Of a stretch of 64,000 bases of DNA, positions 1 through 64,000 are shown one piece after another. This DNA comes from an uncultured Lachnospiraceae bacterium. Its GTDB lineage: Bacteria > Bacillota > Clostridia > Lachnospirales > Lachnospiraceae. Where the stretch lies: assembly GCA_947631685.1 (NCBI GenBank), contig CANRMI010000004.1, forward strand, positions 23,439 through 87,438, written 5' to 3'. Made by a program: the position numbers and the translations under genes. Position 1 is the first letter of the stretch. Each line of letters opens with the position of its first letter. The notes under the pieces are model-generated. The model saw nothing but the letters and a program-made list of their open reading frames with translations, ran no database searches and had not been told where the DNA came from.

Positions 1-463
1 GACGGCTGCGGTTGTGGTGCCGGACCCGGTGCTTCGCCATAAGGTGTGGCGTGGGCTGAATACGGATGAAATAGCTGAACCCAACTCTTTTGCGGTCGAA
101 GCGGCCGTTGCCGCATTTACAAAAGGCGCGCTGTGGCTGGATGAACTGCGGGCGTATTTATTCCGGAATAAAAGAGCCGCGGAGAATTATATCCAAAAAA
201 ACATACCGCAGGTGCACGTCGTTTCCTCGCAGGCTACTTATCTTATGTGGCTGGATTGCAGTCAACTGGCTGGAAATGCTGATGAAGCTGCTTCGTTTAT
301 CCGCGGCAAAACGGGACTGATTGTTTCGGGTGGGGCGCAGTATGGCCACTGCGGGGAAAAGTTTCTCCGTATGAATGTTGCCTGTCCGCTCAGTGTGATG
401 GAAGATGGACTTTCGCGCCTGCGGGAGGGAATCAGAAAATATGAGGAATTTATTTTAAAATGA
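1..463 (+). CDS. PLP-dependent aminotransferase/cystathionine beta-lyase, MalY/PatB family (3' part only, begins before the window)
   Basis: Frame open from base 2; C-terminal motifs ATYLMWLDC, G..YG..GEKFLRMNVACP typical of MalY/PatB. Confidence 0.85.
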   Translation, partial: TAAVVVPDPVLRHKVWRGLNTDEIAEPNSFAVEAAVAAFTKGALWLDELRAYLFRNKRAAENYIQKNIPQVHVVSSQATYLMWLDCSQLAGNADEAASFIRGKTGLIVSGGAQYGHCGEKFLRMNVACPLSVMEDGLSRLREGIRKYEEFILK

Positions 464-487
464 GGATGCGCCATGGAGGTATGCCAA

Positions 488-1189
488 ATGAAACCGCTTG
501 TAGGCGTTATGCCGTTATGGGATAATGAAAGAGAAAGTATCTGGATGCTGCCGGGATATATGGATGGAATCGCACAGGCAGGCGCAACACCGTTCATATT
601 CCCCTTTTCCTGTGACAGAAAAGAGCTTGAGCGGCTTATCCGTATGTGTGACGGTATTCTTTTTACCGGAGGGCAGGATGTATCGCCGAAGGTGTATCAT
701 GAACTGCCAATGGACGGCCTTATTTCCTGCTGTGAAAAACGGGATGAGATGGAAACGATTGTGCTGCAGGCGGCCTTAGAGCACGACAAGTCTGTTTTGG
801 GTATATGCCGTGGCATCCAGTTTATCAATGCGGCGCTGGGAGGCACTCTGTATCAGGATATTCCGATGCAGCATCCGTCAGAGATAGAGCATCATCAGCA
901 TCCACCCTATCATGTTCCGGTTCATAGTGTGAAAATAATGGCGGATTCTCCTTTATATGACTGCCTGCAGGTGGAGGAATTACCGGTCAACAGTTATCAT
1001 CATCAGGCTGTCAAAGCCGTATCGCCGGCGCTGGCGGTTATGGCATCCGCCTCAGACGGGCTTGTTGAAGCGGTATATAAACCGGATCAACATTTTCTCT
1101 GGGCGGTGCAATGGCATCCTGAGTTTTCTTACCGGACAGATGATAACAGCCGGAAGATTTTTTGCGCTTTTGTAAAATCTATGGAATAA
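488..1189 (+). CDS. Gamma-glutamyl-gamma-aminobutyrate hydrolase family (peptidase C26, class I glutamine amidotransferase-like)
   Basis: GILFTGGQDV, LGICRGIQ nucleophile elbow, VNSYHHQAV, AVQWHPE; GGAGG at 475-479 favours ATG 488. Confidence 0.9.
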   Translation: MKPLVGVMPLWDNERESIWMLPGYMDGIAQAGATPFIFPFSCDRKELERLIRMCDGILFTGGQDVSPKVYHELPMDGLISCCEKRDEMETIVLQAALEHDKSVLGICRGIQFINAALGGTLYQDIPMQHPSEIEHHQHPPYHVPVHSVKIMADSPLYDCLQVEELPVNSYHHQAVKAVSPALAVMASASDGLVEAVYKPDQHFLWAVQWHPEFSYRTDDNSRKIFCAFVKSME

Positions 1190-1367
1190 TATTTTGTTTA
1201 GATATTGCGGGAAGAAGAAATATATGCTATTTTTATAGAAAGCATATATTTCTTTTTTCTTATCCGGAATGCTCTGACGTTCATTTTATATCAGAAAATC
1301 TATGCTTTGAAATCACCAATATTGCAAAGCAGGAGATTTTTGACCTCCTGCGAAGGAGGAAAAGAAT

Positions 1368-1949
1368 ATGGAAAAGGACGTAGTACAGATCAGATGTCTG
1401 TCTGACAAGGAACGCTATGCAGATTTGATCAACGGTATTGTGTTTGGCGGCAGGCAGGTAGTTCATGGGGAAGATATACAGGAAATGGATTCCCAGACAG
1501 GCCTGTGGCAAACCTTCCCAAGAAAAAAGACTGTGAAGACAGGTAAGAAATTTCGGGATCTGAGGCAGATTTTTGATTTTATCCGAATGTCGGAAGACAA
1601 AAAGGGCTTAAAACGCTTGGTCCAGGAGGACGCCGCGTATCAGAACATGGACGAGGATGCCTACGATATGGCAGTGGCATATACAAATGCGGCGGAATTG
1701 ATCGCGGTAAAAGAATTTCACAGAAAGGATGGGAAGGTTAATATGTGCAAAGCATTGACGGAGTTGATAGAAGAAGGAAGAGAAGAGGGAAGAGAAGAAG
1801 GAATCATCGGAATGATTCGGGACAATTTGGACCGGGGAGCAGCGCAGGATGAGATCGTGGAAAAGCTGTGCAGATATTTTGGGATGAGCAGCGATAAAGC
1901 ATGGGAATATTTGAACAGAATTTACCAGACGGAGGAAAACAGGATATGA
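1368..1949 (+). pseudogene. Rpn / PD-(D/E)XK 'transposase'-family protein with an in-frame internal deletion of the nuclease core
   Basis: N-terminus (ERYADLINGIVFGGRQVV) and C-terminus (RQIFDFIR, VNMCKALTEL, EEGREEGREEG) resemble clostridial Rpn proteins, but the central GIENQ-type nuclease segment is missing and the ORF is only 193 aa. Confidence 0.6.
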
Positions 1950-3067
1950 AGAAACTGGGTTTTGGATTGATGCGTATGCCGCTTTTGGAAGGCGGAAAGG
2001 ATTCGGATGTGGATGTGGAGCAGGTCAAGGCAATGGTGGACCTGTTTATGGAAAACGGTTTTACTTATTTTGACACGGCGATCATGTACAATGGTTTTGC
2101 CAGCCAGAGCGTCGCAAAGGCCGCACTGGTCGACAGATACCCCAGGGACAGCTTCACCCTGGCGACGAAACTCCATGCGGGATTTTTTCACTCCTTTGAA
2201 GATAGGGATAAGGTATTTCAGGAGCAGCTTGACCAGACGGGAGCCGGCTATTTTGATTATTATCTTCTCCATGGCATTGAGTCGGGAATGCTGGATAAAT
2301 ACGAAAAATATGACTGCTTCCGGTGGCTGCTGGAAAAGAAGGCGGCGGGATTGGTAAAACATGCAGGGTTTTCTTTTCATGATTCCGCCGAGCTGCTGGA
2401 TGAGATCCTTACCAGACATCCGGAAATGGAGTTTGTACAGCTGCAGATCAATTACCTGGATTGGGAAAGTCAGTGGGTACAGTCAAAGGCCTGCTATGAC
2501 GTGGCGGTAAAACATGGAAAGCCGGTCATCGTCATGGAGCCGGTCAAGGGAGGCACCCTGGCACATCTGCCTGAAAGCGCAGAGAAGCTGCTGAAGAGCC
2601 ACGATCCAGAGAAGTCCCTTCCCAGCTGGGCAATCCGCTTTGCGGCGTCTCTGGACAATGTGATGGTAGTGCTTTCGGGAATGTCAGACCTTTCTCAGAT
2701 GCAGGATAATGTGAGTTATATGAAAGATTTTGTGCCGCTGACAGAGGAAGAAAAAGCGGCCTGCTTTGAGGCGGCAAAGATTGTCAACAGGCAGATTACG
2801 GTTCCTTGTACGGGTTGTTCCTACTGTACGGCAGGCTGCCCCAAAAAGATCGCGATTCCCCAGTATTTTTCTCTTTATAATGAAGATATGCGTGAAAAAC
2901 TGGAAGAAAAGGGGTGGACGGTCAATTTTGCCAACTATGCGAATCTGTCGGCAAAGTACGGAAAGGCGAAGGACTGCGTGGGCTGCGGTCAGTGTGAGAG
3001 TGTGTGCCCGCAGCATCTGCCCATCATAGAATATCTGAAAACGGTTTCCGGACATTATGACCAATAA
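1946..3067 (+). CDS. Aldo/keto reductase with C-terminal 4Fe-4S dicluster domain
   Basis: KKLGFGLMRMP, YFDTA, LATKL, YYLLH, MEPVKGG; CTGCSYC..GCP and CVGCGQCESVCPQ; ATGA overlap with the upstream ORF. Confidence 0.92.
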   Translation: MKKLGFGLMRMPLLEGGKDSDVDVEQVKAMVDLFMENGFTYFDTAIMYNGFASQSVAKAALVDRYPRDSFTLATKLHAGFFHSFEDRDKVFQEQLDQTGAGYFDYYLLHGIESGMLDKYEKYDCFRWLLEKKAAGLVKHAGFSFHDSAELLDEILTRHPEMEFVQLQINYLDWESQWVQSKACYDVAVKHGKPVIVMEPVKGGTLAHLPESAEKLLKSHDPEKSLPSWAIRFAASLDNVMVVLSGMSDLSQMQDNVSYMKDFVPLTEEEKAACFEAAKIVNRQITVPCTGCSYCTAGCPKKIAIPQYFSLYNEDMREKLEEKGWTVNFANYANLSAKYGKAKDCVGCGQCESVCPQHLPIIEYLKTVSGHYDQ

Positions 3068-3094
3068 GCGGACCGGGATGTTGGATTTTACCTC

Positions 3095-3123
3095 TTGCCA
3101 GATGTCTGAAGGTGTGTTATGAT
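3095..3123 (+). promoter_or_regulatory. Sigma-A-type promoter of tRNA-Ile2
   Basis: TTGCCA-17 nt-TATGAT about 30 nt upstream of the tRNA. Confidence 0.7.
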
Positions 3124-3152
3124 GACATATGTTGAGGTTTTAGTCCGCTTTT

Positions 3153-3226
3153 GGACCTTTAGCTCAGTTGGTTAGAGCAACCGGCTCATAACCGGTCGGT
3201 CCTGGGTTCGAGTCCCCGAAGGTCCA
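3153..3226 (+). tRNA. tRNA with CAT anticodon, most likely tRNA-Ile2 (lysidine-modified)
   Basis: Full cloverleaf; acceptor GGACCTT/AAGGTCC, anticodon arm ACCGG-CTCATAA-CCGGT; GGACCTTTAGCTCAGTTGGTTAGAGC start matches Firmicutes Ile2 as I recall it. Confidence 0.93.
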
Positions 3227-3325
3227 CTACAGCACGAACGGTCGAACACCGTTCAAATCCGCAGCATTGCGGTATGGAAAAGTGAGGTTGGCATCATACT
3301 TGATACATCGGGGTATGATGCCGGG

Positions 3326-3445
3326 GTGGTGGATCCAAATGGCTATCCTTTAACATATGCGGGAATCCAGCAATGGGTGAAAGATAATTATGATGTTGAA
3401 ATAGGTAATTCAAGTATTACCGCAGTAAAAAACAAATGCAATATT
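3326..3445 (+). pseudogene. Fragment resembling the small C-terminal domain of RlmD/RumA-type methyltransferases, often left at Firmicutes element ends
   Basis: TYAGIQQWVKDNYDVEIGNSSITAVKNKCNI fits the remembered pattern TY..IK.YV.E..GLKVS...IA.VK.KCGI. Confidence 0.35.
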
Positions 3446-3600
3446 AGGAATTGTATAACATTTATTAAGCAGCAGACAGAGCTATGTAACAGACATGGCT
3501 CTGTTTTTTGTACCCTTTTGGGGACATAAAAGGAATTTTGACAACTGAATATGGAACCCGTCAACTCCGGAAAATCATTCAAAGAAAGGAAATGGTGACT

Positions 3601-3954
3601 ATGCGGAAAAAGAACAATACCAATTATACCATGATGAAAGGAACTATGACAATCGAAACCTTTATGGATCTGGTGAGAGATGCGCTGAAAGACCAGCTGA
3701 AAGGCTGTACGGTGGAGGTACAAGAAACAAACAAGAACAACGGAGGGATCTTTCACGGGATCCGTATCACAGAGCCGGGGAGCAGCATTGCGCCCTGCAT
3801 CTATCTGGACAAGGATTACAAAGATTATCAGGAGGGAAAGGATTTAATACAACACAGCGTCAGAGCGTATAGAGAACAGTCTATGCGCTTTATTTTTTTG
3901 AAAAAGAGCAGAGAATATGGTAGAAACCAAAAACGAGCAACAGCCCCAAAGTAA
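3601..3954 (+). pseudogene. N-terminal fragment of a DUF5688-like protein
   Basis: FMDLVRDALK..VEVQETNKNNGGIFHGIRITEPGSSIAPCIYLD..Y.DY..G matches the family N-terminus; similarity stops after about 80 aa. Confidence 0.55.
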
Positions 3955-4124
3955 TCTATATGTTGAGCATTATTAGGAATGCTGTCGGCTATAATGAAGT
4001 AGAAAGCGCCCGTGTTTACGGTGGATAATTATTTGCGAATTAGATAAGATATTAACTTGAAACGTCTGTATTTTGTGAGTATAATATCTGCATAAACATG
4101 AATGAAAAGGAAGAGAAACAATGA

Positions 4125-4490
4125 AGAAGCGACTTAACAACAGAAGACCCTGAAAGCGCAAAGGAGTGGGCTGTAATCAACGGACGGGAAGGAAGTAATA
4201 TTTGCAATCAGTGTGAGATTGACTTTGAAGGGTTGAACATTCTTCATCTTAATCAATTTTGTAAGGAAGCAAACAACAACAGCAACAAGTACGATGATAT
4301 TATTTTAGATTGGGCAGCGGATATTTATGTAATGCTGCAATGGAAATATAATTTCCCGTCAGCTTCTATCAGCCTTGCAATCCCTGCTGAAGAAATGATA
4401 AAGGCGTATTATCCATTTCATGAAACATCGTATAATAACGCTTGTGAAAAGCTCTATCATAAATATCTTGAAGAGGGTGATACTGAATGA
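4125..4490 (+). pseudogene. Chimeric remnant: DUF3990-like (ADP-ribosyltransferase clan) internal fragment fused in frame to the C-terminus of its usual partner gene
   Basis: Frame open from 4125 with no start codon before the TTG at 4233: TEDPESAKEWAVINGREG..N.CEIDFEGLNILHLN, then DWAADIYVMLQWKY...PAEEMIKAYYPFHE. Confidence 0.45.
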
Positions 4491-4918
4491 AAATAAACTC
4501 TTTTCGTAACGAACATTTCTTTCTTAGTAACTTTTATGAAGCTCCTGTCACTTATGACGGATTGACATATCAGAATAATGAGGCAGCGTTTCAGGCTCAG
4601 AAGTGTGCAGACCCCAAAGAGCGTGATGCGTTCACTGCTATGAATCCTTCGGAAGCCAAAAGAGCAGGGCGCAGAGTTCAGCTCAGAAAAGATTGGGAAC
4701 AGATAAAGGTCTCGGTCATGGCTGATATTGTCAAGGCAAAGTTTGAACAGAACAGTGACCTTGCAGACAGACTTCTTGCAACAGGTGACGCATATCTTGA
4801 AGAAGGCAACGATTGGGGAGACCGTATCTGGGGAACTGTAAATGGAAAGGGCGCGAACTGTCTTGGAATTATCCTTATGGACGTTAGAGAAAAAATAAGC
4901 GCAGAGAAAGAACATTGA
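4487..4918 (+). CDS. NADAR family protein (YbiA/DUF1768-like N-glycosidase / ADP-ribosylhydrolase)
   Basis: FLSNFYEAPV, EAAFQAQK, AKRAGR..LRKDWE, KFEQN, LLATG, LEEGNDWGDRIWG, NCLGIILM. Confidence 0.92.
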   Translation: MKINSFRNEHFFLSNFYEAPVTYDGLTYQNNEAAFQAQKCADPKERDAFTAMNPSEAKRAGRRVQLRKDWEQIKVSVMADIVKAKFEQNSDLADRLLATGDAYLEEGNDWGDRIWGTVNGKGANCLGIILMDVREKISAEKEH

Positions 4919-5008
4919 TAAGGTCATTGATGATAAGCAGGAGTTATCTTATGATGAAACTCTTGAGATGATCGGAAAAGCATAGAAAAAAATTTTTTAA
5001 AAATAGGG

Positions 5009-5037
5009 TTGACAATGAAATTCATTCCTGATATAGT
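5009..5037 (+). promoter_or_regulatory. Near-consensus sigma-A promoter with extended -10
   Basis: TTGACA-17 nt-TATAGT with TG at -15/-14 and an AT-rich UP-like tract upstream. Confidence 0.8.
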
Positions 5038-5136
5038 GTCTTTTGCTGATGACGAGAGCGGAGTGCTCAAAAGGGCTAAGCTCTGTGTCCGGAATAGAAT
5101 AAACTCTGTATCAGGAACATAATTTATAAGAAGATC

Positions 5137-5194
5137 AGAGGCGACTTGAATCATAGGGAAATTATACCCATTTGGTTCAGGCCGCCTCTTTTTT
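5137..5194 (+). terminator. Long hairpin plus T tract inside the clpP-like leader (attenuator or sRNA terminator)
   Basis: AGAGGCG(5137-43)/CGCCTCT(5183-89), with CTTGAATCA/TGGTTCAGG and GGG/CCC inner pairing, followed by a T run. Confidence 0.7.
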
Positions 5195-5360
5195 GCGTGC
5201 CCGGAAAAGTCATTCACATTGTACTTTGAAAACTTCATAGCCGTCCGAAGAAATATCCCCTCCGGGGAAGCAGCTCATTCAGCTTGCCAAGGGGTGAAAA
5301 CGCTGCTGGCGCCGCGCAGGGCCCGGGGGCAGGAGGATATTCGGGACAACGGCAGAAAAA

Positions 5361-5426
5361 CAGTAAAAAAGCAGTAAAAGCAATAAAAGCAGTAAGGAGC
5401 AGTAAGGAGCAGTAAAAGAGCAGTAA
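5361..5426 (+). repeat. Seven short direct repeats CA(G/A)TAA with about 10 nt period just upstream of the clpP RBS
   Basis: Copies start at 5361, 5372, 5381, 5390, 5400, 5410 and 5421. Confidence 0.85.
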
Positions 5427-5449
5427 AAAATAAGAAGGGAGGAGTCAAT

Positions 5450-6040
5450 ATGTCATTTGTAGACGAAGCAAGAATCATCAAGGAATCATCCCGGGGGTAT
5501 GAGTTGATCCCCATCCGGGACGAAATGCTCTCTCACCGGGAGGTGGAACTGACCGGGGAGGTAGACGCGGATTCTGTAAACTCCCTGATTCGGGAGCTGC
5601 GTTACCTGCAGCGGCAGGATCCGGAGGGTGAGATCACCATGTACATCAACAGCCCCGGAGGCGGAGTGGACAGCGGCCTGGCTCTGTATGATGTGATGCA
5701 GGCCATCAGCTGCCCCATCCGGACGGTCTGCGTGGGGCTGGCAGCCTCCATGGCAGCTTTACTCTTTATTTCAGGCGACCGGAGAGATATGCTGCCGCAC
5801 AGCCGTCTGATGATCCATGATCCGCTGATCGTCCAAACCGGAGGCAGCGCCCTTCGCCTGAAGGCGGTCAGCGATGACCTGATGGAGACCCGGCAGATCA
5901 CCGCGAGGGTAATCGCGGAGCACTCAGGCAAGAGCCTGGAGGAGATCCTGGAGAAGACCGCCACCGACAGCTTTTTCCGGGCAGAAGAGGCTGTGGCCTT
6001 TGGCCTGGCAGACAACATTATCACCAGTTTTGAAAAATAG
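5450..6040 (+). CDS. Accessory ClpP-like serine protease subunit
   Basis: MYINSPGGGVDSGLALYD, GLAASMAA (Ser), LMIHDP (His), TDSFF..EEAVAFGLAD (Asp); catalytic triad intact. Confidence 0.92.
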   Translation: MSFVDEARIIKESSRGYELIPIRDEMLSHREVELTGEVDADSVNSLIRELRYLQRQDPEGEITMYINSPGGGVDSGLALYDVMQAISCPIRTVCVGLAASMAALLFISGDRRDMLPHSRLMIHDPLIVQTGGSALRLKAVSDDLMETRQITARVIAEHSGKSLEEILEKTATDSFFRAEEAVAFGLADNIITSFEK

Positions 6041-6057
6041 TAAAGGAGGAATGGAAA

Positions 6058-7368
6058 ATGTTTGAGAATGTGAAATCCAACCGCATCCTGGCGAAGGGAG
6101 TTACCGCCAGCAATGACACCTGGGTTACGGGGATCAACAACAACGACCTGCTGGTCGGTCCTTCCGGCGGGGGCAAGACACGGGGCTATGTAATCCCCAA
6201 CATCCTTCACGCTCAGGACAGCCTCATCGTCACGGATACGAAAGGAAATCTGTACCGCTGGTACGGAGATTATCTGAAGGGACTGGGTTACACGGTGATG
6301 CACCTGGACTTCACCGATATGTTAAACACTTCCTGGGGCTACAATCCCCTGGACTATGTCCGGGAGTGCCAGGATCCGGAAACGAACCGGGATGGGGACT
6401 ACTATAACGAGCAGGATGTAAAGAAAGTGGCCAGGGCTATCTGTCCCTGCCAGAATGCCAAGGAACCCTATTGGGATCAGGCTGCGCAGATGTATCTGGA
6501 AGCCATCCTCCTCTATGTCCTGAATGAGCTTCCGGATGAGCAGCACGATCTGTACGAAGCATACACCTTTTTGACAAAAATGGGGTCGAGTGGTCTGGAG
6601 AACATCATCGAGGAATATTTGGCAGTTCATCCCCAGAGCGCCTTTGCCCGGAAGATCGGAATGATCAGACAGAACGAAAAGGCAGAAAAGATGGATGCCA
6701 GCATCAAGGGGATTCTGGCGCAGCATCTGGATGTGGTGGCATACCCCGGAATTCGGAGGATGTTCCGTATGGAGCAGCAGGCGGATCTGGAGGCCTTCCT
6801 TAAAGGAAAGACGGCTCTGTTCCTTTCCGTCAGCGATTCCGACCGCAGCCAGGATGCCTTGGTAAATCTCTTTTACACCCAGGCGCTGCAGTACCTCATG
6901 ACTGCGGCAGACCGGCAGCCGGACAGCCGCATGCCAATCCCGGTGCGCTTCATCCTGGATGATTTCAGTACCAACACCCTGATCCCGGATTTTGACAAGA
7001 TCATTTCGGTCATCCGTTCCCGGGAGATTTACGTCAGCCTTGTTGTCCAGAGCTTTTCCCAGCTGGAAGGTCTCTACGGCAAGGCCGGAGCCCAGACCAT
7101 TATCAACAACTGCGACACCTGCTTGTATCTGGGCGGAACGGATGTCAATACAGCCCAGTACTTTGCCGAAAAGCTGAACCGGCAGCTCTCCACGGTGCTG
7201 GATCTTCCCCTGAACAGTATGTTTCTGTTCACCCGGGGCGAAAAGCCCCGTCAGGTCCAGAAGTACGAACTGGATCAGGATAATACCTATCGTAAATTGA
7301 TGAACTCCCGTAAAAGGGAGGCGAAACCCGTTGACGCTGGAGAAAGGAGCGAGATATATGAGCGATAA
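6058..7368 (+). CDS. VirD4/TraG-like ATPase without N-terminal membrane anchor
   Basis: Walker A GPSGGGKT, IVTDTKG, YNPLDY, YWDQAA, Walker B-like FILDDF, SVIRSREI..SLVVQSFSQL..LYG, NNCDT.LYLGG; Walker A at residue ~35, no hydrophobic helices. Confidence 0.85.
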   Translation: MFENVKSNRILAKGVTASNDTWVTGINNNDLLVGPSGGGKTRGYVIPNILHAQDSLIVTDTKGNLYRWYGDYLKGLGYTVMHLDFTDMLNTSWGYNPLDYVRECQDPETNRDGDYYNEQDVKKVARAICPCQNAKEPYWDQAAQMYLEAILLYVLNELPDEQHDLYEAYTFLTKMGSSGLENIIEEYLAVHPQSAFARKIGMIRQNEKAEKMDASIKGILAQHLDVVAYPGIRRMFRMEQQADLEAFLKGKTALFLSVSDSDRSQDALVNLFYTQALQYLMTAADRQPDSRMPIPVRFILDDFSTNTLIPDFDKIISVIRSREIYVSLVVQSFSQLEGLYGKAGAQTIINNCDTCLYLGGTDVNTAQYFAEKLNRQLSTVLDLPLNSMFLFTRGEKPRQVQKYELDQDNTYRKLMNSRKREAKPVDAGERSEIYER

Positions 7369-8497
7369 TGAAAGAGTACGTCTGACACTGGAGGAACGCC
7401 TGGCGCTGGCCGCGCGGTCCAAATCGGCCACACCCGAGGCCGCCGCCGCAATGGTGCGGCGGTTCTATGAGCTCCCCGCAGGCTGCATCTTTTGCGGAAC
7501 GTCCGATGTAGATGCCATGAACGAATTGACCGGCGAGTTTTGGGACGTTCCCAGGGTGGATGTGGACAGCTACCGGGGGTTCTGCCCTTCTTTCCTGATG
7601 GCGATGGAGTATGACAATGATCTCGTCCTGGGATCCTGGCGGCCGGAGGATTTTGATCCTGACCGGCTTCTGCTGAGCGTCCGAGTCAACAATGCCCTGG
7701 TCCTTCTGGGGGAAATATTGCTGGATCAGGTCATGGGCCGCCAAAGGCACAAGGAGATCTACCATTCTCTTCGTATGACACTGCGGCAGTATCTGGACGC
7801 CCTGACGGGACCTGATTTTCTGCGGAGCGAGTCTGAGACAGAGTGGTTCACGGCCTGGCGGGAGAAAATCCTGGAGAAAATGGACGGAGATCAATCTCTG
7901 GCGGAAGCGCTGGCCGGCGTTTTGCGGCGGTATGTGAGCGCATGGGAACCTTTTGATCGTCTGAACCATATCCTGCACTGCCTGGGCGGTCTGGCTTTTC
8001 ATCTGGAGAAGGAAGGGACGAGGTACGATGTCGACCGCTGCTCGGACGAGGATGCTGCCCTGGTGCTGACGACTTCCCGGACGGAGAAAGCGAAAGCAGC
8101 CTGGCGCTTTCGGAGAGCTCTCCGCAGGTTCGGTATCGGAAAGAACCGGCGGGAGCTGCCCAAAGCTGACCAGGAATGTCAGGATCCCCGGGAGTACCTT
8201 CTGAAGCTGGCTCTGGAATACGCTCCGGATCTGCCGGATCCGGGCAGTGAGATGGAAGCGAAAACCCTGCGGAGCCAGATCTTCATCCCTCATTGGAGCC
8301 GCGATCTTGACGCATTGGGGAGGCTGTTGGAAAATGCGCCTTTTCCGGAGTTTGAACCTTTCCTGAAGGGATGCCCGGACCGGGACCGGCTGGCTGAAGC
8401 CATACGGGAGATCAATGCGGCGGTGATGGATCTGTATATGCTGTGGGTGGAACCCTATCTGTGGCTTGAGGGGACAGCCGCGCATGGAAACAAGTAA
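7358..8497 (+). CDS. Hypothetical protein, 379 aa, translationally coupled to the VirD4-like gene
   Basis: AAGGAG RBS at 7344-49, 11 bp overlap with the upstream ORF; no recognised motif. Confidence 0.75.
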   Translation: MSDNERVRLTLEERLALAARSKSATPEAAAAMVRRFYELPAGCIFCGTSDVDAMNELTGEFWDVPRVDVDSYRGFCPSFLMAMEYDNDLVLGSWRPEDFDPDRLLLSVRVNNALVLLGEILLDQVMGRQRHKEIYHSLRMTLRQYLDALTGPDFLRSESETEWFTAWREKILEKMDGDQSLAEALAGVLRRYVSAWEPFDRLNHILHCLGGLAFHLEKEGTRYDVDRCSDEDAALVLTTSRTEKAKAAWRFRRALRRFGIGKNRRELPKADQECQDPREYLLKLALEYAPDLPDPGSEMEAKTLRSQIFIPHWSRDLDALGRLLENAPFPEFEPFLKGCPDRDRLAEAIREINAAVMDLYMLWVEPYLWLEGTAAHGNK

Positions 8498-8501
8498 AAG
8501 A

Positions 8502-8533
8502 ATTGGCAAAACACGAACGGATTGGCAAAACAC
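8502..8533 (+). repeat. Perfect 13 bp direct repeat ATTGGCAAAACAC x2
   Basis: 8502-8514 and 8521-8533, directly upstream of the -35 box of the ncRNA/RT promoter. Confidence 0.9.
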
Positions 8534-8541
8534 AAAGTGTC

Positions 8542-8570
8542 TTGTCCCGCATGGAAAAACATGATATAAT
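8542..8570 (+). promoter_or_regulatory. Sigma-A promoter for the ncRNA-RT unit
   Basis: TTGTCC-17 nt-TATAAT with extended TG; predicted start near 8577. Confidence 0.8.
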
Positions 8571-8576
8571 AACATT

Positions 8577-8765
8577 ACCTTATCCGATAGGCGGTAAGGG
8601 CGGTATTTTTCATCATTTACGATGAATCTGCTTTCTGATTTATGTACGATTTATCAGAACTTTATGCAAACAGGACAATAGTGTTCATGTACCTGCCTGC
8701 CAGTTTAGGGAAGTTGTCCCCCGTGCTGGCAGGCATGATGCATCTATAGGGGGATTTTAGGAAGA
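8577..8765 (+). ncRNA. Putative RT-associated structured ncRNA (~190 nt)
   Basis: Five consecutive hairpins: 8578-99, 8609-26, 8633-59, 8673-86, and 8694-8735 (perfect 10 bp TGCCTGCCAG/CTGGCAGGCA), lying between a promoter and the RT start. Confidence 0.65.
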
Positions 8766-10175
8766 ATGGAAAGGCAGAAAAGATATAACCGGTGCAGTAA
8801 GGACGGCGCTTGTGCCGAATGTGCGCAGAACGATCAGTGCGGCGCATGGGTGTCTTTTGTGGACAAGCACGGCACGCAGAAAGGCTATGCGCATTTTGAC
8901 AGGCGGGTATCCCTGGAAATGGATTCCGTTCGGGATTATGTCATGGACAGGGAAAAGGTGGCTGCACACGGTTTCTATCCGTTTATACACTTTGAAAAGA
9001 AAAATTCGCGCTACGGCAGGAAAGGCCCGAAAAAACCAAGGGAACTGTATTACTGTTCCCACATGGACCGCTGCATTTACCAGAGATATGCGTTTCTGCT
9101 GAACTATTTATACAACATCAGAGCAAAGGAAGAAGGGATCGACCGGGTGGCGACTGCCTACCGGAACAATCTGGGAAAGAACAACATCGACTTCGCGAAA
9201 GAGGTGTTCGACGCCATCCGGGGGATGGGGAAATGCCTTGTAATCGTGGGGGATTTCACGGACTTTTTTAACAGGCTGGAGCACCGCTACCTGAAGCAGA
9301 GGCTGTGTGAACTCCTTGGCGTGGAGCGCCTGCCGGAGGATTATTTTGCCGTATTCCAGAATATTACCCGCTTCGCAGGCTGGGACTGGGAAGACATTGT
9401 AGAGGCGGCGGGAGAATCCATAAACGAGAAGGGCATCAAAAAGAAGCTTAACCGGAAAGAAACGGTCCTCACAAGGCAGCAGTTTCTGGATAATAAGAAA
9501 TATATCCGGAAGAACACATCGGGAATAGGTATCCCGCAGGGATCTCCGATCAGTGCCGTACTGGCGAACATATACATGATGCGGTTTGACCGGACGCTGC
9601 AGGAGTATGTGTCAGGACAGGGCGGGATCTACAGACGCTATTCTGACGATTTTCTGATCGCGGTTCCCATTCGTGGAGAGGGCGAGGCTAAGAAGCATAT
9701 CGGGCGTATCTTTTCTTACATCCATGAGATGGATGGACTGATCGAACTGCAGGAGGAAAAGACTTCCCTGTATCTGTTTGAACAGGGGCGGATACGTTCG
9801 TACCCGTCGAAAGATCCGGCCTTTATCGATTACCTTGGGTTCTGGTTTGACGGTGAGAATATACGGATACGGCCCCGCTCCATTACAAAGTATTATTACA
9901 GGATGCGGAGGAAAGCGCGGACGGTCGGGCGAAGCAGCGGTCTGTCTCTGCATGGGAGGCATATCTCGTCTAAGAACCTGTACCAGATCTATTCCCATAA
10001 TGATAAGAAGCGGACGTTTATCGACTATGCCAAAAAGGCCAGACATATGATGGATCTGCGCGATCCGGAAACAGACGCGGTGATAAAAAGGCACAAGCAG
10101 AAGATCGCGCAGGCGGTGAAAGCCGGGATAACGGCTAAAAAACATTTGGTGAAAGAGGTGAATGAAGATGGCTGA
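8766..10175 (+). CDS. Reverse transcriptase, DRT2/UG2-like defence-associated class
   Basis: GYAHFD, HGFYPF, RELYYCSHMDRCIY, NNIDFAK..FD, GDFTDFF, GIPQGSPISAVLANIYM, YRRYSDD (9639-9650), YLGFWFDG, SITKYYYRM; collinear with KpnDRT2 motifs as I recall them. Confidence 0.85.
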   Translation: MERQKRYNRCSKDGACAECAQNDQCGAWVSFVDKHGTQKGYAHFDRRVSLEMDSVRDYVMDREKVAAHGFYPFIHFEKKNSRYGRKGPKKPRELYYCSHMDRCIYQRYAFLLNYLYNIRAKEEGIDRVATAYRNNLGKNNIDFAKEVFDAIRGMGKCLVIVGDFTDFFNRLEHRYLKQRLCELLGVERLPEDYFAVFQNITRFAGWDWEDIVEAAGESINEKGIKKKLNRKETVLTRQQFLDNKKYIRKNTSGIGIPQGSPISAVLANIYMMRFDRTLQEYVSGQGGIYRRYSDDFLIAVPIRGEGEAKKHIGRIFSYIHEMDGLIELQEEKTSLYLFEQGRIRSYPSKDPAFIDYLGFWFDGENIRIRPRSITKYYYRMRRKARTVGRSSGLSLHGRHISSKNLYQIYSHNDKKRTFIDYAKKARHMMDLRDPETDAVIKRHKQKIAQAVKAGITAKKHLVKEVNEDG

Positions 10176-10206
10176 TATTTATGTACTATGAATAACCGGC
10201 CGGTAC

Positions 10207-10235
10207 TTGACATTTTTGATGATAGGGTTTATATT
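10207..10235 (+). promoter_or_regulatory. Sigma-A promoter of the tRNA Asp-Val-Leu operon
   Basis: TTGACA-17 nt-TATATT. Confidence 0.75.
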
Positions 10236-10255
10236 TAGAAAGTAAAACAGGATAT

Positions 10256-10329
10256 GGCCTAGTGGCTCAGTTGGTTAGAGCGCCGCCCTGTCACGGCGGA
10301 GGTCGTCGGTTCGAGTCCGATCTGGGTCG
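10256..10329 (+). tRNA. tRNA-Asp(GTC)
   Basis: Cloverleaf; anticodon loop CTGTCAC; GGTTCGAGTCC T-arm. Confidence 0.95.
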
Positions 10330-10355
10330 TAAAGCGGGTGTACCGCATCCGCTCA

Positions 10356-10428
10356 GGGGTCTTAGCTCAGCTGGGAGAGCATCTGCCTTACAAGCAGAGG
10401 GTCATAGGTTCGAGCCCTATAGGCCCCA
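10356..10428 (+). tRNA. tRNA-Val(TAC)
   Basis: Cloverleaf; acceptor GGGGTCT/AGGCCCC; anticodon loop CTTACAA. Confidence 0.95.
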
Positions 10429-10455
10429 TAATTTTTCTAAATGATCTGCGTACCG

Positions 10456-10539
10456 GCTGGTGTGGCGGAATAGGCAGACGCAAGGGACTTAAAATCCCTC
10501 GATGGCAACATCGTGCCGGTTCAAGTCCGGCCACCAGCA
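10456..10539 (+). tRNA. tRNA-Leu(TAA)
   Basis: Cloverleaf with long variable arm GATGGCAACATC; anticodon loop CTTAAAA. Confidence 0.95.
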
Positions 10540-10552
10540 TCAAGACCATGTG

Positions 10553-10597
10553 ATCCGAATTTGTTTCCTTTTGGAAATGGATTCGGATTATTTTTTT
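10553..10597 (+). terminator. Intrinsic terminator after the tRNA operon
   Basis: ATCCGAAT..TTTCC/GGAAA..ATTCGGAT followed by a T run. Confidence 0.7.
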
Positions 10598-10662
10598 GAA
10601 CAGTTGAGAAATTTCACAGTACCGCCGGTTCCCTGCCACTGTTCTGCCGGCAGGCGGACGCT

Positions 10663-11457
10663 TTATGAAGCTCGCCCGGACAGCTGGTGGTACTCCCGCA
10701 GAGCCAGCCGGCGTTTAAAGAAACGGGGCAGCGCGGCCGCTTTGTTGTAAAACCAGAAAGAATACACCAGCAGATTGTTGAGGGAGCCGATCCGCTCCTT
10801 GGTGGTGCCGTGGTAATAGTCCCCGCCGCTGCAGGTGGAATTTTTCTCCTGAATGTAACGGATCAACTGGGACTCCGAAAAAATGCCATCGGGAAATTCC
10901 GTATAGCCGAAGCCTACGCCATCCGCCTTGTGCGCGTCGCTGCCGCCAAATTCCGGCAGATGCAGCTCCTGCGCCAGCGCAGCCGCTTCGGCGTTGCTTT
11001 CGGGAAATTCGCAGGCATTAAAACTTTCTATAAAATCAAAATTCCGGAGGATCGAAGGACTTTTGCGGTAACGTTTGGTGCCGCATAAACTTAAATATTT
11101 TTCTCCACAGGGATGGGCAGGGCCCAGAATGCCTCCAAAAAAGTGCACGATTTCCGTCAAAAGCTTTACGGGCAGCCCCCGCAGCTCTAAAAGGGGCAGT
11201 CTGACATGCTCCGGCATGATCACCAGAATATGCCCCGCGTCTATGGTATCGTATTCCAATCCCTTTAATACGGTAAAATCCTGAAAGACCGGTTCGCTTT
11301 TGTGCTTCAGGTAGTACCGGTAGGCGTCGTAGGAGTTGTGGTCGGTAATTAAGATCCCGTGGTACCCCTTCTGTTTCAGCAGGCGCACCTGCTCGGTCAG
11401 GCCGATCCTGCCGTCCGGAGATCCTTCTTTCGTATGACAGTGCATATCAAAACGCAT
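10663..11457 (-). CDS. PHP-domain phosphoesterase
   Basis: DMHCHT, ITDHNS, GLEYDT..GHIL, AHP, GGSDAH. Confidence 0.9.
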   Translation of the reverse strand: MRFDMHCHTKEGSPDGRIGLTEQVRLLKQKGYHGILITDHNSYDAYRYYLKHKSEPVFQDFTVLKGLEYDTIDAGHILVIMPEHVRLPLLELRGLPVKLLTEIVHFFGGILGPAHPCGEKYLSLCGTKRYRKSPSILRNFDFIESFNACEFPESNAEAAALAQELHLPEFGGSDAHKADGVGFGYTEFPDGIFSESQLIRYIQEKNSTCSGGDYYHGTTKERIGSLNNLLVYSFWFYNKAAALPRFFKRRLALREYHQLSGRAS

Positions 11458-11575
11458 GACATCCTCTTTTCCGCGTAAACGCTCTTTTTCCAATTCCAAT
11501 CTCATTATAACAATTAAAAATTTTAAAGACAAGCGGATATATTTGTAAAAAACAAAGCCGCCGTAACCGGGAAAT

Positions 11576-11611
11576 AAAAACGGGAACCCCTATAAAAGGA
11601 TTCCCGTTTTT
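11576..11611 (-). terminator. Terminator after tRNA-Arg
   Basis: AAAAACGGGAA...TTCCCGTTTTT inverted repeat. Confidence 0.75.
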
Positions 11612-11617
11612 ATTTAA

Positions 11618-11668
11618 GTGCAAACGCACTTACGTGCCAAAACGCACCAACGTGCGCAAACGCACTTA
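11618..11668 (-). repeat. Three 18 nt tandem units built from tRNA-Arg acceptor-stem ends
   Basis: Minus strand after the tRNA: taa-GTGCGTTTGCGCACG-ttg-GTGCGTTTTGGCACG-taa-GTGCGTTTGCAC. Confidence 0.8.
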
Positions 11669-11742
11669 CGTGCGTTAGAGGATTCGAACCCCCGACCTTT
11701 TGATCCGTAGTCAAACGCTCTATCCAGCTGAGCTAAACGCAC
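11669..11742 (-). tRNA. tRNA-Arg(ACG)
   Basis: Reverse complement GTGCGTTTAGCTCAGCTGGATAGAGCGTTTGACTACGGATCAAAAGGTCGGGGGTTCGAATCCTCTAACGCACG. Confidence 0.95.
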
Positions 11743-11859
11743 ATAATCCATGCTGCGTGGAAAATGCCTCCCGCAACATGGATTATTGTACACAAATTCA
11801 GAGCCAATGTCAAGGAATAAATCGTAATTTATGCGATCGTTGAGAAATAGGGGATTTCC

Positions 11860-14295
11860 CTATCCCATAGTAACCTCTACATGGTATTCCGTCTTGCCCT
11901 TTTCATAGGGAATGACACAGCCGTCCACGGGCTTGCCGTCCACGGTCATGGAAACGACACCCTTTTCCACACCATTAGGGTTCTTCACTTCGATGTGATA
12001 GATGCCTTCCCGGAAGCTCCTGGTCAGCTTGAAGCTGCCGAAGTCTTTGGGCACGCAGGGATTAATGGAGAGCCCTTTGTGAGTAGGGTATACGCCCAGA
12101 ATGTACTGGGAGATATTGACAAAGGTCCATGCTGCGGTACCGGTCAGCCAGCTGTTCTTGGCTTCGCCGTGGAACTTCGCGTCGCGGCCTGCGACCATTT
12201 GGGAGTAAACATAGGGCTCGGTGCGGTGGATCTCGCTGAACTCTTCCACATAGGCAGGACAGGTCTTTTTGTAGATCTCAAATGCCCTGTCGCCGCGGCC
12301 GATAACGGTTTCCGCAATGGATACCCAGGGGTTGTTGTGGCAGAAAATTCCCGCGTTCTCCTTGTATCCGGGGGGATAGGAGGTAATCTCGCCCAGCTCC
12401 AGGTGGTACCTGGTGTAAGCGGGCTGTAAGATCATGATACCGTACTTGGTATCCAGTCTTTCCTTAACGGAATCCAGCGCCTTCTTAGCAAGGCCCTCTT
12501 TGACACCCACGCCTGCCAGAACGCAGAAGCCCTGGGGCTCGATATAGATCTGGCCTTCGTCGCATTCCTTGGAGCCTACCTTATGGCTGTAAGCGTCGTA
12601 AGCGCGGACAAACCATTCGCCGTCCCAGCCGTCTTTTAAGAGGGCGTCATACATAAGGGAAACTTCCCTGCGCGCTCTCTCGGCTTCCGCGGTATCATTT
12701 AACAGCTCAGCTAACTGAGCATATTCTTCACCGTATTTCACAAACATGCCGCCGATGAATACGGATTCCGCAACGGGCCCTTCGGAGGGACCGAATGTCT
12801 GGAAGGACTCGCCAGGATGCTCTGAAAAGCAGTTTAAGTTCAGACAGTCATTCCAGTCTGCCCGGCCGATCAGAGGCAGGTTGTGAGGCCCCTTGTGATT
12901 GATGATATAGTCAAGGGAACGTTTTAAGTGCTCCATTAACGAGGTGGCCTTGGACATATCGTTGTCATAGGGAACCGTTTCCGTCAGGATGGAAATGTCT
13001 CCGGTTTCCCTTACATACGCGGAGGTGCCGGCAATCAGCCACAGCGGATCGTCATTAAAGCCGCTGCCGATGTCGGAATTGCCCTTTTTGGTGAGGGGCT
13101 GGTACTGATGGTAAGCGCTGCCGTCCTCAAACTGGGTGGAAGCAATGTCGATGATACGTTCCCTTGCCCTGTCGGGAATCAGATGAACGAAGCCCAAAAG
13201 ATCCTGACAGGAGTCACGGAAGCCCATGCCTCGTCCGATACCGGATTCATAGTAGGACGCGGAACGGGACATGTTAAAGGTTACCATACACTGGTACTGG
13301 TTCCAGGTATTTACCATGCGGTTGACCTTGTCGTTGGCGGATTCCACAGTATATTTGGAGAGGAGCTCTTTCCAGTATGCTTTCAGTTCCGCGAAAGCAG
13401 CGTCCACGCCGGCGTCGGTTTTGTAGTGCTCCAGCATGGCGAAAGCGGGCTTTTTGTTGATCACGCCGGGAGCTTCCCACTTTTCGGATTCGGGATTCTC
13501 CACATACCCCAGAACGAAGATGAAACTTTTGCTTTCACCCGGTGCCAGGGAAACGTTGATCTGATGTGCCGCAATGGGAGACCAGCCGCTGGCCATGGAA
13601 TTGCCGCAGGCACCCTTTTCAACGGCTTCAGGCAGGTCGGCGCCCCGGTACGCCCCCAGAAACTCGTCTCTGCTGGTATCGAAACCGTCCACTTTGGCAT
13701 TGACGGAATATACGGCGTAGTGGTTGCGGCGCTCCCTATACTCGGTTTTGTGGAAAATGGTGGAATCCACTACCTCCACTTCACCGGTGCTCAGATTACG
13801 CTGGAAGTTCTTCATATCGTCGTCCGCGTTCCACAGACACCACTCTACATAGGAGAAAAGCTTTAAATCCTTGGGAGAAGAAGCATGATTGGTAAGGGTG
13901 ATCCTGCTGACCTCACAGGAATCCTTCATGGGAACGAAGGTCAGGACGGAAGCCTCCACATCATTCTTTCTGCCGGTGAAACGGCTGTAACCAATACCGT
14001 GACGGCACTCGTAGGAGTCCAGCTCCGTCTTGGAGGGCTGCCAGCCGGGGTTCCAGACAGTGCTGCCGTCCTTTATGTAAAAATATTTGCCGTTGGTATC
14101 CGCCGGAATATCGTTGTAGCGGTATCTGGTCAGACGTAGCAGCTTGGCGTCCTTGTAAAAGGTGTAGCCGCCGCAGGTGTTGGAGATCAGGCTGAAGAAA
14201 TCATTACAGCCCAGATAGTTGATCCAGGGCAGCGGAGTCCTGGGGGTTGTGATGACGTATTCCTGATTCGCATCATCGAAAAAGCCGAATTTCAT
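11860..14295 (-). CDS. cbp: Cellobiose phosphorylase (GH94)
   Basis: [78 protein letters not shown]; 811 aa. Confidence 0.93.
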
Positions 14296-14324
14296 GGTAG
14301 TTTCTCCTTTACTGATTATTTTAA

Positions 14325-14336
14325 GTAAACGTTTAA
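14325..14336. promoter_or_regulatory. LacI-type operator upstream of cbp (related sites near 14491-14502 and 15579-15590)
   Basis: Palindromic core TAAACGTTTA; related AAAACGATT and CAAGCGATTT sites near the divergent lacI and ABC starts. Confidence 0.5.
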
Positions 14337-14527
14337 GCAGGAATGCCCCTGACTTATCTAAAATTATACACAAGAAAGAAAATGAATGCAATAAAAATAT
14401 GAAAGGGAAAAGAGTTGAAAAGAAAAAGTTGCATAAAAAAATTTTGAAAAGTATTGCAAAAGTATCAATATTGGTGTATAGTATATGTACGAAAACGATT
14501 AAGCTATGGCAGAAGAGGGTTGTGGCG

Positions 14528-15529
14528 ATGACATCGATGAAAGATATTTCCAAGGTGTGTGGTGTCAGTATCGCCACCGTAAGCAAGGCGCTGAACAACC
14601 ACAAGGATATTGGCGAGGACACCAAGCAGTATATCCGCAGGGTTGCCAAGGAGATGGGGTATTATCCCAATTCCTCCGCCAGAGCTTTAAAGACGCAGCG
14701 CACCTACAATCTGGGCGTGCTTTTCGCGGATGAGGCAGGCAGCGGGCTTACCCACGATTACTTTGTCAACATACTGGAAGCCTTTAAGCGTACCGTGGAA
14801 GAGAAAGGATATGACATTACCTTTATCAACACGGGAGCCCAGACCAGAAGTTATCTGGAGCACTGCAGATACCGGGATTTTGACGGTGTGGCAGTGGTGT
14901 GCGTGGATTTTTACGACAGACAGGTGGAAGAGCTGGTGCACAGTGACATACCCATCGTGACGGTGGATCACTTTTTCCCGGGCAGAGCCGCCGTGATTTC
15001 GGACAATGTCAGAGGTATGCGGGATCTGCTCACCTATGTGCACAGCAGAGGCCATCGCAGGATCGCCTATATCCACGGCGCGGATTCCCATGTGACTAGG
15101 AACAGGCTGACGTCTTTCTTTAACACGGCGGAAGAGCTGGGGCTGAACATTCCCGACGCGTACATAAAGGAAGCGGCCTACAGGGATACGGACGGAGCCG
15201 GACGGGCAACAGAAGAGCTGCTGGGACTGTCAAAGCCGCCCACCTGTATTCTCTATCCCGACGATTTTTCCTGCTTCGGGGGCATGAATGCTATCCGCAA
15301 GAGGGGACTTCGGATCCCAGAGGACATATCCGTAGCCGGTTACGACGGCATACGGGCCGGCAGGCATATCGAGCCCTGCCTGACCACGCTGGTACAGGAT
15401 ACGGAACGGATTGGCGCGCGGGTTGGCGAGAAGCTGATCAGCCTGATAGAAAAGCCCAGGTCCACTATCATCGAGCAGATTGTGATCGACGGCAGGGTAT
15501 ATGAGGGCCGGACGGTGGGCAGAGTCTGA
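14528..15529 (+). CDS. LacI-family transcriptional regulator
   Basis: [45 protein letters not shown]; promoter TTGCAA-17-TATAGT at 14454-14482. Confidence 0.95.
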
Positions 15530-15631
15530 AAGCGCCCCGAACCAAAGTGATCTGATATGAGATCTGATATTAATTTCGCGCAAGCGATTTTAATATAAAC
15601 TATCAACCTATTTTAAAGGGAGGAAAAAGTA

Positions 15632-17065
15632 ATGAAGAAAAAAGCATTAGGTATTTTGCTTACTGCTGCAATGATGGCAACGATGGTTGCTGGCTGCGGC
15701 GGCGGCAGCGATACCCCCGCAACAACTCCTGCAGACACGACTCCTGCGGAATCTACTCCTGCAGAATCTACTCCTGCGGAATCTACTCCTGCAGAGACGA
15801 CTCCTGCAGACGGTGAAGGCTTAGCGTATACGGGTACTTTAACCCTTATGCACTACTCCACTTCCGAGGAGAGCCAGGGTAACGGCAGCTCCGATGGTAT
15901 CCGTACCATGATCGCTGAGTGGAAAGAAGCTAACAGCGGCGTCACCTTGGAAGAGAACGTAATGTCCAATGATGACTACAAGACTCAGATCGCGACTCTG
16001 GCAGCAGCAGATGACCTGCCTGACGTATTCATGCTTCAGGGTATGAACACCGCGGCATGGGCTGATCAGGGCCTGATCATGGATCTGACGGACGTTATAG
16101 CGAACTCTCCTGACAGCGCGAACTACGATACCAACCTGTTTGGACCTTTCACCACCGCTGATGGCAAGATTTACGCACTGCCTACCGTATCCGGTGGTAC
16201 CTGTACCGTAGTTATGTACGATAAGAGAGTTTGGGGCGACGAGTTCCCCAGCACCTGGGCAGATGTAGAAGCTAAGGCTGCTGACATCGCTGCTGCAGGC
16301 CAGACTCCTATCGCATTCGGTAACGGCGGTCAGTGGAACGCAAACTCTGACTTCCTGTCCTGCTTAGGCGACAGATACACCGGTGAAGACTGGTTCTGGA
16401 GCCTGGTAAACAAGGAAGGCGCGGCATTTACCGATGCTGAGTTCGTAGCGGCACTGGCTGAGATGCAGAGACTGTTCGTAGACACCGACCTCTTCAACGC
16501 AGATTTCAACTCTGTTACCAACGAGGACGCAAGAGAGTACTACATCTCCGGTGATGCAGCAGCATTCATCGGCGGTAACTGGGACGTTTCCTATGTAGGC
16601 GCTACCCTGAAGGAAGCTGGCGACGAGCTGTATGAGAATACCGGTTTCGCGGTTCTTCCTCAGTCCGCAGACGCAACACATCAGAGAAACAGCCAGAACG
16701 GTGGTTTCGGTTATGGTGTCGCGCTCAACGCTAAGTTAGCGGATGATCCCGATAAGCTGGCAGCAGCTATCGACCTGGCTTACAAGCTCAGCGGCGCTGA
16801 TTTCGCTAACTATGTAGCAAGCAACTACGCTCTGGGTGGTTTGGTTAAGGTAAGCGACGTAGACTTCAGCGCATTTGACGCTTGGGATGTTGATTTCTAC
16901 AACTTCTCCTACGTTGACAACCCGACCTGCCCGATCTATGACTCTTTCATCAACAGCGCAGTTTGGAACGTACTGAATGCAGATATGCAGGCAATGTTAA
17001 ACGGCTCCATGACTCCTGAAGATGTTGCAGCAAACGCACAGGCAGCATACGAGAGCAACTATTAA
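15632..17065 (+). CDS. Sugar ABC transporter substrate-binding lipoprotein
   Basis: Lipobox MVAGC, Thr/Pro-rich linker, DDLPDVF, GKIYALP, AAAFIGGNW. Confidence 0.9.
   Translation: MKKKALGILLTAAMMATMVAGCGGGSDTPATTPADTTPAESTPAESTPAESTPAETTPADGEGLAYTGTLTLMHYSTSEESQGNGSSDGIRTMIAEWKEANSGVTLEENVMSNDDYKTQIATLAAADDLPDVFMLQGMNTAAWADQGLIMDLTDVIANSPDSANYDTNLFGPFTTADGKIYALPTVSGGTCTVVMYDKRVWGDEFPSTWADVEAKAADIAAAGQTPIAFGNGGQWNANSDFLSCLGDRYTGEDWFWSLVNKEGAAFTDAEFVAALAEMQRLFVDTDLFNADFNSVTNEDAREYYISGDAAAFIGGNWDVSYVGATLKEAGDELYENTGFAVLPQSADATHQRNSQNGGFGYGVALNAKLADDPDKLAAAIDLAYKLSGADFANYVASNYALGGLVKVSDVDFSAFDAWDVDFYNFSYVDNPTCPIYDSFINSAVWNVLNADMQAMLNGSMTPEDVAANAQAAYESNY
15725..15814 (+). repeat. Six 15 nt tandem repeats encoding the TPA(E/D)x linker
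   Basis: ACTCCTGC(A/G)GA units every 15 nt. Confidence 0.9.
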
Positions 17066-17184
17066 GTGAAAGCTTTCGCGGAGCTTTGCAAAGCAAAATA
17101 ATCATGCGGTACCGGTCAGTTCTGGCCGGTACCGTAATTATTAAATAGAGGGTATAGTAAAGTAAAGTAAGAGGAGGAAGAGGG

Positions 17185-18078
17185 ATGTTACAGGCCATAA
17201 AACCTAAAAAGCGAGTGGTGTTCGCGTACCTGGCAATTCCCACCATACTGTTTATTTTCGCGGTATTCGTTCCGCTCATTACCGCTCTGGTCAACAGCTT
17301 TTATGAGTGGAAAAGCGGCCCCAACAAGACTTTCAACGGTCTTACCAACTATATTACACTGATGCATGATTCTACTTTCTGGCTGTCCTTCCGCCACAAT
17401 CTATTTTTGGTGGCTGTCTGTATTATAGGCCAGATAGGTATCGCGTTTATTCTGGTATTGATGATCAATTCCAGGCTTGTGAAGCTGAAAGGCATTCACA
17501 GAACTTTCGGTTTCTTCCCCAGTACGATAGCGGCAGTTTCTATCGGTTTTATCTGGAAAATGGTATACGACTATAACCGTGGTATTTTAAACTGGTTTTT
17601 AGGCGTAATTGGACGTGAGGATTTACAGCAGGTATGGTTAAGCAATGAGAAGCTGGTTATGCTTCTGGTAGCCATCCCCCTGGTGTGGCAGTGGATCGGT
17701 TATTACATGGTAATCATCCTTTCCGCTATTTCCTCCATTGATACGGAAATTTTTGAGGTGGCGGAGTTAGACGGCGCCAACGCGGTTCAGAGAGCGATCT
17801 ACATAGTACTTCCCCTGATCAAGAATACGCTGCTTGTCTGCGTCACCCTTTGTATCGCAGGTAATATGAAAGCCTTCGATAATATTTACGTTATGACCTC
17901 CGGCGGCCCCGGTAAGGCTTCCATGGTTATGGCAATGTACGGTTACAATGTTTCTTTCGCGGAAAACAACTTAGGATATGGTAGTACGATTTCCGTGGGT
18001 ATCTTTGTGATGAGTTTGCTGGTTATCGGTGGTTCCCAGTGGATCATCGGCCTGCTGACAAAAGATAAAGAAGCGTAG
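17185..18078 (+). CDS. Carbohydrate ABC transporter permease
   Basis: Multiple TM helices; EAA-type loop FEVAELDGANAVQ. Confidence 0.92.
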   Translation: MLQAIKPKKRVVFAYLAIPTILFIFAVFVPLITALVNSFYEWKSGPNKTFNGLTNYITLMHDSTFWLSFRHNLFLVAVCIIGQIGIAFILVLMINSRLVKLKGIHRTFGFFPSTIAAVSIGFIWKMVYDYNRGILNWFLGVIGREDLQQVWLSNEKLVMLLVAIPLVWQWIGYYMVIILSAISSIDTEIFEVAELDGANAVQRAIYIVLPLIKNTLLVCVTLCIAGNMKAFDNIYVMTSGGPGKASMVMAMYGYNVSFAENNLGYGSTISVGIFVMSLLVIGGSQWIIGLLTKDKEA

Positions 18079-18094
18079 AAAGGGGGGAGAAGAG

Positions 18095-18979
18095 ATGGCT
18101 AAGAAATTTGAAATGACGAAAGTAGAAAAAAACGACGTCCCTACTAAGATCAAAAAAGGCGTCCTGGGCGTGTTCTTAAACGCGGTACTGCTGATCTTTT
18201 CCGCAACCTGTATCTTCCCTCTGGTATGGATGTTCTACTCCTCCTTAAAGGAGAAGAGAGTGTTCAACGCGGACATTATCGGGCTGCCGAAGAACCCGAC
18301 CATCATCAATTATAAGAACATTCTGACAAACTCCGATTACCATTTGGGCGCTTCCATGAAAAACAGCCTTGTGGTAACGGCCTGCTCCGTGTTCCTGATC
18401 GTGCTCTTTGGCTTTATTGTAGGCTATATCCTGGCCAGAGTCAGATTCAAACTCAACAGGGTGCTGTATGTGATGTTCTTAATGGGTATGCTGATCCCTA
18501 TTCACTCCCTGCTGGTACCTATCTATCTGGTATTTAAGAACACAGGATTGAGTGACAAGTGGTTTACTTTGATCATACCTTATGTGGCTTTCGGACTTCC
18601 TACCGCCATATTCCTGGTGGAGGGCTTTGTCAAGGGCGTGCCTACCGCGTTGGAGGAAGCGGCGGCCATTGACGGCAGTTCCTTCTCCAGAACCCTGTTC
18701 CAGATCATTATGCCCATCTGCCGGCCCATTATGACCACGGTGGCGATCATCAACGTATTTACCTGCTGGAACGAGTTCTCTTTCGCGTTGGTACTGTTAA
18801 AGAATCAGAAGCTGCATACGGTGCCTCTGGCGATGACTCAGTTTACCGGACAGTTCGGCTCTGACTATCCCAAGATCATGGCGGCGATGCTCCTTACCAT
18901 GTCCCCCATTGTAGTGCTGTACTTCACCTGCAGCAAGCAGATCATCAAGGGCATGGTTGCCGGCGCAGTGAAGGGCTGA
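18095..18979 (+). CDS. Carbohydrate ABC transporter permease
   Basis: LEEAAAIDGSS, WNEF, IIKGMVAGAVKG. Confidence 0.93.
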   Translation: MAKKFEMTKVEKNDVPTKIKKGVLGVFLNAVLLIFSATCIFPLVWMFYSSLKEKRVFNADIIGLPKNPTIINYKNILTNSDYHLGASMKNSLVVTACSVFLIVLFGFIVGYILARVRFKLNRVLYVMFLMGMLIPIHSLLVPIYLVFKNTGLSDKWFTLIIPYVAFGLPTAIFLVEGFVKGVPTALEEAAAIDGSSFSRTLFQIIMPICRPIMTTVAIINVFTCWNEFSFALVLLKNQKLHTVPLAMTQFTGQFGSDYPKIMAAMLLTMSPIVVLYFTCSKQIIKGMVAGAVKG

Positions 18980-19138
18980 TATTTTATAAAAAGTTTATAA
19001 TACCTTTTACTTCCTTTTATTTACTGAAAGAAACGGGCATGTTATAATGTGAAAAACGTTATATATGCCCGTTTTTTATTTTGCGGTGCTTCGCGGGCGT
19101 ATGGAAATCGTATCATTTATGATGAAAATGAGGGAGCT

Positions 19139-19594
19139 ATGAGCAGGCAGGAATTTTTAAATGCGCTGCAGGGGGCACTGACCGGAAGAGTCAATGCATC
19201 GCAGATTGCGGAAAATATCAATTATTACGATGATTATATCAGTACGCAGGTGCGTATGGGCAGAAGCGAGGAAGAAGTGATAGCCGAGCTGGGCAGTCCC
19301 AGGCTGCTGGCGAAAAGCATTGTGGAGGCAAGCCGCCATGCGGACGGGAATGACGCCGGTTCCGGGTACGGAAATGAGCAGAGCGGTTATGAAAATATGG
19401 ATTATGACGGCGTTTCCGGCTATGGAAAGGTACACAAAAGACGGATTCCTGCCTGGCTGATCGTGGTACTGGTGATCCTGGCCCTGCTGGCGATACTGTC
19501 CATGGTATTTTCCGCTTTTGTTTTTCTGGCGCCTGTACTGCTGCCCATTCTTTTTGTAGTGATCGTCATGAAGATCATGGAGCGGAGCAGTTAA
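19139..19594 (+). CDS. DUF1700-like membrane protein
   Basis: MSRQEFL..L...L, YYDDYI..Q...GRSEEEVIAELGSP..LAK, C-terminal TM segment. Confidence 0.75.
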   Translation: MSRQEFLNALQGALTGRVNASQIAENINYYDDYISTQVRMGRSEEEVIAELGSPRLLAKSIVEASRHADGNDAGSGYGNEQSGYENMDYDGVSGYGKVHKRRIPAWLIVVLVILALLAILSMVFSAFVFLAPVLLPILFVVIVMKIMERSS

Positions 19595-19613
19595 AATAAA
19601 TTTTGCCTGTTTT

Positions 19614-19643
19614 GAATAATACGGAATACTTTGCGTCATACTA
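19614..19643 (+). promoter_or_regulatory. Candidate SigG (forespore) promoter
   Basis: GAATA-18 nt-CATACTA, matching the GHATR/CATWHTA consensus. Confidence 0.5.
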
Positions 19644-19678
19644 CTCTTGTAACTAAAAACCAACAGGAGGTTATGACA

Positions 19679-19834
19679 ATGGCTAACAACAATCAGAACA
19701 ACGAGAATCAAAACAAGTACAACAACTGTTCCAACAGCAGCAACAGCACCCAGAGCAGCAGTCAGCAGAACAGCCAGAACAGCAATCAGCAGAACAACAA
19801 TCAGAATAAGCAGAACAAGCAGAATAATTACTAG
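19679..19834 (+). CDS. 51 aa Asn/Gln-rich low-complexity small protein
   Basis: GGAGG 8 nt before ATG; 21 Asn + 11 Gln of 51 residues; own terminator at about 19845-19875. Confidence 0.75.
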
Positions 19835-19979
19835 ATACGGCTGGGGAAAAGGGCGCGGGAAGCGCCCTTTTTTCTTGGCTTTGCGTTGCATTTTCCGTGG
19901 ACTCTATGATATAATATTTGTTGTAGTGGAAACAAAAGATTTTGTGAGAAACAACTATGTTATGCGAGGAGGTCTTCCT

Positions 19980-22265
19980 ATGCCGGATGAGATAAACAAA
20001 GCACCTGCAGAGACGGAACAAAAGCAGGAGCCCCAAAAAGCTCCGAAGCCTGAGAAAAAGCCCAAACCGGCAAAGGCTCCGAAACCGGAGAAAAAACCCA
20101 AACCGGCAAAGTCCCCGAAACCGGAGAAAAAACCTAAACCGGCAAAAGCTCCGAAACCGGAGAAGAAGCCCAAACCGGCAAAAGCTTCCAAGCAGGAGAA
20201 AAAGCGGTTCCATCTGAGCCTGAAGAGTCAGCTGCTGATCGGATTTTCCCTGCCTATCCTGCTGGTCGCTGCCATTGGTATCTATGCCTATAACAAGGCT
20301 GCGGAAGGCATGACGGGCAATTATCAGGAGACCACGCTGGAAGCGCTGCGCATGACCGCGGATTACATAGACTATGGATTTTCCACCGTTTCCTCCAGCG
20401 CGCTGGAGCTTTACAACGATGGCAATGTCAAAGATTACAGCCGCAATCTCTACAGGAGTGATCCCATCCAGGGAAATACGGTGCGGAAAAATATCTCTAA
20501 CAATCTGATGACGAAAAAACTGGCCAATGATTTTATCGAGGAGATCCACATCATCCCTATGGCAGGGGTAAGCTGCATGACTTCCGCCAGCCTGGAAAAC
20601 GCCAAAGAGGTGGATGGCTTTTACAAGGAGCTGTTAGAGGAGAAGCAGGAAGTGATCAAATCCAAGAACAGGTGGGCTTTCGGGCATGCCATTGTGGATG
20701 AGACATTCCATCTGGACGGGGAAAAACAGCTTATGTCCCTGTACCTGCCTCTGGAATCGGGCATGGCCTGCATCGTAGTGGACATCAGCAGGGACAATAT
20801 CGTAAGCATTATGCAGGAGACCGGTTTTGGAGAAGGCTGCGTCATGGGCTTTGTGACGCCGGACGGACACGAGGTGCTGACTCAGCTTACGGAAGAGGGC
20901 GGCCAGGATCTTTCCGAGAGTGAATTTGGCGGGGATTTCAGCTTCGCGGTTCAGGACTTCTATATCCAGGCCCAGGAGTCGGAGGAGCCCAGCGTAGGCA
21001 TGGAAGTTACCTTTCAGGGAGACGCCTACTGGTTCATGTCTGCCAAGTGCGAGAGCAACGGCTCCGTGATCTGCGCTCTGGTTCCCAAGAGCATTATGAT
21101 GACGGAAGCCAATGAATTAAAGAGCGCCGTACTGTGGTTCGTGCTGGCGGCCTGTGTCATAGTGGGCATTTTGGGCGTATTTATCTTTATGGGGATCAGC
21201 AGGAACATGGGCAGCATCATCCGCAGGCTTTCCAGAGTGGCAAACGGGGATCTGACTGTGGATATGACCATTAAAAATAAGGCGGAGTTCGGCACTCTGG
21301 CCGGACATATCATGGGCGTGGTGTCCAATACCAAGGATCTGGTAGCCAAGGCGGTCACCATTTCCGGAGACGTGTCCACCTCGGTTTCCGGCGTGAGCGC
21401 GGCAGCCGGTGTGCTCAGTGAGGGCAGCCAGAATATCCATTCCGCTATGGTGGAGATCGATCAGGGCGTCAACCGCCAGGTACAAGACGCGGAGCAGTGC
21501 CTGAATAAAATGGATGAACTTTCCGGCATCATTCTTACTACCGAAGAGAGAGTGCAGGAAATGGGGCGTCTGGCGGACGGTACCAAGGATATGATAGACG
21601 CAGGATCAGATAGCATGAAAGAACTGATCGAACAGGCGGAAGAAACCGTCCGGATGACGGATCATGTGGATGTGAAGATCGGGGAGCTCTCCGAAAAATC
21701 CAGGGAGATCGCCGCGTTTGTAGATACCATCAATGAAATTTCAGAACAGACCACGCTGCTTTCCTTAAACGCCTCCATTGAAGCCGCGAGAGCGGGAGAA
21801 GCGGGAAAGGGATTTGCGGTAGTGGCGGAGGAGATCAAGAAGCTGGCGGACAATTCCATGCAGGCTGCGGAAGAGATCCGCAAGGTGGTCAATATCATCA
21901 ATGACATGACTGTGGAGACCAGGGAATCTTCGGCGGCGGCCAAAGAAGTAGTGAAAAAGCAGGGCGCCATCGTGGAGCAGACCAGGGACAATCTGCTGGC
22001 AATGAACCGCAGCATGGGACAGCTTTTGGAGAATGTACAGAGTATCAAACAGCACATGCGGGAAATGAGCGACGGCAGAGCGGACACGCTGGAGGCTATC
22101 GAGAGCATTTCCAGCGTGGTGGAGGAGACAGCCGCTTCCGCCAGCATTGTAAAGGAGACTGTGGAGGAGCAGACGCATCAGGCAGAGTCCCTGCGCGCTA
22201 TTACGGAAGAACTGCAGAGTAAAACGGACAGTCTTATGGCGGCTATCAGTACGTTTAGGGTGTAA
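19980..22265 (+). CDS. Methyl-accepting chemotaxis protein with Lys/Pro-rich repeat N-terminus
   Basis: Two TM segments, HAMP region, [34 protein letters not shown] signalling motif. Confidence 0.93.
20037..20180 (+). repeat. Four 36 nt repeats encoding K(A/S)[10 protein letters not shown]
   Basis: Seen directly in DNA and translation. Confidence 0.92.
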
Positions 22266-22291
22266 GAATTATATAGCGGGAAACACAGGAA

Positions 22292-23434
22292 ATGAAGACA
22301 TTTGAATTGATAGCGCCGTGCCATTTTGGCATGGAGGCGGTTTTAAAAAGAGAGATCGTCGATCTGGGATATGACGTGACGGATGTAACGGACGGACGGG
22401 TGACCTTTCTGGGGGATGCGGAGGCTCTCTGCCGGGGAAATATTTTCCTGCGGACTCCGGAGCGGATACTGTTAAAGGTGGGGGCTTTTCACGCGGAGAC
22501 CTTTGAGGAGCTGTATCAGGGAACCAGATCCCTGCCTTGGGAAGATTATATACCGGTGGACGGCGGGTTCAAGGTGGTAAAGGCTGCCAGTGTGAAGAGC
22601 AAACTCTTTAGCCCTTCCGATATACAGTCGATCATGAAAAAGGCCATGGTGGACCGGCTGGGAGAGATTTACCATGTCAACTGGTTTACCGAAGAAGGAA
22701 GCGAATATCCCGTCAGGGTGTTCTTACTGAAAGACGAGGTGACTGTGGGGCTGGATACCACGGGAGAATCCCTGCACAAGCGGGGATACCGCAGGCTGAC
22801 GGCCAAGGCGCCCATTGCGGAAAATCTGGCGGCGGCTCTGATCTTACTGACGCCCTGGAACAGGGAGAGGATACTGGTGGATCCTTTCTGCGGCAGCGGG
22901 ACCATTCCCATTGAAGCGGCCATGATGGCGGCCAATATGGCGCCCGGCAGAAAGCGGAAATTTATCGCTATGAACTGGCCGGAAGTGGTGCCTGCACAGG
23001 TCTGGCAGGATGCCTTTGAGGAAGCGGAGGATGTCATTTCTCCCACAACGGACGTAGACCTGCAGGGATATGATATTGACGGCAGAGTGGTGGCGGCAGC
23101 CAGGGAAAACGCCAGACTGGCCGGCGTGGAGCATATGATCCATTTCCAGCAGAGAGAGGTGGCGCAGTTAAGCCACCCGAAAAAATACGGCTTTTTGATC
23201 ACCAATCCCCCGTATGGGGAACGCCTGGAGGAGAAGAAAGCGCTGCCCGCTCTCTACCGCACATTGGGAGAGCGTTTTGCTCTGCTGGATACCTGGAGCC
23301 TGTGTATGATCACTTCCTACGAGCAGGTGGAAAAGGACATTGGCCGCAAGGCGGATAAAAACCGCAAGCTGTATAACGGTATGATAAAGACATATTATTA
23401 TCAGTTCATGGGGCCCAAGCCCCCGCGGACATAG
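22292..23434 (+). CDS. THUMP-domain rRNA methyltransferase (RlmL/YpsC-like)
   Basis: GESLHKRGYR, APIAENLAA, DPFCGSGTIPIEAA, ITNPPYGERL. Confidence 0.9.
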   Translation: MKTFELIAPCHFGMEAVLKREIVDLGYDVTDVTDGRVTFLGDAEALCRGNIFLRTPERILLKVGAFHAETFEELYQGTRSLPWEDYIPVDGGFKVVKAASVKSKLFSPSDIQSIMKKAMVDRLGEIYHVNWFTEEGSEYPVRVFLLKDEVTVGLDTTGESLHKRGYRRLTAKAPIAENLAAALILLTPWNRERILVDPFCGSGTIPIEAAMMAANMAPGRKRKFIAMNWPEVVPAQVWQDAFEEAEDVISPTTDVDLQGYDIDGRVVAAARENARLAGVEHMIHFQQREVAQLSHPKKYGFLITNPPYGERLEEKKALPALYRTLGERFALLDTWSLCMITSYEQVEKDIGRKADKNRKLYNGMIKTYYYQFMGPKPPRT

Positions 23435-23451
23435 ATCGAGGAGAATGGCGG

Positions 23452-24516
23452 ATGCGTATCAGTTTTGCCATGTGTGTACGGGTAGGAGCCGTACTTTTTT
23501 GCGCCGTCTCTATGGCGGTGATGCTTTTTTTCGCGAAAAACAAAGCCATAGTGATCGAAGGACTGCCTCAGGATCAGGTGGAGGGCGCCGCAGGCGCGGC
23601 CGTGGGATATGAGACGGAAACGGGGCAGCTGCGCTTTACCGAAAGGGAAGAAAGAGGAGACTGCATTTGCATTCCCTTAGAGGACGGCGTGCCTGCGGAA
23701 AATGTGACAATAGAGAATCACTATATGGACAAACAGATCTGGATAAGCATCCGGGGAGCATCCGCGGATTATTATAAAGAGGCGGCCCTTTCAGGAGAGC
23801 TGTCCTGTATCACGGATGGTATCTATGAGGTTCGCGGGGAGGACGTGGTCCTGAAACTCTCTGCCAGAGCGGTGTACGAATGCCGCAGTACGCTGGAAGA
23901 GCGGAAACTTTACATAGAAATGTTGAACCCGTGGGAAGTTTATGATAAAATCATTGTGATCGATGCGTCCTGCGGAGGAAGAGAAACGGGAATTGTGGAG
24001 AACGGACTGACGGAAAAGGATGTGACGCTGGACATTGTAAAGCAGTTAAAGATCCTGCTGGACTCCACGGACATCAAAGTGTACTATACCCGGATGGAGG
24101 ATGTGGATGTGCCGGATGAGGACAGAGCCGCACTGGCCAACGAGGTAAGAGCGGATATGTTTATCAGCGTACGGCTCAATGCTTCCGAGGACAAGGAAAA
24201 ATACGGCACGGAGGTGCTTTACAACGCCGGATACTATCTGCCGGATTTTAACGGGGTATCTCTTGCGGACAGTCTGGAGCGGGCGGTTGTCACCCGCGTA
24301 AGCGGCCGAGGGAATGGCTTGTACGAGGCGGCGGATTCGGATGTGCTGGTACAGAACGCTAAGGTTCCGGTGGCGGTCTTAGAGGCAGGATATGTCAGCA
24401 ACGAGCAGGAGGCGGCGCTTTTGTCCAGAGCCGATTACAGAGGACTGATCGCCGCGGGAATCGCTGACGCGGTTACGAAAGTTTATGAGGAAGGAAGCGT
24501 CATAACGGAAAAATGA
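23452..24516 (+). CDS. N-acetylmuramoyl-L-alanine amidase (Amidase_3)-fold protein with degenerate Zn site
   Basis: IVIDASCGG (usually DAGHGG), EKDVTL, VYYTR, FISVRLN (usually SIHAN), VLEAGYVSN; N-terminal membrane anchor. Confidence 0.8.
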   Translation: MRISFAMCVRVGAVLFCAVSMAVMLFFAKNKAIVIEGLPQDQVEGAAGAAVGYETETGQLRFTEREERGDCICIPLEDGVPAENVTIENHYMDKQIWISIRGASADYYKEAALSGELSCITDGIYEVRGEDVVLKLSARAVYECRSTLEERKLYIEMLNPWEVYDKIIVIDASCGGRETGIVENGLTEKDVTLDIVKQLKILLDSTDIKVYYTRMEDVDVPDEDRAALANEVRADMFISVRLNASEDKEKYGTEVLYNAGYYLPDFNGVSLADSLERAVVTRVSGRGNGLYEAADSDVLVQNAKVPVAVLEAGYVSNEQEAALLSRADYRGLIAAGIADAVTKVYEEGSVITEK

Positions 24517-25115
24517 AAAGAAGGATCGTGTTTGCTACCGGAAATACCGACAAGCTGCGGGAGATCCGGGAGATACTGGGAGAGACGGATTGGACCGTTC
24601 TTTCCATAAAAGATGCCGGGATCCGGATAGACGTGGAAGAGAACGGGAGTACATACGAGGAAAACGCGTTGATCAAGGCCAGAGCAGCGGCAGCGCTCGC
24701 GCAGGCGGACGACATTGTGCTGGCGGACGACTCCGGCCTGGAAATAGATTATCTAAACCGCGAGCCGGGAATCTATTCGGCCCGTTATCTGGGAGAGGAT
24801 ACCTCCTACCGGATCAAGAATCAAAACCTGATAGACAGGCTGCAGGGCGTACCCGATGAAAAGCGGACGGCGCGTTTTGTCTGCGCGATAGCGGCGGTGC
24901 TGCCCGGTGGAAAGGAACTGACCTGCCGAGGCGTCATAGAGGGCAGGATCGGCTATGAAGAAAGGGGAAGCGGCGGTTTTGGCTACGATCCGATCTTTCA
25001 AGTGCCCGAACTGGGAAAGTCCACAGCGGAGCTGAATGAGGAAGAGAAAAACGCGGTCAGCCACAGGGGAAAGGCGCTGCGTGCCATGAGGGAAAAGCTG
25101 AAAGAGGTTTTATGA
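24513..25115 (+). CDS. rdgB: Non-canonical purine NTP pyrophosphatase (RdgB/HAM1)
   Basis: FATGN..KLREI, ADDSGLEID, PGIYSAR, GFGYDPIF, KNAVSHRGKA. Confidence 0.95.
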   Translation: MKRRIVFATGNTDKLREIREILGETDWTVLSIKDAGIRIDVEENGSTYEENALIKARAAAALAQADDIVLADDSGLEIDYLNREPGIYSARYLGEDTSYRIKNQNLIDRLQGVPDEKRTARFVCAIAAVLPGGKELTCRGVIEGRIGYEERGSGGFGYDPIFQVPELGKSTAELNEEEKNAVSHRGKALRAMREKLKEVL

Positions 25116-25127
25116 CGGTGGGTTGGA

Positions 25128-25625
25128 ATGAAGGTGTTGATCGTAAGCGATACGCATAAGCGTAACGAAAATTATTTTAAAGTATTGGAAAAGGTGTCGC
25201 CGGTGGATCTGGTGATACACTGCGGAGATATTGAGGGCAGTGAATACGCGCTGGCTGCTGCCGCGGACTGTATGGTGGAAATGGTGGCCGGCAACAATGA
25301 CTTTTTTTCCCAGCTGCCCATGGAGCGGGAGTTCGCTATTGGAAAGTACCATGTGTGGGTGACTCACGGGCACAATTACTACGTGTCCATGAGCAGTGAG
25401 ATCCTCAAGCAGGAAGCAAGGCAGAGAGGAGCCGATATTGTGTTTTACGGCCATACCCACAGGCCGGATCTGGATCTGGACGACGATGTGATTGCGATCA
25501 ATCCCGGAAGTCTTTCCTATCCGCGGCAGGACGGGAGGAAGCCGTCCTACGTGCTGATGGATATTGACCGATTTGGAGAAGCCCATTTTACTTTAAGGTA
25601 TCTGGAGGAGGAATATCACTTATGA
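25128..25625 (+). CDS. YfcE/YsnB-family metallophosphoesterase
   Basis: VSDTH, IHCGD, AGNND, THGH, YGHTH, INPGS. Confidence 0.92.
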   Translation: MKVLIVSDTHKRNENYFKVLEKVSPVDLVIHCGDIEGSEYALAAAADCMVEMVAGNNDFFSQLPMEREFAIGKYHVWVTHGHNYYVSMSSEILKQEARQRGADIVFYGHTHRPDLDLDDDVIAINPGSLSYPRQDGRKPSYVLMDIDRFGEAHFTLRYLEEEYHL

Positions 25626-27100
25626 GAAGAATTTCAGAAACGGCAAGGGTAAACAAGGTGACTATTTTATGCCACGGTATCATTTCCAGTATTATCGCGC
25701 TGGCTTACCTGTTGGAAGTTTTCAAACACAGCAGGACCATTCTGTATTTTGCGATGATCGCGGTACTGGCGCTGACACCGGTTATCATAGAGATCATGAT
25801 GTATAAGAGAAATCCGGAGAGCCGCCATATCAGAAGAGTGGTGGGCTACGGTTATGCCCTGTTGTACGCGGTGGCCATCTTTACCACTCACAGCGTCCTG
25901 CCCTTTACTTATATCATTCCCATGCTCATTGTGATCACCCTTTACAGTGATGTGGCTTTTTGTGTCAAGGTCGGTATAGGGGGCGTTGTCCTGAACGCGG
26001 CGAATGTGATATACAAGGCCGTTACGGTGGGGTATACCAAAGAAGAGATTCCCGATCTGGAGATCCGTCTGCTGGTCATACTGCTGATTGCCATATACGT
26101 GGTACTGGCTACCCGTGTATCCAAACAGATCAATATGGATAAGAGGCAGGAACTGCAGGAAGAAAAAGATAAGGCGGAAAGCCTTTTGGAAAAGGTGATG
26201 CGTCTGTCCGGAGAGCTTTCCGGCGGTGTGGAGAAAGTGGACGGTCACATGGCCAATCTGGATAAGTCCGTGGAGGAAATGAGCGTCGCCATGGCGGAAG
26301 TGACGGCCGGTACGCAGGAGACCGCGGAATCCGTTCAGAATCAGCTGATCCGGACGGAAGAGATCCAGAAGCTGATCGACGAAGTCAAGAGTGTGGGCGT
26401 TTATATCAAAGAAAGTATGGATAAGGCTTCGGATGAAGTGGAGAGCGGCGTCTCCAATATGTCAGAGCTTATCAAGCAGTCCAGGCAGTCCCAGGAAGCC
26501 AACGCTACCGTGGTAAAACAAATGGACGAGGTGCACAGGCAGGCAGACAAGATGAACGAGATCATAGGCCTGATCACCAATATTGCCAATCGTACCAGTA
26601 TGCTGGCCCTCAACGCCAGTATCGAGGCCGCCCGGGCAGGAGAAGCGGGAAGCGGCTTTGCCGTGGTGGCTAAGCAGGTATCCGAGCTGTCCGACCAGAC
26701 CAAGGCAGCCGCGGCCAATATCGTGGAACTGATCGGAAGCGTAACGGGTGAACTCGGCCAGGTTTCGGAAGCTGTGAAAGTATTGGAAGAAAACACGGCC
26801 GCTCAGGACGAAAAAGTCGAAGAGCTGGGCAGGAGCTTGTCAGACATTAAGGAAATGACAGGGGACATCGCGGGCAGGACCACCGGTCTGGAAGAGATGA
26901 TCGAAAAGCTGTCGGCAGCCAACGGAGATATTGTGCAGAACATCCAGACGATTTCCGCCATTACCGAGGAGGTAACGGCTCATTCCAGCGAAACGCTGAA
27001 CACCTGCCGTGAGAATCAGCATACGGTAGAAGAGGTAAGCAGGATCACCGCGGTGCTCAATCAGCACGCCGGTGAATTAAAAAGCGCGCAGATACGCTGA
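25622..27100 (+). CDS. Methyl-accepting chemotaxis protein (multi-TM sensor)
   Basis: Five to six N-terminal TM helices; [26 protein letters not shown]. Confidence 0.92.
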   Translation: MRRISETARVNKVTILCHGIISSIIALAYLLEVFKHSRTILYFAMIAVLALTPVIIEIMMYKRNPESRHIRRVVGYGYALLYAVAIFTTHSVLPFTYIIPMLIVITLYSDVAFCVKVGIGGVVLNAANVIYKAVTVGYTKEEIPDLEIRLLVILLIAIYVVLATRVSKQINMDKRQELQEEKDKAESLLEKVMRLSGELSGGVEKVDGHMANLDKSVEEMSVAMAEVTAGTQETAESVQNQLIRTEEIQKLIDEVKSVGVYIKESMDKASDEVESGVSNMSELIKQSRQSQEANATVVKQMDEVHRQADKMNEIIGLITNIANRTSMLALNASIEAARAGEAGSGFAVVAKQVSELSDQTKAAAANIVELIGSVTGELGQVSEAVKVLEENTAAQDEKVEELGRSLSDIKEMTGDIAGRTTGLEEMIEKLSAANGDIVQNIQTISAITEEVTAHSSETLNTCRENQHTVEEVSRITAVLNQHAGELKSAQIR

Positions 27101-27126
27101 TAATATAAGTGATAAAAGCGTTTTTT

Positions 27127-27201
27127 CGGGGTATGGCTCAGTTTGGCTAGAGCGCCTGGTTTGGGACCAGGAGGTCGCAGGTTCGAATCCTGTTACCCCG
27201 A
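27127..27201 (+). tRNA. tRNA-Pro(TGG)
   Basis: CGGGGTA/TACCCCG acceptor; anticodon loop TTTGGGA. Confidence 0.95.
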
Positions 27202-27318
27202 TTGTTTTTATTTCTGCCGATGATCGGTATGCGATATCTGGGAATACGCGCGCATTGCGGGCAAGTTTTTGGAAAAAAGAAAAGCCCGAAAGGCGCGGGA
27301 AACAGAGGAGGAGCAGGC

Positions 27319-27777
27319 GTGAGCGGATACATACAGGAGCTGCGCAGGCTGGTGGGACACCGGCCCATTATGCAGTGCGCCGCCAGTGTGATCGTAGTGG
27401 ACGAAAAGGGCAGGCTGCTTTTAGGAAAGAGAACGGATAACCACTTGTGGGGTTATGCGGGCGGCTCCGTGGAGATTGACGAAAAGGTGGAGGACTGCGC
27501 GAAGCGGGAGCTTTTTGAGGAAACGGGCCTTGTGGCCGAGGAACTGGAATTTTTCATGATAAATTCTGGACCGGAGGTCCACTACATCTACCCCAACGGG
27601 GACGAGGTCTCCAATATCGAGATCATATATCTGTGCCGCAAATATCACGGAGAACTGCGGGCTCAGGCGGAAGAAGTGGAGGAACTGAGGTTTTTTGAGG
27701 CGGGAGACATCGTACTGGAAATGGTATCACCGCCTATCAGACCGGTTTTCCGCAAATATCTGGAAGGGATCTTATGA
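27319..27777 (+). CDS. NUDIX hydrolase
   Basis: Nudix box GGSVEIDEKVEDCAKRELFEETGL; GTG start after GGAGGA. Confidence 0.9.
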   Translation: MSGYIQELRRLVGHRPIMQCAASVIVVDEKGRLLLGKRTDNHLWGYAGGSVEIDEKVEDCAKRELFEETGLVAEELEFFMINSGPEVHYIYPNGDEVSNIEIIYLCRKYHGELRAQAEEVEELRFFEAGDIVLEMVSPPIRPVFRKYLEGIL

Positions 27778-28883
27778 AAATAAAAAACAATGGAGCGTCA
27801 AGGGAATTTACCAGGGATCACACCTGCATGACCAAGGGAATCCTGGTCATCATGATGCTGATCCACCATGCGATGAATGTGGATATGGTAGAGGCATACG
27901 GAGTCCGCAGAATGATCGCTGATCCGGTATTGTCTGACCAGATTGTGCTGTTCTGTAAGACCTGTATCGCGGGATTCGTGTTTTTGTCCGCGTACGGGAT
28001 GACGCTTACCTTAAAAAAACAGAATGAGGACAATGTGAAAAATTATTTTTTCTTGAGCCTCCGCAGATTGATCAAACTGTTTTCCAATGTGCTCTTTATC
28101 TATGTGCTGGCAGTGCTGTGGCAGGGCTTTGCCCTGGGAAAATCTTTCTGGGAAATATACGGGGGAGCAATAAATCCGCTCAAGGCGGTGATGTGCATGC
28201 TCCTGGATCTGAGCGGCATGGCCGCTCTGTGCAATACGCCTACCATGAATGTTACCTGGTGGTACCTGTCCTTTATCGTACCCGTTATTCTGCTCATGCC
28301 CTTATTTTATATGCTGTACAAAAAATACCGGTATTTTTTAATACCGGCTGTCCTCCTGCTGCCGTTTCTTCTGCCGGGGGACAGGATCAATTTTATCTAT
28401 CTTCTGCCGGCGGCGGTTCTGGGGATCGCTTTTGCCTTTGAAGGCTGGCTTATCGGGGAAGACAGTCCGGTTGTGAGACTGTTAAAAACCTGCGGCTGTC
28501 TGCTGTTGTTTGTTCTGGCATACGAGATGACTATGCATGTGGGGATCATGTGCGGCTATGCGCTGATGTTTGTACTTCCCTGCATCGTGTATTACTGTGT
28601 GGGATATATCCCCATTCTGCGGGACATACTGCGCTTTCTGGGAAAGCACGCGGCCAATATATTCCTGACGCATACTTTCCTATACTATTATTTTTATCCT
28701 GACTTTATTTATTCTTTCCGGGATTCCTGGAAGATCCTGGGAGTGCTGCTTGCTTTCAGCCTGTGCGTATCCCTGGCGATAGAGCTGATAAAAAAGCTCA
28801 CGGGTTATCAATGGCTGTGCGGTAAGATACTGGATATGTTTGACAAGCGCTGGCTGCAGGATGACCGGGCTTGCGGCACATAA
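27774..28883 (+). CDS. Acyltransferase family 3 (OafA-like) membrane protein
   Basis: KGILVIMMLIHH, FVFLSAYG, WWYLS, LGKHAANIFLTH; many TM helices. Confidence 0.75.
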   Translation: MKIKNNGASREFTRDHTCMTKGILVIMMLIHHAMNVDMVEAYGVRRMIADPVLSDQIVLFCKTCIAGFVFLSAYGMTLTLKKQNEDNVKNYFFLSLRRLIKLFSNVLFIYVLAVLWQGFALGKSFWEIYGGAINPLKAVMCMLLDLSGMAALCNTPTMNVTWWYLSFIVPVILLMPLFYMLYKKYRYFLIPAVLLLPFLLPGDRINFIYLLPAAVLGIAFAFEGWLIGEDSPVVRLLKTCGCLLLFVLAYEMTMHVGIMCGYALMFVLPCIVYYCVGYIPILRDILRFLGKHAANIFLTHTFLYYYFYPDFIYSFRDSWKILGVLLAFSLCVSLAIELIKKLTGYQWLCGKILDMFDKRWLQDDRACGT

Positions 28884-28937
28884 GATCTCATGTTATAATA
28901 AGCCATAAAATCGCGGCATACCTATGGGGAGGAAGTT

Positions 28938-31892
28938 ATGAAGACAGCAGCGCAGGCGGCAATCAAAAAAGCGAACAGAGGCGTTATGGCGGAAATCGCG
29001 GTGATCAGTGTATTACTGATATTTATCGCGTTTTCTTTTTATACTTTTATAAAGGACAACAATCAGAGAATCTTAGAGCAGAATGACGGTATCATAGAGG
29101 CTGCCGCGGAGCAGACCGCGGACAGGCTCAACGATCTGTTCAATATGTCCCAGCGAAATCTGGAGATCATGGCCTATCTCTACGGCTCCATTATGACCGA
29201 GCCGGTGGTGGATTCCGGGATGTTGGAGGACATGGCTGCCCGCTCCCCCTTTGACTATGTGGAATTTATTTCTACGGACGGCATGGATCTGACGGCGGAC
29301 GGACAGACGGCCGATCTGTCGGACAGGGAGTATTTTCAACAGGGTATGCTGGGAAACAGCGGGAAATGCGTGATACATAATTCTCGTATCACCAATGAAA
29401 CCCTGTTGATCTTTTATACGCCTTTTTACTACCAGGGAGAGATCATCGGTGTCCTGAGCGGCCTTATGAAAGAAGAAAGTGTCTACAATGTGCTGACCGC
29501 GGATTATTTTGGGCTGCAGGGAAGCGTTTATCTCGTGGAGAAAAACGGAGATGTGCTGCTCTATCAGGGCAGCGGCTCCAGGCCGGAAAATCTGTTGGAA
29601 TCCCTCCAGGAGCGGAACAAACTTTACAGTGAGGATATGAAAAAGCTGGAGCAGGCGCTGGCGGAGGGCGGCTCCACCAATTTCAACTACAGAGGCAGCA
29701 AGGCAGCGGGAAGTGCCTGCGCGGTTACGCTGGATGACGGAGAATGGGTGCTGGTGAAGAGCTTTCCCTCCGTCCTGACAAAGGGTATGGCGGAGAGCTC
29801 CAACGCGGCTGGAATCTTACTGGAGATCAAACTGGCGGCCGCGTTTCTGGTATATATCCTGTATCTGGTGATAAAGAACGCTATCCAGAAAAGAAAACTG
29901 GTCTCCGAAAAGCAGGAGATCTCCCGTATTTTGGATGTGATACCCCAGATATTCTCCCGGTTCGCTGTGGTGGACCTGATGGAGGATACCTATGAATATC
30001 TGGAGGATAAAAAGAGTGACGCGCCGGAAAGCGGAAAATATTCGGAACTGGTCCGTTATCTGGCTGGCAAATATGTCAATGAGGAAGAGAACGGGGAAGA
30101 AATGGCCGTTATGATCTCCCGGGAACATATACAGAAGTACCTGACGACGCAGGTGCCTTATCTGCAGTATGAGTATCAGATCGACATGAATGGGCACCGT
30201 TGGGAAAACGCGGCCATACTTTGCATGGAAAGAGAGGATGGCCTGCCCTCCCGGGTACTGGTGGCTATTCAGGACATTACCGCTTTAAAAGAGCGGGAGA
30301 TGCAGATACGTCTGGCCCTTAAAAACGCTTCGGAAGCGGCAGAGGCCGCGAACCGGGCAAAATCCGAATTTCTGGCCAGGATGTCCCACGACATCCGCAC
30401 GCCTATGAATGCCATTATGGGCATGACCGCGGTGGCAGCCATGCATATGGACGATCCGGAAAGGCTCACGGACTGCCTGAGTAAGATCACGCTCTCCAGC
30501 CGTCATCTGCTGGCGCTGATCAACGATGTGCTGGATATGTCCAAGATCGAGAGCGGCAAGGTTTCCCTGTCGGAGGAACCCTTTAACATGGCGGATATGG
30601 TGGATGGCGTGGCGACGATCATCAAGGCGCAGGCAGCCTCCAAACAACAGCAGCTCAGGGTGCATATCGCGGATATACAGCATGAGGACGTGATAGGCGA
30701 TGAACTGCGCCTCAGACAGGTGTTTGTAAATATTCTGGGCAACGCCGTAAAGTTTACGCCGGAGGGAGGCAGCATTATCTTTTCCATTAAGGAGTGCCCG
30801 TCCCTGGTACATGGCATGGCCTGTTATGAATTTGTCTGCGAGGATACGGGTATCGGTATGGAAGAAGACTTCATGAAGACCATATTCGAGCCTTTCAGCC
30901 GCTCCCGCCATTCCGTGAGCAGCAATATCGAAGGCACCGGCCTGGGCATGTCCATCACCCGCAACATCGTGCGCATGATGGAGGGGGATATTCAGGTAGA
31001 GAGCAAATTGGGGGAAGGTTCCAAATTTACCGTGCAGCTGTATCTGAAGCTGCAGGATCCCAAGGCGGAAGACGTGGAAGATCTGCGGGATCTGCGCGTA
31101 CTGGTAGCGGATGACAATCAGGATTCCTGCATTACCACCAGCGATATTCTGGAGAATATCGGCATGAAGCCGGAATGGGTGCTGAGCGGGGAGGAAGCTG
31201 TCCAAAAGACCGTGGAAGCCAATAAAGAGGAACGGGATTTCGCGGCCATTATCCTGGACTGGAAGATGCCAGGCATGGACGGAGTGGAAACTGCCAGAAA
31301 GATTCGTTCTCTGGTAGGGAGCCACATACCCATTATCATTCTTTCCGCTTACGACTGGACGGTGGTGGAGGCGGAAGCCAGGGAGGCAGGCATTCAGGCC
31401 TTTATCGAGAAGCCACTGTTCCGTTCCCGTCTGGTCTACGCGTTAAAGTCCGTCCTGGTAAAGGAGAATGAGGATGAGGAACGGCGTACGTCGGAAGTGG
31501 GACAGAACAGTTACAGCGGCAAGAGAATCCTGTTAGTGGAAGATAATGAGTTAAATCGGGAGATCGCGGAAGAGCTGATCGGGTTTATGGGTGTTACCGT
31601 GGAACATGCGGAAGACGGGCGTATGGCGTTGGAAATGGTGGAAAAGAGCGGTTCCGGCTATTATGACCTGATCTTCATGGATATTCAGATGCCTGTTATG
31701 AACGGGTATGAAGCGGCCCGCTACATCCGGGCGCTGGAAAGAGAAGACGCGAAAAAGATACCTATCATAGCCATGACGGCCAACGCGTTCGCGGACGATG
31801 TCAAAGAAGCCAGAGAGGCGGGCATGAATGACCATATCGCCAAACCGGTGGAGCTGGTCAAGATCAAAGAAGCCTTTGACAAATGGCTGTAG
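28938..31892 (+). CDS. Hybrid sensor histidine kinase / response regulator with two receiver domains
   Basis: FLARMSHDIRTPMNAI, NILGNAVKFT, DTGIGM, GTGLGMSI, two REC domains. Confidence 0.95.
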   Translation: MKTAAQAAIKKANRGVMAEIAVISVLLIFIAFSFYTFIKDNNQRILEQNDGIIEAAAEQTADRLNDLFNMSQRNLEIMAYLYGSIMTEPVVDSGMLEDMAARSPFDYVEFISTDGMDLTADGQTADLSDREYFQQGMLGNSGKCVIHNSRITNETLLIFYTPFYYQGEIIGVLSGLMKEESVYNVLTADYFGLQGSVYLVEKNGDVLLYQGSGSRPENLLESLQERNKLYSEDMKKLEQALAEGGSTNFNYRGSKAAGSACAVTLDDGEWVLVKSFPSVLTKGMAESSNAAGILLEIKLAAAFLVYILYLVIKNAIQKRKLVSEKQEISRILDVIPQIFSRFAVVDLMEDTYEYLEDKKSDAPESGKYSELVRYLAGKYVNEEENGEEMAVMISREHIQKYLTTQVPYLQYEYQIDMNGHRWENAAILCMEREDGLPSRVLVAIQDITALKEREMQIRLALKNASEAAEAANRAKSEFLARMSHDIRTPMNAIMGMTAVAAMHMDDPERLTDCLSKITLSSRHLLALINDVLDMSKIESGKVSLSEEPFNMADMVDGVATIIKAQAASKQQQLRVHIADIQHEDVIGDELRLRQVFVNILGNAVKFTPEGGSIIFSIKECPSLVHGMACYEFVCEDTGIGMEEDFMKTIFEPFSRSRHSVSSNIEGTGLGMSITRNIVRMMEGDIQVESKLGEGSKFTVQLYLKLQDPKAEDVEDLRDLRVLVADDNQDSCITTSDILENIGMKPEWVLSGEEAVQKTVEANKEERDFAAIILDWKMPGMDGVETARKIRSLVGSHIPIIILSAYDWTVVEAEAREAGIQAFIEKPLFRSRLVYALKSVLVKENEDEERRTSEVGQNSYSGKRILLVEDNELNREIAEELIGFMGVTVEHAEDGRMALEMVEKSGSGYYDLIFMDIQMPVMNGYEAARYIRALEREDAKKIPIIAMTANAFADDVKEAREAGMNDHIAKPVELVKIKEAFDKWL

Positions 31893-31928
31893 AGCGCGGG
31901 CTCTGGCGGCAGAGAAAAGGAGAGCCAT

Positions 31929-33659
31929 ATGAAGACGGCGGAGGAATTGAGAAATATCCTGGACAGGATTGACCACAGGGGCTATCCCGCGTATAAGGAT
32001 ACAAAGGGAAGCTATGATTTCGGAAAGTATGTTCTGACGATCGAGCATGTGCAGGGAGATCCCTTTGCGGCACCCTCCAGGGTAAGCCTTAAAGTAAGCG
32101 GGCGCACGGCGGGATTTCCCGCTTCTCTCTATGGGGAAAAGCATAGAAGAGTCGCTTTGCAGGACTATCTGCTGCGGCAGGTGGGACGCATGGTGGAGGA
32201 GTTTTCTTTTCGGGCCAGGGGATCCGGCAAGAGCGGCCTGATGTGGGTGAGCCGGTGCGGCCAGGAGATTTTGGAAAGGAGTGCCTGCGAGGTGGACTCG
32301 GCGGACGGCTCTGTGTTGCTGCGCATGGAAATCGGATTTCCGGCCAACGGCAGGACGGTCAACAGCGGGGAATTAAAAAAGATATTGTTTGATTTCCTGC
32401 CCCAATGCGTGGGCAGGACGCTTTTTTACGCGGCGCTTCCGGCTGAAAAGCTGAAAGAAAACGCGGAGCTTGCAGACGACCAGCTTTTTATCAGGGAAAA
32501 TCTGGAGAAAGCGGGGCTTGTGGCCTTTATAGCGGACGGGGCCGTACTGCCCAGGGCTTCGGGGGTATCGGACAGACCTATGCAGGGGGCGGTCCCCTTT
32601 AAGGCGCCGGAGAGCCTGGCGGTCACGCTGACGCTGCCCCATAAGGGAAAACTGCGCGGTATGGGCATCCCGAAGGGAATCACCATGATAGCCGGAGGCG
32701 GTTATCACGGGAAATCCACTCTCTTAGAGGCCATAGAACGGGGCGTGTACAACCATATCGCAGGAGACGGCAGGGAGTATGTGATTACCGACGACACAGC
32801 CGTAAAGATACGGGCGGAGGACGGCAGGAGCATCAAAAAGGCAGATATATCCCTATTTATCCGCAATCTGCCCAACGGCAGGGATACCAAAGCCTTTTCT
32901 TCCGAAGACGCCAGCGGCAGTACTTCTCAGGCAGCGGCCGTAGTGGAAGCCATGGAAGCGGGAGCGGGGGTGCTGTTGATCGATGAGGATACCAGCGCCA
33001 CCAATTTTATGATACGGGATGAACTGATGCAGCGGGTAGTCAACCGGAATATGGAGCCTATCATTCCCTTTATTGACAGGGTGAGGGAACTGTATGAAAA
33101 AGAGGGACTATCCACTGTTTTGGTGGCCGGCAGCTCCGGCTCTTATTTTCGGAAAGCGGACTGTATCATCCAAATGGACTGCTACAAACCGGTAGACATT
33201 ACGGAATTTGCCAAACAGGAGGCGGAGAAGTTTCCCGTCTTTTTGGCGGAAACACCCGCTTACGAAAGGCCCTCCTTTGACAGGCGGCCCGCGCCGGATG
33301 GGGCGTTCTGGGGAAATGAGCGTCTGAAGCTGAAGGCTATGGGCCTGGATGGGATCTCTCTCAATAAAGAAGTCATCGACCTGCGGTATGTGGAGCAGCT
33401 GGTGGATACAGAGCAGCTCAATGCGCTGGGTTATCTGCTGCGATATGCGGGAAGGCATCTTTTTAACGGGAAAAGCACATTGGCGGAGATTGCGGAACGT
33501 CTTGGAACCCTGCTGGAGGAGAAAGGGCTATCCTTCTTAGAAGAGGGCGGCGGTCTGCCCGTGGGACTGGCCATGCCCAGAAAGCAGGAGATCCTGGCTT
33601 GTATGAACCGGTTTCGGAGCCTGAAGATGACAGGATGGGAAATGGAAAGAAAGCGCTGA
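31929..33659 (+). CDS. ABC-ATPase-domain protein (P-loop ATPase of unknown function)
   Basis: HVQGDPFAAPS, GGGYHGKSTLL, IRAEDGRSI, DASGSTSQAA, LLIDEDTSATNFM. Confidence 0.85.
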   Translation: MKTAEELRNILDRIDHRGYPAYKDTKGSYDFGKYVLTIEHVQGDPFAAPSRVSLKVSGRTAGFPASLYGEKHRRVALQDYLLRQVGRMVEEFSFRARGSGKSGLMWVSRCGQEILERSACEVDSADGSVLLRMEIGFPANGRTVNSGELKKILFDFLPQCVGRTLFYAALPAEKLKENAELADDQLFIRENLEKAGLVAFIADGAVLPRASGVSDRPMQGAVPFKAPESLAVTLTLPHKGKLRGMGIPKGITMIAGGGYHGKSTLLEAIERGVYNHIAGDGREYVITDDTAVKIRAEDGRSIKKADISLFIRNLPNGRDTKAFSSEDASGSTSQAAAVVEAMEAGAGVLLIDEDTSATNFMIRDELMQRVVNRNMEPIIPFIDRVRELYEKEGLSTVLVAGSSGSYFRKADCIIQMDCYKPVDITEFAKQEAEKFPVFLAETPAYERPSFDRRPAPDGAFWGNERLKLKAMGLDGISLNKEVIDLRYVEQLVDTEQLNALGYLLRYAGRHLFNGKSTLAEIAERLGTLLEEKGLSFLEEGGGLPVGLAMPRKQEILACMNRFRSLKMTGWEMERKR

Positions 33660-33718
33660 TATTTTGGAAAATCCGGATCATACTATAGATGTAAGATTTT
33701 CCAAAAGGAGGAAGCAAG

Positions 33719-34702
33719 ATGAAGATTCTGTTTTTCGGTACCAAAAGCTATGACAGGGAATTTTTTGAAGGACCGGACGAGAAATGTCCCGATGTGGAGA
33801 TTACGTTTATTGAACCCAATCTAAGCCCGGAAACGGCCAGGCTGGCGGAGGGCTTTGAAGGGGTATGCGCCTTCGTGAATATGGACCTCTCCGCCAGAAC
33901 CGTGGACATTCTCCATAAATGCGGTGTCAAGCTGATCCTGATGCGCTGCGCGGGATATAACAATGTAGATTTGGAAGCGGCCAAAGCCTGCGGAATAACC
34001 GTGATGCATGTGCCGGGTTACTCTCCGGAGGCAGTGGCGGAGCATGCCATGGCCCTGGTGCTGACTGCTGACAGGCATATGCACAAGGCCTACATCAAAT
34101 GCCGGGAGAACAATTTTAATCTCTCCGGCTTAATGGGCATCAATCTCCACGGCAGGACGGCGGGAATCGTGGGAACGGGAAAGATCGGAGCCGCCATGGC
34201 CCGTATCTGCCGCGGATTTGGTATGCGTGTCATAGCCTATGACATGTACCCCAACAAAGAGCTGGATTTTGTGGAATACGTGGATTTTGAACGGCTTCTG
34301 GCAGAAGCGGACCTGATCTCCCTGCACTGTCCTTTGACCAAGGACAATTACCATATGATAAACGAGAAGACCATTGCCAAGATGAAGGACGGCGTGATGC
34401 TGGTCAACACTTCCAGGGGAGCGCTGATCAAGACGGAGGATCTGATTCAGGGAATCCGGGACGGTAAATTTTTCGCGGTGGGGCTGGATGTTTACGAGGA
34501 GGAAAACGGCACGGTATACGAGGATATGTCGGACAGGATCCTGGAGCATTCCACCATGGCAAGGCTTTTATCTTTTCCCAATGTCATGGTGACCTCGCAT
34601 CAGGGCTTTTTTACAAAAGAGGCGCTTTTGGCTATCAGCCGGACCACCATGGACAACGCCCTGGCCTTTGTGCAGGGCCGCAAAAACGGAAATGAATTGT
34701 AA
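33719..34702 (+). CDS. ldhA: D-lactate / D-2-hydroxyacid dehydrogenase
   Basis: MRCAGYNNVD, YSPEAVAEHA, GIVGTGKIG, SLHCP, VNTSRG, GLDVYEEE, TSHQGFFT. Confidence 0.9.
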   Translation: MKILFFGTKSYDREFFEGPDEKCPDVEITFIEPNLSPETARLAEGFEGVCAFVNMDLSARTVDILHKCGVKLILMRCAGYNNVDLEAAKACGITVMHVPGYSPEAVAEHAMALVLTADRHMHKAYIKCRENNFNLSGLMGINLHGRTAGIVGTGKIGAAMARICRGFGMRVIAYDMYPNKELDFVEYVDFERLLAEADLISLHCPLTKDNYHMINEKTIAKMKDGVMLVNTSRGALIKTEDLIQGIRDGKFFAVGLDVYEEENGTVYEDMSDRILEHSTMARLLSFPNVMVTSHQGFFTKEALLAISRTTMDNALAFVQGRKNGNEL

Positions 34703-34708
34703 AATGGG

Positions 34709-34737
34709 TTGACAATCCTTTGGCAATACGGTACAAT
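34709..34737 (+). promoter_or_regulatory. Sigma-A promoter of the tRNA cluster
   Basis: TTGACA-17 nt-TACAAT. Confidence 0.8.
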
Positions 34738-34767
34738 ATCATTCGTCGGTGTGATAATGCGCCGCGT

Positions 34768-34841
<74 letters not shown>

Positions 34842-34848
34842 TTTATAT

Positions 34849-34923
34849 GGTGGGTATAGCGCAGTTGGTTAGCGCGCCAGATTGTGGCTCTGGAGGCCAA
34901 GGGTTCGAATCCCTTTATCCACC
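34849..34923 (+). tRNA. tRNA-His(GTG)
   Basis: G-1:C73 pair; anticodon loop TTGTGGC. Confidence 0.95.
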
Positions 34924-34969
34924 CTCATTGTTTTGAATGCAGTGAAAATTTGAGGCCTGGGGCACATAA

Positions 34970-35041
34970 TGGGCTATCGCCAAGAGGTAAGGCACAGGAC
35001 TTTGACTCCTGCATTCGCTGGTTCGAATCCAGCTAGCCCAG
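34970..35041 (+). tRNA. tRNA-Gln(TTG)
   Basis: TGGGCTA/TAGCCCA acceptor; anticodon loop CTTTGAC. Confidence 0.95.
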
Positions 35042-35052
35042 TTATTTTGTAA

Positions 35053-35125
35053 GGAGCACTAGCTCAGTCGGTAGAGCACCTGACTTTTAATCAGGTTGTC
35101 GGGGGTTCGAATCCCCCGTGCTTCA
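35053..35125 (+). tRNA. tRNA-Lys(TTT)
   Basis: GGAGCAC/GTGCTTC acceptor; anticodon loop CTTTTAA. Confidence 0.95.
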
Positions 35126-35204
35126 TTCTATGAGCTATAAAGTATGATGGACTTGCCGGAAGTCTTTTTTTTTGCGTTTTTTCTTAGGATAGAAAGGAGT
35201 AAAA

Positions 35205-36557
35205 ATGGCGGAGAAGATGAAAGAGAATAAAATGGGCGTGATGCCCATAAACAAACTGCTGTTGAGCATGTCGCTGCCCATGATGCTCTCCATGCTGGTG
35301 CAGGCGCTCTACAATATTGTGGACAGTATTTTTGTCTCCAGGGTGAATGAGTATGCGGTGCGGGCAGTGTCCTTAGCCTTTCCCGTACAGAGCCTGATGA
35401 TCGCACTGGCGGTGGGTACGGCGGTGGGTGTCAACGCGCTGCTTTCCCGGGCTCTGGGAGAGAAAAACTATGAGAGAGTCAATGCGGTTGCCGCCAATGG
35501 TCTCTTTGCGATCATCGTCTGCTATCTTTTGTTCTTTATTGTGGGACTGACTTTGGTAAAGCCCTTTATGGCAAGCCAGAGCGATGTGGAGCAGGTACGT
35601 GTCTACGGAAACGCCTATCTGAGTATCTGTTGTATCTTTTCCATCGGCATCTATATCCAGACCATATTTGAAAGGCTGCTGCAGTCTACGGGAAACACCT
35701 TTTATACCATGATCACCCAGGGTATCGGTGCCGTTACCAACATTATCTTAGATCCGATCATGATCTTCGGATACTTCGGATTCCCGCGCATGGAGGCCGC
35801 GGGAGCGGCCGTCGCGACAGTCTGCGGACAGATAGTGGCAGCCATAGCGGCCATGATATTCCATTTCCGCTACAATAAAGAGGTACGGATGAAGTTTAAG
35901 GGCTTTCGTCCCAGCCTGTCCGTATTGGGACAGATTTACGCTGTGGGAGCGCCTTCCATCGTGGTGCAGGCCATCGGTTCCGTTATGACCTATGGCATGA
36001 ACCTGATCCTGGCGGCTTACGGCGTGGCCCAGACGGTATTCGGACTCTATTTTAAACTACAGAGTTTTGTCTTTATGCCTATCTTCGGTTTGAATAACGG
36101 TATGGTGCCCATAGTGGCCTACAATTACGGCGCGGGCAGCAGGGAGAGAGTGGTGGAAGTGATCAAACGCAGTATTGTCTATGCGATTTCCATTATGTTG
36201 GTGGGGCTGCTCATTATGCAGGTGATCCCGGATAAGCTGCTGCTTTTGTTCAACGCCCAGGAAGAGCTCCTGCAGGTAGGCGTACCGGCGCTTCGGACGA
36301 TCAGTCTAAGCTTTATCTTCGCGGGCTACTGTATCATTGCAGGAAGCGTATTCCAGGCGCTTGGCAACGGAGTCTACAGTATGATCGTTTCCATTGCCAG
36401 ACAGTTGGTGGTGCTGCTGCCGGTGGCTTATCTGCTTTCCCTAACCGGCCAGGTTTCCAATATTTGGTGGGCTTTTCCCATCGCGGAGCTGATGTCCACC
36501 AGTTTTACCACTTTTTTCCTAATCAGGATCAATAAAAAGATCATCAGTAAAATTTAA
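35205..36557 (+). CDS. MATE family efflux transporter
   Basis: About 12 TM helices; LVQALYNIVDSIFV, NIILDPIMIFG, GAAVAT. Confidence 0.93.
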   Translation: MAEKMKENKMGVMPINKLLLSMSLPMMLSMLVQALYNIVDSIFVSRVNEYAVRAVSLAFPVQSLMIALAVGTAVGVNALLSRALGEKNYERVNAVAANGLFAIIVCYLLFFIVGLTLVKPFMASQSDVEQVRVYGNAYLSICCIFSIGIYIQTIFERLLQSTGNTFYTMITQGIGAVTNIILDPIMIFGYFGFPRMEAAGAAVATVCGQIVAAIAAMIFHFRYNKEVRMKFKGFRPSLSVLGQIYAVGAPSIVVQAIGSVMTYGMNLILAAYGVAQTVFGLYFKLQSFVFMPIFGLNNGMVPIVAYNYGAGSRERVVEVIKRSIVYAISIMLVGLLIMQVIPDKLLLLFNAQEELLQVGVPALRTISLSFIFAGYCIIAGSVFQALGNGVYSMIVSIARQLVVLLPVAYLLSLTGQVSNIWWAFPIAELMSTSFTTFFLIRINKKIISKI

Positions 36558-36628
36558 CCGGTGGGCCCCCATTCTTGACAAAGCCTCGGAATGCGGGGTA
36601 TACTGGCAGGTGCAGGGTATCTGCATAC

Positions 36629-36710
36629 GCGGTTATGATGGAATTGGCAGACATGCAAGATTTAGGTTCTTGTGCCGTAAGGCGTGTGGGTTCAAGTCCC
36701 ACTAACCGCA
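36629..36710 (+). tRNA. tRNA-Leu(TAG)
   Basis: GCGGTTA/TAACCGC acceptor, long variable arm, anticodon loop TTTAGGT; promoter TTGACA..TATACT at 36575-36604. Confidence 0.95.
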
Positions 36711-36733
36711 TTTCGGCATATGGAGAGTACGCG

Positions 36734-39262
36734 ATGAAAGCCTGTTGGAAAAAACTCAAAAATGTCTATCTGCTGTCTTTTCTGATTCCCTTTCTGGGAG
36801 TCGCGGGCATCTGTATAGCGAGGGGGATGTTTCCCTTTGGTGAAAACAGCTTTATGTACTCCGATATGTATCATCAGTATATTCCCTTTTTAACTGAATT
36901 CCGGCGCAAGCTGCACAGCGGGGAAAGCCTGCTGTTTTCCTGGCGGGCGGGCCTGGGCTCCGATTTTTTAACGATCTATGCCTATTATCTGGCAAGCCCG
37001 GAAAACTGGCTGGTGTATTTTGTGCCTGAGAAATACCTGATTGAGTTCATGACTTTTTTTATCGTGTTAAAGATTGGGCTCTGCGGGCTCACTTTCGCGC
37101 ATTATCTGCGCAGCCGCTTTCACACCGAAGATCTGCGTATTGTATGGTTTTCGGTATTTTACGCCCTGTCTGCCTATACAGCGGCTTACAGCTGGAATCA
37201 TATGTGGATGAACTGTCTGTGGCTGGCCCCGTTAGTCATTCTGGGTTTGGAAGGGCTGGTAAAGGAGGGGAGATGGCGCCTGTACTGCCTGACTCTCACG
37301 CTCTGTATCCTGACAAATTACTATCTTTCCATTCCCCTCTGTATGTTCCTGTGCCTGTATTTTCTGATGCAGCTGTTTACCAACGGGTTGTCCCTGAAGA
37401 AAAAGGGCGTGGCGCTCTTTCGCTTTACAGGCGCTTCCCTGCTGGCGGGAAGCATGTGCGCTGTTTTGCTCTTTCCCGTGGGACGGGCCATGCTGGCTAC
37501 GGACTTTGGCAGCGCCCGCTTTCCCGACAAGGCGGAGGCATACTTCAATGTGCTGGAAATGCTGGTCCGCCATGTGCCCATGCTGCAGGTGGAAAGAGGG
37601 CTGGATCATTGGCCCAATATCTATTGCGGCGTTCTGGTTTTTGTACTGGTGCCGGTTTATTTTCTCCATAAGAAGATTTCCTTAAAGGAGAAAGCCGGCA
37701 GGTTCCTGCTGCTGGGAATCTTTCTGGCTTCTTTCTCGATCAACATTTTGAATTTTATCTGGCATGGCTTCAATTACCCCAATTCCCTGCCGGCGAGGCA
37801 GTCTTTTCTCTATATTTTCCTGGTGTTAACCATGTGCTTTGAGGCGGTGTACAGGGACGGGGAAAACGGATGGATCAACCGCCTTATAGGCGTGGCCTGC
37901 GGCGCGGTTCTGCTGGCGGCCTGCGGTATTTTTGTAACTACCAGTGGAGTGACCGTGGAAGTCATGGCCTGCGCGTGGATATTTCTGGCAGGATATTTTC
38001 TGCTGTGGCTGCTGTGCGTCGTGCCTGTCAGAAAAAGGGACGGGGAAGAAAAGAGGTGGAAGCCTGCCCGATACGGGAAATGGGCCATTCTGGGACTGGC
38101 TGTGGTGGAAGCGGTCATGAATATGGCGGTAACGGGCATCCCGGCGGTACAGAGGACCAGTTATCTGAACAACGCGGCGGCGCTGAAAACGCTTCTGGCG
38201 GTAAAGGACGCGAAAGAGGACGCAGGGGATGAGGCGTTTTACCGGGTGGACAGTCTGCGGCAGATCACCAAGAATGACGGTATGCTGGCAGGCTATGCCT
38301 CGGCCTCGGTCTTTGCTTCCACCGTAAGCGGCGGCGTGGAGGACTGTTACGATGCTCTCGGCATGGGAGGCAACAAGGTTTCCTATTTTTACAGGGGAGC
38401 CACGCCCTTAACGGCGGCCATGCTGGGGATCAGGTATACCTTTTCCTGGCAGGAAGAGCGGGATACGCAGATTTACGAGCTGGTGGGGCAGCAGGGAGAG
38501 AAGTATCTGTACCGGAACCGGTATACACTGCCTGTCGGCATACTGCTTTCCCAAGGAGAAGCCCAGGCATTGGAAGAGAGGGTGGAGAAAAGCCAGGGAA
38601 ACGGAATCGGGCTGCAGAATCTCCTGACCAGGGAGCTCTGCGGAAAGACACTTTTTAACATGCTGGACGGCAGAGAGTTTGACAGTACGGAAAACGGAAT
38701 CCGCGTGGAAACTCTGGCGGACGGACACCTTTACGCGGCGGTGTCGGACGCGCCGGAGGATACGGTCACGTTGGAAAGGAACGGGGAGGAGAAAGAGCTG
38801 GAAAACGTGGACGGAAAGACGCTGGTGGATTTAGGCTGGTACGGAGCCGGCGAGAGCTTTTCCATTACGGCAACGGAAGAGGACTCCTTTTCCATGCGGA
38901 TATACCGGATGAATTCCCAGGTGCTGGAAGAGGCGGTGGACAAGCTGGGGGAAGCTCCCTTTGTGACGGAACAGATAAGGTCTGACGGCCTTTCGGGAAG
39001 GGCACAGGCCCGGACAGGGGATCTGCTGGTTTTGTCGGTGCCCTGGGATGAGAACTGGACAGTGCTGGTGGACGGCATAGAGACGGAGCCGGAAGCATTC
39101 TGCGGAGCCTTTCTGGCGGTGTCTTTAGGATCGGGTGAACATACGGTGGAAATCCGGTATGCCCCATGGGGATTAAGAGAGGGCGCGGCGCTCAGCCTAT
39201 GCAGCGTGCTTCTGTTTGGGATACTCTGCCGTAAAAGGCGAGGGAAGCAAGATTCTGTTTGA
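36734..39262 (+). CDS. YfhO-family membrane protein (GT-C glycosyltransferase-like)
   Basis: PFGENSFMYSDMYHQY, GLGSDF..YAYYLASP, PARQSF, LSVPWDENW.VLVDG. Confidence 0.88.
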   Translation: MKACWKKLKNVYLLSFLIPFLGVAGICIARGMFPFGENSFMYSDMYHQYIPFLTEFRRKLHSGESLLFSWRAGLGSDFLTIYAYYLASPENWLVYFVPEKYLIEFMTFFIVLKIGLCGLTFAHYLRSRFHTEDLRIVWFSVFYALSAYTAAYSWNHMWMNCLWLAPLVILGLEGLVKEGRWRLYCLTLTLCILTNYYLSIPLCMFLCLYFLMQLFTNGLSLKKKGVALFRFTGASLLAGSMCAVLLFPVGRAMLATDFGSARFPDKAEAYFNVLEMLVRHVPMLQVERGLDHWPNIYCGVLVFVLVPVYFLHKKISLKEKAGRFLLLGIFLASFSINILNFIWHGFNYPNSLPARQSFLYIFLVLTMCFEAVYRDGENGWINRLIGVACGAVLLAACGIFVTTSGVTVEVMACAWIFLAGYFLLWLLCVVPVRKRDGEEKRWKPARYGKWAILGLAVVEAVMNMAVTGIPAVQRTSYLNNAAALKTLLAVKDAKEDAGDEAFYRVDSLRQITKNDGMLAGYASASVFASTVSGGVEDCYDALGMGGNKVSYFYRGATPLTAAMLGIRYTFSWQEERDTQIYELVGQQGEKYLYRNRYTLPVGILLSQGEAQALEERVEKSQGNGIGLQNLLTRELCGKTLFNMLDGREFDSTENGIRVETLADGHLYAAVSDAPEDTVTLERNGEEKELENVDGKTLVDLGWYGAGESFSITATEEDSFSMRIYRMNSQVLEEAVDKLGEAPFVTEQIRSDGLSGRAQARTGDLLVLSVPWDENWTVLVDGIETEPEAFCGAFLAVSLGSGEHTVEIRYAPWGLREGAALSLCSVLLFGILCRKRRGKQDSV

Positions 39263-39324
39263 CATTTGGCCGGGCGTTTTGTATCATGGGGAATAGAGAG
39301 ATTTGAAGGAAAAGGAGAGCTTTT

Positions 39325-41595
39325 ATGAGCCTGGAGCAGAACTTAAATACATTGACAAAGAAGCGTTATAAAAAGTCCATAGAAGAGTGCGATAATAAGG
39401 AGCTTTATTACAGCCTGCTGGAACTGGTAAAGGAGAAAACAGGCGAAAAGCCCCTTATTGAGGGGAAGAAAAAGGTATATTATATATCGGCGGAGTTTTT
39501 GATCGGAAAGCTGATGTCCAACAACCTGATCAATCTGGGCCTCTATGATGAGGTGGAAAGACTGCTTGCCGCAAAGGGCAAATCCCTGGCGGAGATTGAG
39601 GAAATAGAGCCGGAACCCTCTCTGGGAAACGGCGGCCTGGGCAGACTGGCGGCCTGCTTTCTGGATTCGATCGCTACGCTGGGACTGCCCGGTGACGGTA
39701 TCGGCTTAAACTATCATTTCGGGCTCTTTAAGCAGGTATTTAAGAACAAACTGCAGGGCGTGTATAAGAACAACTGGATAGAAAAGCAGTCCTGGCTCCA
39801 TAAAACGGACATTACCTATACTGTGGAGTTTGGGGACAGGAAGGTGACTTCCAGGCTCTATGACATCGACGTGGTGGGCTATAATCAGGGAGTGAATAAG
39901 CTGCATCTGTTCGACGTGGAGTCCGTGGACGAATCCATTGTCAAAAGGGGTATCACCTTTGATAAAGAGGACATCGAGAAGAATCTGACGCTTTTCCTGT
40001 ATCCGGATGATTCCGACGAAGCCGGCAATCTGCTGCGTATCTATCAGCAGTATTTTATGGTGAGCAACGCCGCCAGACTGATTTTACAGGAAATGAAAGA
40101 AAAGGGATATGACCTGCACAGGCTCTATGAGCACGCGGTCATTCAGATCAACGATACCCACCCTACCATGGTGATTCCCGAACTGATCCGCATCCTGGTC
40201 ATGGAAGAGGACTTTACCATGGCGGAGGCGATTGAAACGGTCAGAAAGACCTGCGCTTACACCAATCACACCATTCTGGCGGAAGCGCTGGAAAAGTGGC
40301 CCCTGAGCTATCTTTGGAAAGTAGTGCCCCAGCTGGTGCCCATTATCAAAGAACTGGACAGAAGGGCGGCACTGTGTTTCCCGGATCCTAAGGTAAGGAT
40401 TATTGACGGGGAAAACAGGGTACATATGGCGCATTTGGACATCCATTACGGATTCTCCGTCAACGGCGTGGCCGCCATTCATACGGACATTTTAAAGGAG
40501 AGCGAGTTAAATCATTTTTACCGGATCTATCCGGAGAAGTTCAATAACAAGACCAACGGCATCACGTTCAGGCGCTGGCTGCTTTCCTGCAACAGGGAGC
40601 TTTCCGGACTGATCTCCGAGACCATTGGGGAAGGCTATAAGCAGAACGCGGACGAACTGGAAAAGCTGCTTTCCCGAAAAGACGATATGGTTTTCCTGAA
40701 TCGGCTGGAAGAGATCAAGATGCAGAAAAAGCGCGCGCTGGTGGCGTATATACAGGAAAAAGAAGGGGTATCCTTAAATCCGGATTCCATATTCGATATT
40801 CAGATCAAGCGTCTGCATGAATACAAACGCCAGCAGATGAACGCCCTTTATATCATTCATAAATATCTGGAGATCAAGAGGGGGAAAAAGCCGGTAAGGC
40901 CCATAACCTTTATCTTTGGTGCCAAAGCGGCGCCCGCTTACATTATTGCGCAGGACATCATTCATTTGATCCTGGTGCTGCAGGATATTGTGGCGTCGGA
41001 TCCGGAAGTCAGCCCCTATATGCAGGTATTGATGGTGGAAAATTATAATGTCAGCTACGCGGAAAAACTGATTCCGGCCTGTGATATTTCCGAGCAGATC
41101 TCTCTGGCATCCAAGGAAGCTTCCGGTACCGGCAATATGAAATTTATGTTAAACGGCGCGGTGACTTTGGGAACCGCGGACGGCGCCAACGTGGAGATCG
41201 CGGATCTGGTGGGAGAAGATAACATCTATATCTTTGGGGAGAAATCCGAACAGGTCATCGCCCACTACGCCAAGGCGGACTATGTGTCCCGGGATTACTA
41301 TGAGAAGAGTCCCGTAATCAAAGAAGCGGTGGACTTTATTGTAGGCAGCCAGGCTCTGAAGGCAGGGCATAAGAAGAATCTGGAGCGGCTCTATAAAGAG
41401 CTGTTAAATAAGGACTGGTTTATGACGCTTCTGGATCTGGAAGATTATATTGCGGTCAAGGATAAGATATTTGAGGATTATGAGGACAGGGAGAAATGGA
41501 AGAGGATGATGCTGACCAATATCGCGAAGGCCGGTTTCTTTTCCTCGGACAGGACGATCACGGAATACAATCGTGACATCTGGAAGCTGAAATAG
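39325..41595 (+). CDS. glgP: Glycogen/maltodextrin phosphorylase
   Basis: [52 protein letters not shown]; promoter TTGACA-17-TATCAT at 39259-39287. Confidence 0.95.
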
Positions 41596-41604
41596 GAGGA
41601 AAAT

Positions 41605-43092
41605 GTGAGAAGAAGCGGAATTTTGCTGCCGGTGGCAAGCCTGCCGTCCCCCTACGGTATCGGGACGTTTTCTAAAGAAGCATACGCGTTTGTGGACTTT
41701 TTAAAGGCGTCAGGCCAGAAGCTTTGGCAGATTCTGCCTCTGGGGGCTACCGGTTATGGAGATTCCCCCTATCAGTCTTTTTCCACTTTCGCGGGGAATC
41801 CTTATTACATTGATCTGGAGGCTTTGTGTAAGAAAGGGTATTTGAAGCGGGCGGAGTGCAATGCCTGCGATTTCGGGAAAGATCCGGAGGTGGTGGATTA
41901 TGAGAAAATCTACCTCTCCCGCTTCGGGCTTTTAAAAAAGGCGGCTGCTGCGGCCTATGCGAAGGGGTTGGAGAAGACTGCCGGCTACCGGGAGTTTGTG
42001 ACGGAAAATAAAGACTGGCTGGAAGATTACTGTCTGTATATGGCGGTCAAGGACGGTTTTGACGGAGTCTGCCTAAGCGAGTGGGATGAAGATATACGGC
42101 TGCGCAGGCCAGAGGCTCTGAAAAAATACCGGGCAAAATATGAAAAGGAAATAGGGATTTACCGGTTTATTCAGTATGAATTTGCCATTCAGTGGCAGGC
42201 GTTAAAAGCCTATGCCAATGAGAACGGGATCCAGATAGTGGGGGACATTCCCATTTATGTGGCCTATGACAGCGCGGACACCTGGGCTGATCCCGAACTG
42301 TTTCTGCTGGATAGCGAGGGCCGTCCCCTGGCGGTGGCAGGTTGTCCTCCGGACGCTTTTTCCGCTACCGGACAGCTCTGGGGCAATCCTTTGTATCGCT
42401 GGGAGTATCATAAGGAAACCGGATTTTCCTGGTGGATGAAACGGCTGGATTACTGCTTTAAGCTCTATGATATCGTGCGTATCGATCATTTCAGGGGATT
42501 TGACGAGTACTGGGCCATTCCCTATGGGGACGCTACGGCACAGAACGGCAAATGGTGCAAGGGCCCAGGCTATGCCCTGTTTGACACTATGAAAAAGCAA
42601 CTGGGGGAAAAGCAGGTGATCGCGGAGGATCTGGGCTTTTTGACAAAAAGCGTGATCCGCCTGGTGAAAAGGACCGGTTATCCCGGTATGAAAATTTTGC
42701 AGTTCGCCTTTGACTCCAGAGAGGAAAGTGACTATCTGCCTCACAACTATACCCGTAACTGTGTGGTGTACACCGGAACCCACGACAACGATACGACGTT
42801 GAGCTGGTACCGTAGTCTGCCTCCTAAAGACAGGGAGTTCGCAAGGCAGTATCTGCATATTCCCAGAGGAAAAAAGGAAGTGGAGTGGGAATTTATCAGA
42901 GCGGCCCTCTCTTCCGTGGCGGATACCGCGATCATTCCCATGCAGGACTATCTGGGACTGGGCGGAGAAGCCCGCATCAATCTGCCCTCCACGCTGGGAG
43001 GAAACTGGGTGTGGAGAATGGGCGCGGACGCCTGTACACCTCAGCTGGCAGAGCGGATCCGGGCAATGACAAAATTATACGGGAGGCTGTAG
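41605..43092 (+). CDS. malQ: 4-alpha-glucanotransferase (GH77)
   Basis: GDSPYQS.S.FAGNP, GDIPIYV, GQLWGNP, RIDHFRGF, AEDLG, YTGTHDN. Confidence 0.95.
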   Translation: MRRSGILLPVASLPSPYGIGTFSKEAYAFVDFLKASGQKLWQILPLGATGYGDSPYQSFSTFAGNPYYIDLEALCKKGYLKRAECNACDFGKDPEVVDYEKIYLSRFGLLKKAAAAAYAKGLEKTAGYREFVTENKDWLEDYCLYMAVKDGFDGVCLSEWDEDIRLRRPEALKKYRAKYEKEIGIYRFIQYEFAIQWQALKAYANENGIQIVGDIPIYVAYDSADTWADPELFLLDSEGRPLAVAGCPPDAFSATGQLWGNPLYRWEYHKETGFSWWMKRLDYCFKLYDIVRIDHFRGFDEYWAIPYGDATAQNGKWCKGPGYALFDTMKKQLGEKQVIAEDLGFLTKSVIRLVKRTGYPGMKILQFAFDSREESDYLPHNYTRNCVVYTGTHDNDTTLSWYRSLPPKDREFARQYLHIPRGKKEVEWEFIRAALSSVADTAIIPMQDYLGLGGEARINLPSTLGGNWVWRMGADACTPQLAERIRAMTKLYGRL

Positions 43093-43590
43093 CGACAGCG
43101 GTGTTTTGGCCATACTTAAATAGGAGTTGTGATAGGTGACATTGTAAGTCACGTCCTCTAGGAACCAGTCCGGAGGAAGGAAGGTTTCGGCGGCAATCTT
43201 GCTGCCAAACTCCACTTCGGCCAGGATTAAGGGGGCGAAAGGAACGTCAAAAATATCCAGCTCGATGGTGAGGGTATAGTCCTCGGGCGGCTTGGGCCCG
43301 CCCTCCGCGAAGCGGGGATTTTCCAAAGGAATCAGATAGCGGGTTTTGGAGATAATGTTGCCGTCGGCTTTGTCCCGCAGATGAAGATAAGCCTCCCTGT
43401 TGAGAGGCAGATTAAATTCTTCCCTTGCCATCATGCCCCGGCCTTTGTAGGTCATGTAATATTCGTCGTCCTGTTTGCGCACGCGCACCACAGGATCCGT
43501 GTTCAGATAGGCCTGCTCGATATGGTGGGAGGGATAAAGCTCCAGATGTTCCGGAAGCTTTCGGATAGTAAATTTACGTTCGATTTCCAT
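43075..43590 (-). CDS. CYTH-domain protein
   Basis: MEIERKF, VRVRK, REEFN, KTRY, AEVEF. Confidence 0.88.
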   Translation of the reverse strand: MEIERKFTIRKLPEHLELYPSHHIEQAYLNTDPVVRVRKQDDEYYMTYKGRGMMAREEFNLPLNREAYLHLRDKADGNIISKTRYLIPLENPRFAEGGPKPPEDYTLTIELDIFDVPFAPLILAEVEFGSKIAAETFLPPDWFLEDVTYNVTYHNSYLSMAKTPLSLQPPV

Positions 43591-43697
43591 GGAAATTCTC
43601 CTTTAAGGGTTCTCTTTATATTAGTAACATAACCGGAGAAATATGTCAATTACGCGCGGCCTTTTGTGGGCGGGCGCGTGGAAAGAGAGGATATGGC

Positions 43698-44249
43698 ATG
43701 AGTAAAGTGTTGGTGTTTCTGGCGGAAGGCTTTGAGGAAATCGAAGCGCTGACCGTAGTGGATCTGTGCAGAAGAGCGGGGATCAAGACGGATACGGTAT
43801 CGGTGGGAACAAAGAGGCTGGTGACAGGCTCCCACAAAATTCAGGTTCAGGCGGATGTACTGCTTAAGGAAGCCGATCTTGACGGGGCGGATATGTTGGT
43901 ACTGCCCGGTGGAATGCCGGGAACCCGCAATCTGGAAGCCTGCGATCTCCTGATGGAGAAGCTGGATGAATTTTATAAGAAAGGAAAATGCGTCAGCGCC
44001 ATTTGCGCGGCTCCCAGTATTTTTGGGCACAGAGGGTATTTAAGAGGCAGAAACGCCTGCTCCTATCCGGGCTTTGAAAAGGAGCTGGAGGGCGCAGAAG
44101 TATGTGAGAAAACGGTGGCGGTATCGGAACATGTGACCACTTCCAGAGGAATGGGAACGGCCATGGATTTCGGGCTGGCGATCGTGGAGCGCTTCTGCGG
44201 AAGTAAAAAGGCGGAGGAACTGGCGGCAGCCGTTATCTACAGACAGTAA
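43698..44249 (+). CDS. DJ-1/PfpI (ThiJ/YajL) family protein
   Basis: GFEEIEA, LVLPGGMPG, AICAAP, TSRGMGT. Confidence 0.92.
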   Translation: MSKVLVFLAEGFEEIEALTVVDLCRRAGIKTDTVSVGTKRLVTGSHKIQVQADVLLKEADLDGADMLVLPGGMPGTRNLEACDLLMEKLDEFYKKGKCVSAICAAPSIFGHRGYLRGRNACSYPGFEKELEGAEVCEKTVAVSEHVTTSRGMGTAMDFGLAIVERFCGSKKAEELAAAVIYRQ

Positions 44250-44265
44250 GATTATTTTGGCACAA

Positions 44266-44296
44266 GGAAAAAGGGACAGCCTGCTGTCCCTTTTTC
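44266..44296. terminator. Bidirectional terminator between convergent genes
   Basis: AAAAAGGGACAG/CTGTCCCTTTTT. Confidence 0.8.
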
Positions 44297-44313
44297 CGTT
44301 GCTTCGTATAGCC

Positions 44314-44514
44314 TTATTTCATGGATTCTTCCTGCTTCTTAATCATTCTACGAACCATCTCGCCACCGATAGAACCGGCTTCCTTAGAGGTAAGGTCACC
44401 ATTGTAACCCTCCTTTAAGCTTACGCCCAGCTCGGAAGCGACCTCAGTTTTAAAACGGTCCAGAGCTGCTTTAGCTTCAGGAACCTCAACTCTGTTGGTC
44501 TTGTTGCTTGCCAT
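44314..44514 (-). CDS. Alpha/beta-type small acid-soluble spore protein
   Basis: ALDRFKTEVASELGV, GDLTSKEAGSIGGEMVRRMI. Confidence 0.95.
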   Translation of the reverse strand: MASNKTNRVEVPEAKAALDRFKTEVASELGVSLKEGYNGDLTSKEAGSIGGEMVRRMIKKQEESMK

Positions 44515-44709
44515 GATTATTCACCTCCAAATTTTAAGTTTTCTTTTCTTTGATTTTCTGATCTATTTTCAAGATAAGTGGATAAGCACCACTTATCTCG
44601 GTTGTTTCAGCCTCATAAGCGTGTGTTTATCACCTATCTTGATGTTAGTATTAGCAGGCAAAAAAATTTTATTATGGTAAGTTTTTCAAGATTCTTTCCA
44701 AAGTTTGGG

Positions 44710-44760
44710 TTGCAAACAGAAATTGTCAGTGTTATACTACAAAAATAAAAACGTTTTTAT
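44710..44760 (+). promoter_or_regulatory. Promoter plus perfect 16 bp palindromic LacI-type operator for the GH3 operon
   Basis: TTGCAA-17-TATACT then ATAAAAACGTTTTTAT (44745-44760). Confidence 0.75.
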
Positions 44761-44775
44761 TGCGGAGGGAATCTT

Positions 44776-47487
44776 ATGCCCGTACAGAAGGAAACATATG
44801 CGGCGGATTTAAAGTCGCTTTGCCGAAAAGCGGCGGCGGAAGGCGCTGTGCTTTTAAAAAATGAAGACGGTATGCTGCCCCTGAAAGCAGAAGAAACAGT
44901 GTCAGTCTTCGGCAGATGCCAGATCGACTATTATAAAAGCGGCACCGGTTCGGGCGGTTCCGTAAATGTGGAATACACCACCAATCTTCTGGACAGTTTA
45001 AGAGAAAGCGGAAGAGTAAAGATCAACGAGACTTTGGCCGCTATTTACGAAAACTGGATAAAAGAAAATCCTGCCGATAACGGCAACGGACTCTTTGGCT
45101 CCCAGCCCTATCATCAGGCGGAAATGCCCCTGACAGAAGCTATTGCGCGGGAAGCGGCGGCTGTTTCCGACAAGGCGCTGATCGTCATTGGCAGGACCGC
45201 GGGTGAGGAGCAGGACAATGCGGATGAGGGCGGCAAGTACCGCCTGAATGAGGAGGAATCCCGTATGCTGGCCCTGGTGACCGCGCATTTTTCCCGGACG
45301 GCGGTTATTTTGAATGTGGCAAATATAGTGGATATGAGCTGGGACGATCATCCTCACATAAAGGCAATCCTCTATGCATGGCAGGGGGGAATAGAAGGAG
45401 GAAACGGTACGGCGGATGTATTGACCGGACAGGTTAATCCCTGCGGGAGCTTGACTGACACGATCGCTTTTGAACTTGCGGACTATCCGGCCCATGATAA
45501 TTACGGGAGTGATACATATAATCTCTATCAGGAGGATATTTATGTAGGATACCGCTATTTTGAAACTTTCTGTCCCCAAAGGGTGCGCTATCCTTTTGGC
45601 TTCGGACTTTCTTATACGACCTTTTCCAGAAAACTGCTGAGGGCGGAAAGAAAGGGCGAGGGCGCACAGACGGAGGCGGTTTTGGAGTATGAGATCACCA
45701 ATACGGGCTCCCTTGCGGGAAAAGAAGTGCTTCAGCTCTACTTGGAGGCGCCCCAGGGCAGACTGGGCAAGCCGAAAAAGGTATTGGCAGAATTTGGCAA
45801 GACCGGCCTGCTTTCCCCGGGGGAGAGCGAGAGGCTGTATCTGACGGTGCCCTTTCGGAAATTTGCTTCCTACGACGATGGCGGCCTGACAGGAAACAGA
45901 TCCTGTTACGTTCTGGAAGCGGGGGACTACCGGATTCACGCGGGCAGGGACTGCCGCCACACAGAGGAAGTGACGATAGACGGAAAGGCGTTTTGGAGTC
46001 CGGATACCCTGATCGTGGCGGAAAGACTGCAGGAGGCCGCCGCTCCGGTCAGAAGCTTTACCAGGATCAAGCCCGCCGCGGCTGCCGGAGGATTTGATCT
46101 TTCTTACGAAGAGGTGCCGGTGCGGACCGTGGATATTGAAAAAAGGATACGGGAAAATCTACCGGGAACGCTGCCTGCAAAAAAGGGGACGACCGTGACC
46201 TTTCAGGAGGTGATGGCGGGAAAGGCTTCCCTGGAAGAACTGGTATCGACGCTTTCCCCGGAAGAACTGGCAGTCATGACGCTGGGCGAGGGGATGTGCA
46301 ATCCCAGAGTAACTTCGGGAACTGCGGCGGCCTTTGGCGGAGTCTGCGACGAATTGGCAGCGAAGGGGATTCCGGCAGCCTGCGCCTCTGACGGACCGTC
46401 CGGTATCCGCCGGGATACGGGAGAAAAGGCCACTCAGCTTCCGATCGGCACGATGCTGGCCTGCAGCTTCGATACCAGGCTGATGGAAGAGCTGTTCTAT
46501 CTGGAAGGGCTGGAGATTTTAGACAATGAAATAGATACGCTGCTGGGACCGGGAATGAATATCCACCGTTATCCTTTAAACGGCAGAAATTTTGAATACT
46601 ATTCGGAGGATCCCTATCTTACAGGCGCTATGGGAGCCGCCTGCGTCAGGGGGTTAAACAGGGCAGGAGTGACCGGCACCATTAAACATTTTGCCTGCAA
46701 TAATCAGGAAAAAAGCCGTCATACCGTGGACGCGGTGGTTTCCGAAAGGGCCCTGCGGGAGATTTATCTGAAAGGCTTTGAGATGGCGGTCAAGGAGGGC
46801 AGGGTCCGCAGTCTTATGACCACCTATAACCCGTTAAACGGTTACCAGAACGCCTGTCATTATGATCTCAATACGACCATTCTGAGAAAGGAATGGGGCT
46901 ATCAGGGCATTGTGATGACGGACTGGTGGGCAAGGCTGAACCACGTAGCGCGGGGCGGGGAGGCAGGCTGGACGGATGTGGTTTCCATGCTGCGGGCCCA
47001 GAACGACATCTATATGGTGGTAAATAACAACGGTGCCGTAGTAAATCCCAAAAAAGAGGCGATCCTGGAGGGATTGAGGACCGGAGAGCTGACTCTGGGG
47101 GAATTGCAGAGGAGCGTCCTCAATATCCTGCGCTTTCTGGTATCTTCTCCGGCTGCCAGGCGGGAGGTCAGAGTGCCGATGCCTCTGGAGATCGCGCCTT
47201 TGAAAGAGAAAGGCACGGAAGGGCTTTTCCTGCAGGCGGACAGGGACGGGCTCTACAGCCTGGTAGTGGAGTATACGGCACAGGGAACGGAGCGGGACCA
47301 GCTGCTGGTACAGCTTGGTTTAAACGGTACAGAGGCAGCAGAGCTTCAGACCAACGGCACCAGAGGCCGCCGGCTGACGCAGAGGATCTGTCAGGTGAAG
47401 TTGCAGAAAGGATACTACCAATTGACGGTGCGGCATATCAGAGCCGGCATCGAAGTGTTGTCCGTCAGTCTGCTGGCGGCTGAGTGA
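44776..47487 (+). CDS. GH3 beta-glucosidase, permuted domain order
   Basis: AAEGAVLLKN domain first, Fn3-like middle, then SDGPSGIR, IKHFACN, VMTDWW nucleophile. Confidence 0.92.
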   Translation: MPVQKETYAADLKSLCRKAAAEGAVLLKNEDGMLPLKAEETVSVFGRCQIDYYKSGTGSGGSVNVEYTTNLLDSLRESGRVKINETLAAIYENWIKENPADNGNGLFGSQPYHQAEMPLTEAIAREAAAVSDKALIVIGRTAGEEQDNADEGGKYRLNEEESRMLALVTAHFSRTAVILNVANIVDMSWDDHPHIKAILYAWQGGIEGGNGTADVLTGQVNPCGSLTDTIAFELADYPAHDNYGSDTYNLYQEDIYVGYRYFETFCPQRVRYPFGFGLSYTTFSRKLLRAERKGEGAQTEAVLEYEITNTGSLAGKEVLQLYLEAPQGRLGKPKKVLAEFGKTGLLSPGESERLYLTVPFRKFASYDDGGLTGNRSCYVLEAGDYRIHAGRDCRHTEEVTIDGKAFWSPDTLIVAERLQEAAAPVRSFTRIKPAAAAGGFDLSYEEVPVRTVDIEKRIRENLPGTLPAKKGTTVTFQEVMAGKASLEELVSTLSPEELAVMTLGEGMCNPRVTSGTAAAFGGVCDELAAKGIPAACASDGPSGIRRDTGEKATQLPIGTMLACSFDTRLMEELFYLEGLEILDNEIDTLLGPGMNIHRYPLNGRNFEYYSEDPYLTGAMGAACVRGLNRAGVTGTIKHFACNNQEKSRHTVDAVVSERALREIYLKGFEMAVKEGRVRSLMTTYNPLNGYQNACHYDLNTTILRKEWGYQGIVMTDWWARLNHVARGGEAGWTDVVSMLRAQNDIYMVVNNNGAVVNPKKEAILEGLRTGELTLGELQRSVLNILRFLVSSPAARREVRVPMPLEIAPLKEKGTEGLFLQADRDGLYSLVVEYTAQGTERDQLLVQLGLNGTEAAELQTNGTRGRRLTQRICQVKLQKGYYQLTVRHIRAGIEVLSVSLLAAE

Positions 47488-47494
47488 GGAAGCT

Positions 47495-48487
47495 ATGGGA
47501 AGAGTAACGATCAAAGAAGTGGCGAAGGAAGCCGGTGTATCTATTTCTACGGTATCCAACGCGTTAAACGATGTGGATGTGCTGAATCCCGAAACCAAAG
47601 CCCATGTGCTGGAGGTAGCCAGACGGCTTCATTACATTCCCAATTTAAACGGCAGAAGCTTAAAGAGCGGCGCTACCGGCGTGATCGGTATGTTTGGCAC
47701 GCATATGGGTGGCTACTATATGGGCGCGCTGGGGGATACCATATCCAAGGAATGCGCGGCGGCGGGCTATGAACTGAATGTGCTGGTAACGGGAAAGATC
47801 AGGTCTGTGATGTCCAATCTGCTGGGGCGCAGGGTGGACGGTGCCATTATTGTGGACAGTATTCTGGAAGAGGAAGAGGCCGAAATGTTAAAAGAAGCGG
47901 AGCTTCCCATCGTGTATTTAAACCGCGAGATTGCCGGACCTTATCAGTCCAGTGTCTGTTTTGATTCCTACGAGGCGGGCAGAATGGCGGCGGACTATCT
48001 GCTTTATAAGGGCATGACAGATCTGGGATTTATTGCCGGAAACGGCAATTACGACAGCGAGGAACGCAGCCGGGGCTTTTTCAGCGTGCTGAAAGAGAGA
48101 GGGATCCATTTCCGGGAAGAGGTGCTGATCCAGGGCGGCTTTCTGAAAGATATTTCTTATAGAAATACCAGACGCTTCTTAAAGCAGATCGGGCCCGACA
48201 TGGCAAAGCTACCCCAGGCGATCTTCGCGGCCAACGACCAGAGCGCCATAGGCTGTATGGACGCCCTGATCCAGGCGGGTTTGCGGATACCGGAGGACAT
48301 TGGGATCATCGGCTGCGACGACATTGAAATGGATAGCTATCTGCAGCCTCCGCTGACCAGTATCCGCACCAATTTTGAAGAGCAGGGCATACAAGCGGCG
48401 CAGGCGCTGATAAGTATGCTGAAAGGGGAAAAACAGGGACGCCTGCACAAGCTGGACTGCCGCCTGGTCCCCAGAGGATCCGTATAA
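47495..48487 (+). CDS. LacI-family regulator
   Basis: TIKEVAKEAGVSISTVSNALN, PEDIGIIGCDD. Confidence 0.95.
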   Translation: MGRVTIKEVAKEAGVSISTVSNALNDVDVLNPETKAHVLEVARRLHYIPNLNGRSLKSGATGVIGMFGTHMGGYYMGALGDTISKECAAAGYELNVLVTGKIRSVMSNLLGRRVDGAIIVDSILEEEEAEMLKEAELPIVYLNREIAGPYQSSVCFDSYEAGRMAADYLLYKGMTDLGFIAGNGNYDSEERSRGFFSVLKERGIHFREEVLIQGGFLKDISYRNTRRFLKQIGPDMAKLPQAIFAANDQSAIGCMDALIQAGLRIPEDIGIIGCDDIEMDSYLQPPLTSIRTNFEEQGIQAAQALISMLKGEKQGRLHKLDCRLVPRGSV

Positions 48488-48490
48488 GCC

Positions 48491-49813
48491 CTAGGGACGT
48501 TTAATGGAGCGGAAAAGCAGAAGCAGCGCCAGTACATTGGGAAATACCATAATGGCGTTGACTAAGTCGGTAAAGCTCCATATCAGCCCCATGGGAAGAA
48601 TGGCGCCTATGTAGATCATAACGATATAGACCAGATGATAGGAGTGGACGCCTGTTTCTCCAAACAGGTAGGCCACTCCTTTTTCTCCCAGATAACACCA
48701 GCCCACCAGAGTAGCTAGGGCAAAAGCCATTAACGAAATGGTCAGGAAAGCGCTGCCCCAGGGCAGGAAGGCGAAAGCGGCGTGAGTCAGTCCCGCGTCG
48801 GAATAACCGGCGCTGCTGCCGGGATGGGCCAGCAGACTGCTCACAATGGTAAGGCCGGTCAGAGTACACATCACAATGGTGTCCCAGAATACGGCGGTCA
48901 TGGAAATTAGCGCCTGCCTTTCGGGACGGGAGGAGCCTGCAGCGCCTGCGGCAATAGCGGCTGTGCCGATCCCGGCTTCATTGGTAAACAGCCCTCTGGC
49001 AATACCGAAACGGGCAGCCAGAAGAAAGCCGCCGCCCACAAAACCGCCGCCTACGGCTCTGCCCGTAAAGGCGGAGGAGAGGATCAGGGTGAAAGAGGGC
49101 AGCAGGAAAGCCCGGTTCTGCCAGAGCAGGAGAATACATGCGCCCATGTAGAGAAAACTTAAGGGCGGTACCAGTCTGGTACAGAAACGGCTGATACTTT
49201 TCATGCCACCCAGGATGACCATGCCGGTCAAGACTGCGGCCGTCATGCCTGTCAGGTGGGGTGAGATTTTCCAAGTCGAATAGGCAGCATCCGCAATGGC
49301 AGACGCCTGGGTAGTGCATCCGGCACCAATGGCGGCGCATATGACGCATATGGCGTAAAATTTACCCAGTGTCATTCCCAGTTTTCTGGGACGGACTCCC
49401 TGTTCCAGCACATACATGGGACCGCCCACATAGCTGCCGTCGAGTTGTTTCTTTTTATACAGACCGCTTAAGTAGCATTCTCCGTAGGCGGTAGCCATGC
49501 CGAAAAGGCCGGTTAAAAAACACCAGAACAGGGCACCGGGGCCGCCCAGCGCGATAGCGGTGGAGATTCCTACGATATTGCCGGTCCCCAGAGTGGCCGC
49601 CAGGGTGGTAGCCAGGGCCGCGAAGCCGCTCAGACCGCCCTCCTTTTCTGTTTTTTCCGGCGTAACGGAGAGGCGGAGGGCATAAAAGAGCCTGCGTTGG
49701 GGACGCAGTTTAAAGGTAAAGATGAGGTGAGTGGCGGACAGCAGTACAAGGATCGGACCGTTCCAGAGCAGTCCGTTGATATTTTCCAAAAGAGAAATCA
49801 GCCATGCTGACAT
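48491..49813 (-). CDS. Alanine/glycine:cation symporter (AGCS family)
   Basis: LAATLGTGNIVG, GGPGALFW, GGPMY, RGLFTNEAGIG, DTIVMCTLTGL. Confidence 0.9.
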   Translation of the reverse strand: MSAWLISLLENINGLLWNGPILVLLSATHLIFTFKLRPQRRLFYALRLSVTPEKTEKEGGLSGFAALATTLAATLGTGNIVGISTAIALGGPGALFWCFLTGLFGMATAYGECYLSGLYKKKQLDGSYVGGPMYVLEQGVRPRKLGMTLGKFYAICVICAAIGAGCTTQASAIADAAYSTWKISPHLTGMTAAVLTGMVILGGMKSISRFCTRLVPPLSFLYMGACILLLWQNRAFLLPSFTLILSSAFTGRAVGGGFVGGGFLLAARFGIARGLFTNEAGIGTAAIAAGAAGSSRPERQALISMTAVFWDTIVMCTLTGLTIVSSLLAHPGSSAGYSDAGLTHAAFAFLPWGSAFLTISLMAFALATLVGWCYLGEKGVAYLFGETGVHSYHLVYIVMIYIGAILPMGLIWSFTDLVNAIMVFPNVLALLLLFRSIKRP

Positions 49814-49956
49814 GAAAAACCTCGCTGGTGGAAAGATTATTATCAGTATATGGACAAAGTTTTTAGAAAATGTTTATATTTTCCATATTGATTTTTATGT
49901 TCGCTGTGTTATAGTGTCAGTAGAACAAACAGAGGGCAGGAAAGGGGGAAACAGGT

Positions 49957-52539
49957 ATGAATATTTCAAAATTTACCCAAAAGTCAATGGAGGCAGTGGA
50001 GGGCTGCCAGAAACTGGCTTATGAATATGGCAATCAGGAGATCGAGCAGGAACATTTACTTTACAGCCTTTTGACTTTAGAGGACAGCCTGATACTGAAA
50101 CTCGTAGAGAAAATGGAGATCCAAAAGGAGCATTTTCTCAACCGGGTGGAAGAGGCGCTGAGCAAGAGAGTAAAGGTACAAGGCGGAGAACTGCATATCG
50201 GGCCGGATCTGAATAAGGCGCTGCTGGCGGCGGAAGACGAAGCGGCCAGGCTGGGAGACGAATATGTGTCCGTGGAGCACTTGTTTTTATCCCTGTTAAA
50301 ATATCCCAACCAGGCGTTGAAAGCGCTGTTTAAGGAGTACGGTATCACCCAGGAGCGTTTTCTTCAGGCGCTTTCCACCGTTCGGGGCAACCAGCGGGTA
50401 ACCAGTGACAATCCGGAAGCAACCTACGATACCTTAAATAAATACGGGCAAGAACTGGTGGAAAAGGCAAGGGAGCAGAAGCTGGATCCCGTGATCGGGC
50501 GGGACAGTGAGATCCGCAACGTGATACGGATCCTTTCCCGTAAGACCAAGAACAATCCGGTTCTGATCGGGGAGCCCGGCGTGGGCAAAACAGCCGTGGT
50601 GGAAGGGCTGGCCCAGAGAATCGTGCGGGGAGATGTGCCCCAGGGCTTAAAGGACAAGAAAATCTTTGCACTGGATATGGGAGCGCTGGTGGCCGGCGCC
50701 AAATACCGGGGGGAATTTGAGGAGCGGTTAAAGGCGGTTCTGGAAGAAGTCAAAAAGAGCGAGGGAAAGATTATCCTGTTTATCGATGAACTGCATACCA
50801 TTGTGGGCGCGGGCAAGACGGACGGGGCGCTGGACGCGGGCAATATGCTGAAGCCCATGCTGGCCAGGGGAGAACTGCACTGTATCGGAGCCACTACCCT
50901 GGATGAATATAGGCAGTATATTGAAAAGGACGCAGCTTTAGAGCGGCGTTTCCAGCCCGTGATGGTGGAGGAACCTACGGTGGAAGATACTGTTTCCATT
51001 CTGCGGGGCCTGAAAGAGCGTTATGAAGTGTATCACGGCGTAAAGATCATGGACAATGCGCTGGTAAGCGCCGCTGTGCTTTCCAACCGGTATATATCCG
51101 ACAGGTTCCTGCCGGATAAGGCCATCGATCTGGTGGATGAAGCCTGCGCGCTGATCAAGACAGAGCTGGACTCCATGCCTACGGAGCTGGACGAACTCCA
51201 GAGGCGGATCATGCAGCTGGAGATCGAAGAGGCGGCTCTGAAAAAAGAAGACGACAGACTGAGTAAGGAAAGGTTGGAGAATCTCCAGAAGGAGCTGGCT
51301 GAATGCAAGGAAAATTTCGCGGCCAGAAAGGCGCAGTGGGACAATGAGAAGGCTGCAGTGGGCAAGCTTTCCGGCCTGCGGGAAGAGATTGACGCCGTAA
51401 ACAGCCAGATTCAGATCGCCCAGAGAGAAGGCGACCTGGAAAAGGCTGCCGAACTCTCCTATGGGAAACTGCCTGAGTTAAGAAAACGGCTGGAGCAGGA
51501 GGAAGAACATGTCCGTACCGCGGGGCATTCTCTGGTGCATGAGAGCGTCAGCGAGGAGGAGATCGCCCGCATTGTTTCCAAATGGACGGGCATTCCGGTG
51601 GCGAAACTGACAGAGAGCGAGCGGAATAAGACGCTGCACCTGGACGAGGAACTGCACAAGAGAGTGGTGGGGCAGGACGAAGGCGTTACCAAGGTATCCG
51701 AGGCCATTATGCGCTCCAAAGCCGGTATCAAGGATCCGACAAAGCCCATTGGTTCTTTCCTGTTTTTAGGCCCTACGGGTGTGGGCAAGACGGAGCTGGC
51801 AAAAGCGCTGGCACAGGCATTGTTCGATGACGAGAGCAATATGGTACGTATCGATATGAGCGAATACATGGAGAAATACGCGGTTTCCCGCCTGATCGGA
51901 GCGCCTCCCGGATATGTGGGCTACGAGGAGGGCGGACAGCTCACCGAGGCTGTCAGAAGAAAGCCTTATTCGGTAGTGCTCTTTGACGAGATTGAAAAGG
52001 CCCATCCGGACGTATTCAATGTGCTCCTGCAGGTGCTGGACGATGGGCGTATCACGGATTCCCAGGGCCGGACAGTGGACTTTAAGAATACAATTCTTAT
52101 TATGACCTCCAATATCGGCGCCCAGTATCTGCTGGATGGCATCAGCGAAGAGGGAGAGATCCTGCCCGAAGCGGAAAAAGAGGTAATGGAAGAGCTGCGT
52201 GCTCATTTCAGACCGGAATTTCTGAACCGTCTGGACGAAACCATTCTCTTTAAGCCTCTGACCAAGGCCAACATTGGCAGCATCATCGGTCTGATCATCG
52301 CGGATCTGAACAGGAGGCTGGCGGACAGGGAGCTGACGGTGGTTCTTTCTGAGGAAGCGGAGAAATTTATCGTAGAAAACGCCTACGATCCGGTATACGG
52401 CGCAAGACCGCTGAAGCGCTATATCCAGAAGTATGTGGAAACCCTTTCCGCAAGACTGATCCTGGCAGATGAGGTGAGCGAGGGCTCCACCATAAGGATT
52501 GTGGTGGAAGACGGCAGATTAAAGGCGACAGCGGAATAA
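49957..52539 (+). CDS. clpB: ATP-dependent chaperone ClpB
   Basis: Two AAA+ modules ([16 protein letters not shown]) and a coiled-coil middle domain; 860 aa. Confidence 0.96.
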
Positions 52540-52543
52540 GTTT

Positions 52544-52665
52544 GTGGTATAATGATTCTGCTTACGCAGAATCCAAGCCGATTGCATCGGCTTGCCGCCG
52601 CTTGAAAAGTAAATGCCGCTTACGCGGTGCTTCCTTTTCTGCGCTGGTGGTATAATGATTCTGCT
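52544..52665. repeat. 19 bp direct repeat flanking a palindrome-rich insert (MITE/REP-like), 103 bp repeat spacing
   Basis: GTGGTATAATGATTCTGCT at 52544-62 and 52647-65; internal palindrome AAGCCGATTGCATCGGCTT. Confidence 0.75.
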
Positions 52666-52689
52666 AAGGCAGGAGGGACATAGATTCTA

Positions 52690-53196
52690 ATGAAAAATAT
52701 ACGCGGAAAGATTCGGCTGGCAGCAGCGCTTTTGCTGGTATTGCTGTTTACGGCCTGCGCAGGAAGCGTAGAACCTGAAACACAGGCACCTGCGGATTCT
52801 CCGGAAGCCGCGGCGGGGACAGAACTTCCCGTGGAGGGCGGCAGCTACTACGATATGGAAAATGTAGTGCTGTATCTGTACCTGTACGGAGAACTGCCTC
52901 CCAATTATATCACCAAGGAGGAAGCGGAAGCCTTAGGCTGGAGCGGCGGTTCCGTGGAAAAATATGAAGCGGGCGCGGCCATCGGCGGAGACAGGTTCGG
53001 CAACCGGGAGGGGCTTCTGCCCGCCGCCCAGGGCCGGAAGTATACGGAATGTGACATCGATACTCTGGGAGCGGACACAAGAGGGGCCAAACGACTGGTC
53101 TTTTCCAACGACGGGCTGTATTTTTACACCACGGATCACTATGAGTCCTTTTCGGAAGTGGTTGTGTCGGAGGACTATACGGTGGAGGTACGGTGA
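52690..53196 (+). CDS. Barnase-like ribonuclease lipoprotein
   Basis: Lipobox LFTAC; LPPNYITKEEA..LGW, GGDRFGNREG.LP, ECDI, RGAKRLVFSNDGL..YT.DHYESF. Confidence 0.9.
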   Translation: MKNIRGKIRLAAALLLVLLFTACAGSVEPETQAPADSPEAAAGTELPVEGGSYYDMENVVLYLYLYGELPPNYITKEEAEALGWSGGSVEKYEAGAAIGGDRFGNREGLLPAAQGRKYTECDIDTLGADTRGAKRLVFSNDGLYFYTTDHYESFSEVVVSEDYTVEVR

Positions 53197-53468
53197 CGAT
53201 GGAAGCGGAATATATTTTGGACTGCAGGGAAATGCAGGGAAAGAAAAAGGCCCATGCCTATCTGGCAGAGAAGCTTTCTTTCCCGTCCTACTATGGGAAA
53301 AATCTGGACGCGCTCTATGACTGCCTGCGGGAAATGCCGCAGACGCATATCGTGCTGCGCTTTCCTGAGGCTTTAGGGGAGAGCGGGTACGGCGCGGATC
53401 TGAAACAAACTTTTTTTGACGCCATGGCGGACAATCCGCGGCTGACGGTAACGGAGGAGATCGAATGA
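53193..53468 (+). CDS. Barstar-family inhibitor
   Basis: LAEKLSFPSYYGKNLDALYDCL; overlaps the RNase stop. Confidence 0.9.
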   Translation: MTMEAEYILDCREMQGKKKAHAYLAEKLSFPSYYGKNLDALYDCLREMPQTHIVLRFPEALGESGYGADLKQTFFDAMADNPRLTVTEEIE

Positions 53469-53638
53469 TACCCAAAGATCCTGTGTTATTATTGAGTTTT
53501 GTAAACCTGAAGCTTCGGGACTTTTATCCGGATCTGGAGGTTCTTTGCGATGAACTGGATCTGGACAGGAAGCAGCTGGAAGAAAAGCTGGCGGGGATAG
53601 ATTATCACTATGACGAACGGACCAACCAATTCATTTAA
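53465..53638 (+). CDS. DUF4250-like small protein (57 aa, not in the supplied ORF track)
   Basis: MIPKDPVLLLSFVNLKLRDFYPDLEVLCDELDLDRKQLEEKLAGIDYHYDERTNQFI. Confidence 0.8.
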   Translation: MIPKDPVLLLSFVNLKLRDFYPDLEVLCDELDLDRKQLEEKLAGIDYHYDERTNQFI

Positions 53639-54875
53639 AAGAGGAAACCGCTGCAGGATCTGCACAGGCTGCGGCAGATGTTTTGGAAACAGGAAAGCGG
53701 ATGTGGTCAGCTCCTTTTTGGGGCAGGATATTTACGGAAATGATCTGTTTCTCTCCAAAGACAGTGAGACATTCGGCGCAGAGTGCATCGCGGTGGCGGA
53801 TATAGGCACCACCACGGTCGCCATGCAGCTAAGACGGATCGCGGACGGAGAAATACTGGATACCTATACCTGTTTCAATCCCCAGAGAGAGTATGGCGTG
53901 GATGTGCTCTCCCGTATAGAAGCCGCGGAAAAGCCGGAGGCTGCCAAGGCCATGCAGGAAGCTATACAAAAAGCCCTGGGGGATGGGATCGCCGGATTTT
54001 ACAGGAAGCTGTCCCTGCTGCAGCTCAAGGCAGCGGAACAGGCCAAAAAGCCGGTATTGAAGCGGCTGGTGATCGCGGCTAATACTACCATGGCGCACCT
54101 TTTTATGGGATATGACGTGAGTGGTCTGGGAAAATATCCCTTTACGCCCCACACCCTTTCCGCGGTACGCACCCGTTTCCTGGAGCTGGATACGCTGCTT
54201 TTGCCTGGCGTTTCCGCTTTTATCGGCGGAGATATTGTGGCAGGCATCCATGCCCTGCATATGCAGGAGCGAAAGGAGATCACACTGCTTCTGGATTTGG
54301 GAACCAATGGGGAAATGGTGCTGGGAAACAGGGACAGGCTGATAGCGGCGTCCGCGGCGGCCGGCCCTGCCTTTGAAGGAAACGGAGAGACTTTTGGTAC
54401 GGATTTTATGGCACTCACAGCGCGGCTGTTAGAAGAGGGGCTTTTAGACAGTTCGGGATTGCTGGCGGATCCTTATTTTGAAAATGGCGTGGACATAGGA
54501 GGCGTGCGGATCACGGGCGGATACATCCGAAATCTCCAAATGGCTAAGGCGGCGATTGCCACAGGAATCGCCATTCTGTGCAGGAGGTACGGGATAGGAG
54601 ATATGGATTCCATTGAAAGAGTGTGGCTGGCCGGAGGCATGGGGTATTATCTGGATCCCAAAGCCGCGGCGGCAGTGGGGCTGTTCCCAGAAAAACTGGC
54701 GGACCGGACTCGGGCGGTGGGAAATACGGCTCTGGAGGGCGCTTTTTTATATGGTCGGGAAGCCGCGGCCGGTAAGGAGCCGGCAGCCCCTGCCGTAGAG
54801 GTGTTCAACCTGGCGCAGGAGCCGGATTTTCAGGAAAGATATATTGCAGGCATGGAATTGTGTCCTTGCAAATAG
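53610..54875 (+). CDS. ASKHA-domain protein (RACo/DUF4445-like), short form
   Basis: ADIGTTTVA, FNPQR.YG.DVLSRI, AANTTM.HLF, SAFIGGDIVAG, DLGTNGEM, AAAGPAFEG, LAGGMG, AVGNTALEGA. Confidence 0.8.
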   Translation: MTNGPTNSFKRGNRCRICTGCGRCFGNRKADVVSSFLGQDIYGNDLFLSKDSETFGAECIAVADIGTTTVAMQLRRIADGEILDTYTCFNPQREYGVDVLSRIEAAEKPEAAKAMQEAIQKALGDGIAGFYRKLSLLQLKAAEQAKKPVLKRLVIAANTTMAHLFMGYDVSGLGKYPFTPHTLSAVRTRFLELDTLLLPGVSAFIGGDIVAGIHALHMQERKEITLLLDLGTNGEMVLGNRDRLIAASAAAGPAFEGNGETFGTDFMALTARLLEEGLLDSSGLLADPYFENGVDIGGVRITGGYIRNLQMAKAAIATGIAILCRRYGIGDMDSIERVWLAGGMGYYLDPKAAAAVGLFPEKLADRTRAVGNTALEGAFLYGREAAAGKEPAAPAVEVFNLAQEPDFQERYIAGMELCPCK

Positions 54876-54908
54876 AATATAACAAGCAATAAAAAAGCGT
54901 GAGCGGCA

Positions 54909-55604
54909 GTGAAAAGAAAAAGAAGAAGGACGGCGTTTATACTGTGCATTTGTCTGGTATTGATGCCGTCTTTTTGTACCCTGAAATGGGACGGGGAGAG
55001 GCCGAGCATCTCCCAAAACGTAAGCCAGGAGGGCAATGCGGGGGAGGAAGAAAAAAAGATAGCCCTGACCTTTGACGACGGCCCCCATCCCTATTATACG
55101 GAGCAGCTTTTAGACGGATTAAAGGAAAGAGGCGTGCACGTGACTTTTTTTGTGACCGGGGAACACGCGCAGCTGCATCCGGACATTATCCAGAGAATGA
55201 GTGACGAGGGACATCTGATCGGCAATCACACCTACAGCCATATACAGCTTACAGCAGGCAACAGGGAAGAATTTAAGGCGGAGCTGATCAAGACCAGCGA
55301 GATCATCACCGGTATCACGGGGCAGGAGGTGATCTTTGTGCGGCCGCCCTACGGCTGCTGGGACAAAAGCCTTGAGGAAGAACTGAACATGTTTCCCGTA
55401 CTGTGGAATGTGGATCCGCTGGACTGGTCCTCCAGGAACGCTGCCCGCATTACGGAAAAAGTCGTTTCCGGCGCGGAGGAAAACGATATTATCCTGATGC
55501 ACGATTACTACAAAACCTCCGTGACCGCGGCCCTGGATGTGGTGGATAAACTGCAGGAAGAAGGGTATACCTTTGTAACAGTGGACGAGATCTTATTTGA
55601 CTGA
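54909..55604 (+). CDS. Polysaccharide deacetylase (CE4)
   Basis: ALTFDDGP, TFFV.G, IGNHTYSH, RPPYG, WNVDPLDW, ILMHD. Confidence 0.93.
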   Translation: MKRKRRRTAFILCICLVLMPSFCTLKWDGERPSISQNVSQEGNAGEEEKKIALTFDDGPHPYYTEQLLDGLKERGVHVTFFVTGEHAQLHPDIIQRMSDEGHLIGNHTYSHIQLTAGNREEFKAELIKTSEIITGITGQEVIFVRPPYGCWDKSLEEELNMFPVLWNVDPLDWSSRNAARITEKVVSGAEENDIILMHDYYKTSVTAALDVVDKLQEEGYTFVTVDEILFD

Positions 55605-55721
55605 CGGGTAAGAGCCGCTGTCATATGGCAGCTTATGCCGCGATTGTGGCATCCTGCGTCCACAGCGGTTGTGGAAGAAAAAATATGCGGTATAATGGAC
55701 GCATGGGAGGAGGGAGATAGC

Positions 55722-56165
55722 TTGAAAGTAGAAATCATTGTCGATGACAAGGTCGATGATCTGCATATTTTAGTTACCTGCAGGCAGCTGACGCCGGAGA
55801 TTGAAAAGCTTCTGGGAACCTTAAGGATGATGGATCATCAGTTGACGGCGAGGAAAAATAAGGAAACCTACCTGCTGGACATTGCAGAGGTCATTTATAT
55901 AGAGAGCGTGGATAGAAAATGTTTTGTTTATACGGAAAAGGAGATCTATGAATCGGATTTCCGGCTTTATGAGTTAGAAGGGCAGCTGGAGGAATTTGGA
56001 TTTCTGCGCGTAAGCAAATCCTGTTTGATCCATTTGCAGAAGGTACAATCCTTAAAGGCTGATATTAACAGAAAAATACGCATTACCATGTCAAACGGGG
56101 AGCAGATCATAGCGTCCAGGCAATATGCGGAGGAATTAAAAAGACGGTTAGGGGTGATGAGATGA
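55722..56165 (+). CDS. LytTR-family regulator without receiver domain
   Basis: IYIESVDRKCFVYT, LYELE..L...FLRVSKSCLI; TTG start after GGAGG. Confidence 0.88.
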   Translation: MKVEIIVDDKVDDLHILVTCRQLTPEIEKLLGTLRMMDHQLTARKNKETYLLDIAEVIYIESVDRKCFVYTEKEIYESDFRLYELEGQLEEFGFLRVSKSCLIHLQKVQSLKADINRKIRITMSNGEQIIASRQYAEELKRRLGVMR

Positions 56166-56647
56166 TGGAAGAAAAGAGAACAATCTTTGACTATCTGGCG
56201 CAGGTGATGATCATATTCGGTTTTACTATGCTGATACTGGACATTTTCTGCCTTGCGTTTGGAGATTCCGCAAGGGATATTTCAGCGCTTTTTGCCCTGG
56301 GGGCGCAGGGCGTCCCCATAAGCGTTTCCTTTCAGTTTTTAGGCGTTGCCGCTCTGCTTACAGGGGCCCGCTACGTTTTTTTCACAGACGGGATCATTAA
56401 GAAAATGCCAGTCTGGTTGAGATGTGTCTGCATGCTGAGTTTTGCGGTGCTCATCATTGCGGCGTTTATCATTCTGTTTCACTGGTTTCCGGTGGGTATG
56501 TGGCAGCCATGGGTGATGTTTTTCCTCTGCTTTGGGCTGTCGTTTTTGGGAAGCTGCCTGTTTGTGACGCTCAAAGAAAAGGCAGAAAACAGACGTATGG
56601 AGGAAGCGTTACGGCGTCTGAAGGAAAGAGAGGAAAATACAAAATGA
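56162..56647 (+). CDS. DUF3021-like membrane protein (LytTR partner)
   Basis: Four TM helices; ATGA-coupled to LytTR. Confidence 0.7.
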   Translation: MMEEKRTIFDYLAQVMIIFGFTMLILDIFCLAFGDSARDISALFALGAQGVPISVSFQFLGVAALLTGARYVFFTDGIIKKMPVWLRCVCMLSFAVLIIAAFIILFHWFPVGMWQPWVMFFLCFGLSFLGSCLFVTLKEKAENRRMEEALRRLKEREENTK

Positions 56648-57450
56648 AGAATTGTATACAGGCTGACGGGCTGACGGTCAGGTTTGCGGACAACCCTGTT
56701 TTAAACCGGCTTACTTTTCAGGTGCCGGAAGGGAAGATCTTCGGACTGCTCGGCCCATCCGGCGCGGGGAAAACCACGCTGATCAAAGTGCTGACAGGGC
56801 AGCTTTGCCAGGATGAGGGAAAGGCGGAGCTTTTCGGGAAGGACACCCGGAAATTGACGGCGCAGGAGCATGGGATGATGGGCGCTATGCTGGATAACTA
56901 TGGTTTGTATGAGCGTCTGTCGGCTTATGAGAACCTGGCTTTTTATGCGGATATTTATGGCATTTCCCATGCCGGGATCCCCGATATGTTAAAGAGCATC
57001 GGGCTGTACGAGGCCCGCAGAACGGCTGTTTCAAAGCTTTCCAAGGGAATGAAGAACAGGCTTTCCCTGGCGAGGGCTCTCATGAATCATGCGAAGCTGC
57101 TTTTTTTGGACGAGCCCACTTCCGGGCTGGATCCTGTCACCACGAGGGAGATACATGACGTTTTGCTCGAACAAAGGAAGCAGGGTACCACGATTTTTCT
57201 GACCACTCATAATATGGCGACTTCCGTTACGGTGCCCGTTATGATGGTTTTTTCTTTTCTGCCAATGCTGTCCCTGTTCAATGACAAGATTGAAAAAATA
57301 GCGAGGTTTTTCTACTCGGAGCAGATCAGCCGTATGCTCAGCAATGTAAACAGTTTAGAGCTCACTGCTGAAAGTATCGGCGTTATCGGTGTCAATATTC
57401 TTGCCGCGCTGCTCTTATTTGCGGCAGCATTCCGCAGGTGTCAATTGTGA
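56644..57450 (+). pseudogene. ABC ATPase fused in frame to the C-terminal end of an ABC-2 permease (internal deletion)
   Basis: GPSGAGKTT, LSKGMKNR, FLDEPTSGLD, LTTHNM, then abruptly ATSVTVPVMMVFSFLPML hydrophobic permease tail. Confidence 0.7.
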
Positions 57451-57523
57451 TCTGAGATTTCGCACCCATCATGGACAATCCGACCTTAACATTAAAAAAT
57501 TAACGATAAACATTAAAAATGTA

Positions 57524-57552
57524 TTGACAAACATAAATAGTGGGATTATACT
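57524..57552 (+). promoter_or_regulatory. Sigma-A promoter of the DUF2975-HTH operon
   Basis: TTGACA-17-TATACT; AACATTAAAAA repeated upstream. Confidence 0.7.
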
Positions 57553-57607
57553 GACCTTACAAACCGCGGGATGACAGTCACTTTTATGTTAGAGGAGGAA
57601 AGAATCC

Positions 57608-58159
57608 ATGAACGAGCAGAACAATAAAATGAAGAAGATAAAGCAAAGCAGCAACATAGCGATGAGGATCGTAACGATTGGCAAGATCTTCATGATCATG
57701 ATAGCGGTAGTGACATTTATGAGCGGAATCATACTGCTTGCGGTTTCCACGAACAGCGAGGCGAACGAACAGTTCAGGCAGATAGCGGAAACGGGACAAC
57801 TCACCATAGGGATGTCGATCTTCGGCTTTGACATCGACACGGATCTGGTGGAGGGTGCATTGGGCTGGAACGGGCTGGTTGTCTTGGGAGGATTTATGTT
57901 TCTTTTGTGCGTGCTGTTTATTTTGTTTGCAATCACGCTGCATTTTGTGGCGAAGACATTTCAGGAGATCCGGGACAGTGATTCACCGTTTCGGCCGGCT
58001 GTCCTTAAGAATTTAAGGCTGCCCTTTATCCTGATCACGCTGGTGGCGGCACAGAACAGCCTGCTCTTCGGGGCGGTCGTAGGCATCGCTCTCTGGTGCG
58101 TCTACTGCATAGTGGACTACGGCTGCGAGCTGCAGAAGCTGTCCGACGAGACACTGTAG
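57608..58159 (+). CDS. DUF2975-like membrane protein
   Basis: TM helices; DSPF, G.ELQKLSDETL C-terminus. Confidence 0.8.
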   Translation: MNEQNNKMKKIKQSSNIAMRIVTIGKIFMIMIAVVTFMSGIILLAVSTNSEANEQFRQIAETGQLTIGMSIFGFDIDTDLVEGALGWNGLVVLGGFMFLLCVLFILFAITLHFVAKTFQEIRDSDSPFRPAVLKNLRLPFILITLVAAQNSLLFGAVVGIALWCVYCIVDYGCELQKLSDETL

Positions 58160-58187
58160 CATATCATAACGAAAGCGGGGAAAAGCG

Positions 58188-58436
58188 ATGGCGATTATAT
58201 TGAGGCTTGACAGGATGATGGCTGACAGAAAAATATCGTTGAATGAGCTGGCGGAAAAAGTGGGCATTGCCAATGTAAATCTCTCCAATATCAAAACGGG
58301 CAAGGTGAGCGCGATCCGTTTTTCCACCCTCAACGCGATCTGCGATGTGCTGGACTGCCAGCCGGGCGACCTGTTGGAATTTAAGAGGGATGTGGCGGAA
58401 GTGGAATCCGAGTCAGAATCAGGGGCGGGAAACTGA
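58188..58436 (+). CDS. Cro/C1 HTH regulator (YozG-like)
   Basis: LDRMMADRKISLNELAEKVGI..VNLS.IKTGK..AIRFSTL.AIC.VLDCQPGDLL. Confidence 0.9.
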   Translation: MAIILRLDRMMADRKISLNELAEKVGIANVNLSNIKTGKVSAIRFSTLNAICDVLDCQPGDLLEFKRDVAEVESESESGAGN

Positions 58437-58468
58437 ATATACCGCCCCGTCCTCGTAGAAAGAAGCAG

Positions 58469-58990
58469 CTAAAACAGCTGCTCCGTCAGATACTGATAGA
58501 TCATTTGATTCTTTTTCTGCCAGTTGGCGCAGATAGAGGCCGCGATTTCTTCCGTGGGTACGGAAAGCGTGATGTCTACCAACGTGATGCCCCTGTCCTT
58601 TGCCAGCAGATGGGCCTCGTATTCTCCACTGGTGGATTTATAATAGTTGCCCTGCACCGATACCTCGTTGAGCAGTTCGATTTCCTTTTCCTGAAAATAG
58701 GTGTCAATATCCTCCCGGATAGCGGCGCTGATGCGGTTTTCAAAAAAGCGCAGGGTTTCCCGCCCCTCTTTGGTGATGGAGAGCTGGGTGCGGTTTAACA
58801 CGGGTTTGGCCTGGATTAGTCCGGTGTCCGTAAGCTCGGCAAAGACCTGCTGCAGAGTAAAGAAATCCGTATACTCTTTTCCCTGGACAAATTCGCCGAT
58901 CTGAGTCCTGGTTAAGGGGAAAGCCGCTTTATCCAGCATATAGAGCACAATCAGTTTATATAGGGTGAAGGCGTCCCTCATCATTATCAT
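58469..58990 (-). CDS. DUF4364-family protein
   Basis: LYKLIVLYML, DFFTLQQ, IT.EGRETL.FF, L.VP.EE.A..IC.NW. Confidence 0.8.
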   Translation of the reverse strand: MIMMRDAFTLYKLIVLYMLDKAAFPLTRTQIGEFVQGKEYTDFFTLQQVFAELTDTGLIQAKPVLNRTQLSITKEGRETLRFFENRISAAIREDIDTYFQEKEIELLNEVSVQGNYYKSTSGEYEAHLLAKDRGITLVDITLSVPTEEIAASICANWQKKNQMIYQYLTEQLF

Positions 58991-59016
58991 CTCTCCCCTG
59001 CCTTAATTATAAAAAC

Positions 59017-60168
59017 TTACCGGATATGGGATTTTACCGCCTGTGCCACCACATCTGCCACCTTGGGGTTAAAGGCCTCCGGCATGATATTGTCTTCGGA
59101 CAGCTCCTCGTCGGGAACCAGTCCGGCAATGGCTACAGCGGCGGCCAGCTTCATTTCCTCCGTGATACGGGAAGCGCGGCCCTCCAGAGCACCCTTAAAA
59201 ATACCGGGAAAGGCCACTACATTGTTGACCTGATTGGGAAAATCGGAGCGCCCGGTGCCCACCACCCTGGCGCCGGCCTTTTTGGCAAGGTCGGGCATGA
59301 TCTCAGGAACGGGATTGGCCATGGCAAATAAAATAGCGTCTTTGTTCATGGAGGAGACCATTTCTTCCGTCACGATATTGGGAGCGGAAACGCCTACAAA
59401 AATGTCCGCGCCCTTCATGGCGTCCGCCAGCGTACCCCTTTCTCCCCGCAGATTGGTGACTTCCGCCATTTTCTGCTGCATCCAGTTGAGCCCTTCCGTG
59501 GATTTGGAGATGATCCCCACCTTATCGCACATTACAATATCGGGAAATCCGTAGGTTAATAAAAGACGGGTAATAGCAACGCCGGCGCTGCCTGCGCCGT
59601 TTATCACCACTTTGCAGTTTTCTTTCTTTTTGCCGGTCACCTTGAGGGCGTTGATAATGCCTGCCAGTACCACAATGGCGGTGCCATGCTGGTCGTCATG
59701 GAAGACGGGAATGTCCAGGATTTCTTTCAGGCGTTCCTCAATCTCAAAACAGCGGGGAGCGCTGATGTCCTCTAAGTTGATACCGCCGAAGCCGGGAGCC
59801 AGATAGGTGACGGTCTTGATGATCTCTTCCGTATCCTGGGTATCCAGGCAGATAGGAACCGCGTTCACGCCGCCGAACTCCTTAAATAAGACCGCCTTGC
59901 CTTCCATGACGGGCATGGCGGCGTAGGGGCCGATATTCCCCAGACCCAGAACGGCGCTGCCGTCGGATACCACAGCCACGGTATTGGCTTTCATCGTGTA
60001 TTGATAAGCGGCTTCCTTATCCTGGGCGATGACTTTGCAGGGTTCCGCCACGCCGGGCGTGTAGGCTAAGGACAGATCCTCCCTGGATTTGACGGGAGCC
60101 TTGCTGACAGTCTCTAATTTGCCGTTCCACTGTTCATGAAGCAATAACGCTTTTTCATTGGTTGTCAT
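59017..60168 (-). CDS. NAD(P)-dependent malic enzyme
   Basis: SLAYTPGVA, PVMEGKA.LFK, GINLEDI, FHDDQHGTA, GAGSAG, AMANPVPEI, TGRSDFPNQVNN. Confidence 0.95.
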   Translation of the reverse strand: MTTNEKALLLHEQWNGKLETVSKAPVKSREDLSLAYTPGVAEPCKVIAQDKEAAYQYTMKANTVAVVSDGSAVLGLGNIGPYAAMPVMEGKAVLFKEFGGVNAVPICLDTQDTEEIIKTVTYLAPGFGGINLEDISAPRCFEIEERLKEILDIPVFHDDQHGTAIVVLAGIINALKVTGKKKENCKVVINGAGSAGVAITRLLLTYGFPDIVMCDKVGIISKSTEGLNWMQQKMAEVTNLRGERGTLADAMKGADIFVGVSAPNIVTEEMVSSMNKDAILFAMANPVPEIMPDLAKKAGARVVGTGRSDFPNQVNNVVAFPGIFKGALEGRASRITEEMKLAAAVAIAGLVPDEELSEDNIMPEAFNPKVADVVAQAVKSHIR

Positions 60169-60230
60169 ATTCTGCATCCTCGATTCTTTATGGTATTTGC
60201 ACTCTTTCATAATAGCCCATTTCGGTGTGG

Positions 60231-62834
60231 TTAGCAAGGCAGAAATTTTTCGATGGTCGCTTTCAGCTTTTCCATATCCACGGGCTTGGCCACATGGGCA
60301 TTCATACCGCTTTCCAAGGCAGCCTTCCGGTCTTCCTCAAAGGCGTTGGCGGTCATGGCGATAATGGGAATGGAGGCCAGGGCCGGATCGGAAAGCTTTC
60401 GGATCGCTCTGGTTGCCTCATAGCCGTCCATGACAGGCATCTGTACATCCATAAGGATCAGGTCATAGCGGCGCGCGGCATTTTTTACCACCATATCCAC
60501 GGCGATCTGCCCGTTTTCCGCTGTCTCGACGACAAAGCCTTCCTCCTTTAACAGTTCTTCCGCGATTTCCCGGTTAAAGGGATTGTCCTCTACTAACAGT
60601 AGCCGTTTGCCCTGCAGGGCAGGGCGGACAGCTTCCCCGGCGGGGCTGGGTGGCAGCAGGACGGGCTCTGTTTTTCCTATAAAGGATAGCAGGGTATCCC
60701 GCAGATCGGATAAAAAGAGAGGTTTGCTGCAAAAGGCGGTAACGCCGGCTTTTTTGGCTTCATCCGCAATGGCATCCCAGTCGTAGGCGGTCAGCAGGAT
60801 AATGGGGCACTCCGGGCCCACGGCAGCTCGTATCTGCCGCGCTACCTCCAGACCGTTTAAGTCCGGCAGCATCCAGTCCACGACGAAAGCATAGAACAGG
60901 TCCTCCATTTCCCTGGCCTGTCTGGCACGCAGTACGGCTTCTTTACCATGGAGAGTCCATTCCGGCAGCATACCCAGCTGGCGCAGCATTTTGGTAATGC
61001 TGTCGCAGGTGTCGAAATTATCGTCCACCACCAGGACTTTTTTGCCTTCCAGTTCAGGAACGGCCTGAAGCTGTTTGTGGGAATCCTGCAGACGGAACTG
61101 TAGGTCAATGATAAATTCCGTACCTTCGCCCTGCTGGGTTTCTACCCGGATGCTGCCGCCCATGGCGTCCACGATATTCTTGGTGATAGCCATGCCCAGT
61201 CCCGAGCCCTGAATCCCGCTGACGGTGGAAGTCTGCTCTCTTTCAAAGGGCTTGAAAAGGTGTTCCACAAAATCCCTGCTCATACCGATACCGTTGTCCT
61301 TTACCCGTATCTCATAGGAGCCGTACCCTGTGGGAGCGCCGGGAAGCTGTTTGATCGTAAGGGAAACAAAGCCGCCGGCGGGCGTGAATTTGATGGCGTT
61401 GGAAAGAAGGTTGAGCAGGATTTGGTTTAAGTGCAGCTTGTCACAGTAAATATTCTCGTCCAGAATATCCAGAGTATCCATGAAGAAGTCCAGCTGTTTG
61501 GTCTGCATCTGGGTCTGGATGATATTGCGCATATCCCTGAAAATATCCGATATGCTACATTCTTTTTCCTCGATGTTGAGCTTGCCGCTTTCAATGCGGC
61601 TCATGTCCAGCACGTCGTTGATGAGGCTTAGGAGATGATTGCCGGAGGAAAGGATCTTATCCAGATATTCCTGGGTTTTCTCAGGATTGCCGGGGCAGGA
61701 ACGGGCCAGGGTGGTATAGCCGATGATGGCGTTCATGGGAGTGCGGATGTCATGGGACATATTGGAAAGGAACATGGATTTGGCCTTTTCCGCGCTTTCC
61801 GCCTTGTGCAGCATCTCTTCTAAGACGGTCTGCTTAACTATTTTTTCCATGGTTTTTTCACGGTTGCGCCTTACCCAGAAATAGTATATGGCATCGGCCA
61901 GAAATACCAAAAAGGTGAACAGGAAAAAGAGCCTGCGGATCATGATCACGCTGGCCAGGGCTTCCGGCTCCGGAACGGAAACGGCAACGGACCAGCTGTT
62001 GATGGTGGAAGGTGCGTAGCAGAGATAGAGCCATTGGGAGGCGGATTCGGAATAGTAGACCACATAGCCGCTTTCTCCATTCTGGATGGAGAGGACGGCC
62101 GCTTCCCAACTCTGTCCCTTTTTTGTCTTTAAAGGAGCGATCTCGTGGATATTGGAGGGCTCGTCACGCCAGGTATTCATGATAAAATCTCCGGTTTCCC
62201 GGTCTATGATGTAGGCACTGGAACTGGAGTTGTAGATATTGCTGATGTTGATCAGGGAGGGCAGATCGGAAAGCATGGTAACGCCGTAGAGAATGGCGGT
62301 GACTTCCCCGTTTTTGACAACGGGGACAAAATGGCGCAGTACGGAAACATCGTTGTCCAAAATACCGTCGGCGAGGTAGTCTGTATCATCGGAGGGAGAG
62401 TAGTCCATACTGCCTGCGGGACAGACGGCAATATGCTCCCCCAGCGTTGACAGGCTGTCAAAGGAAAGCAGGCCGCCGGCGTCCATGGTACTGCCGTCGA
62501 ATCGGATCGCGGTATTGTCGGGCAGCAGGACGGATACATTCATAGCCCGTAATATGGGAGAAAGAGAGAGGAAGGCTTTCTGGAAATCCTCCCTGCCGAA
62601 GCTGTCCATTTGGGAGAGAACGTCGGCGGCAGAGTTTAAAAACAGACTTTCCCAGAGGACCTTGTCGGAAACCTCCTCCGTGACGGTCCTGACGCCTTCC
62701 TGCATACGCTCTAGGCAGCGCTTTTCTATAACGCGGCTGATAAAAAAATAGGTGATAGTAAAAAGAACCGCCATGACGGCAATCAGAAGAAGAGTTGCGC
62801 TCAGACTTTTTTCTTTGAAAGAGGGTTTGGCCAT
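60231..62834 (-). CDS. Hybrid sensor histidine kinase / response regulator
   Basis: FLSNMSHDIRTPMNAI, NLLSNAIKFT, DNGIGM, GSGLGMAI, two REC domains; start chosen from the AAGGAG RBS (ORF extends to 62927). Confidence 0.92.
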   Translation of the reverse strand: MAKPSFKEKSLSATLLLIAVMAVLFTITYFFISRVIEKRCLERMQEGVRTVTEEVSDKVLWESLFLNSAADVLSQMDSFGREDFQKAFLSLSPILRAMNVSVLLPDNTAIRFDGSTMDAGGLLSFDSLSTLGEHIAVCPAGSMDYSPSDDTDYLADGILDNDVSVLRHFVPVVKNGEVTAILYGVTMLSDLPSLINISNIYNSSSSAYIIDRETGDFIMNTWRDEPSNIHEIAPLKTKKGQSWEAAVLSIQNGESGYVVYYSESASQWLYLCYAPSTINSWSVAVSVPEPEALASVIMIRRLFFLFTFLVFLADAIYYFWVRRNREKTMEKIVKQTVLEEMLHKAESAEKAKSMFLSNMSHDIRTPMNAIIGYTTLARSCPGNPEKTQEYLDKILSSGNHLLSLINDVLDMSRIESGKLNIEEKECSISDIFRDMRNIIQTQMQTKQLDFFMDTLDILDENIYCDKLHLNQILLNLLSNAIKFTPAGGFVSLTIKQLPGAPTGYGSYEIRVKDNGIGMSRDFVEHLFKPFEREQTSTVSGIQGSGLGMAITKNIVDAMGGSIRVETQQGEGTEFIIDLQFRLQDSHKQLQAVPELEGKKVLVVDDNFDTCDSITKMLRQLGMLPEWTLHGKEAVLRARQAREMEDLFYAFVVDWMLPDLNGLEVARQIRAAVGPECPIILLTAYDWDAIADEAKKAGVTAFCSKPLFLSDLRDTLLSFIGKTEPVLLPPSPAGEAVRPALQGKRLLLVEDNPFNREIAEELLKEEGFVVETAENGQIAVDMVVKNAARRYDLILMDVQMPVMDGYEATRAIRKLSDPALASIPIIAMTANAFEEDRKAALESGMNAHVAKPVDMEKLKATIEKFLPC

Positions 62835-62923
62835 AGGTACCTTGCTCCTTTGCGGATGATCAGCTGGCAGGACTCCTCCGGAAATTTCTTCCGGAGGAGC
62901 CTTAATATCTGTATCCTGCTCGA

Positions 62924-64000
62924 TCACGCCTTGTCGCGGATCTCACTGTGAAGCAGCTGCAGGGATTTTACCTCACTGTCCCCGTGTGCTTTGATATAGC
63001 GGATGCCATTTATGCTGGCCTGGGCGGCAGCCACGGTGGTCATATAAGGGATCTTGGCCTTAATGGCTGCTTTACGCAGATAGCTGTCGTCGTGCACACT
63101 GTCCTTGCCCACCGGCGAGTTGACGATCAGATCGATCTTGCCGTTGGTGATCAGGTCTAAGATATTGGGACGGCCCTCATAGAGCTTGTTGACTCTTTCA
63201 GCGGGGATGCCCGCGTTCTGTATGGCCTCGCAGGTGGCGCCAGTGGCGATGATACGGAAACCGCATTCCGCAAATTCCCGGGCAGTTTCCACTATCTCGT
63301 CCCTGTCCTTTCTGTTTACAGAGATCAATACGGTACCCTCTAAGGGGAGTTTGGACTGGGTGGCTTCCTGCGCCTTATAGAAGGCTTCCCCGTAGGAGCG
63401 GGAAAGTCCCAGTACTTCGCCGGTAGAGCGCATTTCGGGTCCCAGTACCGGATCCACCTCCTGGAACATATTGAAGGGGAAGACCGCTTCCTTGACACCG
63501 TAGTAGGGAATGTCCTGTTCCTTTAAGGCAGGAACGGGAGAGGGCCTGCCGGTGAGCTCGGAGGTGATGATCTCCGTGGCCAGAGGCACCATGCGGATAT
63601 TGCAGACCTTGGATACCAGGGGAACGGTACGGGATGCTCTGGGATTGGCCTCCAGCACATAGACCTTGCCGTTTTCAATGGCGTACTGCATATTCATCAA
63701 ACCGCTGACATGCATCTCTTCCGCGATGCGGCGGGTATAATCTTTAATGACGGCCACATTCTCCTCCGAAATGTGTACGGAAGGAATGATACATGCCGAG
63801 TCGCCGGAGTGAATCCCGGCCAGCTCGATATGCTCCATGACTGCCGGAACAAAGGCGTGGGTGCCGTCGCTGATGGCGTCCGCCTCGCATTCCAGCGCGT
63901 GGTTTAAGAAACGGTCTATAAGAATGGGCCTGTCGGGAGTTACGCCTACGGCGGCTTTCATATATTCGCTCATACTGTCGTCGTCATAGACTACCTCCAT
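62924..64000 (-). CDS. carB: Carbamoyl-phosphate synthase large subunit (3' part, runs off the window)
   Basis: EHIELAGIHSGDS, EANPRASRTVP, GPEMRSTGEV, C-terminal MGS domain. Confidence 0.95.
   Translation of the reverse strand: MEVVYDDDSMSEYMKAAVGVTPDRPILIDRFLNHALECEADAISDGTHAFVPAVMEHIELAGIHSGDSACIIPSVHISEENVAVIKDYTRRIAEEMHVSGLMNMQYAIENGKVYVLEANPRASRTVPLVSKVCNIRMVPLATEIITSELTGRPSPVPALKEQDIPYYGVKEAVFPFNMFQEVDPVLGPEMRSTGEVLGLSRSYGEAFYKAQEATQSKLPLEGTVLISVNRKDRDEIVETAREFAECGFRIIATGATCEAIQNAGIPAERVNKLYEGRPNILDLITNGKIDLIVNSPVGKDSVHDDSYLRKAAIKAKIPYMTTVAAAQASINGIRYIKAHGDSEVKSLQLLHSEIRDKA

Follow-up and report, generated by a model that had tools for sequence, protein, structure and literature searches.

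What do a ClpP-like protease and an ATPase of the VirD4/TraG family do side by side, at a place where no conjugation machinery is found? The question is raised by a cassette of three consecutive genes from an uncultured Lachnospiraceae bacterium; the window, that is, the whole stretch of DNA that was analyzed, has a length of 64,000 nucleotides.

5450..6040, plus strand: ClpP-like gene, encoding a ClpP-family serine protease of 196 aa
6058..7368, plus strand: VirD4-like gene, encoding a soluble VirD4/TraG-family P-loop ATPase of 436 aa
7358..8497, plus strand: third gene, Orph, encoding a mostly alpha-helical protein of 379 aa with no family match

An earlier reading of this DNA, made from the sequence only, had described the three genes as tightly coupled, and this was recovered from the ORF coordinates: a gap of 17 bp (6041-6057) separates the ClpP-like and VirD4-like genes, and the VirD4-like gene and Orph overlap by 11 bp (7358-7368), which suggests translational coupling. 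Orph was taken to start with the ATG at 7358; in the mechanical ORF list its frame opens earlier, with a TTG at 7331. A Shine-Dalgarno-like sequence is present upstream of each of the three starts.

Recurrence of the arrangement was studied in GTDB species genomes, where 78 related loci made up the linkage set; the counts were made over 79 loci. The VirD4-like gene is accompanied by a ClpP-like gene in at least 73 of the 79; the latter is directly upstream of the ATPase gene and on the same strand in 67 loci (median gap 64 bp, the smallest spacing being an 8-bp overlap), and downstream of it in six further loci. Six loci were scored as lacking ClpP; two of them, L051 and L068, show a partial ClpP ORF, and the gene is clearly absent only in L069, a Bifidobacterium. 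This linkage persists as ATPase identity falls from 98% to 31%, no ClpP-ATPase fusion protein was seen, and the cassette is conserved, with intact reading frames, in about 75 species-level genomes. One cultured carrier is Acetatifactor muris DSM 23669, with locus L071. Because it recurs in dozens of genomes, the arrangement is more than chance. Values of dN/dS were 0.06-0.13 for the ClpP-like gene, 0.11-0.15 for the VirD4-like ATPase and 0.22-0.33 for Orph, the fastest-evolving of the three; such low values in all three genes show that function is maintained.

The statement that no conjugation genes accompany the cassette held for VirB4, VirB6 and PrgI: phmmer searches using VirB4, VirB6, PrgI, NlpC/P60, FtsK, DUF3801 and SLT queries that came from two genuine T4SS loci on plasmids returned no homologues, neither in 83 loci nor in the whole 64-kb window. 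For relaxases the statement is limited to the Pfam annotation of the island genes of the window, in which none was found; in a Pfam census of 145 neighbour proteins, moreover, no T4SS or relaxase family ranked within the 25 most frequent ones. Homologous pairs could have turned up within conjugation modules and did not, and the recurrent clpP-virD4-like linkage thus lies outside T4SS modules, as the sequence-only reading had anticipated. The cassette is recurrent, selectively maintained and independent of conjugation genes.

The VirD4-like protein matched Pfam families T4SS-DNA_transf (PF02534, 1e-43), TrwB_AAD_bind (PF10412, 2e-22) and TraG-D_C (PF12696, 2e-23), and it scored 283 bits against the NCBIfam model NF045973 (VirD4-like, CD1115 family), whose cutoff is 250. 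Current annotation pipelines label it a VirD4-like conjugal transfer protein, and such loci are wrongly flagged as carrying conjugation genes. Its nucleotide-binding and all-alpha domains are homologous to those of the type IV coupling proteins (VirD4/TraG/TrwB/PcfC); however, identity to them is only about 30%, and it is some 180 residues shorter and has no N-terminal TM anchor. No TM segment was detected in it, the maximum Kyte-Doolittle score over 19 residues being 1.10, whereas CD1115-family coupling proteins reach 2.2-2.65 by the same measure and have two N-terminal TM segments. Its Walker A (G34-T41, GPSGGGKT) starts at residue 34, as against about 150 residues upstream in real coupling proteins. 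Plasmid CD1115-family coupling proteins, of about 620 aa and about 30% identical to the cassette ATPase, are found beside VirB4/VirB6/PrgI; the cassette ATPase has no VirB4, VirB6 or PrgI nearby and is paired with ClpP instead. A further difference concerns the Walker B motif (D301-D302, LDDF), which is DD in the cassette protein and DE in the coupling proteins: DDF is found in all ClpP-linked ATPases, down to 31% identity, and DEF in the coupling proteins of L084 and L085 and in Cag5. Judged by these features, the cassette ATPase is a distinct clade, characterized by the missing membrane anchor and the DD Walker B; the latter may mean that ATP is turned over slowly, or in the manner of a switch, and that the protein is not a processive motor.

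The ClpP-like protein matched Pfam CLP_protease (PF00574) over its full length at 1e-49, and its best PDB ClpP match, also full length, was at 1e-38. The intact catalytic triad reported from the sequence was confirmed by alignment to E. coli ClpP, Ser100, His123 and Asp173 aligning with the E. coli triad; it is conserved in 71-74 of the 74 aligned cassette ClpP-like sequences. Compared with housekeeping ClpP (TIGR00493 / PRK00277), the protein has the S14 fold and the triad but misses the curated score cutoff; in fact it falls below every NCBIfam ClpP cutoff, with 169 bits against cutoffs of 228 and 249, and 148 against 308.6. Alignment also revealed that positions of the E. coli docking pocket are changed (Y60 to T, F82 to A and F112 to D/E), with Y62, L114 and I90/M92/L189 staying hydrophobic; the residue list used is the one we take, from E. 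coli ClpP structures, to form the pocket for IGF/LGF loop docking. Replacement of three pocket aromatics, if it alters docking, would argue against ClpX or ClpC as the partner. No IGF/LGF-like tripeptide is conserved in the ATPase consensus, as read from the alignment.

The likeness of the cassette to ClpXP, ClpAP and ClpCP lies in a ClpP-fold subunit with a Ser-His-Asp triad encoded beside a ring-forming P-loop ATPase. Nevertheless, in those systems the partner is an AAA+ unfoldase and the genes are housekeeping, while in the cassette the partner is a VirD4-type ATPase of the FtsK/HerA superfamily, the genes are island-borne, and the ClpP has the three aromatics of the IGF-loop pocket replaced and scores under the NCBIfam cutoffs. 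With phage ClpP-like prohead proteases the S14 fold is common to both, and the ClpP-like protein gave secondary matches to PHROG and NCBIfam head-maturation protease profiles; the match to the head-maturation model NF045542 was of 93.8 bits, below its cutoff of 120, and the cellular ClpP match was stronger (169 bits). Unlike those proteases, the cassette has no capsid, portal or terminase genes and is nearly absent from IMG/VR. A prophage or capsid protease was also considered and rejected, as a scan of 2.9 million IMG/VR contigs gave a single locus and the tblastn matches in phage records were all at or below about 30% identity and mostly in unannotated fragments.

Orph had no match in Pfam, NCBIfam, PADLOC or PHROGs, and only 75 representatives related to it at E <= 1e-3 were found among 1.84 billion. 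A PDB profile search with Orph gave no significant match, and neither did Foldseek with its confident AF2 model (pLDDT 81, pTM 0.80) against PDB and BFVD. The invariant residues of Orph are almost all hydrophobic or structural, R14, N112, Q144 and R305 being the only polar ones, and no invariant residue of catalytic type was seen. Some relatives have Orph fused to LRR_5 repeats, and free-standing LRR_5 or Sel1 genes occupy the same operon position. About 80% of the Orph-carrying relatives, L001 and L008 for example, have two further uncharacterised genes, c3 and c4, which tblastn did not find in the 64-kb window; since most relatives carry them, the three-gene version of the window might be incomplete. 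A confident structure model was obtained for c4, with no significant PDB match by Foldseek, making Orph and c4 candidates for new folds and good targets for structural and functional work. Comparison by hhalign of Orph, c3 and c4 with one another and with the genes in third place in distant clades showed no relationship, excepting c3 to c67, which means that the third gene is not universally conserved. Thus, the three-gene module first proposed is recurrent and under selection, but its universal core is only the ClpP-ATPase pair, the third gene being clade-specific.

The cassette lies in a variable island between tRNA genes, and a NADAR-domain gene precedes it.

3153..3227, plus strand: tRNA-Met, left border of the ~7-kb variable island
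4487..4918, plus strand: NADAR-domain gene (PF08719, 2e-27)
10255..10539, plus strand: tRNA-Asp, tRNA-Val and tRNA-Leu, right border of the island

The segment 4460-8469 of the window (~4 kb, NADAR included) is 95.8% identical to L086, where it has a different genomic context; the finding of such a block in two contexts indicates that the cassette is mobile. In L006, at the orthologous locus, the cassette stands beside the same tRNA-Met flank and is followed by BREX, and in the window by DRT2. No integrase gene was recognised by Pfam among the island ORFs, nor was any att-type direct repeat found at the tRNA borders of the window. The island also carries a truncated DUF5688 gene fragment (Pfam), and the window has a gene for an AAA+ protein of the ClpB type.

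Both flanking genes named by the sequence-only reading, NADAR and a defence-type RT, are present, although neither belongs to the cassette in general. The RT gene (8766-10175) matched PADLOC Drt2 at 8e-136 and NCBIfam Drt2 with 389.6 bits, borderline against a cutoff of 390, and has an upstream region of 268 bp with a promoter-like site; because DRT2 is a single-gene system, the RT is best seen as an independent neighbour outside the cassette operon. NADAR is absent beside the cassette in L006, L007, L008, L001 and L005, and from this comparison it moves together with the cassette in none but the closest relatives and is not a general component. Other neighbours include a DUF4062/AAA_16 STAND-type NTPase that follows the cassette in L001-L004, an AAA-AAA-M41 protein adjoining it in L086, L043 and L045, R-M, BrxA/B, IetA and SspH and, in distant clades, WYL and M78 proteins. 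Since many loci are flanked by housekeeping genes, the apparent association with defence islands is partial.

Our preferred explanation, which we hold to be about evenly poised, is that the cassette is a self-contained ATPase-protease conflict module with no type IV secretion system, in which the ATPase partners ClpP and Orph is a sensor or adaptor. The ATPase ring would serve the ClpP barrel as a dedicated partner, in place of AAA+ unfoldases of the ClpX/ClpC type; the retained triad, the altered docking pocket and the score below the ClpP equivalog cutoffs point to this. Orph would be the specificity or sensor subunit, picking the degradation targets or switching the protease on, a role suggested by the lack of catalytic-type invariants, the fastest evolution and the LRR_5 fusions and LRR_5 or Sel1 operon genes; in relatives LRR_5, Sel1, c3 and c4 proteins might take part in it. 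Most likely such a module would provide immunity against phages or other mobile elements, and would act either by destroying a protein of the invader or by a burst of proteolysis that is suicidal for the cell. The conflict reading is favoured by the DRT2, BREX, STAND-type NTPase, M41 and R-M neighbours.

Part of the same evidence would fit an accessory module of mobile elements, later domesticated, serving the life cycle or the competition of conjugative or mobilisable elements, a reading we consider rather doubtful and which overlaps with the preferred one, since anti-plasmid immunity is also a conflict function. The VirD4-like domain would then recognise T4SS substrate signals, with a repressor, a relaxase or rival transfer proteins being degraded, and chromosomal copies would be cargo or relics still acting against other elements. 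The homology of the cassette ATPase to relaxase-recognising coupling proteins is consistent with this, as are the DUF5688 fragment of the island and the clade of about 45% identity, which resides in a mobile element, beside DUF3991-Toprim, PDDEXK (PDDEXK_2) and DnaB-like genes. Copies of this element in several species are about 99% identical, and one copy is in IMG/VR; from that setting, the ancestral role could serve the element and not the host. However, T4SS genes were near no copy examined, copies of the Orph clade are flanked by chromosomal and defence genes, no integrase family is among the 25 commonest neighbour families, and the window has no att repeat.

It is unlikely, in our opinion, that each enzyme works on its own, the ClpP paralogue being driven by host ClpX/ClpC or being a peptidase without partner, and the ATPase acting on DNA, perhaps as a translocase or sensor of dsDNA or ssDNA, with nothing but co-regulation in common. 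VirD4/TrwB-type proteins bind DNA, and the TrwB_AAD_bind match of the cassette ATPase agrees with such a function, as does the lack of a conserved IGF-like loop in its consensus; a ClpB-type AAA+ protein is also at hand in the window, but we know of no docking of ClpB to ClpP. Against separate action speak the changes in the canonical docking pocket, which would disfavour ClpX/ClpC, and the strict adjacency of the ClpP and ATPase genes, in many cases with overlap, even between deeply diverged loci. Very improbable is a decayed ICE or prophage remnant, i.e. a head-maturation protease and a coupling protein that was left behind, both now functionless, for which the truncated DUF5688 gene, the location of the island in a tRNA cluster and the head-maturation profile matches could be adduced; yet all three genes are under purifying selection, their frames are intact in a cassette found in about 75 species-level genomes, the cellular ClpP score (169 bits) exceeds that for head maturation (94, below the cutoff of 120), capsid and T4SS genes are absent nearby, and IMG/VR holds a single match. 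A decayed conjugative-element remnant was rejected on the grounds that dN/dS is well below 1 and the cassette recurrent.

Within the proposed ATPase-protease conflict module, a more specific mechanism, which we put forward very tentatively, is that the VirD4-like hexamer substitutes for an AAA+ unfoldase, docking on the altered ClpP barrel so that the two make up a chambered protease of a new class, and is at the same time a cytosolic “decoy coupling protein” which would recognise proteins bearing T4SS or phage signals (such as incoming relaxases), directly or via Orph, LRR or Sel1 proteins, and thread them into ClpP, resulting in immunity at the protein level to conjugative elements or phages. 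To our knowledge the known partners of ClpP are all AAA+ unfoldases; hence, if the pair works together, it would give the first example of a ClpP protease with a motor of the FtsK/HerA superfamily, and of a VirD4-type coupling protein with a role outside secretion. If defensive, it adds to the gut Clostridia a protein-targeting system, perhaps anti-plasmid; we know of few anti-conjugation mechanisms.

None of the three cassette proteins matched PADLOC-DB v2.0, its IetA/IetS and Avs entries included, or the NCBIfam anti-phage models, and the literature pairing ClpP with VirD4, coupling proteins or defence yielded nothing relevant; one paper has the two terms, in unrelated contexts. The novelty claimed at the outset is thereby upheld, as neither PADLOC-DB v2 nor NCBIfam release 20 nor the literature searched showed a described system of such composition, and the three-gene cassette is a promising candidate for a novel protease or immunity machine. 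Close in logic are the HerA-effector complexes (Sir2-HerA, DUF4297-HerA), which combine a hexameric ATPase of the FtsK/HerA superfamily with an effector enzyme and occur in defence islands. By description the cassette shares this ATPase-plus-effector logic and is set apart by the clade of its ATPase, VirD4 and not HerA, and by its effector, a ClpP protease where HerA systems have a NADase or nuclease. IetAS and protease-bearing STAND/Avs systems join an ATPase and a protease with associated repeat-domain sensors (LRR, Sel1/TPR), as the cassette and its relatives do; nevertheless, their protease is S8 or trypsin-like, while that of the cassette is an S14 ClpP and its sensors are separate polypeptides.

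Analysis of the region between NADAR and the cassette revealed three putative regulatory features.

5009..5037, plus strand: promoter-like site serving the cassette (TTGACA, 17-nt spacer, TATAGT, extended TG)
5042..5225, plus strand: structured 5' leader, whose 3' end is a terminator-like hairpin with a T-run
5352..5430, plus strand: GCAGTAAAA tandem array of GCAGTAA(A/G)(A/G) units, 7-8 copies, some with AAGGAG

The promoter-like site scores 11/12 and is kept in L086 and L006. Folding of the leader RNA gave -58.9 kcal/mol (z = -3.9), equalled by 0 of 200 shuffles; the leader is present in L086 and L006 and not conserved in L007 and L008. Apart from tRNAs, no Rfam families were detected in the leader or in the DRT2 upstream region. 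The leader may function as an attenuator or as a small RNA. The sequencing runs in which this sequence is present are all DNA runs, from rabbit gut. The GCAGTAAAA array, identified by Tandem Repeats Finder immediately 5' of the ClpP ribosome-binding site, is non-coding, as stop codons occur in all three frames; its copy number varies, with about 5 copies in L086 and about 4 in L006.

The cassette lies within an island of ~7 kb in a tRNA cluster; an aldo/keto reductase and a PHP-domain gene flank this island. Its three ORFs, called mechanically and each preceded by a Shine-Dalgarno-like sequence, have the coordinates read from the sequence alone, including the 17-bp gap between the ClpP-like and ATPase genes and the 11-bp overlap between the ATPase gene and the third gene, Orph. 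Long antisense ORFs over this region find no support; the plus-strand genes have homologues and dN/dS values well below 1.

Features of the island (window coordinates)
3153-3227, tRNA-Met, left island border
3508-3954, truncated DUF5688 gene (profile positions 2-79 of 290), between tRNA-Met and the NADAR gene
4487-4918, NADAR gene, left of the cassette
5009-5037, strong promoter-like site, upstream of the cassette
5450-6040, plus strand, ClpP-like gene, 196 aa
6058-7368, plus strand, VirD4-like ATPase gene, 436 aa
7358-8497, plus strand, Orph gene, 379 aa counted from the ATG at 7358
8766-10175, DRT2-type reverse transcriptase, right of the cassette (PADLOC Drt2 8e-136; NCBIfam 389.6 against a cutoff of 390)
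10255-10539, tRNA-Asp/Val/Leu, right island border

The pairing of a ClpP-like protease with a VirD4-like ATPase is conserved, under selection, independent of type IV secretion (T4SS) and set in an island or hotspot context. Related loci (numbered L001 onwards) were sampled via two peptide patterns of the window ATPase's subfamily, and an ATPase profile run against one genome for each GTDB species returned 78 loci, with carriers in Lachnospiraceae, Oscillospiraceae, Acetatifactor, Roseburia, Hungatella, Oscillibacter, Acutalibacter, Blautia, Ruminiclostridium and others. A ClpP-like gene was found immediately upstream and on the same strand in 67 of 79 ATPase-carrying loci (median gap 64 bp, minimum an 8-bp overlap) and downstream in 6 further ones; 6 of the 79 were scored as having none, of which L051 and L068 contain a partial ClpP ORF and L069, from Bifidobacterium, is the only clear absence. 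This linkage held down to 31% ATPase identity (L079, L080). With proteins of two real plasmid T4SS loci as queries, no homologue of VirB4, VirB6, PrgI, NlpC/P60, FtsK, DUF3801 or SLT was detected in any locus, nor were homologues of the plasmid VirB4, VirB6 and PrgI found across the whole window; among 145 non-redundant neighbour proteins, the 25 commonest Pfam families included none of T4SS or relaxase type. Plasmid CD1115-family proteins of Paenibacillus and Clostridium botulinum (~620 aa, ~30% identical to the window ATPase), in contrast, adjoin VirB4 (CD1110), VirB6 (CD1112) and PrgI; thus the neighbourhood comparison, set beforehand, places the homologous pairs outside conjugation modules, and the lack of conjugation genes suggested by the sequence-only reading extends, for the families queried, from the window to its relatives.

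The ATPase has VirD4/TraG/TrwB domains and scores 283 bits, against a cutoff of 250, with NCBIfam NF045973, "VirD4-like conjugal transfer protein, CD1115 family". Its Walker A motif starts at residue 34 and no hydrophobic segment was found in it, in agreement with its earlier description as soluble, whereas genuine CD1115-family coupling proteins carry ~150 additional N-terminal residues with two TM helices. Without a membrane anchor or a T4SS context, naming this clade (6058-7368 in the window) after NF045973 is likely a systematic mis-annotation. Walker B also differs, being DDF in every ClpP-linked ATPase and DEF in true coupling proteins (L084, L085 and H. pylori Cag5); the DD motif could make the ATPase a slow switch instead of a threading motor.

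The ClpP-like protein is a full-length match to PF00574 (1e-49; best PDB ClpP 1e-38), and the catalytic triad, previously judged intact, is indeed so, Ser100, His123 and Asp173 aligning with that of E. coli and being retained in 71-74 of 74 aligned cassette sequences. In the computed alignment T, A and D/E stand in place of E. coli Y60, F82 and F112, which we take to belong to the pocket where the ClpX and ClpA IGF loops are received, and the protein scores under every NCBIfam ClpP cutoff. The retained triad, the changed pocket positions, the sub-cutoff scores and the DDF motif of the ATPase together fit a protease no longer using canonical AAA+ partners, and we infer that the VirD4-like ring may have replaced them.

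Against six relatives at rising distance (L086, L006, L007, L008, L001 and L005), dN/dS was 0.06-0.13 for ClpP, 0.11-0.15 for the ATPase and 0.22-0.33 for Orph, the fastest-evolving of the three; in the comparison with the near-identical L086, ClpP gave 0. These values of all three genes rule out a decaying remnant.

Orph, rightly called an orphan, had no match in Pfam, NCBIfam, PADLOC or PHROGs, nor did its sequence in the PDB. The family is very small, with 75 representatives at E <= 1e-3 among 1.84 billion, and the confidently predicted structure (pLDDT 81, pTM 0.80), mainly helical with one hairpin, had no match in PDB or BFVD at E <= 0.001. The invariant residues, of which only R14, N112, Q144 and R305 are polar, are nearly all hydrophobic or structural and include no residue of catalytic type. 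Two further conserved genes of unknown function accompany the cassette in most relatives: c3 (~380-460 aa, with an acidic linker) in 41/51 Orph-carrying loci and c4 (~470-670 aa, with four invariant Cys) in 38/51. They vary in position and orientation among about 40 loci (for example L001 4497-7282, minus strand, and L005 5875-8963, plus strand); neither was found in the window, and both are likewise missing from L006, L024, L025, L042 and L048. The AF2 model of c4, likewise confident (pLDDT 84.8), had no PDB match, and Orph, c3 and c4 show no detectable mutual paralogy. In many relatives BspA-type LRR_5 or Sel1-repeat genes lie directly upstream of ClpP (as in L003 4472-6286 and L008 7795-9309), and LRR_5 is fused to the Orph N-terminus in L011 (11541-13994) and in the fusion protein P0267, which connects Orph with a sensor-like partner built of repeat domains. 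In the ~45% and 31% identity clades the third genes are unrelated to Orph. Of the three-gene unit first proposed, only the ClpP-ATPase pair is universal; Orph is not a constant member and accessory proteins are clade-specific.

The placement of the cassette between NADAR and a defence-type reverse transcriptase was borne out. DRT2 is a stand-alone system and is thus a neighbour, not a component; the 268-bp region upstream of it, with a 19-nt direct repeat (8497-8534), a promoter-like site (8542-8570) and a hairpin (8578-8599), matches no Rfam family and is probably the DRT2 non-coding RNA template. The NADAR gene matches anti-phage NADAR models weakly (PDC-M42C 1e-13; NF053876 55 bits against a cutoff of 240). 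None of the island ORFs scanned was recognised as an integrase gene, and no att repeat was found at the island; the DUF5688 fragment is probably debris of an earlier insertion. In L006, an 89%-identical relative, the cassette occupies the same tRNA-Met flank without NADAR and is followed by BrxA, BrxB and BrxC of BREX (13130-17974) where the window has DRT2; the tRNA-Met site thus behaves like a defence hotspot whose cargo can be exchanged. Positions 4460-8469 (NADAR, leader and cassette) share 95.8% identity with an L086 block whose surroundings differ: smpB precedes it, and a 1438-aa AAA-AAA-Peptidase_M41 protein, an HTH protein and a UvrD-PDDEXK helicase-nuclease follow; here NADAR and the cassette move together as a single 4-kb block. 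In four loci or more, the cassette adjoins a 1409-1438-aa protein that combines AAA_2, AAA and Peptidase_M41 domains and is FtsH-like, with faint matches to nSTAND3. This protein lies downstream of the cassette in L086 (12676-16992) and L087, upstream of it in L043 and L045 (4936-9165), and may represent a second protease-based system or else a partner. Other neighbours include a DUF4062/AAA_16 STAND-type NTPase (L001-L004), matches to type II R-M, IetA, SspH and PDC-M45, and, in distant clades, WYL and Peptidase_M78 proteins; housekeeping genes flank many loci.

We propose, in order of decreasing support, that the cassette would be a conflict module; that the ATPase ring would be the dedicated partner of the ClpP barrel; that specificity would come from Orph and elsewhere from LRR, Sel1, c3 or c4; and that the target may be proteins recognised by real coupling proteins, such as relaxases, giving anti-conjugation immunity. 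That the pair instead serves conflicts between elements stays a live alternative, because it may have begun on mobile elements: the ~45%-identity pair is carried by an element shared at ~99% identity by several Oscillospiraceae and Acutalibacter genomes (L058, L061, L074, L089; e.g. L074 6362-18103) and encoding DUF3991-Toprim, PDDEXK_2 and two ~810-aa proteins without Pfam match, with a DnaB-like protein in related loci, and one copy of it is the sole IMG/VR match. As the sequence-only reading had supposed, no system of this composition is described in PADLOC-DB v2, NCBIfam release 20 or the full-text literature searched.

The cassette is preceded by a long, conserved leader (5009-5430) in which the promoter-like site is followed by a 184-nt structured RNA ending in a terminator-like hairpin (z = -3.9) and then, before the ClpP start, by a variable-copy GCAGTAAAA array with SD-like AAGGAG units. 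The tandem unit, GCAGTAA(A/G)(A/G), is present in 7-8 copies in the window, ~5 in L086 and ~4 in L006, and the leader may act as an attenuator or provide a series of standby ribosome sites. Elsewhere the window is ordinary chromosome, with genes for chemotaxis and sugar metabolism, ClpB and two-component systems, and the sequence is present only in rabbit-gut metagenome DNA runs.

Follow-up and report, generated by a model that had tools for sequence, protein, structure and literature searches.

A Lachnospiraceae clade of DRT2 reverse transcriptases with a shortened template RNA that has lost the signals of neo and may specify non-coding DNA

DRT2 reverse transcriptases (RTs) are known for one thing, the making of neo, a gene that is absent from the genome. 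We analysed a 64,000-nucleotide stretch of DNA from an uncultured Lachnospiraceae bacterium (contig CANRMI010000004.1, hereafter the window), which encodes a DRT2 RT preceded by a short structured RNA. Comparison with about 100 related DRT2 loci indicates that a ~68-nt block of the template was lost in the ancestor shared by one Lachnospiraceae sub-clade, that neo has been stripped of its signals (the split −35/−10 promoter, ribosome-binding site and ATG, as well as a template length that is a multiple of three), and that the RT and the RNA scaffold are under purifying selection. The explanation that we favour, giving it about an even chance, is a neo-less DRT2 variant that would still copy a ~59-nt two-hairpin template into non-coding cDNA.

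A preliminary description made from the sequence letters had assigned the RT to DRT2/UG2, and profile and structure comparisons bear this out. The PADLOC match to Drt2 had a value of 8e-136 (next family, 2.9e-18), the score against the NCBIfam Drt2 model was 389.6 bits, 0.4 under the cut-off of 390, and the solved KpnDRT2 RT structures matched residues 38–431 with E = 1.3e-59, while retron models matched weakly. On these grounds we regard the protein as a DRT2/UG2 enzyme. Its length and its YSDD were also as first described; the latter (residues 292–295, nt 9639–9650) is invariant in 13 relatives and, in the alignment with them, all RT motifs are intact. The absence of a partner ORF was likewise upheld: tRNA genes lie downstream of the RT, the 388-aa ORF upstream has no homologue among the other DRT2 loci compared, and the neighbourhoods of the relatives' loci contained no conserved partner gene. 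Remnants of a conjugative element surround the window copy, and no attachment-site-like direct repeats were found at the flanks of the island.

The promoter recognised in the preliminary description was recovered by our scan (Table 1). Promoter-like matches in the region number 4 against 2.5 expected, so that the match alone is not above chance; its position is kept in all relatives, an equivalent promoter lying at equal distance from the RNA in L001, L106, L009, L107, L109, L111 and L120. It would drive a single transcript, with a predicted start at ~8577, composed of the ~190-nt structured RNA followed by the RT.

Table 1. Features of the DRT2 locus (positions in the window).
Feature	Position	Strand	Basis
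Sigma-70-type promoter of the RNA-RT transcript, TTGTCC-17-TATAAT, TG-extended −10	8542–8570	+	Promoter scan
5' handle hairpin of the DRT2 RNA	8578–8599	+	8 bp, 98.8% paired across the short family
Predicted truncated template, 59 nt	8604–8662	+	Borders inferred by homology to neo-bearers
Hairpin A, TTCATC/GATGAA, 6 bp	8609–8626	+	Alignment of short and long RNAs
Hairpin B, 7 bp	8633–8659	+	Compensatory changes in four pairs
Short 3'-domain hairpin, buttress-like	8673–8686	+	Covariation
Long 3'-domain hairpin, tower-like	8687–8743	+	Covariation
GGGGGA, probable Shine-Dalgarno of the RT	8749–8754	+	Purine run before the RT start in relatives
DRT2 (UG2) RT, 469 aa	8766–10175	+	ORF translation and family profile matches
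Cys4 motif of the RT, N-terminal, clade-specific	8793–8840	+	Alignment

The RNA, on the same strand as the RT, contains five hairpins exactly where they had been described (four as in Table 1, the fifth as 8694–8735), and their fold is conserved in relatives. The fold of 8570–8770 (−61.5 kcal/mol, z = −2.74) was equalled by none of 200 shuffled sequences and, in an alignment of 10 short RNAs from relatives, 99.1% of cells in the five-hairpin structure are paired. The 5' handle and the 3' scaffold are almost invariant. In the short family, hairpin A has a nearly invariant stem and a variable loop, and the loop of hairpin B is free to vary in length and sequence; in L120 the stem of the latter has CCGGT/ACCGG in place of CTGAT/ATCAG. 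Within the 3' domain, both sides have changed in all five pairs of the short hairpin (79% of cells paired in 74 distinct sequences), and compensatory changes occur in 16 of the 17 pairs of the tower (94.8% of cells paired), which contains a perfect 10-bp stem (8694–8703/8726–8735, TGCCTGCCAG/CTGGCAGGCA); control alignments with slid partners give 36–49% for the whole structure. A covariance model of this domain matches 80 Firmicutes DRT2 loci just upstream of the RT. This check, suggested in the preliminary description, bears out both the conservation and the structure of the upstream RNA. Rfam contains no family for the window RNA, whether the gathering or the E-value threshold is applied. 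The 5' handle, which in the window is followed by GGTATT at 8602–8607, is common to the window RNA and proteobacterial DRT2 RNAs (Vibrio, Klebsiella), with ~21 of 28 bases matching the handle of the Vibrio splendidus RNA (CTTTACGCGATAGGCGTGAAGGGC). It was also flagged by a terminator scan, which we read as a false positive.

Covariation does not support one earlier proposal, namely that TCCCCC (8717–8722, in the tower loop) pairs alternatively with the complementary GGGGGA. We rejected this pseudoknot as the preferred pairing: CCC 8720–8722 pairs locally with GGG 8708–8710 in an apical stem that covaries (99.5% paired; inner pair GC:43, AU:28), whereas the relatives' alignment revealed no covariation between the G-run and the tower loop. 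GGGGGA probably serves the RT as Shine-Dalgarno sequence, the relatives having a purine run (GGGGGGAG, GGGAGA, AAGGAG) 4–12 nt ahead of the RT start.

The loci that retain neo provide the reference against which the window RNA can be read. RTs 60–63% identical to that of the window, in Clostridia/Lachnospiraceae such as Anaerostipes butyraticus JCM 17466 (L006, NZ_BLYI01000076.1), are accompanied by an RNA of ~275 nt in which canonical neo is complete: a split TTGACA-17-TATAAT promoter formed at the junction (12/12 in L008, the sole neo-bearing locus scored), the ribosome-binding site GGAAAGGAG, an ATG and a hydrophobic repeat of 41–42 aa. Their repeat units are of 123 nt (L005, L007, L008, L012) or 126 nt (L006) and that of L010 is of 162 nt, all multiples of three, and each of these six loci has exactly one stop-free antisense frame. 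Most of the distant Firmicutes loci likewise show canonical neo features.

Aligned with these long RNAs, the short type lacks one block of ~68 nt, the deletion of which accounts for the small size of the window RNA. The −35, the −10, the ribosome-binding site and the ATG are all lost: GGAAAGGAG has become AGAAAGCAG, and the former ATG is ATC (as in the window) or ATT. Hairpin A arises at the point where the former −35 and start-codon regions have come to adjoin, and the homologue of hairpin B in neo-bearers is the template hairpin with the −10 box. The short-type lengths from anchor to anchor (63, 65, 64, 51, 66, 65, 65 and 63 nt) cover all residues modulo 3, and the predicted 59-nt unit of the window is not a multiple of three. 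In a concatemer of eight copies of this unit, stop-free stretches reach at most 15 aa on the antisense strand and 34 aa on the sense strand, and no junction promoter scoring at least 9/12 was found on either strand. Across 8575–8757 each of the three antisense frames is interrupted by stops, as the preliminary description had noticed. Its suggestion that the cDNA output is not canonical neo is thus upheld for the length, the promoter, the ribosome-binding site, the ATG and the open frame. A permissive neo scan did yield one match in the window (TGGCAA ... ATGATA, 81 nt), which we rejected as spurious because of its position ahead of the predicted start of transcription and its overlap with the sense promoter; similar off-position matches occur in L009, L103 and L106.

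The short clade is monophyletic (94/100 neighbour-joining bootstrap) and every member that retains the RNA has the short template. Its RTs have diverged to identities of 65–92%, with dN/dS of 0.08–0.17 at saturated dS. Searches of metagenome contigs with the RT retrieved relatives at most 47% identical, none of them short-type, those of viral contigs found no short-type relative, and no close RT homologue was found in the accessible part of Table S1 of Tang et al. (PMC11100668).

It could be argued that the module is a decaying relic, no longer defensive after the destruction of neo and drifting towards loss or kept for some unrelated reason. Every neo expression signal is indeed gone, the window copy sits among the remnants of a conjugative element, and a sub-lineage (L003 and L119, two independent assemblies) has an intact RT and no RNA, a loss consistent with a system that is disappearing and one that we count against our own explanation. 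However, the short template shared by all RNA-bearing members of so diverged a clade, the low dN/dS of their RTs, the nearly invariant scaffold, the compensatory changes that keep hairpin B, and the intact YSDD and other RT motifs speak against decay. Such long conservation of RT and RNA is not expected of a dead system, and we consider this reading unlikely.

If the neo-less variant is functional, the 5' handle and the 3' scaffold (short and tower hairpins), by which canonical DRT2 RNAs hold the enzyme, have been retained and the RT would still bind the window RNA. It may prime near 8662 and copy the template up to 8604. Since the UAU at 8604–8606 is repeated at 8663–8665, bounding the predicted template, the enzyme would probably jump back and make tandem ~59-nt repeats with junctions of the type ...GAAAAATA/AAGTTCTG..., and the resulting cDNA would be non-coding. 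Border microhomology of 3–5 nt exists at both template ends in every short variant, and the motifs change jointly at the two ends (TAT/TAT, TATGC/TATGC, TCTTT/TCTTT); the border motif is NAU, as in other Firmicutes loci, unlike ACA. Precise jumping by KpnDRT2 needs a basal stem closing the template. No such stem is predicted in the short family, which also counts against the explanation that we prefer.

The missing stem is one of the reasons to consider a retron-like alternative, in which the template is copied once, without rolling-circle jumping, and a hairpin-rich single-stranded DNA on the RNA 3' end serves as sensor or effector. [quoted passage not shown] Nevertheless, retention of the border microhomology in all short variants speaks against a single copy and, unlike in retrons, there is no conserved effector gene beside the RT, which makes this alternative rather improbable.

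Continued synthesis of a neo-like endless ORF through other borders, the other strand or a non-AUG start seems very improbable. At least one sense frame is open across the template in every short variant, and the concatemers of L111 and L106 are open with the predicted borders; the 54-nt unit of L111 happens to be open on both strands, a further observation that we count against our explanation. However, we estimate from base composition that chance alone would leave a sense frame of ~20 codons open in ~60% of cases in such T-rich sequence, and the frame is not conserved across indels, given the spread of short-type lengths over all residues modulo 3. Antisense stops occupy all three frames in L120 as in the window, no antisense frame of L001 is open with any tested boundary, no antisense concatemer promoter reached at least 9/12 in 6 of 7 short variants, and the former start codon is no longer ATG. 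That the region encodes a small sense-strand protein instead of an RNA is barely credible: ORFs of 66–104 aa have been called over the RNA in L101, L103, L104, L109 and L112, but their frame and extent differ among close relatives, stops at 8679 and 8758 break the frame in the window, variation is concentrated in paired positions with compensatory changes and not in third codon positions, and DRT2 RNAs defined by experiment are homologous to the region.

Under the neo-less reading, any remaining defence would have as effector the DNA product or its synthesis, not a Neo protein. When neo is not transcribed, the concatemeric cDNA of KpnDRT2 confers no protection from T2 and T4 (PMC12039810), so a non-coding product would need a new mode of action. 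Since neo has been deleted and the enzyme and scaffold are under strong selection, the system probably acts differently. Somewhat short of an even chance, we tentatively propose that this DRT2 lineage gave up the protein-coding neo and acts, in defence or otherwise, through non-coding tandem-repeat or hairpin cDNA made from the ~59-nt template. For annotation, it follows that a Drt2 match does not imply a neo gene and that gene callers place false ORFs of 66–104 aa over the RNA.

Among known systems, retrons also combine an RT with a cis-encoded structured RNA, of which a hairpin-rich segment is copied to DNA; the window differs by having no a1/a2 repeats. DRT10 (UG17) and DRT9 (PMC12632851, PMC12483538) are other class 2 UG RTs of different RT families. 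If our inference is right, they would resemble the window system in making repetitive non-coding DNA from a short RNA template that is copied over and over, and the window system would represent a natural intermediate between them and the gene-synthesising DRT2. Protein priming (used by both), the SLATT effector needed by DRT10 and the poly-dA made by DRT9 were not seen at the window locus. Klebsiella pneumoniae DRT2 (PMC11100668, PMC12039810) has a homologous RT in a single-gene operon with a co-oriented upstream RNA, a 3' hairpin scaffold and a template between short repeated motifs. In the accessible part of Table S1 of Tang et al. (PMC11100668), its RNA begins GCCCTAAACAAAGGTTTAGGGGTATTGTACAGGTTGTCAA, confirming the earlier statement that it starts with a hairpin followed by GGTATT, as in the window. 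The window RNA is shorter (~190 against 280 nt), as is its predicted template (~59 against 120 nt), which is bordered by UAU instead of ACA and is devoid of the split promoter, ribosome-binding site, ATG and open frame of its Klebsiella counterpart; the window RT differs further by an N-terminal extension of 35 aa in which four cysteines are conserved. The neo-bearing relatives in Lachnospiraceae and other Clostridia share this Cys4 N-terminus and have a near-identical 5' handle and 3' domain. The two close clades, with the same RT, handle and scaffold, one with a complete neo and the other with neo deleted but enzyme and RNA kept by selection, constitute a clean natural experiment that bears on the usefulness of a DRT2 enzyme without Neo and on the role of its DNA product.

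The locus is a member of a monophyletic DRT2 variant with a short template that lacks neo, the de novo toxic gene which canonical DRT2 reads antisense to the template of its upstream RNA. Its ORF is assigned by sequence to the DRT2 reverse transcriptases (RTs): the PADLOC Drt2 profile matched it at 8e-136 (second-best family, 2.9e-18), the NCBIfam Drt2 model scored 389.6 bits, marginally below its cut-off of 390, and RVT_1 was the only Pfam match. Solved structures of the Klebsiella pneumoniae DRT2 (KpnDRT2) RT (9c0i and others) matched residues 38-431 (E = 1.3e-59). The N-terminus is an extension of ~35 residues with invariant C10, C16, C19, and C25. This Cys-x5-Cys-x2-Cys-x5-Cys motif (residues 10-25, window 8793-8840), which looks like a zinc knuckle, was found only in the clade of the window, its nearest neo-bearing relatives, and the loci L010 and L035.

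Features of the locus in the window
Feature	Position	Strand	Basis
Sigma-70-type promoter, TTGTCC-17 nt-TATAAT, TG-extended	8542-8570	+	promoter scan
Five hairpins, from ~8577	8578-8599 (5' handle), 8609-8626 (hairpin A), 8633-8659 (hairpin B), 8673-8686, 8694-8735	+	sequence
ORF, 469 aa, YSDD	8766-10175	+	ORF reading
tRNA-Asp, tRNA-Val, tRNA-Leu, 3' of the RT ORF	10255-10539		

The preliminary description was accurate as to the promoter, the ORF, and the five hairpins, the last with a perfect 10-bp stem; frame reading likewise confirmed antisense stops in all three frames of the non-coding stretch before the RT. For the region 8570-8770 the folding energy is -61.5 kcal/mol (z = -2.74), a value that none of 200 shuffles reached, and an Rfam search of the RNA region matched no family. 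Immediately 5' of the -35 box lie two tandem 19-nt copies (AAAGAATTGGCAAAACACG and AACGGATTGGCAAAACACA, 8497-8534), and the relative L001 has another tandem repeat (AAAAGCAAAG, twice) at the equivalent position; these may constitute a regulator-binding site. The loop of hairpin B (ATTTATGTACGAT, 8638-8650) reappears with one mismatch at 10177-10189, just past the RT stop codon, probably by coincidence, since we estimate that chance alone would give ~18 matches of this kind in the 7.7-kb stretch.

A protein search with the RT retrieved 4063 homologues, and we compared 80 fetched genomic loci and 15 more contigs for the closest proteins. The upstream regions of the fetched loci were of two kinds. 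The long type (L005-L008 and L012, RT identity 60-63%, and L010, 46%) has an RNA of ~275 nt. Repeat-unit borders were set by the canonical DRT2 geometry (borders 6 nt past the -35 and 11 nt ahead of the -10 box) drawn from the cDNA sequences in Table S1 of Tang et al. (PMC11100668). They gave units of 123, 126, 123, 123, 123, and 162 nt, respectively, all multiples of three, each with exactly one stop-free antisense frame that continues across the junction and has GGAAAGGAG and an ATG ahead of it. In the L008 concatemer, the junction promoter is TTGACA-17-TATAAT (12/12). A broader scan found the neo arrangement also in the majority of the distant Firmicutes DRT2 loci, with units of 87-162 nt. 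Across the Firmicutes loci (L005-L080), the predicted Neo repeats measure 29-54 aa and mostly end in LTTI or LTEM, and the template-border motif is NAU (CAU, GAU, or UAU), whereas it is ACA in Proteobacteria DRT2.

The short type comprises the window, L001/L100-L104, L106, L009, L002/L107/L108, L109/L112, L111, and L120, whose RTs share 65-92% identity with that of the window. Its ~190-nt RNA combines the 5' handle of the long type with a nearly invariant 3' domain and two hairpins between them. A MAFFT alignment separated short from long RNAs by a single gap of ~68 nt, flanked by the old -35 region (TGTCAAGTCTG) on one side and the old start codon (sense-strand CATGA) on the other. The short type has ATC or ATT where the ATG stood, AGAAAGCAG or AGACAGCGT in place of the ribosome-binding site GGAAAGGAG, and a variable loop instead of the -10 box; TGTCAA has changed to TCATCA, now within hairpin A, and hairpin B is the counterpart of the long-type template hairpin holding the -10 box. 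By homology, the window template would be bordered by UAU 8604-8606 and UAU 8663-8665, with a predicted unit of 59 nt. Canonical DRT2 units are all divisible by three (Wilkinson et al., PMC12039810; also the long-type loci here); the anchor-to-anchor lengths of the short variants (63, 65, 64, 51, 66, 65, 65, and 63 nt) include every residue modulo 3. In concatemers of eight copies built with the predicted borders for seven short variants, the longest stop-free antisense stretch was 15-24 aa in six (15 aa in the window). None of 432 border combinations opened an antisense frame in L001, and L120 has antisense stops in all three frames. Neither strand of the window concatemer contained a promoter of at least 9/12. 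All short variants do have an open frame on the sense strand, but it differs across indels, and ~20 open sense codons are unremarkable in T-rich sequence. Taken together, the findings speak against the short-type template holding a conserved reading frame. The window passed the tests for the RT and RNA-scaffold family and failed all neo-specific ones; the lost signals, lengths off modulo 3, and antisense stops support the earlier suggestion of a cDNA output other than canonical neo. Our literature search found no paper on a neo-less DRT2 clade, one 2026 preprint mentioning DRT2 being outside its reach.

Short-type RTs form a single clade within their DRT2 relatives (neighbour-joining, bootstrap 94/100), and the divergent DRT2 of the preliminary description, upheld overall, can be sharpened to a neo-less, short-template clade. 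The nearest tree neighbours are of the long type and the branches further out (L010, then most more distant loci, L035 aside) carry neo too. Since the short clade is monophyletic and its neighbours and the next branches out carry neo, one deletion in an ancestor would be the simplest history. The RTs of the clade have since diverged to 65% identity, with dS saturated between sub-clades and dN/dS of 0.08-0.17, matching the low value (0.079) of the sole estimable long-type pair, the other five having saturated dS. Over the same span, the 5' handle and 3' domain have barely altered. Loop sequences and lengths drift, and hairpin B has undergone compensatory changes (UA to CG and UA to AU; CTGAT/ATCAG to CCGGT/ACCGG in L120). 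Together, the low dN/dS, the near-constant handle and 3' domain, and these compensatory changes point to a working RNA-protein complex rather than a pseudogene.

The most likely mechanism, inferred like all functional statements on the window system and rated at even odds, is that the RT goes on reverse-transcribing the two-hairpin template, which would yield a non-coding, probably tandem cDNA. That the locus is a decaying relic appears unlikely given the RT dN/dS, the conserved RNA scaffold, and the changes in hairpin B, although RNA loss does occur: L003 (1-9356) and L119 (1-6548), a short-clade sub-lineage (Acetatifactor muris MAG, RT identity 73%), keep an intact RT of low dN/dS, without any trace of the RNA even with covariance-model filters off. 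There, the RT begins directly after the upstream gene, and the downstream genes match those of the RNA-bearing L107. A single-copy, retron-like product is slightly less probable still.

A covariance model built on the 3' domain had one match in the window (8651-8763, 124 bits); 80 loci, with RT identities as low as 35-40%, have a match immediately 5' of the RT. Covariation was counted on 74 distinct sequences. Compensatory changes occur in 16 of the 17 pairs of the tower helix (8687-8743), where 94.8% of cells are paired, and in five of five pairs of the short hairpin; slid controls of the whole structure have 36-49% of cells paired. Fitting the alignment to the model biases it towards the structure, yet the difference from the controls is wide. 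The apical stem GGG 8708-8710/CCC 8720-8722 is 99.5% paired; at its inner pair, 43 sequences have GC and 28 have AU. TCCCCC, for which an alternative pairing with GGGGGA (8749-8754) had been proposed, therefore has three of its five C engaged locally; GGGGGA occupies the position of the RT Shine-Dalgarno in relatives and does not covary with the tower loop. Covariation gave no support to the alternative pairing, and a pseudoknot or ribosome-binding-site occlusion via GGGGGA is possible but unsupported.

RNAalifold pairs 8627-8632, which links hairpins A and B, with 8749-8754. The support is a single compensatory change (three sequences with C-G and five with A-U, alongside two mismatches), too little for a judgement on this pairing, which may descend from an old CUCCU resembling an anti-Shine-Dalgarno or may bring the template into contact with the 3' end. 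The tower loop (A5 columns 107-117, window 8712-8722) reads UCCUCC in many distant homologues, the same as the 16S rRNA anti-Shine-Dalgarno, with the RT ribosome-binding site ~30 nt further downstream, which hints at control of RT translation. Gene callers place sense-strand ORFs of 66-104 aa over the RNA (L101 2784-2984, L103 2784-2984, L104 1088-1288, L109 51-344, and L112 29-343), and in the homologous RT P0060 part of the RNA is translated as an N-terminal extension; these are likely misannotations.

The module sits in a stretch of ~7 kb that is bounded by tRNA-Met (3153-3227) and tRNA-Asp and has housekeeping genes on either side. Positions 3388-8497 encode a DUF5688 fragment, a NADAR protein, a ClpP-like (or prohead) protease, a 436-aa VirD4/CD1115-family coupling protein, and a 388-aa ORF of no assigned family. 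The stretch looks like what is left of a conjugative, or phage-like, element; a search for flanking repeats marking its ends found none. Each short-type locus has different neighbouring genes, and none of the fetched loci that were searched for it contains a homologue of the 388-aa ORF, in agreement with the claim that the RT has no partner ORF.

In KpnDRT2, the template covers bases 29-148 of 280, the RNA 3' end primes synthesis, and defence is lost unless the -35, the -10, the ribosome-binding site, the ATG, and the open frame are all present; cDNA that is not transcribed, the situation in T2 or T4 infection, gives no protection (PMC12039810, PMC11100668). Its RT differs from that of the window by lacking the Cys4 extension. 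The similar RNA ends that the preliminary description pointed out are real: in the sequence printed by Tang et al. (PMC11100668), the Klebsiella RNA opens with a hairpin and then GGTATTGT-ACA-GGT-TGTCAA, the window RNA has a hairpin and then GCGGTATTTTTCATCA, and the handle of the Vibrio splendidus DRT2 RNA agrees with that of the window at ~21 of 28 positions.
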